DNA of 53,854 nt, filler included, from Sphacelaria rigidula (Eukaryota), in NCBI GenBank assembly GCA_964200075.2. It is 5 parts of 5 records of this genome, joined end to end, with 100 filler letters (N's around TTAATTAATTAA, not from the genome) between each part and the next. Parts side by side here need not be neighbours in the genome. Positions count along the whole stretch, not along the records: positions 21,588 to 32,276 come from CAXNAA020006072.1; 4 more parts are not named here. One strand, 5' to 3'. The translations under genes and the position numbers were made by a program. Below, in pieces: positions 1 to 53,854 of the stretch (the stretch's first letter is position 1; each line of letters opens with the position of its first letter). The notes below the pieces were generated by a model that worked only from the letters and a program-made list of their open reading frames with translations, did not search any database and was not told the origin of the DNA.

Positions 1-707
1 TGGTTAATGAGTGCGCTACGCGTAACCATTCAACTGTTTAATGGTTAGACAAACCATTTCCGAGCTCTGGAAATTTTGTGCGGGACCTCGCTGGGGCATG
101 ATGAACCGAAAAAAGTGGGTCAGGTTGATTTCAAAGCAACATCTCATCGACACAGACGAGTTGGGCCGTGATGCACATATCGTTATTGATCCCCTGATCA
201 AGAGAAAAGTCCCAGCTCGTATGCCGTCGATACGCCCTCAAAACGACCATTTCGCAGCCCAGATTCCGTGCACTGTGAATGAATGCATATATGGGCATGA
301 TGATGCACTCACTTCCACATCATGATCACCTGGGAGGGTGCCGTGCTGGCAAACAAACATAGATCAGCACTGGCACACGCTCTGGATAATGACGATCTGT
401 AGAAAAGTCATTCCGGTACTGCCTGCAGAGATAGATGCCCAGCGCAGGAGGCACGGTCGTACGCGCGCCGTCGTCGCCACAAAGCGGTGAAACTTCGGTC
501 ACGTGTCATGTAAATCACAATCAACAAGCCCATGCGTCTGGAGCTGAGATTGGGCGTTGCAACAGTGGGTGAGGGGACGAAAGAGCTCAGATTCTGTTTC
601 GAAACAATTATTTGTTTGTTTTTAATTTTGGCGCGAGACTGATACCTGGCGCAATATCTCCGCATCGCGCCTTTTTCTCTTGTTTGCCTTTTGTTCACCC
701 GCCTCAG

Positions 708-2539
708 ACTCTTCCCCTGATGGGTCGGTGTCGTCAACTTCCCCCGTGCTCGACAAAACGATCGAAGAGTACAAACGGTTCCAGCGGATAGCGAGCGGCA
801 CCTTCGCACGAAGTCCCACGAACAAAATGGCGATCGAGGCCGCGGCGGCGAACGGCGTGTCCGCCGCATATGTCAACGGCAATGGTAACGGAAGCAAAGT
901 AATAGGCGCCGGCAGCCACGTCATTTGCGACCAGGACACGGTATTCGACGATGACGGCGACGAGGACGAGCCGGGGCGAGTCCACGCAATGACCCGGAGG
1001 AACCAAAAGGGCTCCCCCCCTCCGCCCTACAGCACTGCGTCAACTACCGCGGCGTCGCTGCCGAATGATGAGGACGATGACGAGGGCCCACCGAGACTCC
1101 CGGACCTTATCCCCACACCATCGATGTCGAAGAGCAACAAGCCTGCGACCGTCGGCGTTACACGGCGCCTTTCACCCCGAGTCGACGGCGGCAGCGGCGG
1201 CATCAGATCTCCTCGGTCCGGTATTCCCCGCGCCAATCACGTCTCCGCTGCGGTCTCCGCCGCTCCGAAAGGCAGCCCTATACGTATGACCTTCGGTCGC
1301 CAGGCTCGATCGAGGTCGTTTTCACGATCGCCGTCGCTGAATTACTCGACGCTGAGCCCCGACAGCCCGTTCTCTGCGGCCGACTCCGGGTCTTCGACAT
1401 CCCGCGGCCCCGCTTCTATCCAGGGCAATAAGCTCCTCAAGACGCCCGCGCGGGCCCGACGAGAACGAAGTCTCTCGTCCCCTGCCTCGATATTCTCTTC
1501 AGTCGGCGACAGCGGCGACGGCGACGGTCCGCTGGCGGGATCGCGGCGTAGCAGTGTTCATGGCGGCGGACTCCGCTCCCCCGTTGTCACAAAGGTCGGG
1601 ATGTTTGGCACCCCGGCGCGAGTTCGGGCGGCTTCGACGGCGGCGGCAGCGGCACCCAGTACTTCTAGTAGTCCTGTAGGAGTACGGGTGAGACCGGCGG
1701 TTCAGTCGCCCGGAAACGTTGCGGGCATCCTGACGGCAGCGACCCCGCCGCGACCGCGAGCGTCGCGGGTGACGGCATCAGGGAAGCCGGCGATGATTAC
1801 GGGGACGCCGCCTAGGGCAGGCATCGCGACGCCCCCGCGCGCGCCCAGGTCGCCCCCAGGGAATGATTGCGTCAGCGGTGGTGACAAGACCGGAAGCATC
1901 TGGGACGAAACTCCAGCGTCGAAGAAAAAGAAATTGTCGAAGACTTCGGGCAGGTTGCGGAGTATGGACGAGAAGGGCAAGAGAAAAAAACATCGTCGTC
2001 CGGTTCGGCAGGCCAGTCTACCGCAACAAGCGGTTGCCAACGGCGGCAGCGGGATGTGGGACACCCCAAGCAGTGGCCGAAGCGCTACCAGCGTCGATAA
2101 ATCGACAAAACTTGGACTGCTGGCGCGCGCGGAAAGTCTCGCCAGCGACTTCCACGATGGCGTGTCCTCGTCGGATAATGATTCCGCGGGCGGGCGAGGT
2201 CTCGCCAAGAGGACTCAGGGCAAGAAGCGGCGAAAGTCCAAGCGCGCGATCAGGCGAAAAATGTGGGGGCGACGGCCGGAGTGGGCGACCGAGTTGCTGG
2301 CCGATCAACAAACAGGTGGGGCATCGGATGCCGCGAGCGCGGCGGCCAATGGGTCGGGCAGGATGGATGAGCGAGTGGCGGCGGCCGTAGCAGCGGCGTC
2401 GGCGGCGGCGTCGACGGCGACGCCGGCACCCGAGTCGGGTGCGAACCATCTGGTGGTGCTTGTGCATGGACTTGGCGGGAGGCCAGCGGACATGGCATTA
2501 TTGCGAGGTTTTTTGCAGACGCTTATGCCTGGCGCAGAG
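708..2539 (+). CDS. Large internal exon of a DUF676/FAM135-like alpha/beta-hydrolase-domain protein (long Ser/Pro/Arg-rich disordered region, then start of the hydrolase domain)
   Basis: ORF 680..2632 ends in NHLVVLVHGLGGRPADMALLRGFL, the typical DUF676 start (HLVVxVHGLxG). Polypyrimidine tract and CAG acceptor end at 707. Donor GAG|GTGCGT at 2540, phase 0. Upstream exons were not identified. Confidence 0.8.
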
Positions 2540-3339
2540 GTGCGTGGATTTCTATTTGTATTGGTTCGTATCTGCTGTGTTCGTTTGGCTCGCGCGCTTA
2601 CCGTAGTGCGTTGCGTGCTTGCCGAGAGATGAGTTGACTTCCTGTCTTGTAGATTAGTGGCTGTAGTAACAGTGATAAACATGGAAAAATGGGGTGTACA
2701 ATTTTGGTTCTCCTTAGGGCTTTTCTCTGTTTTGTTTTCCTTGTTATTTTCAGGGGTCTACACATCACACGTTCACGTTACATCACGTATGTCACGTTGA
2801 ATTAATTCTTGCGTTACGTCAACGTTTCATTCGGAAATTTAAGATAACGTTCACGTTACACTCATCACGTGAAAAAAATTCAACGTCACGTTTCGTTACA
2901 TGTAACGTGATATGAAACGTTTCAATGCCAGGCGTAACGTTTAATATAACGTTACGTTGACACATGTAACGTTCAAATGTAACGTTTCATTATGTGCATG
3001 TCGCCTATTTACCAGTGTTCAAAGCGTTGTAACGTGTCGTGTAACGCGTGATGTTACCGTGTACGTGACGCTGACGGTAACACATCGGCCACTTTTCATG
3101 TATCATAAAACCTCTATAAAAAACACGTTTTCTGATAAATGACCACGAACCCACTTCTTAGGTCAACTCTTATGGGAGCGTTTAGAATTTGATTTTGCAA
3201 TAATTTGAAACGTCGTGTGTTTTTTTCTTTGACGTAGTTGTGTATTTTGTGCCCGTTCACCATGATGACAAAGAAGAAAAAAACTCATCTGAAATTGTTG
3301 CAAAATAAAATTTCAAATGCTCCCATAAGCGTTGGCCTT

Positions 3340-3775
3340 CGACCGACTCTAATGGGAGGCGTTCAAAATTCCTGTTCAAAACTGCCTTTTCGGCCCTTCT
3401 CCGTGGTTTTACGCCTGAAAAGAGGGCTAGGCGGATGTTGACGCCTTGGAATGACTTGCTCTACTTATTGAGATGGTTCCAGGGCAACTTTTCATTTCCC
3501 GATGGCTGCGCTTTTATTTTCGACCAATATTACATTTTCAATGAAAAACGATCAGGCGATGAAAAACAGGGGGAAATTTTGATCACCTGACCGTTTTTGA
3601 CTGAAAATCCGTGTTTGGCCTGATTTGGCCAAAAATAAAAGTGCGGCCAGCGGGAAATGCAANNNNNNNNNNTCAACATCCGCCTAGCCCTCTTTTCGGG
3701 CGTAAATCGACGGAGAAGGGCCCAACAGGCAGTTTTCGACAGGACTTTTGAACGCCTCCCATTAGAGTTGCCCTT
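3340..3775. mobile_element. MITE with long TIRs; relatives at about 33400-33720 and 39720-40251
   Basis: ACTCTAATGGGAGGCGTTCAAAA...GGCTAGGCGGATGTTGA recurs inverted at 3673-3768. The ACGCC..AAA.AGAG.TAG.CGGA.TTTGA motif is shared with the other copies. Ends are approximate. Confidence 0.65.
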
Positions 3776-4051
3776 ATATGATCAGAAAACACGTTTTTTA
3801 TAGAACATTTCCTGATAACATTTTCCGATGGCCCAAATATATCAGAAAATCAGGATTTTCTGATAGCTCTGGGCGATCGAAACCTTTATTGAAAACGCGT
3901 TTGAAATCCCGCCGCACGCCAACACACCCGCTAGCCCACGTCAGCAGCCGTGGTGGTTTGGCTGCCATCAGCACTGCTGTCGCTGGTGCCCGCAGGCAAT
4001 CAGTGTGTTGCTTCATTGTCCTTCTCCCGCCAGTACCATGGTGGCCCTTTT

Positions 4052-4137
4052 ATATTATTATTATTTTTATTTTTATTATTATTATTATTATTATTATTTT
4101 ATTTATTATTATCATTATTATTATCATTATTATTATT
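4052..4137. repeat. (ATT)n microsatellite
   Basis: Direct reading; imperfect ATT run. Confidence 0.95.
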
Positions 4138-4339
4138 TCCGCACATTAGTCTGATCTCGCGAACCCGTCGTCACAGACGTAGGCTCGCCTTTCCAATACC
4201 GTCCCTGCTATTCCTCACCAGCCACATTACNNNNNNNNNNACCGGTGAGAAGTAGCTCCCCCGAGTTCAACGGGGAGAGAAAGAAAAGAAAGAAAAAACA
4301 ATCAAACAAACAACAAACGCCAGATCTGTCAGAAGTGTA

Positions 4340-4734
4340 CCCCATGAAAACAGCACAGGGCAGGGTCGATGACGAGTTCTGTACAAGCACTCTGCATGTA
4401 CTTTGCACAGACGGTATTGTAGCTCGCCGTTCAGGTCTGTGCATGCATCGTGTTGCGAACAGCACTGGTGATGCAGTACAGACTGCCCACGCACCCAAGA
4501 CTTGTAGAGACAGGACCGTACTGGCTGTACACACGAGACCACAGTATATGAGCAGTGCTACTGCTGTACTGTCTACAGGGCTTGGGTGTTTGGGCAATCT
4601 GTACTGTATTCGAGTGCTGTTTGCAACACGCTGCATGCACAGACCTGAACTGAGCTACAATACTGTGCAAACTACATACAACGTGTCTTTACGCCACTCG
4701 TCATCGACCCTGCCCTGTTCTGTTCTCATGGGGG
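4340..4734. mobile_element. Fold-back MITE with TA flanks (Tc1/mariner-like TSD)
   Basis: TA|CCCCATGAAAACAGCACAGGGCAGGGTCGATGACGAGT ... ACTCGTCATCGACCCTGCCCTGTTCTGTTCTCATGGGG(G)|TA. Confidence 0.7.
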
Positions 4735-5942
4735 TAAGGGCCATCACGCTACTAGCGAGCGAAGGACAGTAAAGCAACACGCGGACTGCCCGCGAGCACC
4801 AGCGACAGCAGTGGTGATGGCAGCCAAGCCATCACTACAACCAATGCATACAATACAGTACTGTTGTGTCTACTGTCGTCCGTGCTGTCCTTTCAGTCAA
4901 GTACTACCGTGCAGTGAAAAAGCACAACCGTCACTTCTACAGCCAGTTGGTACAGCAAGGCGGTGTTCGTTTTGATCGTCTTGCGTCACGCAGCCCACCA
5001 TGTATTACTCAGGCAATGTATCACAGCAGTACAGTCAGTACGTACCGTACACTACGACACGACAGCAGAGTGCTGCGTCTCTCGCGCGCCCTAGAATTCG
5101 AAATTATGCCTGCACACCTCATAGGAAACGATGAACGCTGCGTTTCCAATGTTGACAGTGCGTCAATCACGTAAGAAGGGCTACTTTGAAAAATTATGTG
5201 GAAAATCGCGCTGTTGAAAAACGACTTTTCGAACATGATCGCGTTTTTTTACAGGAGAAGTAGCCTTGAATGTGGTCGAGATGACTATGATGTTATGATG
5301 CAGTGCTGCAACGATAACTTGATATGTGTGGTGTGGTGGGGAGAGCGCGAAATTGCTGCAATAGTACCATACGTTTACCATGGTCATTCAAACTCACTCG
5401 TGTTTATTGAAGCACAATCTTCTGGGATTTTAAAATTCATTGCAAACTTGAAGTTTCACCACTTCATGTGACGTGTTCATGACGTTTCATGTAACGTGTA
5501 ACGTCTCATGCACGCATAATGTGTAACGGATGTTACACGTTACATGAAACGTTTCATATTGTTATTTGAACGTTTTAGCAATTCAACGTTCACGTTACGT
5601 TACGTATGTCGCGTGAAAAAAATTAACGTTCACGTTTCGTTTTGGCCAAAACGTAACGTGTAACGCTGTGTCTCGTGTAACGTGTAGACCCCTGGTTATT
5701 TTGTAGACGACTTTCGGCAGATTGCTGTCCTCATAATTTCAGTCTGCTGTTTCGGTCAAATTTAATACCCTCCTACTGAGATTGTTTTACTCGAAGGGCC
5801 GCGCATTCCACCATATATGCCAGTATTTGATTTGCTCAATCAACTCAGCCACATATATATATTTTTCATATTATCGATTGTGTGACGTTCGTCTTGTTCG
5901 TGAACAACGGGGGATCATTCGAACAAATGAAAATGGCCGCAG

Positions 5943-6043
5943 ATGATGGTAGCGACATCCCTTCAGGAAGTACGCAAGGAGAATTCGGGCGTGGAAGCGT
6001 TGGGGCGGAAGCTTGCGGACGAAGTGGACGCTCACATTCAAAG
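5943..6043 (+). CDS. Next exon of the DUF676-like gene (MMVATSLQEVRKENSGVEALGRKLADEVDAHIQR)
   Basis: Acceptor CCGCAG|ATG in phase 0 matches the preceding donor; donor AAG|GTACT at 6044. The peptide matches the DUF676 helix 'gi..lG.rLa.Ev'. The downstream GHSxGG exon was not found in this contig. Confidence 0.75.
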
Positions 6044-7789
6044 GTACTCTAACTTATATGTCTTACTTTTTTTTTTCGTTCCTGTCTTTTATTTCTCAGT
6101 GATTACTTCATTTTTTTCTTCCGTGAAGGGAGAAGGTAGAAGTGGAGACGAGAGGTGAACGAAGAGTCGGGGTCGAGATCACAAATAGCCGCCTTATGAG
6201 AGAAAAAGGGAGCTCATGTACTGAAAAAAAAAAATCCCATTCGCCCCCTTGTCTTCTGCGTGTTGGTTGATTTAGGCCGTGTCTTATAAAGGAAAATTCG
6301 ACTCGATAACATGCGGTCGAATCGAATCGGTCTCTACGAGGCCGTATCAGATACGTCCACGGCATTTATGTTCTCAGATCGCTTCAAGTCCATTATATAG
6401 TTAGTTGCGCGCGACGGGTAGGATCAAAAACAGAAAAGCCTAGCCTTGTCGAGCGGAACGAGCGGCGGAATGAACGAGGGGCACGTAACTCCTATGTTGC
6501 AGACAACCGTGCCAGATACCACCGTTTCACAGAAGTACGCACAACCCAAATGGTTCATTCGCAGCTACATACTCAACCCTGCGGCATAGATCACGGACTG
6601 AGCACAGGGATACATACACGGCAGTGATAGGAAACCGACACCAACTCTATTTTGGCATGGTGTATTTTCTTTTGTTGGCGAAAACCTGGGCATCAAATTT
6701 TGTGACAGGGTCCACCGACGGAGTTGCGTGTTGAGGTGGGCGATCGAATTGCCAACGCGCTTGTGGACAGTAAAGGCGGTGCAAAACTGCACGTGGTTCA
6801 AGTTTGATTTGCATCCTCCTGTATGCAGAGTGTCAGAAAGCTGTGCTGTCTGTATGTCGCGTTGCCCGCTGCTTTTCCACATCGCGCCTGCATGCTGTGC
6901 GAAACACACATATTAGACAGCACAGGCAGCCACTTTTTTTCAGTCTGTACTATGCTGTCTATTGAATATAATTAAAGAAGTACCGCTTCACGAAGTTCGC
7001 TTAGCCTTTCCATTTCAAAGCGTGCAAATTCGCTGGGACCCAAACATAGCATAACGAACCGAATCAATTCCGCCGCACGAACTCGTTCGAGTCGAAACAT
7101 TTTTGATAAGACACGGCCAACTTGATTGATTGTTGCACTTCAACTGACCCCCCAGGGATCCAGCCGTGGTCACAGGAATTGCCTTTTGAAAACGCTATCA
7201 AGGCTTTCCTTCGCAGTTTTGGTCGTGTCCCTACTTGACATTGGACATGCGGTCCCGCTTGCTCAATCTGTCCACTGTATGGCAGGGAAAACATGATTCC
7301 TTCCCGGTGAAATCGTGACCCTTGCCTTATCCCCACCCTTGCTGTAGTTATTTCCTAGAAACTATTCACATTGATGAGCCCATTCAGTCTTGGAACGTTT
7401 GGAAGGATGGAGCACGCCGCCAACTGAGGTGCTCTGTTGATTTTTTTTTGTTACAACCGTCGTGCTCAAACGACCCCTCCCTGTCCCTCCCCATATTTTA
7501 AAATATTCTGCCGATCATTCCTCACAAAAGTCGCCGAGAGATGAGGAGATAACTTGTTGATAAATTGAGTATCCAGTGCCCCGAACTCACGCTTGTACGT
7601 AAATCCTGTCAGGAATTTCATGTCTGGACACATTTCCCCCCTGTGTCTCTCTTGTGTTTGAATGTAGATTTGTTGCTGTAGTGTCGGTCAGCCAGCCAGA
7701 TTGCCAGATTGCCGGTCAATCAGTTTTGGAATTCTGAGGATAGATTCTTGCCGCAACACTCGGAACGTGTCACGAAATTCCACGTTCGG

Positions 7790-10530
7790 GCCTCACTTGG
7801 TCCCTAAAGTACATGTCAGTGCGGCGGGATTTTCGGTATTCTGTTCTGGTGACACAAGCGGGGCTAAGGGGAGGGCAGGACAACATGGGGTAGGGATCGC
7901 TATCAAGGAGTCGCTCATGGAGGAGATGGGAGGAAAAGGTGCTGCAGTCGAGTTCATCAGTGCTCGACTTCTGGAGGTGAAACTTGGAATTACACGGCAA
8001 ATCCAACGCGGTATCATTTGTAGTTAGATATACCCCGACGGAGACCGCGATACCATCTCACAAGTACCTGGCAGGGAATATCTATTCATGATGGAGGCAA
8101 ACGCTCGCACTGGAAAACGAGGGGAGGGGTGTGGAGAGAATGATAGCAAGGTACTTGGCGAACGCGGGCGGGACGTACTGAACAAGAGCGGCAAGAGGCT
8201 ACTGGCCTTCGCAGAGGAACAACGACTTACCGTGCTCAAGACGTTCTCCAGAACACCCAAGCGGAGCATCTCGTACAATTTACAAAGCTCCAACGCTGGG
8301 AAGGGACGCTATCGTCTCGACTACATTCTCACCGGACAGACGGGCCGAAAACTCGTACGCAACATCTCCGTCCGCCGCCCACCACCCGGAAAACGCGAGT
8401 CTGATCATAATCTCGTATTTGCAAAGATCCGGCTCCGTGGTCGCTTGGCGCCCAATCGCGAGATGCGGAAACATGTACCAAAACGCAGAACGGCCGACCT
8501 TCAAAGGCCGATGGCTGACCCGGAGTTGAGAACAGTGACGTTGCGAACGGCCTTCCCTCTCGACCCCTTGCCCACAGATGCCACCACCGCTGACATGGTT
8601 GCAGGTCTCACCAAGATGCTGATACCCGCCGCACCAGACACCACTGCACCCCACGAGAGAAACCCACGAGGCTCCCACGGCTGGTGCGCGAGTGCCGAGG
8701 CCAAGGAAAACATCCACATTGCATAGATGGCGACGGAAATCGCACGGAGGGCATTGGTGACAATGCCAACTGACACCAACCCCAACGTCAGCCGACTCGA
8801 AGCGCACATCGTGAAAGGTGATCAGCGCGGTTTCTACAGGCACCTGAAGGAAATCGATGTCGAAGGGAGGTAAACTCTTGCAGCAGCAATACATCCGCGA
8901 CAACAAGGATGAAGTGCTCAGAGACGTGAAGACCATCCGCGGTTCGGTGGGCACAGTGGTTTCACACCCTCGTCAACACCAAGTCGCCCCACCTCATCCC
9001 AGTAATCGTCGACCAACTCCACGCGCGACTTCCGAGCACGTCGCTGCACGTGGTGCCTACGATAGACGAGACAGCAGATGCCATACGATTTATGTCCAAC
9101 GGAAAATCCGTTGGCCCAGATGAACTGTCGGCTGTGCTGTTGAAGACACTTCCTCGACGGCGGCAACACTAGCGGGCTACAGAGATTCCACGCTATCATC
9201 GTTGGCATCTGGGGCGGAGGAGCAGTATCACAAAAAGGGAAGGATGCCACCATCATAGTCTTCCACAAGAAGAACGATCGAACGGGATGTGGGAACTTTA
9301 GAAGCATTTCACTCGTGTCACACGCCGGCAAAGTGCTCCTCACGATAATTGCCTGCCGCCTGAGTACCTACTGCGAGGGAAATTAAATACTGCCTGAAGA
9401 GCAGTGAGGCTTCCGCCCCGGACGCTCAATCGTCGTCATGGTGTTCATTGTCCGACGACTCCAGGAACTTGGCCGGAGACGACAGATCCCGCCCTACATG
9501 TGTTTCGTCGACCTCACGATATCATGTGGTTCTGTCGACCGCCTATTGCCGTGGAAAGTTCTATGGCGTCCCACCCATCATGCTCTCGATCATCTGCCAA
9601 TTTCACGATGACATGCAAGCTCGGGTGTGCACGGACGACAGGTGTGCATCGTCTCGCGGACATCATAGAGCCTCAAGAAGATGATGACGGTGGTTGTGAT
9701 GATCTGCGGGGAGTTCGGGTGACCGTGTCGGAAGCAAAGACGAAGACCATGCGACTGCACTCACAGGCGGGGCACCTCGACATCAACGCGGCTGGTCAGA
9801 TATACAAACGAACAACTTTGTGTACCTCAGGGGGGTCAAGCACAGAGAACGGCGATCTCTCCGTGGAAATAAAAAAAGCGGGTACAACAGGCATGGACGA
9901 ACTACCACCAGTACAAAGTCCAGCTCTACGATCGACCGAGCGCAGCCTTCCACCTCAAGGTCCGCATGATCGAAGCCGAGGCTGTCGAGGCGCCTCTGTA
10001 CGAGTGCGTCACATGAACCCCTCTCAACCCCCATTGCACTTTACTGCGCACGGCTCACCACGCGTTGCCCCGGCGCTGCCTTGGATGCCACAAGCGCAAT
10101 CGCACAGATCATGTTCTGTCATATCGAGAGACCCTCGCGAGGACAAGATGCGACAGCATCGAGACGACGGTGAGGAAGGAGGCTTCACTTTGCCAGTTTC
10201 GTCACGCGCATGTCACCCAGACAGATACCGAAAGACGCCATGTTCAGTGAAATACTTGCCGTCAAGGTGAAAGAGTGAGAGTTCAACGGCAGGCACAAGG
10301 ACTGGATCCACTGCCTAGCGAAATACCCAAGGGCGTTCGGTATCGAATGTCAGGGGTAGAGTACTGGAGCCTTGAATCCAGTAGAGTGGCACAGCTGTGT
10401 TGGACAGGGAACAGAAAGGTTTATGGTGAACTGGTGCCAAAAGGATGACGCAGAGACAGCGATACGGCCCGCGAAAGCTGCAGTCCAAGGTGCACCGACA
10501 GTACCAACACCAACTAGTCATAGCCTACGC
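7790..10530 (+). mobile_element. Decayed non-LTR retrotransposon, RTE-like (APE endonuclease plus reverse transcriptase)
   Basis: Endonuclease motifs HGVGIAIK, ISARLL, MEANARTG, RLDYIL and ESDHNLV. RT motifs [51 protein letters not shown] and CFVDL. Many frameshifts and stops; ends are approximate. Confidence 0.85.
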
Positions 10531-10695
10531 CAGATACGTGGAGCATTGTGTTCGGTTCTCGTCTCTGATTTACTCACCTCTTGTTCCTAGTGTTTTTTTT
10601 CGTCTGTTTTTGTTTTGTCTTTGCTCAACCCAGGCCCCCCCCCACCGACCTCCGCATCGCGCCGCCCCTCAGCCAAGCAGTTTATATATCTCTCC

Positions 10696-10795
10696 NNNNN
10701 NNNNNNNNNNNNNNNNNNNNNNNNNNNNNNNNNNNNNNNTTAATTAATTAANNNNNNNNNNNNNNNNNNNNNNNNNNNNNNNNNNNNNNNNNNNN
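10696..10795. other. Artificial contig linker (44 N + TTAATTAATTAA + 44 N)
   Basis: Exactly 100 nt, carries stops in all six frames, identical to three other linkers. Confidence 0.97.
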
Positions 10796-11485
10796 ATTGA
10801 TCATTCCCGCCGTGGCATGCTTGGAGCAGAACTGCGCCTGTGTGCTCCCCACCACACCATACGACGGATGCATGGAGCAGCCCTCGTGGCCGCACCTCTT
10901 GCTTTTCACATCCACCATTCCCGCCGTGGCATGCTTGGAGCAGAACTGCGCCTGTTTGCTGCCCGCCATACAATACGACGGCCGCGTGGAGCAGCCCTCG
11001 TGGCCGCACTTATTGCTCCTCACATCCACCATTCCCGCCGTGGCATGCTTGGAGCAGAACTGCGCCTGTTTGCTCCCCACCACACCATAGGACGGCCGCG
11101 TGGAGCAGCCCTCTCGGCCGCACCTCTTGCTTTTCACACTCACCACTCCTGCCGTGGCATGCTTGGAGCAGAACTGTTCCCGTTTGCTGCCCGCCACACC
11201 AAATGACGGATGCATGGAGCAGCCCTCGTGGCTGCAGCTCTTGCGTTTCACATCCACCATTCCTGCCGTGGCATGCTTGGAGCAGAACTGCGCCTGTTTG
11301 CTGCCCAGCATACCATACGACGGATGCGTGGAACAGCCCTCGTGTCCGCAGCTCTTGCTTTTCACATACACCATTCCCGCCGTACCATGCTCGGAGCAGA
11401 ACTCTGTCTTGAAACCCCGTGAATCGTGAGATCGCGGTTTGGAGCAGTCCTTTTTCATGCACCGTTTCCTCGGGACTTCGGCCAT
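10796..11485 (-). CDS. EsV-1-7 cysteine-rich repeat protein, 5' part, truncated at the contig end
   Basis: ATG at 11485. One divergent repeat plus five 38-aa repeats, e.g. KRCGHEGCSMHPSYGVVGSTQAQFCSKHATAGM (the last is cut by the linker). Motif C-x4-C-x16-C-x2-H with a 114-bp DNA period. Confidence 0.88.
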
Positions 11486-14074
11486 AAGCGTTTTTGCGTG
11501 GCGCTCCTTCGAAACTCAACTGCTCACGGTAGCACAATGTCAAAACGGTGGAATAATATTTCGTGAATCATGGGGGAAAACAAGTTAAAATCATTTGCAG
11601 AATGAATGACGTTGTCATTGCTGAACATACCCTGGAGAAAAAGCACTTGCCTGCACTAAACTGAGACCACGCTTCATGAAAGCTGACGCCAACAACAGTG
11701 CTCGCAAGGTAGATCCACCGAATACATGTACTCTACACTATTGCAGTAGAAATCGGCAGTGAAAGAAGCACTGCTTACGGGGGAACGTTTATTGTATCAG
11801 GGGTTAGTTGAATGGATGTAACTCGAGCGTTTATCGATCGAATTCGACAAATGATAGCTCGGATGAGCCCCAGGGTCCGCACGATCACCGACCAACTAGA
11901 AAAGATCAAAAACAACGTGCGCGCAAGAAGGTAATGTAAAGTCCGTGGGTTGCTCTTGTCGGTGCCCCTTCAACCTCGCTTCAGGGATTGAGATATGACA
12001 TGCCATACCTCCGACGTGTTGCCGTCAAAATTGACAAGCGATAGCTCGGATGGACCGCAAGGTCCACGCGATTACCGGTCAGCAGGAATAACAAGTAAAA
12101 AAGTACACAAAAAGTCAGACGTGAATCTCGCGACTGCTTCTTATTTGTGCCCATACAATCCTGATTCAGGGGTTGAGGTATGACATAACATACGTCCGGC
12201 GTCTTGACGTCAAATCCAACAAATCACGGAGTGTCGACGTCGAAAATACATCGTTCTGTAGTGTAGACAGCACCCCACAGACACGAACACAGTATAAGAT
12301 GCACAGTAAGAACAATTCAAGACAAGCAGCACGAGAGTGCAACGAGCAGTACAACCACGAGAGGACACAATACAGACCGTACGGCCCAGAACAGCACCGT
12401 ATGGACAGTATACTTAAGCCTACAGTGCAACGCAGTGCAGAACAGTACATGCGGTAAAAATGGGTACACATGGTACACGCGATACCAATGAGTGCTGATA
12501 TGCAGTATAAGCAGCGCAGGACAGTGCGCAATACGCGCAATATATTTGAGTATGCGGTAGACAAGCAACCCAGTACAGTACTGTCAGAACCACAACAGGC
12601 TTGTGGTGTTCTCGTAGCTCCACGGGCTGGAGGTGTTCAGACTTCTCGCTTGTGATGCGGCTTGCTGATCGCCGTCAAGAGGTGTCGAGCTGGTGTCCCA
12701 AAATGATGTCGGTTGGTTGAGGCTTTTTTATACTGCTTAGAGTGTACACTGGTATTTGACTTGCTGCTGGTGTAGCTTCTCGGAAGACTGACCCCGGTGG
12801 GCCAGCAGCACACGCTCAAATCCCCCTTGAACCCCCATCTACATTCACACATCCATGGTGTTCATCCTCTTCGCAAATAGCAGAACTCCAGTCCCTCATA
12901 TTCCTACGTTCAACTGCAACTTCCTGTTGTTGGCTGAACCTACTTGTATCGCACTGCACGTCTATCTGAGATATATCACCAAGCCAAGTTCTCCTAAAAA
13001 CCGAACACGACTAATTAAAAGCTGGATGATACAACTATTCTCAAGTTCCCACTAGATCCAAGTCATTCGTTATTCTGCACGCAGACTGAAACACACGCAG
13101 GGCGTCTGCCTGCGGGACCCTCCTTCATTCGTATCTCGTACACCTGCTATAGCTTATACGTTGGTGTATAGTTTAACCCAATACTCTCATATTATATCAA
13201 TCATTGCTCTGCGTAACGGCAGCTGGAACCCAGGCTCAGTTTGTGATCACGACAGTACAGTACAGTACAGTACAGTACGCGCATTATGATGGAGTATACA
13301 GCACGAGCAGTGCAGTGCAGTGCAGTGCAGTGCAGTACACGCAACAACCTTGAGTACACCGTCCTTCGCAATTGCTGCCTTAACCTCAGCACTGTCTCCT
13401 CCTAAGCAACGGCGGCCTACTGTGCAGCGACGACTGCCTGGTGTGCAGCAACGGTTTCTTTGCGTCTTTCCATCTTCTTGATGTACACGAAGGGTTTGTT
13501 TTTTCTCGCCACCTTTGGTGCAGTGCCAGGAGGCGCTGCTGCACTAGGCAATGGGCTCAAATCAAGAGCATTACCGCTACCACATCTACTGTCATCGTTC
13601 CGATGCACACTCGGTCTACACGACACCATATGCTACGACAACTCCGAGACACAATAAAACGACCCAGTTCATGCATCGGTCCTGGCGGGAGAAACGGTTA
13701 AGCACGTACTCGTCGGCGTGCGAAGTCATCTGCGGGTGTATGATCCAGGCTAGCTTCTGGTTTGGTTTTTCCTCCTGGGTGTTCTTGATTTCGAAGAATA
13801 GCAGCAGTGTCCCGAACACTGTCGGCAAACGTATGGCAGCCAAAACAGCACACTAGGTGAAGGCTGCAGCTCTGAGATGCAATACGAGCTGGGCCAGCTG
13901 AAAAGCTGCTAAACGTTGCTCACACCACAGCTTCCCCAGTTTCCTGAATGAACCCGATGTGAGCATATCACTGCAAAGTGCAGACCAACCTGGAAACACA
14001 CGGCACCGCCGCTGAATGAAAAAAAAACGGGAAAAAAATGTACAGCATAATATATGATCTCAACGACGGACAAT

Positions 14075-14155
14075 GAAAAAAAAGAGAATCTATCGGGATT
14101 CGAACTCATGACCTCCACATTTGGAGTCTGCCATCACTTGGATTATAGGGGTGCA
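14075..14155 (-). mobile_element. Possible tRNA-derived SINE head
   Basis: Minus strand reads GAGGTCATGAGTTCGAATCCCGA, a B-box/T-loop, followed by a T-run. No complete cloverleaf. Confidence 0.35.
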
Positions 14156-15236
14156 GCAGCGTCACGCATAATGTTGCAATCACGGCCCAATTCGACGACT
14201 TTTCAGCTGCAATTTCAGGAAGACTTTCTGCACCCGAGGAAATGAAACATCGGGTTAGCAGCCGCAGATGATTTTTTTCTTTTCCTGCATCGACGGCATT
14301 ATCTTGTTTTTGCGTAAATTTAAAGTGCCCGTAACCTCTTCTTTCTTTCTTTTTTTTGTTTCTGCTGGTCACGTGATCTTCTGCATTTCGATCATAGAAA
14401 GCTGCTGTCAAAATTTCAGTGCCCAACTCCTAACATCACGCCGTGGGTCGTCTGAGCGAGATTCACAACTACTCTTGGCTGGCCCAGCTCGTATCGGAAT
14501 ACGGTCGGTGCGTCGGCGGTTGTGTCGTATAAACAAGCTGTAGCAGTTGCGCGCCGGCGTGGAGAGGAATTATTTGCTTCCCGCAACTTTACGTTCTTCG
14601 AGCGATTGTAGCGAATCGACAAGGTTTCTGATCGTGTGTGACATAAACTTCACAAGAGTTTGTATGTACAAAGCACCTGGTGTTCAAAATCGAAAATGGT
14701 GCGAATGAGCTGCGGTGTACTGTGCTGTTCTGTGCCTTGGGTGCCGCTGGTGTTCATGAGCTGGAATGATAAGCTACACACACGTCACCACATCCATCTG
14801 ATATCTGTGGCGCGTGTTCTGGCCACCGAAAGTCGCTCAAACTGGCCCTTTTTCGGGAGGTATCGATCCCGAACCACAAAAGCCTTTTAAAAATCATGGA
14901 AAACTCCAAACAAGAACCCGAACCACAAAATAACCTGTTAAAAAGCATGAAAATCTTCAAACAGGATTATTTTTGGCAGGAAGGTTTCCCCCGTGTTTCT
15001 TTTTGTCCCGTTCTCGTTGATTTGGGAACACGAACATATCAGTTATGGCGCGAAAGTCACGAGAATATGAGAGCAAGGCAGTTGAAAACATTTGACCATT
15101 GCCTTGGCCTTGGTCAGCAGCAAATGCAAGACCGGGTGATGGGCCGTTGGCGAGTTGAACAAGGCACAGCAGCACGGCAGCACAGGAATGTTTTGCCGCA
15201 AAACTGATCACCCTCTCTAAAATAAAGGTACCGCTT

Positions 15237-15395
15237 GGAACCTCCATCACCAGTGACGTGCCCAGCCGTTTGACTTTTCCCTCATGAAATATGGAACGCA
15301 CCCTATTTCCTCGGCACTAGTGACTTACTCTTCACCAGTCAATGCAACGGAAACTGCATGTCTCTCCGGTGCCAGTGACGTTCTCAGCGGTTTGA
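15237..15395 (+). repeat. ~160-bp dispersed direct repeat, copy 1
   Basis: GGAACCTCCATCAC.AGTGACGTGCC...CGGTTTGA recurs at 19649-19807. Confidence 0.85.
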
Positions 15396-15514
15396 TTTCG
15401 CTTTCCAGACCCCCCCCCCCGCCCCCGTTGACTTTTCCCGCCGTTTGACACAGTGAATTTGGCGCTGGTCAGTTTCACCAGTCAATCTGGAATCTGTCAG
15501 TGTGGCTTCTCGGC

Positions 15515-16570
15515 GTAGTCGGGTCGCCGTGGTCGGCGAACGTGCCCGACGCCGGGCACGTTGACAACGATTTTTTCTGCACACCATTTCAGTCGCCCAC
15601 CTGCTGTACCGCTGTGTATGGCTGTCTATGACCTATGATGAACAACCGCTGCAGTCAAATGGTTGAACCCTTTGACGGCGACAGTGAGACATCTGTTGAA
15701 TCGGCATCAATTTCACCTAAGAAAGTGTGCTTGGTTCCGATGACCAACCCTTGCAGTCAAACGGTTAACCCTCGAACGCGAGGGTGGGTCACCTCCCGAA
15801 CCAGCATCGATTTCACTGGGGAGTGTATGCGTGATCCCGATGGACTATCCGCGTCGCGGTCCGAGGGTCAACCGTTTGACCGTAGTCGGATAGCCGTGGT
15901 CGGCGATGGTGCGCGACGCCAGGAATGTTGACAATGATTTCTTCCGCACACCATTTCAGTCGCCCACCTACTGTACCGCTGTGTAGGGCGGTATGTGACC
16001 CATGATGAACAACCGCTGTGGTCACGGTTAACCCTTTGACGGCGAGAGTAGGTCCTCTCTTCATTCGGATTCAATTTCACCTGAAAGACATGCTTGATTC
16101 TGATTACCGACCCGTTTACCTGCTGAATCGGCATCAATTTCACTGGGGAAGTATGCGTGATCTAGACGGACTACCCGCATCGCGGTCTGACTGTTAAACC
16201 TTTGACCGCCAAGGTAGGCCACCTGGGCCATTGACGATTCAATAGATCGGTAATATATGGCGACGGTTAAAGGGTCAGGTTGATTTCTGTGATTAACCCT
16301 TTGGGACCAGATTCCCAAGAGCATGCGGTTTGCACGCAGCGGCCTTTTGGTAAATCAGCATCATTTTTACTTGAAAACGAGTGAAAATGATGCAGATTCA
16401 CAAAAAGGTCCCTGACTGCAAACTCTACAAGTTTCGGGGAATCCGATCCCAACAGGGATAATTAACCCCTTGACCGCGAGGGTACGTCACCTGCTGAATT
16501 GGCATCACTTTCACTTGAAAAAGTATGCGTTATCCAGGTGGGCTGCCCGCATCGCGGTCTAAGGGATAAC
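15515..16570. mobile_element. Cluster of piggyBac-like mini-elements (TTAA|CCC...GGG|TTAA) with a local ~366-bp duplication
   Basis: Units at about 15769-15867, 16297-16457 and 16466-16565 begin TTAACCC and end GGG(T/A)(T/C)AA. Most share the internal motif GAATCGGCATCAATTTCAC. The block at 15515 recurs at 15881. A related unit lies at about 20936-21042. Confidence 0.6.
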
Positions 16571-19500
16571 ACGACACATGCACCAGCACAATATGTCCAC
16601 GCATCTATATCCGAGCGCACCGAGCAATCCTTAGCCACTGCGCTCTTGAGGATAGTACAGAAGTCGTACAGTGAGATGAGGCAAAAATGGCACAGTACTA
16701 CAATACACACGCAGTTGCGAACAGTGTAGTGGTGTACTATGTTCGAACATCTGATTGCCAGAGAATGAAATAGGTCGCGTTGAAATAAATGATGTAACCC
16801 ATCAGTCTTTTTTTTGCTTCACGAAGGGCATTTTGTTTCTTCAAGTACCTGGAAGCAGCTGTGATTTTGTGCGGAACACATGGGGCATACTTTTCGATGT
16901 GCGAGGAGTTCAGCCACGAACAAAAGCTTGAACGGAATCGCTCAACCCTTTGACCATGAGGGTAGAAAGGCCATTTGACTATGATAACATGTTTGCGAGA
17001 TCAAGGACGGGTTTTACTTTCGGAACGAGAGGTTTTGCGTTATTCATGACAAGGCGGTCTAATCGCCCAAAACGGCCGTCTCACTCCCCTGAGAACCCGT
17101 GATCTGAGGGGAATTTAGCGCAATCAGATCTAAAATCGCGGTGGCGCCCTTCATGAGATGCAGCTAAGATGTGCGTTTGTTCTTCCCCCCTAATTTGGAC
17201 GCATTCTTCGTCATAATATTTTCCCATCATATTTCCCGTCAGATAAAGCGCTTTCAGGGGGGTGACGGCCGTGTAGGACAATTCGACCGCGTTGGTGTAA
17301 ATCACGAAAACACCTTGTCTAACGGGAAAAAAAAACTAATATCACAAACATGTTGTTCCATGTGGTCATTTTCCAAGTTAATTTGATGCTGATCAAACAC
17401 ATGACCTTCCTATGCTCGTGTTCAAAGGTTCGGTATTGGGAAGAGGTGGAGTACTGTAGATCGGTGTACTGTTACTCGTGACAGCGTTTGGTGTGATTTT
17501 ACCTCTGAAGATGGAGCGAATGCTTTGCGGAACTTCTACTTGGTGGTGGTGTTTGCTTCCGTCTCAGATGTTTTTGACCGTTTGTTTGGATGGTGGGTGT
17601 TGTTACGGGGCGTGCATCGTGTTTTGGCACTGAATAAAGACTCGTGATACAAAAATACTAATTGCATACTGTATCGGCATGTAGCTGATGTGTGGCAAGA
17701 ATAGGTCACGAAATCGTCGGGCGAAAACTCAAATGAAATTTCATCAAGGGTTTGAACACCATTTCTAAAAAAACTCCGTGCGTGGTACGTGTACAGTTAG
17801 ACGATTCAGCGCCAATTCTCCCCCAGGGTACGAAAGTAACACGAGTAGTTCGAGGCTTTGCCGACTGTCACGCTTCGAAAAGTCGTTCCGAGAGGGTTCC
17901 AGCGTCCTTTCTGACCTTTTTGTACGTCCCCTCTGACTTTTAGCTGGTACTTTTAGCCTTTTTGGGTCACTTGCGAAACCATTTTCGAGACCGGTGGATT
18001 AATCATTCATCCGGCCAAAAGTCGAACCGGGAGCACGAATATTCGAGAAAGTGGGCTACAATCCTCCCAGAGAATACACTAGCAATTCTTCATGAGGTAG
18101 CATAATCCGCCGAACAGCGTAAAACGGCTCTGAGTCATCAAAACAGATTTCTTTGGAGAGATTGTTCGTTGCACAAGAACAAGCGGCTTCATACGATATA
18201 CCCGGCTTCATACGATTTACCCAACTCTTGCTCCCATGCCAAGTAACGAACCCGTGAAGTGAACAAGATGATATTGTCTGCACGTGTACAGCGGTCCGAG
18301 CTACAGTCAGTATCGTCTTTGTGACCTCCCTGTGAAACGGCGAGGCAGTCGGGAAGGCCACGGCGTCATCGACCGGTAGCTATGTACTGGAATTATTCAT
18401 CAAAAGTAGAGAGCTTCGGGGGGAACAAATTCCGAGCGTAATCATAGTGCAGATTGGAAGCGTTGAAACTTCACAGCGTACTCTGAAAGGTTTATATTGG
18501 AAGCTGATACGCCGTGGCTAGACATGGGATTTTTCGGTCGCAGTGATCGGCCGTAGAAAATGCCGACTCATGAGAGCTTCGAAAACAGACGAATGGACCA
18601 ATGCGCATCGGGACAGGGAAGGGACGATAGCGCACCTACTGCGTTGTTGATATTGCTACGGTCACCACACACAGTGCTGCTACTGAGAGTAGTCAAAAGT
18701 CCATCCCAGGGCGATGCAGTACAATACAGTGCAAGGCAAGCTCGGTAGTAGAGTGCCGCAGTACAGAGAAGCATATGACTGTATAAACAGTACTGTGCAC
18801 AAGTGCATTGCAATGGTCATTACAGTACATCCAACTGAATGACAGGGCAAGCTGCAGGTGCCCTTACTCGCATCATGGCGTCACCCTAAACCACGGCAGG
18901 CTTGGCTACATTCATCGGCAGTACAGCACACAGCACTGCCTCGGTGTAGTTCCTCATTGTTTTTTCCTATTGTGAAGCATTATGCAGGCCTTGACTCTAA
19001 GACAGATAAATGCCCTCTACTTGGATCGAGTTGCGCACTTCAATGCACATGTTACCCCCCGGGCGCGGAACCCCGCTGGCAGGTAACTTTTGCAACTAAA
19101 TGAGGTTCATTTTTTTCGCGGGCGAATTATCTTGTTTCGTTTGCACGGGCAGTTTTACGCCCGCTGTGCGATCGCTGACCTACAAGCGTCCTCTTCTAGG
19201 ATCCCACTTTTTCTTTAGAATGTCAAATCACAGGTTCAGCACGGAACACTGCACATGAACGTTTGCCTTGGGTAACGCTTTATTGAGCGGTGACGCAAAG
19301 CGCCAAAATCCTTGTATCACTCTTGCGTTCTATGTTTATCCGCATTCGGAGTTCCGGCACGCAGGTGCAACAGTCACGATGCCTGATAGCGTAGCATTCC
19401 TCCCAAGTCCGATGCACCAGCAGCCAGTATTCTTTCGTTTCTGCCCTCCCGTCTTTTTTTTCCAAGAATTTGCCTGTATCCGCACTTGCCTATTTCTCTT

Positions 19501-19648
19501 CGCGGAGTTCGCGCTTTTCTTCACGGACTTCACTCTGGGACCAGTGGCTTCCCTAGCCACCAGAATCTCACCTTTCCCTACTTGGAAATAACGCAACCTG
19601 TCTCCGTGGCACTCTCAACTTTTTTCTCCTCCTGGGAATTTATCGCCC

Positions 19649-19807
19649 GGAACCTCCATCACTAGTGACGTGCCGAGCCGGTTGACGTTCGCCTCACGAA
19701 GTATGTAACGCACCCTATTTCCTCGGCACCAGTGACTTACTCTTCACCAGTCAATGCAACGGAATCTGCATGTCTCTCCGGTACCAGTGACGTTCTCACC
19801 GGTTTGA
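19649..19807 (+). repeat. ~160-bp dispersed direct repeat, copy 2
   Basis: Near-identical to 15237-15395. Confidence 0.85.
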
Positions 19808-19958
19808 CCCCCCTTTCGTGCCAGTGACTACCACTCTTTATTTTCACTTCAAAGAGACCTGAAAACGATTCCAATTCAACAAGAGGAGGCCAACCCAATC
19901 TTTGATAGATCCAACCCCAACCGTAGCCCGCCGATGAAGGCAGATGGTCAACACTCGG

Positions 19959-20288
19959 GCACCGAACACTTTCTACGATAGCTTTCCCCCCCTCCCCCAA
20001 ACCAGCCTAAACCTTTCACGAAAAAAAGGGTCATCCAGCGCCCGATGCTTAGTTTAATTAAGGCTGCATGAAGCGCTTTATATGGGCGGCATTGGCGAAA
20101 ACGAACCCAAGAGTGACATTCCCCAGCCGCTCGTTGTGCTCGGCTCATGTATTTTTCAAGTGAAAATGATGCCGATTACACAAATCAGCTGCTCGTTGTG
20201 CTCTGCTTCTCTCATTTCGATCCACGTGTAGATTTTACCCCTCCAAACCAGCCACTTTTGGGGGGGGAGCTACCGCAGAAAGTGTCAC
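19959..20288. mobile_element. MITE with ACACTTTCTACGATAGC termini; second copy at about 43548-43798
   Basis: ACACTTTCTACGATAGC...CCCC and the inverted GGGG...GCTA(C/T)CG(C/T)AGAAAGTGTC occur at both loci. Internal GGCTGCATGAAGCGC is shared. Confidence 0.6.
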
Positions 20289-21284
20289 CGAGACTACTCT
20301 ATGGCTCTCGTAGTCACAGGGTGCTTGGTCCTACTTGGCCAATCCCAACCCTTCAACCGCCGGAGGTCTTCATTTGTGGAATCGGCCTGATTCTCATACA
20401 TTTTTCACGTGGAAATGAGCGTGCCGATTCCACAAACCAGCTGCTCGTGATGCTCGGCTTCTTTCGTTTCGATTTACGTGTAGATTTTGCCTGTCCAAAC
20501 CAGCCACTTTTCGGGAGGGGGACTATCGCAGCAAACGTCACTCGGGGAACCCCATCATTGAACAAACTTGTGGAATTGGCATCATTTTCAGGCCCTTTCC
20601 GAGTAATAACGATGCCAATTCTACAAATAAACACTTCCGGCGCTGGAGGGGTTTACCAGAAGCTGGTGGTCTGGCGGAGCATGTGTCGTTGAGCACAAAA
20701 ATAGATATTCCTTCAGTGCGTCATACAAACCCTATCCCCTCAGCCGTGGTGCCATCTGTGATCTTTGGTTGTGCGTACGGCCGGTATAGATCACATTGTC
20801 TTCTGCGAGGTAGAGAGTGATGCCGGTTTGCACTAATCCCTCGGTCGCGAGAGTATCCCATCTCAATCATGCACTATTTTTCGAGTGAAATTGATGCCGA
20901 TTCAACACACAACCTACTCTCGCCGTCTAGGGATAATAACCGTTAGACCGCGAGGGGTAGTCCATCTGGATCATTCATACGTTTCGCAAGTGATATTGAT
21001 GCCGAGTGAACAGATGGCCTACTCTCGCCTTCGAAGGGTTAATGTTAGCGTGGATTTTTACAAGCTTTTCTTCTCCTTCCTCTACACACGAAACAACCCA
21101 TTAGGGGTAGTGATTAACCCTTGGACAGCAGGAGTAGGTCATCTGTTGACTCGGCATCAACTTCAACTGGGAGAAGAATACATGATCCATTGCCTATAAT
21201 CTCACGTGTGAAACTTCCGAAACACACATAGTCGACTTCGTGAGCTTTTCGGCTCTTTATTACGCGAGTAGTCCCCCACCATCT

Positions 21285-21338
<54 letters not shown>

Positions 21339-21487
21339 CCCGCCGTCGCCGCCGCCCCGAGGCCACCCTGGGATGTCCCTGCACTGTGAGCTTGCGAAAT
21401 TGCGAGGCGACGCTCGCTGTCGTAGGGTTGAGACCACCGTTTATGGCAGTCACCGATCTCGATATTTACGCAGATCGGGGGGAAAAT

Positions 21488-21587
21488 NNNNNNNNNNNNN
21501 NNNNNNNNNNNNNNNNNNNNNNNNNNNNNNNTTAATTAATTAANNNNNNNNNNNNNNNNNNNNNNNNNNNNNNNNNNNNNNNNNNNN
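21488..21587. other. Artificial contig linker
   Basis: 44 N + TTAATTAATTAA + 44 N. Confidence 0.97.
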
Positions 21588-22489
21588 CTTTCGCTCTGTG
21601 TTACTCTTTCGTATCTTTCCTGCAATAGAGAAATGCGACTTCAGCCCCATTTTAGTGTTGAACCCCAAAATTTAAAATCGGCTGTTGTATGCGGATCACG
21701 GCTCAACTCGTTTGTGTCGATGACGTATTGCTTTCAGAGCTCAAATCCGTTTTTCGGCTGGCGCAGCTCGTACATGGGCACAAACAACCTACGTTTTTCT
21801 TGTGTCCTGTCTTTACCGCCTGCCTGACCCCTCTGTTGCCAACATAATAGCTTCACGCTGTAGTTTTGTTAAGGAACACCAAGCAGAGACACCAGTAGCG
21901 TGCAGCAGACTGTGTCCAGTGCGGAACGATGCACGCTCACTGTTCCTTGAAATTTTTGCGGTAGCTGGTGCAGTATCAACAGCATCGTTCATGGTAGTAG
22001 ATGTACGCGGCTAGGGGTGGGTCTAAATCCGCCGGTGCCGATACTGCTGCTGCTGCTGCTGCTGCCCTTTTTCGTGGGAGAGACGGTTCGCGTTTCGATC
22101 GTGCTACGACACTCGCGCACCTTGCGCAAATGCAAGCTACATACGTACACTCGATTCAAGTATGTGTGAGGGGTCACGGTTCAGGCTGTTTATTTGAAAG
22201 TTCTGCTTGTTTTTTCAAAAGTTCTGATTGGTTCTGAAAATATATTCCGAAGCAAAACGAGACAATTTTCTGTCACAAAAATCCAATGCCGAATCTGAAA
22301 TGGGCTGAGACAACAACTAACGTGAAAAGTGGAATATTCGAATGTTTGCTGAGGTTCGATTGGGAATCAGCACTAATCATGGGTGGGCAACTCTCAGGAT
22401 ACCTGGGTATTTGATCCACCCCAGTTTGGGTATCTTGAAACTTGATTACTGAAGCCATGCCCAATTTTTTGGTACATTGAATGCGGTCT

Positions 22490-22830
22490 CAGATGCTCCA
22501 CTCAAAGTTCGGGTAGATTCAGTAAAACCTGAAATATTATACTCAATATTTAGGTAGATTGAGTACGACCTCGATTACTCTACTCAAATGAGAGGAATAT
22601 TGGGTATAATCCCAATACTTTACTCAATGTTTGAGTAGATTAGGTGCCATCTTCAGAACTCTACTCAAATATTGGGCGAGTACTCTCAGGAATAGATGAG
22701 TATAGAGTGCCACTTGGGTACGATCTCAATACTCTACTCAAAGTTTGGGTGAATTGAGTATGACCTCAAATGCTCTACTCAAAGTTTTGGTAGATTGAGC
22801 ACGACCTAAAATACTCTACTCAAATCTGGG
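22490..22830. repeat. ~41-bp hairpin-forming minisatellite, about 8 degenerate units
   Basis: Consensus ACTCAAAGTTTGGGTAGATTGAGTACGACCTCAAATACTCT; ACTCAA/TTGAGT are inverted within each unit. Confidence 0.8.
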
Positions 22831-22889
22831 GTACTACAAGTTTGACGTTTCAAAAATACGAATATCCATTATACTCTACTTGACCTGTC

Positions 22890-23235
22890 CTTACTGACCT
22901 CCATACCGGTACCCGAGATTTCTGTGATCTCTGCAAGACGATCATATCCTTACCCGAGACGTTCTGAGTCCTGTCAGCGTCCCGTACCGTTACCGGGGGG
23001 CATGGGCACGCTCTTGATGAGACATCCGGTTGCGGGTACGGTTTTCTGTGCAACCTCCATATCCTACGCAACCGTTTCGGTGAATTCTGTCAGCTTCCCA
23101 TACCCTACCCGACAAGTTCTGCAATTTCTGGAAGACGTCCGAACCGGTACCCGACCGCTTAATAGCTAGTGTAAGATTTTCATACCAGTACCCGGTGCCT
23201 CCGTAAATTCTGTAAGGAATCTCATACCCCACAGA
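22890..23235 (-). repeat. Dispersed repeat family built from ACAGAA...TCGGGTACCGGTA modules; also at about 32780-33050 and 33760-33855 on the + strand
   Basis: Recurrent ACCGGTACCCGA / TACCC / TTCTGT motifs occur in two different contigs. Confidence 0.6.
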
Positions 23236-24507
23236 ACATAACGTTGCAACGAGGGTTTTTGGACGGATGACATCCCGTTACAACCGCGGAAAAAGTGTCC
23301 AAGCTGCTATCGCCCTGGTGACAAATCAATTGCAATGATTTCCAACCTTACTTGCCACTCACGCCGAAAGGCGACTGTACGACTGAAATGTCTGTTCTCT
23401 GATCCACCATACCACAACTTTACACTGTTCACTGAGCCGTCTGATACCTCCAACTCACATGTGCATTCTGGGAATTGGCGAGTGCACGCTTCATACGTAT
23501 TCGTGCGAGAATGTGACATTCTCGACAGGCCGGCTGTTCCATTGGCAACACAGGAGTTGTTCCCAGCAAAATGAGGGGCCAGGATGCTGCTACGGTACTC
23601 ACACCGAAGTAGCACCGAATGAACGTTTCGCAGTACGCTCTACAGTAGTGGGCGGTCTAACTATTCATTTTGAGGCGTTTGGGGATTTTTTCGTAATTGG
23701 TGATTTTCTTGGGCTTTTTTCGCTGGCCATCGCTCATCACATCGGGGATCTGAAGATACTTGTATCCGCTCCGCATTCCAAGAAGAAATAATCATCTGCA
23801 CGCAATATTGAGTGACTTACGGGCTGACCGGTCACGGGGAGTTCTGCCACGGTTTAGCCCAGATTCTTACTTTCCTGCATTATTGGTCGATCGAGCCCGT
23901 CCCGATCATACTTTGAAGGAAATGTACAGTTTCATTTTTCTGAAATTCTGCGTACTCATTGCACTGGGGCGGAAAACTGTGTTTCACGGTCAATAACACC
24001 CTCCTGATGAACGGGGTATTTATTCGTTTATCCCGATAACACCAACATACACCGACTTGGGTCCTGTGTTTCGGGGATGATCCGTTGTGTTGTAACAAAA
24101 TCTACCGCCGCTGGTGATTTCGACTTCTATCGAAGAGTAGTACGCGAGGAAAACCCTAAAACACCCCTAATGAGTTAGACCGCCCACGATGTTTACTGTA
24201 CATACGCCAATCAACAGGATACAAGCATTACAGTGTTCACACCCGCTATAACAACAAAAGTACACTTATGCAAACTGCTTTTCCAAAGAAGAACTTAGTT
24301 GAACCAATACCAGAACTCCGGCGCAGGCATCATCATGGTCACGCAAGAACAGCTCCACCCAGTCGCAACGACGCGCACGAAAACCGGAGCTGCGGCGGCG
24401 GACTTGAATATACGACCAAACTATTTAGGCAAAACTGGCGGTGAGCTATAGATGGGGATGCAGCGTGCATGTTATCATCACTCCAATTCGCGTTCGGGTT
24501 GAAACAC

Positions 24508-27171
24508 TTAATCAAGGGAGGAAAACGGTGCCGAAACTGCCAGCTCCATCTTCAGGCCTTCCTCTTTCCCATGCAACACCACTGAAGAAGTATCGACGGC
24601 AGCTTCTTCTGTCCGAAGGTGTTCACGAACCATCGCCGGCCTCCTGCAAATCCGCTTCTTCATTCTTTCATCGCAATTATCGCTAGAGTTACTGCCAATC
24701 GTGCCGCTCCCACCTTCACATGAGTAAGCGGTCCCACCGACTCTCCTTCGCAAGCTCTGCCTGGGACGCTGAAAGGGAGCAGACTCTTCCAATTTCACCC
24801 GAGTGTGCGGCCTTGTCCACAGAGATCCTCCCTCGGCACCCTCGGCGGGCTGCGGCGGCGCGGTACCAGCGAGTTTGGAGCTTACGAGCAAAACAGAACC
24901 AAACCCGACATCACTCGCACCACCCTTGAGACTTGTGGAATATTTGGGTTGTCCGTCCTTGATGGAACTCCCATCGATGATGTCTTCATGTTGCCCTCGC
25001 CCGGTTGCTCGAGATACGGCACGTTGGCATACGTTAATCTGTTCGACGCCATCAACGCGATACCCACATCGATTCGAACAGCCTTCGTTGCCGCACTTAT
25101 TGCTCACTACATCGAGCATGTCCCCCCTGACGTGATTGGCACAGAACTGCGCCTTCCGACTGCCCGCTACACCGTACGATGGTTCCTTGGAGCAGCCCTC
25201 TTCACCACACTTCTTGCTCATTACATAAATCATCCCTGGCCCGGAGTGGTCGCCACAGAAGCGTCTTACCCTACACCCCGCTACACCGTACGATGCTTCC
25301 TTGGAGCAGCCCTCATTGCAGCACTTCTTGCTCGTCACGTAGACCATCCCTGTCCTTGCGTGATTGGCACAGAACTCCGCTTTCCGGCCTCCCACTACAC
25401 CGTGCGATAGTTGTTTGGAGCAGCCCTCGTTGCCGCACTTCTTTCTCACTACATTGACCATCCCTGCCCTTGAGTGATCGGCACAGAACTCCGCTTTACG
25501 GCTTCCCACTACACCGTAAGATGGTTCCTTGGAGCAGCCCTCGTTGGCGCAATTCCTCCTCGCTACATTGACCATCCCTGCCCTGGCGTGATCGGCACAG
25601 AACTCCGCTTTCCGGCTTCCCACTACACCGTACGATGGTCCTTTGGAGCAGCTCTCATTGCAGCACTTCTTGTTCGCTACATTGACCATCCCAACCCTGG
25701 CATGATCGGCACAGAAGAGTCTTCTCGTACTTCCCGCTACACCGTGCGATGGTCGTTTGGAGCAGCCCTCGTTGCCGCACTTCTTCTTCGCTACATTGAC
25801 CATCCCAACCCTGGCATGATCGGCACAGAAGAGTCTTCTCGTACTTCCCGCCACACCGTAAGATGGTTCCTTGGAGCAGCCCTCGTTGCCGCACTTCTTG
25901 CGCACTACATTGACCATCCCTGTCCTTGCGTGATCAGCACAGAACTCCGCCTTCCGGCTTCCCACTACACCGTACGATGGTCCTCTGGAGCAGCTCTCAT
26001 TGCCGCACTTCTTGCGCACTACATTGACCATCCCAACCCTGGCATGATCGGCACAGAAGAGTCTTCTCGTACTTCCCGCTACACCGTACGATGGTCGTTT
26101 GGAGCAGCCCTCGTTGCCGCACTTATTTCTCGCTACATTGACCATCCCAACCCTGGCATGATCGGCACAAAAGAGTCTTCTCGTACTTCCCGCCACACCG
26201 TACGATGGTGTTTTGGAGCAGCCCTCGTTGCTGCACTTCTTGCGCACTACATTGACCATCCCTGTCCTTGCGTGATCGGCACAGAACTCCGCCTTCCGGC
26301 TTCCCACTACACCGTACGATGGTCGTTTGCAGCAGCCCTCCTTGCCGCACTTCTTGCGCACTACATTGACCATTCCTGCCCTTGAGTGATCGGCGCAGAA
26401 CTCCGCCTTCCGGCTTCCCACTAAAGCATATGATGGTTCCTTGGGGCAGCCCTCGTTGCCGCACTTCTTTCTCGCTACATTGACCATCCCCAAACTGGCG
26501 TGATCGGCACAGAACTCCGCTTTCCGGCTTCCCGCTACACCGTAAGATGCACGTTTGGAGCAGCTCTCATTTGCGCACTTCTTGTTCGCTACATTGACCA
26601 TCCCCAAACTGGCGTGATCGGCACAGAACTCCGCTTTCCGGCTTCCCGCTACACCGTAAGATGCACGTTTGGAGCAGCTCTCATTGACGCACTTCTTGTT
26701 CGCTACATCGACCATCCCTGCCCTGGCATGATCGGCACAGAACTCCGCCTTCCGACTGCCCGCTACACCGTACGATGATTGTTTGAAGCAGCCATCGTTG
26801 CCGCACTTCTCGCTCACTACATTAACCATCCCTGCCCTGACGTGATCGGCACAGAACTCCGCCTTCCGACTGCCCGCTAGACCGTACGACGGGACTTTGG
26901 AACAGCCCTCGTTGGCGCACTTCTTGCTCACTACATTGACCATCCCTGCCCTGGCATGAGCGGCACAGAACCCCGCTTTCCGGCTTCCCGCTATACCGTA
27001 CGATGGTGTTTTGGAGCAACCCTCGTTGCCACACTTCTTGCTCACGACATTGACCATCCCTGCCCTGGCGTGATCGGCACAGAATTCTGCTTCCCGACTC
27101 TCCGCTACACCGTACGATGGTTGCTTTGAGCAGCCCTCGTTACCGCACCCCTTCTGTACTTCTTTCACCAT
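24508..27171 (-). CDS. EsV-1-7 cysteine-rich tandem-repeat protein: 18 full 38-aa repeats, one degenerate repeat and a ~170-aa C-terminal tail
   Basis: Uninterrupted ORF 24508..27306. The called start is GTG; the first in-frame ATG is at 27171 and an upstream exon is possible. Consensus KKCGNEGCSKxPSYGVAGSRKAEFCADHARAGMVNVVx fits C-x4-C-x16-C-x2-H-x12, the EsV-1-7 motif known from Ectocarpus virus EsV-1 and the Ectocarpus IMM family. Confidence 0.92.
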   Translation of the reverse strand: MVKEVQKGCGNEGCSKQPSYGVAESREAEFCADHARAGMVNVVSKKCGNEGCSKTPSYGIAGSRKAGFCAAHARAGMVNVVSKKCANEGCSKVPSYGLAGSRKAEFCADHVRAGMVNVVSEKCGNDGCFKQSSYGVAGSRKAEFCADHARAGMVDVANKKCVNESCSKRASYGVAGSRKAEFCADHASLGMVNVANKKCANESCSKRASYGVAGSRKAEFCADHASLGMVNVARKKCGNEGCPKEPSYALVGSRKAEFCADHSRAGMVNVVRKKCGKEGCCKRPSYGVVGSRKAEFCADHARTGMVNVVRKKCSNEGCSKTPSYGVAGSTRRLFCADHARVGMVNVARNKCGNEGCSKRPSYGVAGSTRRLFCADHARVGMVNVVRKKCGNESCSRGPSYGVVGSRKAEFCADHARTGMVNVVRKKCGNEGCSKEPSYGVAGSTRRLFCADHARVGMVNVAKKKCGNEGCSKRPSHGVAGSTRRLFCADHARVGMVNVANKKCCNESCSKGPSYGVVGSRKAEFCADHARAGMVNVARRNCANEGCSKEPSYGVVGSRKAEFCADHSRAGMVNVVRKKCGNEGCSKQLSHGVVGGRKAEFCANHARTGMVYVTSKKCCNEGCSKEASYGVAGCRVRRFCGDHSGPGMIYVMSKKCGEEGCSKEPSYGVAGSRKAQFCANHVRGDMLDVVSNKCGNEGCSNRCGYRVDGVEQINVCQRAVSRATGRGQHEDIIDGSSIKDGQPKYSTSLKGGASDVGFGSVLLVSSKLAGTAPPQPAEGAEGGSLWTRPHTRVKLEESAPFQRPRQSLRRRVGGTAYSCEGGSGTIGSNSSDNCDERMKKRICRRPAMVREHLRTEEAAVDTSSVVLHGKEEGLKMELAVSAPFSSLD
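25102..27153 (-). repeat. Coding minisatellite, 18 x 114 bp
   Basis: Exact 114-bp period of ACATTGACCATCCC...GATCGGCACAGAA, with no indels. Confidence 0.95.
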
Positions 27172-30100
27172 CCCAACCCTGTTCGCCGGCACTTCCACTA
27201 CGTTGACGCCCGTCGCGCTATCTCGTGAAATAGTCACGCAGCCCTCCGGGCGCACTGCCACGCTAGCATCGCCGCTATGTCGGCAAAACAAGAGGCTCAA
27301 GCGCACCCAATATCGGCTGCTTCTGGCAGTCCCACTGATGAATAGCCAAACGAGAGGGGCAGGCGATCCCTCCTGATGCTGCCTGTGAATTTTCGACGGA
27401 TTGAAAAGGCGATTCGAAGATTGTCAAGTGTTGTTCGAATGCGGCATACAGTACCTCGAGGAAAATGGTAACTGCGGGCTGTTCATATTATGTGTGGTCC
27501 TTCACCATGTGATGAGCCCGGGTAGGCCTTTGCTTTGTCGAACGTTCCATTTCCACGCGTAGTGCTGCCGGTTCGAGGAAAGCGCTGAAAACCCCTAGAT
27601 AATTCCTCCACTGAATCCGCCAGTGGATTGCGCAACCCATGCAAACAAGCAACGCAAACACATGGCATACGCCACGGCCGAAAACCAGAAGTATGGGAGA
27701 ATGGTATCGATCGAAAACACACACTACAAGCCTTTTAGTCTTGATTATCAGAAGTTGAAAGATCTCGAGCCTCCGCGAGGAATTCGTAGCTCACCCTCTG
27801 TTGCCGTCAGTTGTGCCATGCAGATAGCTTGACAAAATTCAAATGTATGTGTATCACAATTGTCTCTGCCTGAGTAAACCTATTTCACTCAACTTCTGCC
27901 ATTGGCGCGTATGAAGTGGCATGATGATTTAGAGGATGTTAACGACCTCCTCGTAAGTACCATCCTGCATATTTTGGCATTAGTACGTGCTGCAGCTGTA
28001 GTTGTGCGTAGTGACAACCGGCCAAGGACTTCGGCCCTCACAAGGCAGGCATGTTTCTCGGCGACTGATGGCCATCAGACCTTCAGTTTCCGCAACACCC
28101 ACTGACATATTTGCAAGCAACGAGTACGGAAATTTATCGAATAAACACGCGAAACTACAATACAAAGCACACGGGGTAAACAACCGAAGTTGATCTTTCC
28201 ATGAATGAGTCGAGAATCCTTCCAAAAATGTACGGAATCCTAATCTTTTGTGGGTCAATTTCGACCCATCCTCCAAGCGACAGCTAAGGAAGACGACATA
28301 CGGAAGCGAAGACAGCTGAAACGAGTGGTGGTGAGAACAAAAGCAACAAAGGCTGACATGTCTGCCTCTTGATGCGAGAACCGAAAGTCAGTGCCTTCCT
28401 GAATGCTAGACCTACTCAGCACACATAGACCCAACGTGACCAGGAGGTGATGGGGGAAAACGTTACACCCCGGAATGTCGGAGAATTAAGCTACCCAACT
28501 TACATTTTTGAATGAGTAGTACGTATCGGCGACCATCGACTACGAACTGTCCATTACATAGGCAAGTCGCCCAGTCACGGTATGGCTTGAGCGGTGAAGC
28601 CCATGCTTGAAAAAAATTGTTTCACGGAGGTTGGAAATTACAAAAAGCTCAGGTCCCGCCTCAGCACTGGTACATGACAATCTCGATGAATTCCGGTCAA
28701 CAGCTCATAACGAATGCATGGCCACATCATCTATGCTGAACAAATACACGTCCATTACGAAGCCATGATGAACTGCGCCATGTACTTGAAGTTTCTTCAT
28801 AGCATACCTCGAGGGTCAATGCCGAGTTTGTGAATGAAAATGGCTCCACATGTGCAGGGAGATACACCGTATGCACCGTCCCCCGCGTGTGACACGATAA
28901 ATATACAACAAACTGTGCGCTCGGGATATCCCATTGTATGTGCTCGTGGTAATCTTGGATCGTTTGTTATGGACTGGAACCGAGGTGCTGGAGAAAGAAG
29001 CACGAGTCTGGAGAAAACTAAAATGAAGTAAGTTTAGCACCAGCACTTTGAACGCATTAGCCCCCGCAAAAATGGTGCTTTCGGCAAACGATGAGATCAA
29101 GACATGATCGCGCCTCTAAAGTACACCATCTCAGTGCACAGGACGCGTGAACATTACTACGGGAGCAAATTACACCCAGCCCCCAACACGAGACCAGTGG
29201 TGATGGTTCTGAAGTACTAACTTAAGCAGGTAAACAGACTTCGGTTTTGTGACCTCGGCGTTTTGTTCTTATTGTGACCTCGGCGTTTTGGTCATGGTCA
29301 CGTTAAACATGTGATGGCGTTTGTTCATTTATTCCTGGTGACCCTTACGGGCTCTCCATCGTGTTTGATTGTCGCACACTAAGTGATCCCCGAGTGATAA
29401 CAGGCGTGGTCACAAGATAGGCGCACTCAACGTAAACAAAACGTAGTCACTCGCTATTAACAATGGGAACTCGAGCGAGGGTAATGACGAAACAAGCATG
29501 ATAAAAATATGGCACACACAATTGGCTGAAGACATACGCGCTACAAACGTACGATATGTGTCATCACATATACCACTCTCGCTCTTACTATTGTTCGACG
29601 AGACTGAGACTGACTGCAATCCTGTCTGATTAGTTGCGCCCACGCCGATGACATAGTGTTACGTGTCTCGTCAACAGTGATATCACCGCTGGTATGCAAT
29701 CAGTTCTTCAACTTCCATCATGCAAAAGCGCTTCTCTACAGGCAGCACCCTCCCAACCTCCCCTCCCCATGCCATGACCTCCCAACTTGCCCTTGGATGG
29801 TTCAACATGGTGAGTAGGAGCCACAGCCTAGACGAGTCGCTGAAGTTCTCGATACATTCGATGCTTTGCATCGTAGGCAGCACCTATTCGGGTCTTGACG
29901 TGTGCTCTCATTGGGGGTATCGAGGTCGTGACGTACGTTTGGTTCGTGTTGGCATGTGCTGGACACGAGGTTGCCCCCCGAGCGACATGTTTCAACACGT
30001 ACTTCCCCCGCCGGCTGCGGATATATCGGCAGATCGGTATATTTAGTCACGAGAAAAGAAAATAGCGATCGGACAACATCTGTAGGTCACACACAACACC

Positions 30101-31611
30101 AAAGATATTATACATTATCCTATTTAGTGTACACAGCGGGCCGTCGACATAGTGCAAGAACAGTACATACCGAGAACGTACCAGAAAAAGTACGTTGGAG
30201 GTGTGTCGATAGGTTGCATCCAACACACGATTGCACCCTTCTCGAACTGCGATAAACAGTACAAACTCCCGTATTCGACCTTCCGTCACCGGAAAACGTC
30301 ACTTCGAGTTCGGCGCACGAATCTGTCCCGTGAGTATACTTGAACTTGGAGTGGTTCACCGTTTTGATGGGCTGCATCATCAACAGTAACAGAAAAACAA
30401 CCATATCTTGCCCAACTAAACGTCGATTGTAAGTGTCATTTTTGTATCAACAGTTCCAAGAGGGTGAAATGTCTCGTTGGCACATGTTGCGCCTATAGGT
30501 CCACCCGTATACTCCACGCCCAATACACATACTGAACCCATCTACGTCCAACGTGTGAGGCACTCACTTACGCACAACGTGTTGTGCCGGCAATATATTG
30601 CCCTTTTCGGGCGTGAAACATGTTGCGTGGTTAATACATATTGCGCTCGTCTGGCAGGTAATGTTTTACACAGACAATATGAGTTGGAGGGGACACGTTA
30701 ATTGTATCCCCGAAAAAGAAGAGCCCGGAAAGAGACAGGGGTGGTAAACTAGTAGGATGGGGTGATTATGGCCTGACGATGCCTCCTGCGTGTTCAGGAA
30801 CATCATCATTCGTATGTAACATGCCCTGATGGTGCATGATGAACCTTCCGCGTGTGTAGTGAGGGAACGGAACGGTACCTTCCCCGTGGTGTCTGTAAAC
30901 CCTCAAAGAAAAATGGCATGTATGACTAGATGGCTTTGAATAACTGGTAGCAGTCACGAGTGCAAATTCATTGTTGTCCGATCGCAGATGGCTCACACGT
31001 TGGATACCACCCCCTTTCTGCTGAGATTTGTTCAGGGAGAGGATGCGTTTGGGATGCGTAGATTTATTCCTCGGGAAAGGAGATGGGGGGAGGAGGGTGC
31101 CGTACGGGAATAGTATGTTGACAAGTTCTGGCGATGCACCCGTCGTGCTCGGGAACATCGCCATGCGCGTGTTAAAATGCCTGTGTCACTGACGAAAACG
31201 ATACACCACTCCCTCCCCGCCCCATGATGCAGAGAATTGCCCCTGTGGCAAAGCAATAGAGGAGAACGCATGCAGTGGCAGAATGTGAACTACACAAGGA
31301 GGAACAGGACGTGCTAGAGGAAAAATGCAGGAAATACAGGAATGTGGCATGAAATCGCTCGATGTACTAGACAGTAGCAAGAAAACGATCGCGATACAAC
31401 AGTACAAGGAAATACATGGTGACCACAAACGGTGAAACATGATGCGGATAGGATATGTGAAGAGGTTTATGTGTAACGTATGGAAGAAGCGTAATGAGCG
31501 CCCTAATAGTGGAGGTTTCTCTAAAAGGAGTAGAAATGGTGCTCCGTCTCGAAAGGGATGCGTGGTCAGTGGCCAAACAACCAAGGCAAGCAACGAGTGA
31601 GTACGCCCACC

Positions 31612-32112
31612 CGCCTGGTCCGGCGAGAACCCACCGTGCTCCGTCCCGGCTTTGTAGGGGCGGACCCCCGATAGTGTTGGCGTCGGTTGGCGATGACGCT
31701 GTAAAACACGCCACTCACTGCGTAAGCTAGGCAACCAGGTTACCGATGTTTTTCCGCGCTTACGTTTTTTTACGGTAACCATGCGGGTAGTCGAGCTAGA
31801 TCATGTTATGCGGCGTAGAAGAACCTCAACTCCGCACAATGGGGATTATCGTAATACGTGGTGTTAATATGATATGAGACACCCATGAGGCAGTGTATAG
31901 GCCGTGGTTGTCTCTGGCAGTGGCGAAACCAGAAAATATAGCAACTCGTTGGAGGCTGTCATTCAAATGCAAGATAATGAGTAGGCCCTGGGTCGAACAA
32001 TCTTAGCAGGATGCAGCTCACCCTTCATGCGACTCGCCGAACACACCACGGCGCTTCGTGCTTGGAGCCTGGCTTGGCGAAAACCCGGCGCGCTCCGTCC
32101 CGGCTTAGTAGG
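31612..32112 (+). repeat. ~450-bp dispersed repeat (SINE- or UTR-like), followed by the start of a second tandem unit
   Basis: GCTCCGTCCCGGCTTTGTAGGGGCGGACCCCC...CCCTTCATGCGACTCGCCGAACACACCAC also occurs at 34766-35215. The head restarts at about 32066. Confidence 0.75.
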
Positions 32113-32276
32113 TGTATTGCGTGAGAGGACCGCGTGCTTAGAGGACCACGCCATAGTTCAAAATATCTCAGGATCGAAGCTTTTCGAAACCAATCGGGTC
32201 AGTCCCTGCAGGTACCACGCCCCTGATCCTAACCCCAACACCAACCCTGACCCTAGCCCTAACCATAGGGGTGTTC
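32113..32276 (+). mobile_element. TGT..ACA MITE with telomere-like core, copy truncated at the contig end
   Basis: Starts TGTATTGCGTGAGAGGACCGCGTGCTTAGAGGACC, as at 47074. Contains CCTAACCCCAACACCAACCCTGACCCTAGCCCTAACC. Confidence 0.85.
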
Positions 32277-32376
32277 NNNNNNNNNNNNNNNNNNNNNNNN
32301 NNNNNNNNNNNNNNNNNNNNTTAATTAATTAANNNNNNNNNNNNNNNNNNNNNNNNNNNNNNNNNNNNNNNNNNNN
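32277..32376. other. Artificial contig linker
   Basis: 44 N + TTAATTAATTAA + 44 N. Confidence 0.97.
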
Positions 32377-34088
32377 CATGGGGATTCATTCATCACGAGT
32401 CAACCTATTATACTGAAACCAAGTAATTTCCTGACGAATCATTATTTGTCCCAACAGTGCAAAATTTCCTCCCTGCAGCACTGGATCCCGAACAAGCACA
32501 GTAACGCATAAAGGTAGGGTTGTAACTTCACGGACCCTGGTGCGAGATCATTTGTGTTTGTGGACAAGTAATCTGAGAGTCCTTTTCCATAAGTTATTCT
32601 AGACTGGTACATGAGCTGTCCGACACGCTGGACAAGATACGGTAAATCGTTGCAGTACACCAAAAATGTACTGCGAAAAGCATAGCTATACTTCAACGCA
32701 ATACATTCTTGTCTATTGCAACTGTTGATCAATATATATCATCTTGGAAAAGATGAGTAAGGTTGTGTTCTGTAGTGTATCAGATTCCTTACAGAAATTT
32801 CACATCTGTCGGGTACCGGTTTGAAAAAGAGGCTCACAAAAAAACCGTACTGGCGGTCGGGTATTTCTTCGAGGGCACACCCGCGCTCCGGGTACGGGTA
32901 TTGAGGGCGTACGATACTCACTGAACTGTCGGGCGGGGTGTGGAGGCTGCACAGAAAACCGTACCCACAATCAGGTATCTCATCAAGGGCATTCCCGTGC
33001 CCTCAGTAACGGTATGGGAGGCTTACAGAACTCACAGAATGGTCGGGTAAGGCCGGATCAGCAAGTACAGGTTTTTGCAGATGATGTTTTGTTCAGTGGC
33101 CAATCTCGGAACCTCGGAGACAAGCGAATCTGAAGAAGCAGACTAGGCTCCTCTCTGTGGGGTGATGCGAAGTGTCCGAGACGTGTGTTGGCGGTTTTCC
33201 CTCTTTGGGGGTCAAAAGGTGCGTCATACGTCCCGAAAGTGAACAACCCGTGGGCCAAAAATATGTCAATTGCCATAACATCCGGCCCAAGGCTGCTCCT
33301 CATAATAGACAAGAATAAAAATCCGGGAAGTGCCTTTATGGAGCCTTTACATCGTTGCACGTCCCAAAAGAGACCTAGGCTCCCTGGAATGTCTTGCTCT
33401 ACAAGTTGAGGCGGTTCCAGGACATATTCCCGTTTTCCGTTGGCCGCAGTTTTTCATTTTGGCCGAACAAGAATTCATCTCCAAGAGAGGTAGAAGACAG
33501 TCAAATCTAGAAAAAATATCGCCACCTTTCTCTGGACTCGACTGTTTTTTACCGTTCTTGGACACAAGTTCTCGTTTGGGCAAAATGAAAACTGCGGCCA
33601 CCGAAAAACGGAGAAGATAACGCCCCAATGAGTAGAGCAAGTCATTCCAAGGTGTCAAACTCCATCTAGCTCTTTTCCGGGGGCGTAAAACGACGTGAAA
33701 GCTCCAAAATTGCACTTTTCCAGATTTTTTTTTTTTGTCTCCTGTAAGGAGCGACCGAAGGGTATGAAATTTTGAAAGAGTTTACAGAACTGTCGGGTAC
33801 CGGTATGAAAGTGTTGGGTACGACAAATCCCCTGGAAAATCGTACCCTACAGAACACAATCTTGCGACTATTGACCACATTATTCGCCTGCACTTAACGC
33901 AGTACATTTTTGGTGTATTGCAACTACTGACCATATCTTGTCCAGGATGTGATTTATTGATCATTCACAGCAAGGCTGGACCTCAGAACATCAAGAGTTT
34001 TTTTTTCAGGGGCATCATCATTGGCATCATTTGGAGACGCATGTAGGGATTAAAAAAAGAAAAAGAAACGAGGGTTGACTTGGCTTAC

Positions 34089-34233
34089 CGTAAGCATTTT
34101 GCCTGGCTCGCTGGAAGTGCATGGCCTGCATGGAGAGGAGCTCATAGTGCGCAAAGTCGTCGACGATGGACGTGCTGTGCTTGTAATTGTTCATCACCTT
34201 CAGCATCGCCACGCCCTGCTCGTAGGGCACCTC
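34089..34233 (-). CDS. YTH-domain protein exon ([31 protein letters not shown]...)
   Basis: Matches the YTHDF C-terminal motif EVP...YKHTTSIFDDFxHYE. Acceptor AATAG, donor G|GTAAGC. Any later exon was not identified. Confidence 0.88.
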
Positions 34234-34765
34234 CTATTCATTTAGGCGGGGTAAGAATATGATACACACGAGCACACTCATTGGAACACGACACCCACGA
34301 CAACATGTTTCATTCGATTTCAAACTTTCAAGGAGGATTGGGCACACATAACCCTTTCGAGACGAGAATTGTGCTTCGTGTTTTGAATAGTTCTTCTCTT
34401 CATGTTTTTTCAGATTTTGATTCTTTGGTCTTCTTCAATTGAGCGAACGTGTCCTTGGGTGCGTGTCTGTCATGTGAATAATGACCACGGCTCAATCCAT
34501 GTTGGATCAGTTGGTGTGCGAAATCAGGTCAAAAACGTACGGAGTATGACTTGAATAGCACGCTCTATTCAACGCCATCTTTCCTTTGCCATGGATCAAG
34601 GGCCGAGGGCAGCACTGAGGATCCGACTCGCATCATGGTGATTTCGTTCCTGGATACAGCAACTCGCGGGGAAGACTGAACGCAGTCAGAGCTTGGCCTC
34701 CAATCGACACAGCATACACTCTAGTTGATTGATTGATTAACTGACCCCCACTCGCCCCCCCCCAC

Positions 34766-35215
34766 AGCCTAGTCCGGCGAGAATCCGGCGTGCTCCGTCC
34801 CGGCTTTGTAGGGGCGGACCCCCGATGGGGTTGGCGTCGATTGACGATGACGTTGTAAAACACACCACTTACTGCGAAAGCTAGGCAACCAGGTTACCGA
34901 TTTTGTTCTGCACCCTTGTAATTTTTTGGCGGTAACCATGATGGCGATCCAGCTAAATCATGTTGTGTGGCGTGGGAGAACCTCAACTCTGCACAATGGG
35001 TATGATTGTACTCCCTTGTATTTCAATGGTGAGACACCCATGAGGCAATGTATAAGCTATGGCTGTCTCTGGACGTGCCGACACCCATGAGCAACTCATT
35101 GTAGGCTGTCATCCAAGTGCAAGATAATCACTAGGCTTCGGGCCGAACGATCTTAGCAGGATGCAGCCCACCCTTCATGCGACTCGCCGAACACACCACA
35201 GCGCTTCGCGCTTGG
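34766..35215 (+). repeat. Second copy of the ~450-bp dispersed repeat, inside a YTH intron
   Basis: Colinear with 31612-32064. Confidence 0.75.
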
Positions 35216-35438
35216 TGATTGAATGCGAGGTCAACGATCTTATGACTATGGCATGCATGATCATGGGTACCCCCTCCCCTCCCGTCTTCAAAGGGATGCG
35301 TGGTCCACGGTAAAATGACGAACGAGAGCAACCAAAGAGAGAGTAAGTATGCCCCCCCTGGATCCAGCTACTGTCATCTAATAGACGTACCCGAGATTAA
35401 AATAAAACGTTTGCATGCATCGAGAATAGTCCACTTGC

Positions 35439-35564
35439 CTGAGCGTCCTTGCAGATGAACACCGGCTTGTTGTGGTTATTGGGAAGGGTTACGTTCTTCA
35501 GGGCGTGGTTTGGCACATCCTTCGCGAGCACCCACTTCACCGGGAACTGAGCTCTCCAGCGTTC
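35439..35564 (-). CDS. YTH-domain protein exon (ERWRAQFPVKWVLAKDVPNHALKNVTLPNNHNKPVFICKDAQ)
   Basis: Not shown in this frame by the ORF track; translated by hand. Matches W.G.F.VKW...KDVPN..L......N.NKPV..SRD.Q. 126 nt, phase 0/0, acceptor CTCAG, donor CAG|GCAAGT. Confidence 0.88.
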
Positions 35565-35706
35565 CTGAGGATAACTCCGGTTGTGCTTTTCCCCCCATCA
35601 TGCACGGAACAAACAAACAAACATTCAAACAGCGGCGGACGAACAAAAAGTGTGAACTAACGCACACGACGTCCATGGACTACAGCGGAACATGTCGAAA
35701 TTCAAA

Positions 35707-35882
35707 GGACACTCATCGTTACACGTCACACAATTCGTTACACGTAAAAAGTCAAGCCAGGCTAGTACTACGGTGGGGGACCAAGTGGGGAGCCCTGCTT
35801 CAAAGTCACACTGTCAAATCAGGGTTCCCCACGTGATTTTGTGACGTGTGAAGAATTATGTGAAGTGTAACGATAAGGGTCC
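35707..35882. repeat. Inverted-repeat element containing a 5S rRNA-like 3'-half fragment (about 35751-35797)
   Basis: GCCAGGCTAGTACTACGGTGGGGGACCAAGTGGGGAGCCCTG resembles the 5S internal control region (recalled from memory, not searched). Arms 35707-35797 and 35820-35882 are reverse complements. Confidence 0.55.
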
Positions 35883-36425
35883 TGGGAAATTTTCGCTGAA
35901 ACTGCCTGATGCTGGTCGTTTAGATGGCTCAGTTGGTATCTATATTCAAGAGCTTCTGGCGGATGGGGCGTCGATACGAACCTCGATGAAGTCACACGCC
36001 CCACCTGTTTTTTTTTTGCTTTTTTTCCATCTCAGGTCATGATCGACAACTGTGGGGACCGACTACGTAATGGATACAGAAAGGTTGACTTCAGGGTCGA
36101 CAGGGGGAAGAAAGGAACCGCTGAAACAGAAGTAAGAAATGAAGAACTCCTGTGTGTGTTGACCTTTTCCCTGTGCAACCGCGGCTGATGCGCCCATACA
36201 CATCAAGAGATGTGGAACGGCGTTCAGAAAAGACGGGGTGGCAGGACAGGACAATACAAGAGAAGATATTGCCCGACGAATATTAGGATGCTGTTTCGAC
36301 GGCAACGGACCGCCAGAGGAAAACAACTGACAACAGAAAATCCTCGGATGCATTCAACACAATCTTTACAACGTCAAACCCGACCAGAAAGAAATATCCT
36401 CAAATCTCCCCTTGTGAGAATTTAC

Positions 36426-37142
36426 CTTTTTCGAGCCGTTGTCGTTAGCGCCGAGCATCTGCGCCACGCCACAAAACTGCCCAGACTGGTGCACAGTAAA
36501 AAACAAAAACACGGGTGGCTTCTTGCGACCCTGGTTGCCTCCGTTTCCCCCGCCGGCCGCCCTACTCTTCTCCGCCGCCCCTCTTCCCCTCTCCCCCTTC
36601 TTGTCCTTCCCCGCAGCGCCGGCGCCACCGACCCTCTCTTTCTCCGCGCCCTTCTTCGCATTGCTACCGGCAGGCGCCGAGGATTTTCCTTCCTCGGCGG
36701 CGGCCCCCGCCACCGCTGCCATCGCCGCCGAAGCATCACCCCCTTGCTCAGTAACTTCCACTGCTGCACCCTTTCCATCAGCGCCGGTCGTACCCTCCGC
36801 CGCTGCTGCCGACGACGGCGATCCTTCCGCCACAGGAGAAGGATCACCGCTGCCCCCCGCCGCGGATGTTTTCCCCTCGGATGTTTCGGACGTCGATGCC
36901 CCGTTAGTAGCGGCGGCGGCGGCGGCGGACTTCGTCTCGCTCCCGTCCTCCGCCTTCCCGGCCGCCGCCGGCGCACCGTCTTCCGCGGTGGTGGCCTCGG
37001 CGCCGTCTCCCTCTCCGCCGCCGGCCGAGTCCGCGCATGTCGCGGCGGCGGCGGGTGTGTCTTCTGTGTCGGCGGTTCGTGTTGCTCCCGCTGGTGGCTT
37101 GCCTTCTTCGGTCGTCGGCTTCGATTTGCCGTTCTCGGCCGT
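36426..37142 (-). CDS. YTH-domain protein exon (low-complexity insert, then PPVFLFFTVHQSGQFCGVAQM)
   Basis: 717 nt open, acceptor GTAG|ACG, donor AAG|GTAAAT. Contains the YTH motif PVFLFFSVNxSGxFCGVAxM. Confidence 0.85.
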
Positions 37143-37439
37143 CTACATAATGTTCGTTTGTCCAGCGGAGGAGAGAGTTGAATGTGTCCACGTTTACCCC
37201 GAGGGTGCGTATGGAGGAGGACAGCGGCAGGTGCAGCGGCAGAGGCGTGCGCACACGTTGAGAGATACCAAAATTTACACTTGATGGGACGGACGAATAA
37301 CGATTTCGATTTCACGCGTCGGACGAGCACGAGTGTGACTTGTGGCACACGCACTCGTTGGGCTGCTCGTTCGCCGTGAAAATTATTAGAGCGAGTACTC
37401 GAGCGTGTGGGAGATAAAAAGCATCAAGGTCCAATTGAT

Positions 37440-37593
37440 CAGGGGTCTACACGTCACGCGTCACGCGTCACACGTTCACGTTTAACGTTACGTTCATCAC
37501 GTAAAAAACATTCAACGCTCACGTTAGGTTTTGGCCAAAACGTAACGTGAAAGTAACATGTGACGCTCGCCACGTGTGACGTGTAGACCCCCT
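37440..37593. mobile_element. Minimal internally deleted derivative of the hAT-type element at 2751-5694
   Basis: Same termini (CAGGGGTCTACAC...GTGTAGACCCC) and same ACGTT subterminal motifs. No TSD visible. Confidence 0.75.
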
Positions 37594-37759
37594 CTCGCTT
37601 CCTGGGAAAAGGAGATTCACTGATTGCGTCATCACACGGCGTACATGCGACACGCTCGCTCGTACCTCTGTCGTACTCCGACCGTCCACAAGCAGAGATT
37701 ACCCACCTGCACCCCGAAAATGGATATCCTGTATCCAGTCGGATAGTCAGAGATTAATG

Positions 37760-37760
<1 letters not shown>

Positions 37761-37812
<52 letters not shown>
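37761..37812. repeat. (CA)n microsatellite
   Basis: Direct reading. Confidence 0.97.
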
Positions 37813-37817
<5 letters not shown>

Positions 37818-38178
37818 TGGTTCCCTTGGTAACTTCGAAACCTTGTGACGGTTGGGGCGTGGGTTCAAACCTCGGAGTGACCTAGGATTTTTTTTCCACA
37901 CAATATTCAACCGAGCGACGATATCGTGGATAAACAATTTTCGACTCAATGGGCAACGAGGGAAAGGGACTGCTGAATCCCCCTCGCGATTAAAAATACA
38001 GGCAAGCACCGCACGAGGAAGTTGGTCTACCAACACGAAATATACAACAACATAAAAAAAACTGACGTGTTGTGTTTACTTTCTTCCTGAGTGACCCCGA
38101 CTGCTGCGCCCACATATGCCAAAAGGTGTACAATAGCCCGGCGCCTAGAATATATCTAACGACAACACACACACTCAC

Positions 38179-38698
38179 CTTCTCCGCAATTGGTTCCGAA
38201 GATCCTTCCGGGGCAGCAGAAGCAGTAGCAGCAGGGGCAGCGACGGGACCCTTCTTTTTCCCCTTCTTCCCCTTCTTGGCCGCCGCAGACCACGACGCGG
38301 GCGATGGCGACGTACTACCCACATCCTTCTCTTTCTCTTTCTCCTCCACCTGCCCAGAGGCACCCGCAGCACCGGCCTCAGCCGCTCCATCGTCTTCCCG
38401 CGCCGTATCAGCGCCCTCCGCTCCCTTGTCCGCCGCTGCCGTTGCTGCTGCACCGGTGGCCGATTTGGCGTCGTCGGCTCCCCCGCCGGCGGCGCTCGCC
38501 CCCTTTTTGTCTCCGGAAGAAACGCATGCTGTGGCAGCGGCGGCACCGGCGGAGGTAGCGTTATTGGATCTTCTGCCGCTGCGCAGGTCCCGCCAAACGG
38601 CGTCCAAGCGTCGGTTGGCGTACTCGGCGCCGCACCACACCCCGAGCTTGATCGAGCGGTGTATGTCTTCCTCCCAGAACGTTTTTATGACAAAAAAC
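38179..38698 (-). CDS. YTH-domain protein exon (FFVIKTFWEEDIHRSIKLGVWCGAEYANRRLDAVWR plus low-complexity insert)
   Basis: Matches the YTH N-terminus RxFxIKSxSEDDIHRSIKYxxWCST..GNxxLD. Acceptor CACAG, donor AAG|GTGAGT; phases are consistent with neighbouring exons. Confidence 0.9.
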
Positions 38699-39719
38699 CT
38701 GTGTGGTACGTATGCAAGAGCATGCCATGCCATGTCATGTGCCATATCATGTAATATCGTGTCACGCACTACGAGCTGGGCAAGATGATCGTGTTCATTG
38801 TTGGTAATCGGGTGAGGCGGAACTCAATTGGAGGAGTTAGACCAACTTCTTTTCGAGCATCGGGGGGGAAAAGAAATCGGGGGAGGCATTTTATGGACAC
38901 CGACTTGGACGAAATCGGGGAGTCAAGATCTCGGAACGGTTTCCCCCGATTTCTCGAAAAAAACTCGTGGTACATTGTTCCGAGACCGTGACTCCCCTCA
39001 ATATTTTTGGAGTGACATAAGCGGATTGACGTACAATGGTGGGGCACGAGGGGGCGTTTGATATTTTTACAACGGTAACGGAAGTCCGTCTCGTGACAGC
39101 GCAGGGCGTGCCTACTGTCCGCGCCAGCAGCTGAAGCAACTTAGCACGGGGTTTGGCAAGCGGATAATAAGTACTGACGCCGTACCCTGCGGCGATGGTG
39201 ATACTTCATGCTGCGCTGCGCTGCTGTATGTATCACTGTAACAAACGCTACTGTACTCTACTCGCTGTTGTCGCTGTACTTGAGGGGCGATGGACCGCAT
39301 TGCTGGCGCACTTTGTTCTCTGTTCTCGCACTACCGACTGTGCCATCATGTACCACCACACGGCATCATCATGTGCTGTACTGATGGAGTGTCAGGTATT
39401 ACCCGAGGGTACCAAGGTACGATACTGTACTCCAAGGATTGTGTACCGCCTGCCTGCTCTTCGGTTTCATGCACGAGTACAGAGTACAGTACCACACTCA
39501 TGCAGAAAATGACCGTCCGTGTACAGAACCGTTTCACAGTTCACCAATCTGTGGTACTGTACTGTCTGTACCATAAAACGGTCCCCCCGATTTTGAGTTG
39601 GCGAATTTGAGTTCCTCCGACTTTTCAAAATCGGTGTCTCAAAAATATCGAGATTCCTTGCCATAAAAGTTGGTCGTTAGACCGCTCCTTTGAACAGACA
39701 AGATGAAAAAGTCTGAACA

Positions 39720-40251
39720 AGTGCCTTTTTGGAGCTTCTATATCGTTTCACGCCTCAAAATAGAGCTTGGCGGAGTTTGATACCTCGACACGACCAGCTC
39801 TACTCGTACTAGTTGAGGCGGTACTGGGACATCTTGCCGCTCTCGGGTGGCCACATTTTTTATTTCGGCTTAACAAGAATGTTTGTCCAAGAACGGTCAA
39901 AAACAGTAAAATTTATGAAAAATCGTCACTTTTCTCTGGACTGGCTCGTTCTTGGACAAAAATTCTTAGGTTTAGTCAAAATAAAAACTGCGGCTACCGG
40001 TGTGTTTTTCTGGTGTATGCTAGCCTTCGACCACGGAAGGCGTCCGCATCAGAATATACCCAGTACAAAGGTACCGCGCAGATATCGGAACGGTTTTCAA
40101 TGGGCAACAACAACAAAAACAACCGGAAAACGCCAACATGTCCTAGTACCGTCTCAACTAGTACGAGTCGAGCAAGTCCATCCAAGGTGTCAAACTCCGC
40201 CTAGCTTTCTTTCAGGGCGTAAAACGACGTAGAAGTTCCAAAAAGGCACTC
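39720..40251. mobile_element. MITE with long TIRs, same family as 3340-3775
   Basis: AGTGCCTTTTTGGAGCTTCTA...GGCGGAGTTTGA recurs inverted as TCAAACTCCGCC...TAGAAGTTCCAAAAAGGCACT. Confidence 0.7.
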
Positions 40252-40340
40252 TCCAGATTACTTCTTCATTCTTCTCTGTTATAAGGGGCAGCCACGTGAA
40301 TATTACCCCTCACTCACTGCCGACCCACTACTGCCTTCAC

Positions 40341-40438
40341 CTTGCGCCCTCCACCGCAACCGCCTCCGGATCGAAGTTTTGGTTCAAAGTAGATAGATGG
40401 GCCGGTACCTGCACCGGAGGCATGGGCGGCATAAACGC
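40341..40438 (-). CDS. YTH-domain protein exon (AFMPPMPPVQVPAHLSTLNQNFDPEAVAVEGAR)
   Basis: Acceptor TGCAG; donor AG|GTGAAG in phase 2 completes the Arg that precedes FFVIK. Confidence 0.75.
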
Positions 40439-41094
40439 CTGCATGAAAAAAACGTGACATCGGGGGGCGCGTATCGGAACGTGGACGGGTGAAGTGGTGG
40501 GGGGGGGGGGGGGGCATGGTGAGTTGACATTTGCTGTATCTCCACCACATAACGAATACTGTACAAGAATATAGTTCAAAATTTCAAGGGTATGTTGGGT
40601 AGCGTACTTCTCATACTCGGGTATGTGGAAAATGATCCCAAGTTTGTGTTCTGCGTGGTATAGATCTATATCGGCTGAAATTTGGGTATGTGGAGACGTA
40701 CAAAAAGGGGTACTCTATCGGGGGAAAAAAAAAACTCTTCCGAACCATTCCGAATTGCTCGGAACAGGGCTATAGATACACTGACTGCAATGCCATGCCG
40801 GGGGGGGGTTCGGTGAACATTGCAGGCTGGATTACTGATGATTGATTGTCGTACTTCAAGTGCCCCCCAGGTAGTCATCATCCAGCCGTGGTCACATAAT
40901 AAACGAACCAAAAAAAAAAAAAAAAATGGAACACTCGCTGAAGAAAAAGAAGGAACGGAAAAAGTCGAACAGGACGAGATAGTAAACTAACACGGAAAAA
41001 AATAAAAAAATCAACAAAGAAAAGCACAGAAAGAATAGCCGATTGACAAAAATCTAAAACTATGCCAACCAAAAATTCCCCACTTCCTGGTTTA

Positions 41095-41420
41095 GGCCTT
41101 GGCCGATCAGGCACGCCGAAGGCGTGCCTCGGGCGAATGTGTCAGATCCGCCGCAGGCGAAAATAATATGGGTCAGGCAAAAACTCAGGCATGCCTGACA
41201 AGAACAATTTTCAAGCCCGACAGTTCAAATCCATGCCTGAGATGCCTTAGTTCATGAGGCAAAATGGTACCCCGCATGATTGAAGTATGCGTCGTCATAG
41301 CCGTGCTTCACTTCAATTCATTCCTGCGGTGTTGGCGTTTACCTGGCGCAAACAAGGCGTCTCAGGGATTGAACACCGTCTCAGGCAAAGAGTAAGCCAC
41401 ATGCCTGATGGGCCGAAGCC
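41095..41420. mobile_element. MITE with TA flanks and repeated AGGCA/TGCCT motifs
   Basis: TA|GGCCTTGGCCGATCAGGCA ... TGCCTGATGGGCCGAAGCC|TA. Confidence 0.6.
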
Positions 41421-41501
41421 TATCCTTGTATGTCCTACAGAGCAGAAACCTTGAACAATTGGATGTGGCGCCGCGAATGAAATTATATGCTGGGACTTGA
41501 A

Positions 41502-42042
41502 ATGCTTCCTCTCTCCCATAAGTAAAGGTAAATACACTTGTATGGGCCCTTGTCGACGTCCAATCGTTTTTTTTTGTTAAATGAACTCTACGGTGTTTTT
41601 GGGGTTGAGAAAATGTGTTTGAAATTTGCAGCTCGTGCTTGGACCGTGCCGCCGAACGGCTGCAAAAAAAGCAGTCGGTCCAACAATAGCCGTTTTTTTT
41701 GCCCCTTTCCGAGGGGAAAAATTTATGTTTTTTTTTTTAATATTTTTTTTAATCGCGGCAGCAAAATAGCCAAGGTGGGGGTGATTAAAAAAACGAAAAA
41801 AAATCGAAACAATTTTTTCGACACTATTTTTCCCCTTGGGAAGGGGCAAAAAAACGGCCATTGTTGGGCCGACTATTTTTTTTTGCAGCCGTTCGGCGGC
41901 ATGGTAGAAGCACAAGCTGCAAATTTTAAACACATTTTATCAACCCAAAAAACACCGTAGAGTTCATTAAAAAGAAAACGATCGGACATCGTCAAGGGCC
42001 CGTACAAATTCAGGTACCTTTAACTATGGGACAGAGGAAGCA
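41502..42042. mobile_element. Fold-back element with ~220-bp inverted arms
   Basis: TGCTTCCTCT..CCCATA...GAACTCTACGGTGTTTTT...GCCGCCGAACGGCTGCAAAAAA is mirrored at 41830-42042. No TSD found. Confidence 0.8.
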
Positions 42043-42256
42043 CGACATTATTATCACCATCAGGTTCGTCACATTAGCCCCATCTCTTTAACCCGTGGTC
42101 ACAGAAGGCAAGGAGCATACCACCCATACCCATGAATCAAACAGCCCGTGAAGGAAGGCAAGAAACAAAACATCTTTACGAAAAGGGCACGTACACACGA
42201 CAGATCCGTATCAGACCAAACATTCCGGATTTTTTTCCATGTCAATATTTCCTCAC

Positions 42257-42409
42257 CGGCTGCATCATCGCCTGCTGTGCTGCGGCCGCCGCCGCTGCGT
42301 GAGCCGGATAAAACATTCCGCCGTTGTTGGCGAAGACAGCAGCAGCCGCAGCATCTGCACCCATCATCTGCATCATCCCTTGATCGTACATGCCTGCTCC
42401 GTTCGAGTC
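42257..42409 (-). CDS. YTH-domain protein exon, Met/Ala/Gln-rich (DSNGAGMYDQGMMQMMG...QQAMMQP)
   Basis: Acceptor TTTTCTTGTCTAG, donor CCG|GTGAGG, 153 nt, phase 0/0. Confidence 0.7.
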
Positions 42410-42869
42410 CTAGACAAGAAAATGAGAAACAATATTAGAAAAAAAAAACAGACAGGCAGACAGAGGGGTGTGTTCATCAACAGTGTTGGGGTGAGAAAAA
42501 CATGTCGTAGACAAAGACGACCACGACGACAACAACAACAATAACAACAACAACGACCGAGGCTTTCGCCTTTTATGATTTTTTTCGTTCCTTCAAAAAG
42601 GCAAAGAGGAGTCATTTTGAAGCGGAAATCCCGCCGAGGCGTTAGTTACAATGACTTGATTTTGGTGTGGAACACCGAAAAAAATAAAACCATTATTCAT
42701 GCGAATTCCATGTGCGCTAAGAAAGCAAAACCTACAACGACCTCAAAAACAGCAACAAAAACCATAACAACACCAACGACAACAACCAAGAGCGAACGAC
42801 ACAAGGGAGAGAAGAAATCAGCAACAAAACAGCAAAACGATGGCGGGCAACACAGCAGACAAGACACAC

Positions 42870-43065
42870 CTGCATGCCGCGACGAGCGTCCCCAGCACCA
42901 TTGTTGTTCCCACTGTTGTTGTTACTGTTGCTATTGTTGTTGTAGTACCGTCCATTTCCCCCTCCACGCCCCTTGTAGCCCCCCCCCCTCCCCCCCCGCG
43001 AATTGCTGCCCCCTCGCCCCCTCTTGCCTCCACCGAAGCCCCCCCCCCTTCCAGTCGAATTTGCC
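42870..43065 (-). CDS. YTH-domain protein exon, RGG/Asn-rich, 5'-truncated at the contig end
   Basis: Reads ...GRGGGFGGGKRGRGGSNSRGGRGGGYKGRGGGNGRYYNNNSNSNNNSGNNNGAGDARRGMQ; donor CAG|GTGTGT in phase 0. Confidence 0.65.
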
Positions 43066-43165
43066 NNNNNNNNNNNNNNNNNNNNNNNNNNNNNNNNNNN
43101 NNNNNNNNNTTAATTAATTAANNNNNNNNNNNNNNNNNNNNNNNNNNNNNNNNNNNNNNNNNNNN
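43066..43165. other. Artificial contig linker
   Basis: 44 N + TTAATTAATTAA + 44 N. Confidence 0.97.
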
Positions 43166-43829
43166 GGGAAAGCACTGTTTTAGGCTTGAACCTCATCTCG
43201 AAGTTAAACCTCAATCCGCACAATTTGTTGTTCACTGCGGAAAGCAAGGTCACGTTAGGAGAAATTGCCCCGCCCGAAGGGCGACCCGAGCACTGACAGG
43301 GGGAGACGGTCAGGACGGGGGAAACAGTGGGAATGTAGGCAAGTGGTGCTCTTTCCATAGGTCAACAACCCACAGCGAAGAGGAGTGCCGTTCCTTGCAA
43401 CAGCGCAACCAGCAGACAGCCAATTTAGCACAATGGTCAGAATATCCACCAGCCACCGGTACAAGGGAGCACCCTCCCGCCATCTCCTTTAATGCCCTAC
43501 AAGCACCCAAAGCGAAACATCCCCAAGCGGACAACCTTTGGCCTTTCGCTGACACTTTTTACGATAGCCCCTCCTCACAATCAGCTAAAAGTGTCACGAC
43601 AAAAATGGCCATGCAGCGCCTGATGTTCGGGTTCAGGCTGCATGAAGCGCCTCATATCGGCGACATTGGCTAGAACGATTCCAAGCGTGGGAGTTCCCAG
43701 CTTCTCATTGTGCTCGGCCTTTCCCGTTTCGATTTACGTGAAGATTGTGCCTCCCAAAACCATTCACTGTTTGGGGGGGGCTATCGTAGAAAGTGTCCGC
43801 TCCAAGGAACAAACCCGTTGCTTCTTTTG

Positions 43830-46800
43830 ACAGCAGCGGCCTCTTCGGCGCCTTCGAAGGGGCCGACGGAGAGGAGGCCGGGGGTCCGGGATTCTGGCGC
43901 AGAGCTCGCAACCTACTGCGGGGAATCAGGGAGACACTTTCCCCACTAGTGCGCGCGCTGGCCGTAGTAGCCGTAGTCCACTACGTCTGGTTGATGTTCG
44001 GGGACTCATTATACCCCCGGGCCACGTCGAACCTCGACAATACCGCTGAAACGTTTGGCGGAATCACCGATGCTGATGATGGGACGGCTCTCGCGGCAGG
44101 ACCCGCTCTTGACAAGTGCACTGAGGGTAGCAATAGCCATGTCAGTGTCATGGTAAACAGTGGTGCGTCGGGACATTACTTCGACGATACCCTCATCCCG
44201 GGGCTACGGTATAAACTCCACAACTACCAAGAACTGGCGACCCCGCGTACGATCACCACTGCAGGGGGGCACCAACTGGCAGGGGTTGGTAAAGGACTGC
44301 TCCGCGGACACATCCAAGACGGCGAAGGGGTCAAACGCCTGGTTCAGATTTCGTGTTTGGTCGTGCCTGGCTTGGGGCGGAACTTGTTCTCCGTCAAACA
44401 AGCGACACGGAATGGAGTTGTATTTATTTCGAAATGGACAACTCAAGACTCGAGACAAACCACTTCACCGTTCCGCTCCAGGAACTGGAGAGCGACCTGT
44501 ATTTCTTCTCTCTGGAACTAAGCAGCGGCAACGACGCATCTGGACTAGCTGTGGAAGCTGCAGACGCCGCCACGCTGTGGCATCGGAGGATGGGACACTT
44601 GAACAGCAATAGTTTGAATCTTCTCAAAAACGTCGGAAGTAACGGGGTGGATTTCGGTGGAGCCGTTCCGGACTGTGATATTTGTGCTGATGGGGAAAAT
44701 CATAAAGTGGCCCACCCGAAGACAGCCAACAACAAAGTGCAACGCGCTTTTCAATTAGTCATGACAGATTTGATGGAACCGACCATGCCGGAGGCGCTGG
44801 GAAGCTTCAAGTACGTCTGCAAGATCTCCGATGAGTATACCAGATGGACAGAGATTTACCTAAAAAAAACCAAGGACGGCATCCTTTATGCATTTCAGTC
44901 CTACATATAGCCAATGGTCATTCCTGGCGGTGTTCGGGTCGAACGACTAAGGGCAGACAAAGGCGGTGAGTTCATCGGCAACTAGTTCAAGTCGTACTGC
45001 CGACAGACAGGCATATTGCTAGAGTTTGCAAGCACCAATACACCACAACAAATCGGCCTGTCAGAACGCGTAGGAAGGACGCTTGCAGCCATGGTCCGGT
45101 GCATACTTGCTGACGGTGGTTTGCCGACTTTTCTCTGGGGGGAATTAATGTTCACAGCGGCCTATCTTGCAAACAGATCACCGCATTCGGCGCTTAACAT
45201 GCAGTCGCCTCATAAGATGCTCAAGGGGACAGAACCGGATCTCAAGCACCTTCGAGTCGTCGGAGCCAGGGCTTTCGTACATATCGAGTGTCGTACTTCG
45301 AAACTTGCTCTCAAAGCAGTTGAAGGACGACCAGTTGGGTACAGTAATGATAGTAGGAGCTACCGAGTCTACAACCCGGCCATGCGACGTATCATTTAGA
45401 GCAGGAACATCGTCTTCATCGAGACTTCGACACACCTTACCCCAACGGGAGAGCCACAGCTTCGGATACACCCATTTTCACTTGGTGACCAGGACTCCAG
45501 CAACAGAGAGGACCACAATTACGTCACCGACGACGACTTCTTCCGTGATCTTCGCAATCACACCTTCGTACTAGATCAACCGGCTCACGCCTCCGTTGAT
45601 CATATCACTGCCAGCGGGATCTCTAGCGATCCACAGGTGGCCGAGCTTCTAGAGAAAATCAGCGCCATCACCAAGCGGGACATGCTGCACGACGACGACA
45701 CACCTCGTGAAGAGACGTCGCCGACAGCATCACCGGAGAGCCGTGCGCCGCTGGAACAAACTGCATCCCTTCTCGGGACACAGTCAGCCAATCCACATCA
45801 TCAGCCGAATCACCATTGCTCAACCGCTCTCGACACTCTCGCCATCAAGTAACTCCCGCCGTGACGCGCGCAGGCATTGCAGCGCGGTCCTTCAGGGAAC
45901 GCTACATCAACAACGACGGCGCAGCTTCTGCGCACCTTTCAGCCACTGTGGACGACAAAATGCTCTCCGAGCTACGGCGACTGCAAATACACACCAACGC
46001 GCTCCTACCAGATGTCGCGCACCAGACGTTTGGGGCGGAATCAGTCGTGGAGTATGCCTACTCAACTACCAACCTCTCGAGCTGTCCAGTGGGGGAGAAA
46101 ACTGAAAGAATCCCAAACACGATCAATGAGGCCATGAGTCTTCCCGAAAAGGAACAATGGAAGGCGGCATCAGATAAGGAGATGGATAGCCTAAGAAGGA
46201 ACAACGTGTATACTCTAGTGCCGTCAAGCTCCGTCCCAACCGGACACAGGTTAATTGGGTGTACAAGAAGAAAGCGGATTTCTCTCACAAGGCCCGAGTC
46301 GTCGTGCAGGGTTGAGGACAAATCCCCGGCGTCGACTGTGGCAGCACTTTCGCACCGGTCTGCAGGGTCCAAAGCATCCGCATGGTATTAGCTGTAGCGG
46401 AGGAATATGACTTGGAGTGTTGGCAATTGGACTATAACACCGCCTTTCTGAACGCCGAACTCAAGGAAGAAGCTTACGCCAAATGGCGCCAGGATACGAG
46501 GAGTTTGACGCCAATGGAATTCCGATGGTAATGCGACTCCACAGAAGTCTCTCTGGCCTCCGTCAAAGTCCAAACTGCTGGTGGGGAACGGTCGACACAC
46601 ACCTGGCGGACATTGGATTCAAATACCCTAAGTCTGACCCTTGCGTGTACATATACCAAGAGAGCGGCGACGTCTACATTTTGACTTAATACGTCGATGA
46701 CGTCCTACTGCTTGGGAAAGATGTCAAAGTTCTGGGAAGGATCAAGCATAAACTGATGGGACGTTTCTCAATGACGGATATGGGAGATGTATCATTCGTG

Positions 46801-47993
46801 CTGGGACTGGAGGTTGTTCGTGATCGCGTTATGAAAACAGTTACCATCAGCCAGAAAATGTACACCAAGTCCCTCCTGGAACGATACGGGATGGCGAATT
46901 GCAACCCAGCATACACTCCTGGTGTGGGACAAGAACTGTCACTGGACCAGCCGAGGGAGAAAGCTTTGAACGAGGGGGACAAAAAGCGTTTCCAGGCCAT
47001 TACGGGCAGTGTGGTGTATCTCGCTCACATGACACGCTACGACATTGGATACGCCGTGAATCAACTGGCGCGGTGTAATGCGTGAGAGGACCGCGTGCTT
47101 AGAGGACCGCGCCGTAGTTCAAAATACCTCAGGATCGACGTTTTTCAAAACCAGTCGAGTCAGTCCTTGCAGGTACCACGCCCTGACCCTAACCCCAACA
47201 CTAACCCTGATCATAGGGGTGTTCAAATTCCGATGCGGTCTTCTAAGCACGCGGTCCTCTCACGCATCACAGCGGGCGATGTCCAACCCGTCGAAGGCGT
47301 ATATGGTAGCTGCAAAACACTTACTTCGATATTTGGCCGGCACTACAGATCATGTCATAACAAACAACCAGGACGGTTTCCAACTGACGGCGTTCTCATA
47401 TGCGAACTGGGGTAACAACCCAGACAATGGGAAAACCACATCATCTTATCTTATCTTTCTCACGAATGGCCCCATCAGTTTTAAGGTAGGACTACAAGGA
47501 CTCACCGCGCAATTGACGATGGAAGCAAAACTCGTGGCCGCTACACTCACCATAAAGGAAGGCATATTTTGCTCGAATATGATGCGGGAGGTGGGATTTG
47601 GCACACGTTTCGACTCCGTTCCTGTCTACATCGACAACACTTCAACTCTCCACGTCGTAGGCAACCGAACTTACAGCTCGAGAGTCAAGCACGTAGCTCT
47701 ACGGCACTTCTTCATTCAGGAATTATCCAAGGAGGGAAGGATCGACATTCGTTACGTCAAGACCGAAGACCAACTCACATAGGGACCAAATACCTCAGCA
47801 GACACAGGCACCGCCATCTCGTCAAGCTGATCAACGCATTCAAAATATGAGTGCAGCCTGGTTGTAGCTTTGAGTTCTTATTTCGTCCTTGAGTGCTGGG
47901 ACGGTTGTACTGATATCGGTGTTTGAAACTAGTACGTATATGCATTAAGGGTGAGTGTGAAGGGTTAAGAGTTATACTTGCGTTGAGGGGGAG
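43830..47993 (+). mobile_element. Decayed Ty1/Copia LTR retrotransposon pol region (PR-INT-RT-RH)
   Basis: Protease VNSGASGHY (catalytic D replaced by N). Pre-integrase LWHRRMGH..CDIC. Integrase TDL..DEYTR..RADKGGEF..PQQIGLSER. RT LDYNTAFLN and YVDDVLL. RNase H ANWGN...KHVALRHFFIQE. Polypurine tract GAGGGGGAG at 47985-47993. Several stops and frameshifts. Confidence 0.95.
47074..47271 (+). mobile_element. 198-bp TGT..ACA MITE (Ginger-like) inserted in the Copia RT
   Basis: ~37-bp TIR TGTAATGCGTGAGAGGACCGCGTGCTTAGAGGACCGC. 4-bp TSD GCGG. Removing the element and one TSD restores NQLAR-AMSNP. Confidence 0.92.
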
Positions 47994-48195
47994 TATTGGA
48001 AAATGAGGCTGTGGAGCCATGCTCTTCAACGCTTCGTATGGTATTGACTTTATATATAGTGTTGGGATCGCAGGTACCGGTCACGAAGGTTTGGTCTGAT
48101 GTGGGGGCGTATAATGTGGGATAGCAGCTGTTATAAATGAGGCACTCTTCTCTTTGACCGTGTAACCCGGTGGTTTGTTGTATTGTCTTGCCCAC
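47994..48195 (+). repeat. Probable 3' LTR of the Copia element; right end uncertain
   Basis: Begins TATTGG (TGTTGG-like) directly after the polypurine tract. TATA-like TATATATA near 48051. No 5' LTR was found for comparison. Confidence 0.45.
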
Positions 48196-49969
48196 AAGCG
48201 GCACCTTGAACACTATCTTCTGTCTACACTCCGAAGCAGCCTGTCTGCTTGGTTGGTTTAACCGTCATTACGCCAGCTCTAGCGAACACGACAAAGGGGT
48301 CCCGAGTGAATCCTCCAACACCGGACACTACTGAGCAACGCTATTGTGAACATATGTCTGGCATATTGCGTCTCTTGGTCCGTTTTGGCGTCCAACACCC
48401 GTAGTACCGGAGACTAGAAGCTTAAACACACGAAGATACTCCGCGAAGGGGACACCCGATGCGACGGAAAAGGAACTCAGTCATTGGATGGCGCTCGCTT
48501 CGTCGCTCCGGTCGAAGTAACCACCGAGACGCCAGATCAGCGAGCAGTATTGGGCCTGTCTTTCCCTTGGAACGATGCGGATCCATTTCTGCGAGGAATC
48601 CGTCGACGATCCGTGTTAAGGAGGCAGCAATGTCGGGCGAGCGGCGGCTAATGGATCTATGCACTGAAATACTCCATACCATGGGGTCTGCCAGCCCTTT
48701 ACCCAAATGGGACCTTCAAAATGTTGGGCGCCAGTTGCGTCCGCCAACTAAAGGAAATTCCGAACTGTACGGCGAATGGATGTGATGAAGGCAGAGGTGA
48801 ATTGCCCCGAGTCTTCGTTATGTGCAGCAGCCATGGTTTTAATATGTCAAAGCTTCTTCACATACATCTGCATGTACTGTCTATGTATTGCAGCTACTCG
48901 AGCAGACTCGAATGCAGCGGGAGCTGCTCTTTTGCAGGCTTCGGAACGTTCTTTGTCCGCCGCGGCAGCTGCTAAAGACCGAACTGCAGTGGAAGACAAT
49001 GGACGGTCTGGTGTGTCCGTATCGGATAAACCCAAAATGCGACGCGAAACATCGGCCAACTGAGGTATCACTTGCCTTGGTGCCGCCGAACCCGAAGGGC
49101 GCAGGTCTGTGTCAGACCGGTTCCGAGATTTCCCGGAAGACGGGGAAAATCTGTCGTCGAGTCTCTTTCGGTTCTGGCTGCGGGGATCGCGGTCCGGGCG
49201 GTGCGGTCCGGATCCGCTCGAGGAGGATCCTCCTCCACCATGATGGTGGCGTGAGCCTCCACCACCGTTGTCATCGCCGTCCCTCCTACTGTTCTTCTCT
49301 TTCCCACGGCAGTTAGCACTAGCTGGAGTCCAACCTTCGTCATCCTGACTGTCCTCGACAACTTCGGCGTCCAGGTCCGAGTGATAAGTGGCACGTAGCG
49401 CCGCAAAACAAGCATAGATAGACGCAACATATCGCGGTTGATCTGGTCCTGCGCCGAGTCGACGACTCCGCCCCTGCCCCCAGGGCACATATTAACGTCG
49501 GCAGTTCTGCCCCGTCGCCTATTCCCCCGCTGCCTACCCCATCATGTTTGGTTGGCTCTCCAGCGGAAGATCAACTGCGCGAGTTTCTCGCCAGCTACTC
49601 ACACCGCGATTGAACTCACGAACAAAACGCGGAACCTTCATGTCGCGCAGCCATCCGGTACTTACAGCTTGACTGCCCAGTCCCTTTTCCATCCGCCCTT
49701 CTGACCCCGGTTGGCACACTGCCACCACCAGATATGTCTGACGTATACGAACTCGTGCGTAAAGGCACCATTTTTACTACGGATAAAGGCGTACAGCTAC
49801 TCATGCGTCGCCCCATGCCTTTGACGGGTGCGCTTTCCGTCTCAACCACGGCACGCCACGCACGACTACTCGATGACGAACCAACGCGCATATATTTCCC
49901 ATTATCAATGTTCCCATGTGTCGTAAAAGGCTGTCATACAGACTTGTCATGTCACCTTGGCGTCACTCG

Positions 49970-50180
49970 TGTAATGCGTAAGCGTACCGCGTGCTTAGAG
50001 GATCGCATCGGCGTTTGGATATCCATTTGATCAGGGTTAGGGTTAGGATTAGTATTGGGGGTTAGGGTCAGAGGCATGGTGCCTGCAGGGACTGGCCCGA
50101 TTGGTTTTGAAAACATTGATCCTGAGGTGTTTCGAACTACGATGCGGTCCTCCAAGTACGCGGTCCTCTCACGTATTACA
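49970..50180 (-). mobile_element. 211-bp TGT..ACA MITE, inverted copy, inserted in the Gypsy integrase zinc finger
   Basis: Same TIRs as 47074-47271. 5-bp TSD ACTCG at 49965-49969 and 50181-50185. Removal restores HLGVTRTLALLGRSYWW. Confidence 0.92.
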
Positions 50181-50996
50181 ACTCGCACCCTAGCGCTCCT
50201 GGGACGCTCCTACTGGTGGGTTGGCACGGAAATTTCCACCCGCCTCTGGATTCGGCGATGCTTCGAATGCTAAGCTCGAAAATCTTCACGACAGACAGTA
50301 CGCTGGCCCGCCATCTCTATGAGACTTCCTAACGTCCCGGGCCACCTTGTGTCCTTTAACTATTTTGGCCCTCTACCGACCACAGGTCGCGGTGACACCT
50401 ACACCTTACACTTCACTGACCGCTTCAGCCGCCACGCGTCCATGTACGCAGTAACCGCTGCAGATTTCATGGGCCGCCGGAACGGCCGATATATTAGCCC
50501 ACGACACATTAAGCACTACTGTTGCCCGAAACGACTGCTTCCAGACAATGGTCAACCATTTTTCTCAGATCTCCCTGATGAGCTTCACAAGCTCCTGAGT
50601 ATCCGCAAGATTACCACGAGCGCCGACCACCCGAACGGTAACGGTGGTATCGAACGAGTAAATCACATCATGGCCCAGATGCTCTATGGTCGTCAATGCC
50701 CATCAAAATGACTGGTACCTACATCTATCGCACATCATGTTGTCCATTAACACCTCGGTTAACGCCGCCACAGGCCTTTCCCGAACGAACTCCATCTTGG
50801 ACGTTACCCTCGGCTGCCCATCGCCGTGTTTGAGCGTCACACGTTCGATGGCCACCAAGGATTGGATCAGGATCAGATATTCTATCAAGAACTAGCGCAT
50901 TTATGACAACGCAAAGCGTTCACCCTTGTGCCCCAACAATACGCTATCAACGCCTCGCGCCTTGAGAGATCTAACACTACTCTCTACAACCCCATG

Positions 50997-51268
50997 AGTA
51001 ATGCTACGGTAGGGGTTGCACTTTTGTTTCTGCGTCTCTTTTTCGTAGGAGCCAAAACATATGGAGCTTGCTGTGCAACCCAATCTCTGGAGACCGTACA
51101 TCTAGAATCATGATGTTTGCACGCAGGGGCTTTTTCGTGAATCGGCATCATTTTCAGTCTTTTTCAAGTCAAAATGATGCCGATTCTCAAAATGACCTGT
51201 CTAACATCCCGAGGAACCCCCAGAAACGTTTTCGCTGAAAAAGCGCAACCCCTACCGTAGCATTGCTG
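50997..51268. mobile_element. MITE inserted in the Gypsy integrase C-terminal region
   Basis: TIR AATGCTACGGTAGGGGTTGC...GCAACCCCTACCGTAGCATT. Internal palindrome GAATCGGCATCATTT...AAATGATGCCGATTC. TSD unclear. Confidence 0.75.
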
Positions 51269-53854
51269 TCATTCACAAATGCCCAACTGGAAAGTTGGCG
51301 ATTGGGTGTGGATCCACAACAGTTTGCCAACCATCCGCCAAGTCACCAGTAAGGCCGCCAACGAAACAAATTTGAAGACAAAATTGTCCCTCAATTGGAC
51401 AGGACCATTCAAGGTTCTGATGGTCGAACGATCCCCACAATCACCGGATGATAAACCCGTTGGTGACAAACTGCTCGATTTCGACCTGCCTCGCGACCTC
51501 CAGGGCAAGGACACCGAACCCCGCGTCTCCGTGCACAGATAGATACAAACCCTGCACGAACCCGCATGATACAAGCGACATGCCGAAGTACTTGCATGCC
51601 GGACTTACACAGTACGTTCTCAACAGCTAAACGACCAAGTCCCCGCCCTATCATGTTACCACCCACGACGTGGCGGAACAGCCCCTCCGAGTGACCGTGT
51701 CCACTATCTCCGGCCACCAGATCACTCGTGGTCGAGGTGGCAAAATCGCTGTCATGTATAAGACCCACTGGCAAGGTCTCCGGATAGCGTCTTGGGAACG
51801 CGAATCCGACCTTCAATTGCACTGCCCTGCAATCCTCCTGTACTGGACGCCATCCCAACATCAGTATCTTGCTCACAACAAGAAATATCGCAACATACAT
51901 CGTGGTGCAGCAGCCCGCGAACTTTACCGCGATCAAGGGCTACGCTTTGTCGCCGATGGCCACGAACTTGTACCTACCAAGACTTGTTAAGCGAAGTTCT
52001 TCGCAAACCAGCGAATACTACCCAAGGGCAGTTACCTGTGGTTCAAAGGGTGCGACAACCGCTGGCGGTTGGGTCAGACCCACTCCGCTAACCTGGTTTC
52101 TGCCGACGCATACATCGTGCGCTTCATCGATGACCCCAGACCCATACAGCTCAAGCTCCGGCCAGCACTATACATCACCAGTATATCTGCACCACGCGGA
52201 TCTTGGTGTCTTCAGCTACTCAAGTCCAAAGGACTTCGCCAAGGTATCCAGCGCAACATCGACCACACCTATGATGTCCACGCACCGCTTTGAACCACGC
52301 TCCTTCACTGCAACGTCTCTTCCCTTCTTGAGTATATTTTCCCTCCATTCCTCGCTAGGTCCCGACTCTACGACACCCACAACACGACCACCTACACCGG
52401 ACGACGATCGGAGACTATGAGGAGCCACCCACCATATGAGGAGCCACCCACCATCTACGACTACTGGAGCTCTAGTATCCCATGTTTGGCTGGTGCTGGG
52501 TCTCGTTGGGTCACTGATTTTGATATTTTGTTTTCCCTTGCTTCCGACCAACATGCGCTGGTCGCACACTGATTGTGCCGTTTTCCCTTTGGAATCTCCC
52601 AGGTAAAAGTTCTGCTCCCTGTTGTACCTCCCTGGTTTCCGCCCTCGTTTTGCTGGGACACCGACGCGATTTGTGCTTCTTCGTTGATCGCTAGCACGGA
52701 TAAGCAGTTTTTGCTCCCGCTTTTCGAAGCAGTTTTTTCTGCTCTTCGAAGCAGTATGTGCTTCTGTCATGGTTCGATACTCACCGCCTAGCTGGGAATG
52801 GTGCCAGTTCAGTGGGCACCTGGGATTGCGGGCTCAAACACAATCATGAGTATCGAAGCCATTGAGCTCGACTTTATCGAGTGTAGAGTCAGTCATGTTC
52901 GCGGCGTCGCGCTGCATACTCGATGAGCCGCTCAGGCGCCAGAGCAACATCTGTTGGGTGGAGGTCAAGCTTACATTTTGTGAAGACCAGAGAATCCTCT
53001 TGAATCGCAGACCGTGATGGCGTAGATTCTCTTGTATTATTGGCGTACAGGCTAACTTGTGCTTTGCTAGTTGAGATGCATAGTCCAAAACGCTGTGACA
53101 CCAGAGGGAAAACAGCTGAAATCGACCACAAGAAGTAGTATGACCCGTCAGGTACCAAGCATGACAAAGTATGACACATGAAACGTAGTCGACTGGAAAA
53201 TGACCAATAAATCTGTAAAATCCCCCTAGCCTTATTTATATGGCTAAACACAAAATTATTGGAGAGCTGGAAGGGCCAGAACAAAACCAAAGCCTGTGCA
53301 TCATACGCCTGAAAGTAAAACGAGAAAAACCTGCTGAATTACAGTACAGGGGAAAACTCGTTGCAGATCTAATGAATAGGTAAACCCTGATAAGCAGGGG
53401 GAAACTTCATCCGTTAGGAAAGGAAAAAATCTCTAACGCCCTTTCCAACGACAGAAACAGCAGACAAGTACGGTCGCTGTCGTTTTCCCGGGATCCCAGT
53501 TAGACTGGAGAACGATCGGCTAATTAGCTTGATCGCGCGTCGACACCCCGGAACAGTTACACTGGATTCTGGGGTAGTGCGGGGCTTGAACCTCGCTAAA
53601 ACAACCTTTCCACGAGCTGATCAATAGTTACAGGAGTGCAGCTTCTGAGGGTGCTCTTCTGTAACTACTGACACCTATTCTACTGGAAATAGAGCCCACG
53701 CGCCTTGGCTCACACATGTGCCCGTATGTTACCAAATGGGGAACAATCAATAACAAGGCGACAAAAGAAAAAGACAACAAACAACAAATTGTGCGAATTG
53801 AGGTTTAACTCCGAGATGAGGTTCAAGCCTAAAACAGTGCTTTCCCCACACTTT

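Follow-up and report, generated by a model that had tools for sequence, protein, structure and literature searches.

The locus described here raises the question of whether a long array of EsV-1-7 repeats in the brown alga Sphacelaria rigidula could act as a modular recognition code, with one switching residue per repeat on a fixed scaffold, as an initial annotation of this DNA had proposed. The EsV-1-7 family (PF19114) occurs in brown algae and phaeoviruses and includes the Ectocarpus regulator of early development IMMEDIATE UPRIGHT, and we know of no ligand or mechanism for it. Part of the text of 10.1101/2024.02.19.579948 counts 2018 EsV-1-7 proteins in 31 brown-algal genomes, places them among the largest gene-family expansions there, and describes the genes as common to viruses and hosts, greatly expanded and arranged in tandem gene arrays. 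That EsV-1-7 proteins are zinc-finger transcription factors is given as a hypothesis, with citation of Macaisne 2017, in a portion of an eLife 2025 article (PMC12629598). The transcription-factor idea is already published and the 'code' part alone is new; neither repeat-variable positions nor a nuclease-type fusion was described in the literature searched, the scope of which excluded Macaisne 2017 and supplements. The window, by which we mean the whole stretch of DNA that was analysed, is 53,854 nucleotides long and joins five parts from five records of this genome.

The array lies on the minus strand at 25102..27153 and comprises 18 exactly phased repeats of 38 aa (114 nt), as delimited by Pfam, Tandem Repeats Finder and a ligand pattern. 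Specifically, the Pfam model EsV_1_7_cys (PF19114) matches the encoded protein, P0001, in 18 stretches with 849 bits (cut-off 25; E 5.1e-263), Tandem Repeats Finder reports a single array at 25079-27148 (period 114, 18.2 copies, 83% matches, 0% indels), and the pattern C-x4-C-x16-C-x2-H occurs 18 times with a spacing of exactly 38 aa in 17/17 cases. Repeat 1 begins at residue 52 (window 27153), repeat 18 finishes at 25102, and repeat i runs from 27153-114(i-1) down to 27040-114(i-1). The phasing, the invariance of C3, C8, C25, H28, S13, F24 and M33, and the basic character of the scaffold had all been claimed from first inspection and are borne out, with V36 as an additional invariant column that had been missed and with a pI of 9.4 and a net charge of +60 over the 684 aa of the array. 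Position 11, encoded by nt 31-33 of each 114-nt unit (27121-27123 in repeat 1), reads Q,T,V,Q,R,R,E,R,T,R,G,E,R,G,E,Q,E,E from repeat 1 to repeat 18, identical to the string first given, and the residue pairs at 37-38 vary as described (VS, AN, AR, VR, AK, TS, MS). The loop described as having two states does show SRKAEF in 9/18 repeats and STRRLF in 4/18 (repeats 9, 10, 12 and 13), but the other five repeats are each a single variant.

P0001 has the motif, the spacing and the tandem 38-aa units of the EsV-1-7 family. Among homologue arrays, adjacent repeats are spaced by 38 aa 261 times and by 39 aa, the next commonest value, 27 times. It differs from the rest of the family in length, its 18 canonical repeats being the most among 107 proteins compared, where the runner-up has 11, and in that a homologue search found no orthologue, the best full-length-range match being 46% identical over 48%. 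Its nearest named relatives are from Sphacelaria rigidula itself (64% identical at most, across roughly one fifth to one third of the query), Ectocarpus and Pylaiella. The open reading frame is listed at 24508..27306 on the minus strand (932 codons plus stop, with GTG as listed start) and is free of stops over 24508-27423. The earliest in-frame ATG, at 27169..27171 (residue 46, MVKEVQKGCG), lies six residues upstream of repeat 1 and is a possible translation start, though there may be an upstream exon. The N-terminal 51 residues of the listed frame (27154..27306) end in ..ANRVGMVKEVQ, which looks like the remnant of a decayed repeat 0, and their similarity to the repeats is weak. On the other side of the array, a degenerate unit 19 (NKCGNEGCSNRCGYRV..., 24988..25101) retains C3, C8 and C25 and has lost H28. 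It is followed by a C-terminal tail of 159 residues (24511..24987) that has no family match and gave nothing significant against 226 other family proteins (best E 0.02). Pfam assigned PF19114 alone to P0001, apart from a spurious DUF1490 match with no stretch of its own, and neither Pfam nor a search for the C-terminal motif discussed below revealed a nuclease or other known domain.

We analysed how each column of the array has changed. Per-column entropy is highest at position 11 (2.39 bits), as the initial annotation would predict, but this is barely above position 31 (2.26 bits; A, L, T, V, P or G), which had been overlooked; positions 38, 4, 23 and 37 follow with 1.71, 1.68, 1.61 and 1.49 bits. 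When state changes are counted as a minimum (treekit) on leave-one-codon-out trees of the 18 repeats, codon 11 exhibits at least 12 amino-acid changes as compared to 7, 7, 6, 6 and 5 at columns 4, 38, 31, 37 and 29, and its three nucleotide positions have 9, 7 and 2 changes. Site tests were performed with a purpose-written codon model in which likelihoods are summed over unobserved states. The non-synonymous rate of codon 11 is 17.4 times the synonymous rate of the array as a whole (LRT 53, p 3e-13), and the two-rate test gives an LRT of 14.5 (p 1.4e-4, or about 0.005 when corrected for 38 sites). A tree that leaves out codon 11 gives the same result (beta 21, p 1.4e-4), as does a star tree (beta 8.9, p 3.7e-4), such that the expectation that position 11 exceeds a neutral rate holds on three trees. 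No other codon among the 38 has beta significantly above alpha in these tests. Additional evidence comes from a duplicated 342-nt unit of three repeats, with copy 1 at 26014..26355 (repeats 8-10) and copy 2 at 25672..26013 (repeats 11-13), both on the minus strand. The copies have 19 differences over 342 nt, and codon 11 of the three repeats accounts for 3 of them (R>G, T>E) against an expectation of 0.5 (binomial P 0.013). Chance does not account for the excess at position 11. Apparent recurrent change could be inflated by short-tract gene conversion among repeats, a worry that the star tree reduces and does not remove.

The same columns were then compared in other EsV-1-7 arrays, with which the window repeat is in register (columns 1-37 on 1-37 of viral repeats; hhalign probability 96%, E 3e-9). 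A survey of the family yielded 252 other arrays with at least five canonical repeats, the 47 most homogeneous of which were analysed. In these, repeats differ pairwise by a mean of 0.71, 0.68 and 0.67 at columns 11, 38 and 13 and by no more than 0.46 at any other column, with column 11 highest or tied highest in 19/47; among 63 arrays with a mean difference of 0.5-0.6, column 11 ranks sixth. In 11 young giant-virus arrays columns 38, 11 and 13 alone lie above the synonymous rate (pN/pS of 1.83, 1.80 and 1.75), with the remaining 35 columns at 0.65 or less. A good example is the viral locus L064, where nine repeats with 94% DNA identity differ at 11 (Q/R/I), 13 (T/N) and 38 (S/N/H), and also by F/Y at column 14 and R/H at column 5. 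For 22 named brown-algal arrays, the leading columns are 38, 37 and 11 (0.81, 0.75 and 0.74; next 0.64). The claim of one hypervariable position per repeat is thus too simple. Codon 11 is the sole site with beta above alpha in this array, but the family has a set of hot columns, viral arrays having 11, 38 and 13 and brown-algal arrays 38, 37 and 11. Nor is position 11 restricted to the classic base-contacting residue types, as I, L, V, W, Y, C and G also occur there in many family arrays. Contacts with protein therefore fit these residues as well as contacts with DNA.

Conservation between species was also assessed. In three green-algal orthologues that are 69-76% identical, column 11 differs between repeats in a fraction of 0.95 and between species in 0.00, which ranks it first of 38 columns for this contrast. 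A fourth, fragmentary orthologue matches at column 11 in 4/4 repeats. Columns 4-6, 19, 30 and 31 differ in 52-86% of cells among these proteins, and column 11 includes W, Y and C. When 28 independent colinear pairs are compared, 54% of the cells of column 11 still differ, and its between/within ratio (0.72) is the lowest of the highly variable columns by a small margin. Mutual information between columns mainly reflected clades and gave no information on column 11. Because position 11 changes faster than synonymous sites, is hot in independent arrays and is fixed across four green-algal orthologues, its pattern is the evolutionary signature expected of a residue that determines specificity, like those of C2H2/PRDM9 arrays and TALEs.

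What such a residue would sit on can be outlined from the repeats themselves. They are likely Cys3-His metal-binding modules, with zinc presumably as the metal. Mean-field couplings over 1667 distinct repeats, a crude measure that is affected by relatedness, connect 15-19, 16-19, 4-23, 24-33, 30-33 and 33-36 and suggest a two-ligand knuckle, then a beta hairpin, then a helix whose first turn would supply the last two ligands. This putative order of elements would resemble that of the treble-clef GATA finger (C-x2-C-x17-C-x2-C), which has a similar ligand spacing. However, the EsV-1-7 repeat has no sequence similarity to any solved chain, and GATA fingers are single or paired whereas the window array has 18. 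Metal binding and fold are inferences, as are the exposed location of residue 11, the nature of the ligand and any code that relates residues to bases.

Evidence for the involvement of DNA is found among giant-virus relatives, in which the array is fused to a C-terminal domain. The motif PD..E.DE..H..NP[DH] is present in 50/105 and 59/120 proteins of two homologue sets, and residues D, E, D, E, H, E, R, R, N and D of the domain are invariant in 48/48 aligned viral sequences. In IMG/VR, tblastn confirmed 543 of 598 pattern stretches, so the fusion exists at no fewer than 543 giant-virus loci. The domain is matched by 7336 cluster representatives at E <= 1e-3, and PF19114 is also present in 24 of the 25 that were scanned. 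Pfam gives weak matches to Hjc (PF01870; 5/51 members, best E 0.011) and to DUF2726 (PF10881; 1/25, E 0.0035), both of which we take to be members of the PD-(D/E)xK clan. Together, the motif and these sub-threshold matches point to a putative nuclease-like domain. PHROGs, NCBIfam and PADLOC gave no informative family for the viral proteins or P0001, and searches of the PDB by sequence with array-plus-domain, domain-only and single-repeat profiles returned nothing meaningful. We had presumed a resemblance to DUF559/Vsr, and that identity was dropped since it was not among the Pfam matches and the DUF559 model had no match in the single bin holding locus L081. When genome contigs were searched for prokaryotic relatives of the domain, the 20 loci obtained all lay on contigs from uncultured MAGs, which are probably mis-binned giant-virus DNA and no bridge to a named bacterial family. 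The domain (RPD..E.DE.QH..NPD) is absent from P0001 and was detected in 0/43 named brown-algal and 0/4 named green-algal proteins. A separate association is given in part of the text of PMC12477816, in which a Tc1/Mariner transposase of Ectocarpus carries an EsV-1-7 domain at its N-terminus. The nuclease-like fusion, this transposase and the net positive charge, which is common to all EsV-1-7 array classes, make a nucleic-acid ligand plausible. Since the window protein and the named algal proteins lack the nuclease-like domain, the link to DNA reaches the window protein by family association only.

The reading that we favour, tentatively and at somewhat short of an even chance, is that the array is a modular reader of nucleic acid, probably DNA, with residues 11 and 37/38 (and 13 in viral relatives) as specificity residues. 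The tandem Cys3-His modules would together present a surface that recognises a nucleic acid in modular fashion, with double-stranded DNA as the likeliest ligand. Every module of 38 aa would contribute a constant basic scaffold together with a small number of exposed residues that set specificity. In the window array specificity would reside mainly in residue 11, aided by 37/38 and perhaps 31, and in giant-virus relatives in 11, 13 and 38. New specificities may arise by duplication of repeat blocks followed by selected change of these residues, as in PRDM9/KRAB C2H2 arrays. In giant viruses the array would be the targeting part fused to the conserved nuclease-like domain, and the brown-algal copy that lacks this domain could be a transcription-factor-like DNA-binding regulator or a competitor for such sites. 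The recognition code first proposed thus retains the specificity signature and a plausible nucleic-acid ligand, but would involve more than one position per repeat.

Known systems were compared with the array. The likeness to C2H2 arrays (PRDM9, KRAB) is one of behaviour and not of membership. They also consist of tandem metal modules built from minisatellite-like DNA, expand by block duplication (342 nt here), and confine positive selection to a few residues per module with ligands and core fixed. They differ in their ligands, C-x2-4-C-x12-H-x3-5-H as compared to C-x4-C-x16-C-x2-H, and P0001 has no zf-C2H2, KRAB or SET match, a 38-aa period with no separate linker, and a DNA binding that is putative. 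TAL effectors share near-identical repeats with very few variable residues, a likeness that is most striking in L064. TALE repeats are bacterial, metal-free units of two helices and 33-35 aa, each reading one DNA base by a simple cipher, whereas EsV-1-7 repeats are 38-aa Cys3-His modules of eukaryotes and giant viruses, and their variable residues (11, 13, 37, 38) are spread out where those of TALEs are adjacent. To our knowledge there is no residue-to-base cipher for EsV-1-7. In giant viruses, the variable array and the conserved C-terminal domain, in which acidic and His residues are invariant, together resemble engineered zinc-finger and TALE nucleases and natural modular nucleases with a separate DNA-binding part, except that the nuclease role of the viral domain is putative and the window protein has no such domain.

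Several other explanations were weighed against a DNA reader. A rather doubtful but serious one is that the array recognises proteins, for example as a receptor, decoy or adaptor in the conflict of giant viruses with their algal hosts, with 11, 13, 37 and 38 as a diversifying protein-binding surface like that of receptors built from leucine-rich or ankyrin repeats. Repeat receptors that bind proteins show diversifying selection at a few exposed sites just as typically, so that this signal does not name the ligand; hydrophobic or aromatic residues are frequent at position 11 (I 71 and L 23 of 409 viral repeats, with W, Y and C in green algae); and the viral protein P0334 joins ankyrin repeats to the array and C-terminal domain. 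The presence of the family in viruses and hosts, and its expansion in tandem gene arrays as described in part of 10.1101/2024.02.19.579948, would fit as well. Against this, the main partner of the array, a domain with an acidic motif, is strongly conserved and weakly similar to nucleases, a DNA transposase has acquired the EsV-1-7 domain (PMC12477816, in the part concerned), every array class is net basic, and R and Q together account for 204/409 viral and 203/476 other position-11 residues. The green-algal orthologues also have Q/A-rich tails with a basic end, which would resemble those of many transcription factors. That the array reads RNA or single-stranded nucleic acid, like CCHC knuckles, CCCH fingers or RanBP2-type fingers, seems distinctly unlikely. 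Small Cys/His modules with conserved aromatics at 14 and 24 and conserved lysines would suit such a ligand, and a short module with few variable residues recalls PUF and PPR proteins, which read RNA with one repeat per base. However, the partners, a restriction endonuclease/Holliday-junction resolvase-like motif and a DDE transposase, point to DNA, and the covariation of the aromatics with the core (24-33 and 4-24) suggests a structural and not a base-stacking role.

Two further explanations would dispense with recognition altogether. If position 11 were an unconstrained loop residue, its diversity would reflect relaxed constraint and the shuffling of a few alleles by gene conversion, which is expected in tandem repeats. 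In its favour, codon 11 has 7 codons (6 residues) where codons 4 and 38 have 7 and 6, the repeat trees are poorly resolved (6/15 inner branches below 80 support), and the family-wide entropy of column 11 (3.62 bits) is similar to that of columns 4, 5, 9, 16 and 27. This reading is already disfavoured, and we regard it as improbable, in that the rate at codon 11 exceeds the synonymous rate and not just the mean non-synonymous rate, on three trees including the star, 11 independent arrays from viruses likewise exceed pS at the same columns, and identity at 11 across four orthologues is unexpected while columns 4-6, 19, 30 and 31 differ. A metal-binding or buffering protein for zinc or copper, with repeats for capacity, is the least credible of the alternatives, at barely a chance. 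Fixed positions of the array do hold 54 Cys, 18 His and 18 Met, and C25-x2-H28-x4-M33 resembles the Cys-His-Met copper loop of plastocyanin. This likeness, however, is short and under every threshold (PDB profile E 0.34 over 11 residues; NCBIfam plastocyanin matches in 14/51 viral proteins, best E 2e-5, far below cut-off), M33 couples with F24 as a core residue would, and buffering leaves the selection at position 11, its conservation in orthologues and the enzyme-domain fusion unexplained.

A modular reader of DNA, if that is what the array is, could be taken further. In an extended version that we consider unlikely, EsV-1-7 would join C2H2 fingers and TALEs as a third natural class of programmable repeats that read DNA, each module reading one or a few bases via 11, 13 and 38 (11, 37 and 38 in brown algae). 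Viral array-nuclease fusions would provide many specificities per genome, nuclease-free algal copies would be fast-diversifying DNA-binding regulators, and the 18-repeat gene would be an extreme, actively diversifying case. What the analysis does reveal is within-array change focused on two or three residues, faster than silent sites when arrays are young and fixed between orthologues when they are old. For what was a cysteine-rich protein of unknown function there is now a hypothesis that can be tested directly and that names the residues to swap and what to measure, and the very large family of giant-virus arrays with a nuclease-like domain suggests the origin and first use of the module. 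If the modules do read DNA one by one, designed DNA recognition would gain a new small scaffold, and the modules would help to explain how brown algae invent new regulators.

A second EsV-1-7 gene piece, P0002, is located at 10796..11515 on the minus strand and has six repeats, a masked stretch truncating it. These repeats are 51-55% identical to the main array, and their position 11 is limited to H or R. P0001 and P0002 are 14 kb apart along the joined stretch and on the same strand there, but belong to separate records and are perhaps not genomic neighbours. The pair can be read as fitting the tandem gene arrays noted in part of 10.1101/2024.02.19.579948, with the same proviso that their records differ. 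Rfam and tRNA scans across the whole window gave no match. Finally, contigs from four runs are short and extend over the intergenic flank as well, and thus look like DNA.

The array gene belongs to the EsV-1-7 family. It lies in a minus-strand ORF of 932 codons (24508-27306) whose repeat core (25102-27153) comprises 18.2 copies of a 114-nt period, with 83% matches between copies and free of indels. The translation gives 18 units of exactly 38 amino acids with the pattern C-x4-C-x16-C-x2-H, the spacing being 38 residues in 17 of 17 intervals, and Pfam assigns 18 stretches to EsV_1_7_cys (E 5e-263). Assignment of the protein as C2H2, TALE, PUF or PPR was rejected. A degenerate 19th unit that has lost its histidine follows the array, and the end of the 51 residues ahead of repeat 1 also resembles a decayed unit, with the first ATG located six residues upstream of repeat 1. 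The 159-residue tail of the ORF matched no Pfam family and showed no significant similarity among 226 other family proteins (best E 0.02). The initial annotation described a fixed scaffold with one switching residue per repeat, and the series of position-11 residues that it reported is present in the sequence, as is the invariance of C3, C8, S13, F24, C25, H28 and M33. The residue pairs at positions 37-38 and the two-state loop also read as described, and V36, which went unmentioned, is likewise invariant across the array. Another point that went unmentioned is position 31, where A, L, T, V, P and G occur and where the raw entropy of 2.26 bits comes close to the 2.39 bits of position 11.

The observation on this array is real and statistically sound. 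When codon rates are checked, position 11 varies beyond neutral expectation. Pooled pairwise counts give a pS of 0.32 and a pN of 0.16 for the whole repeat, with a pN of 0.61 at codon 11. On trees that were each built without the codon being tested, codon 11 requires at least 12 amino-acid state changes among the 18 repeats, followed by columns 4, 38, 31, 37 and 29 with 7, 7, 6, 6 and 5; the nucleotide changes at its first, second and third positions number 9, 7 and 2. A codon model written for this analysis (GY94 type, F3x4, global kappa 2.5, omega 0.68), with per-site fits on the repeat tree, assigns codon 11 a non-synonymous rate of 17.4 when the synonymous rate is held at the array-wide value (LRT 53, p 3e-13). 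Fitting the two rates independently puts alpha at approximately 0 and beta at 18.6 (LRT 14.5, p 1.4e-4, or about 0.005 corrected for 38 sites), and none of the other codons among the 38 sites has a beta significantly above alpha in this two-rate test. The one-rate test alone raises codon 31 (beta 3.2, p 0.013) and codon 38 (beta 2.3, p 0.04). The codon-11 result persists on the tree lacking codon 11 as well as on a star tree (beta 8.9, p 3.7e-4), which removes topology from the argument. A tree-free comparison is offered by repeats 8-10 versus 11-13, a recent 342-nt duplication with 19 differences, 3 of which fall at the three codon-11 positions where 0.5 are expected (P 0.013). Short-tract exchange among repeats could mimic recurrent change at codon 11; the other variable codons of the array fit the repeat tree well.

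Diversification of position 11 is not universal among the arrays of this genome, as indicated by a second, shorter EsV-1-7 gene piece on the same strand (10796-11515, minus), which lies 14 kb away along the joined window and in a different record. This piece has six repeats with 51-55% identity to the main array, is cut off by a masked stretch (10752-10795), and has position 11 limited to H or R and position 10 to T or M.

Three protein searches and one viral scan yielded several hundred family members, none of which is an orthologue of the array protein (the best match of similar length has 46% identity over 48% of the query); among named proteins, the nearest come from Sphacelaria rigidula, a brown alga. 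Variation at position 11 is not peculiar to the array gene, which is the chief extension of the initial observation. We ranked 252 other arrays with at least five canonical repeats by the likeness of the repeats within each array. In the 47 most homogeneous arrays the difference is 0.71 at column 11, 0.68 at column 38 and 0.67 at column 13, with the next column at 0.46, and column 11 is first or joint first in 19 of the 47. The contrast between columns weakens with divergence, such that column 11 is sixth in the 63 arrays with a mean difference of 0.5-0.6. The leading columns are 38, 37 and 11 in 22 arrays from named brown algae, 153 of whose 193 repeats have S at column 13, and 11, 13 and 38 in 39 giant-virus arrays (0.76, 0.76 and 0.72; next 0.53), the array repeat aligning with the viral repeats in register column by column (hhalign probability 96%). 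Counting codons across 11 young viral arrays yields a pN/pS of 1.83 at column 38, 1.80 at column 11 and 1.75 at column 13, with every other column at or below 0.65. For example, the nine repeats of the viral gene at locus L064 share 94% DNA identity and differ at positions 11 (Q/R/I), 13 (T/N), 14 (F/Y), 38 (S/N/H) and 5 (R/H), their position-11 string being QRIRIRIRR. Another young array with the same habit is found in P0372, a 584-aa protein with eight near-identical repeats that read R, G, V, I, V, Q, Q, R at position 11. In its mode of evolution the array gene is like PRDM9 and KRAB C2H2 arrays, and the young viral arrays are like TALEs in having near-identical repeats with few variable residues.

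Green-algal orthologues show the other side of this behavior. Seven colinear repeats with 69-76% identity are shared by proteins from Coccomyxa elongata, Botryococcus braunii (the EukProt label) and Elliptochloris bilobata, all of which have the column-11 series W, H, Y, Q, Q, R, C. The difference at column 11 is 0.95 within the array versus 0.00 between species, which ranks it first of 38 columns, followed by columns 37, 21, 2, 38 and 13; at columns 4-6, 19, 30 and 31, by contrast, the species disagree in 52-86% of cells. In a partial fourth orthologue, column 11 is the same in 4 of 4 repeats. Across 28 independent colinear pairs of all kinds the effect is weaker than in the green algae: column 11 differs by 0.54 between pair members versus 0.74 within arrays, and no other highly variable column has a lower ratio, although the margin is modest. 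Together with the rates in young arrays, these comparisons indicate that residue 11 is fixed in old arrays and driven to change in young ones. In this conserved green-algal orthologue group (P0069, P0071, P0062 and P0373), the seven repeats precede a long low-complexity tail rich in Q, A and G and basic at its end, an organization reminiscent of a transcription factor. The P0062 gene model is joined to electron-transfer-flavoprotein domains, probably as a gene-model artefact.

In a very large family of giant-virus relatives (loci L001-L080, for example L064:651-2444) the EsV-1-7 array leads into a pair of CxxC pairs and then a conserved C-terminal domain in which D, E, D, E and H are invariant. 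This domain, with the motif RPD..E.DE.QH..NPD, was present in 50 of 105 and 59 of 120 unnamed homologues, and D83, E96, D98, E99, H102, E110, R113, R130, N132 and D134 are invariant in 48 aligned viral domains. In IMG/VR, 543 of 598 pattern stretches were confirmed, many of them on giant-virus MAG contigs, and the domain profile matched 7336 cluster representatives at E <= 1e-3. EsV-1-7 motifs occur in 24 of 25 scanned domain representatives, two of which have C2H2 fingers as well. The domain matched no Pfam family above threshold; sub-threshold matches were to Hjc (5/51) and DUF2726 (1/25), both of which we take to be members of the PD-(D/E)xK nuclease clan. The invariant acidic residues suggest that the domain may be a metal-dependent enzyme acting on nucleic acid. 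Within this viral set, L049, L059 and L068 lie on contigs that share a single giant-virus MAG name and are paralogues whose position-11 strings differ, L074 holds two copies of the array-domain gene, and L064 neighbors genes for an XPG/FEN-type nuclease, a RING protein and a SAP-domain protein. Twenty further loci with the viral-type domain (L081-L100) are on contigs filed as bacterial or archaeal MAGs (Nitrosopumilaceae, Methylomonas, Colwellbacteria and others), which are likely mis-binned giant-virus DNA.

Published passages on the EsV-1-7 family describe a probable new zinc-finger class of unknown function that has undergone a huge expansion in brown algae and that also occurs in the regulator IMM, and one hypothesizes that its proteins are zinc-finger transcription factors (PMC12629598). 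In the EsV-1-7 literature searched, the founding paper (Macaisne 2017) and supplements aside, we found no description of repeat-variable positions or of a nuclease-like fusion. A PDB sequence and profile search found no solved chain similar in sequence to the repeat or to the viral domain. Couplings computed crudely from 1667 distinct repeats link 15-19, 16-19 and 16-20 (hairpin turn), 4-23 and 4-24 (knuckle versus second strand), and 24-33, 30-33, 33-36 and 35-38 (helix packing on F24), and provide a lead toward a treble-clef order as in GATA. The couplings of column 11 are weak, and its strongest partners are columns 2 and 13. Lysines 1, 2, 10 and 21 of the repeat are conserved.

The initial annotation's interpretation is partly supported. 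The evolutionary evidence is good that specificity is set by residue 11 together with 37 and 38 (and 13 in the viral relatives); no evidence so far supports a one-residue, one-base code. That position 11 has no recognition role is quite improbable. As to what is recognized, the array may be a modular reader of nucleic acid, mainly DNA, a tentative reading to which we give somewhat less than even weight. The evidence for DNA as the partner is circumstantial and comes from the viral domain fusion, a transposase with EsV-1-7, basic charge and the R and Q residues at position 11. In transposases, DNA binding is a function of the N-terminal part. With a pI of 9.4 and a net charge of +60, or +3.3 per repeat, the array is basic (medians are +2.0 for viral and +3.3 for named brown-algal arrays). 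R and Q dominate position 11, accounting for 204 of 409 residues there in the viral repeats and 203 of 476 in the repeats from the first search. The green-algal tails are Q/A-rich with a basic patch at the end. A passage in PMC12477816 describes an Ectocarpus Tc1/Mariner transposase that acquired an N-terminal EsV-1-7 domain.

However, position 11 also frequently holds I, L, V, W, Y, C or G, and the enzyme domain is absent from the array protein and from 43 of 43 named brown-algal proteins, both of which count against DNA reading. A protein-binding surface is a rather unlikely alternative that we nevertheless place ahead of RNA reading, which we consider improbable. Metal handling is the least probable of these; in its favor, the stretch F-C-A-D-H-A-R-A-G-M-V (C-x2-H-x4-M, columns 25-33, with M33 invariant) resembles the plastocyanin Cys-His-Met copper loop, a likeness that is probably due to chance. 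The plastocyanin-like stretch has a PDB profile match at E 0.34 over 11 residues, and the NCBIfam plastocyanin model matches 14 of 51 viral proteins in alignment A2, far below its cut-off.

The window itself is ordinary eukaryotic nuclear DNA. It contains a YTH-domain exon-like ORF (37990-38823, minus, E 6e-6) and, at 43790-44521 (plus, E 6e-7), a Pol beta-barrel piece of a retroelement; a Pfam scan of 13 other long ORFs gave no match, and tRNA and Rfam scans of the window gave no matches. Long antisense ORFs within the array (24724-26778, plus, for example the 303-aa ORF at 25474-26385), together with a DUF1490 match that has no stretch of its own, were rejected as genes or domains and are by-products of the repeats. 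Just downstream of the array gene, at 23610-24170, contig depth rises by orders of magnitude in all four runs and numerous contigs end or join across, which marks a dispersed repeat that is probably a transposable element. Runs of N are located at 3663-3672, 4231-4240, 10696-10795, 21488-21587, 32277-32376 and 43066-43165, and four pairs of 44-base masks, about 10.79 kb apart, look like a product of masking or joins and not of biology.
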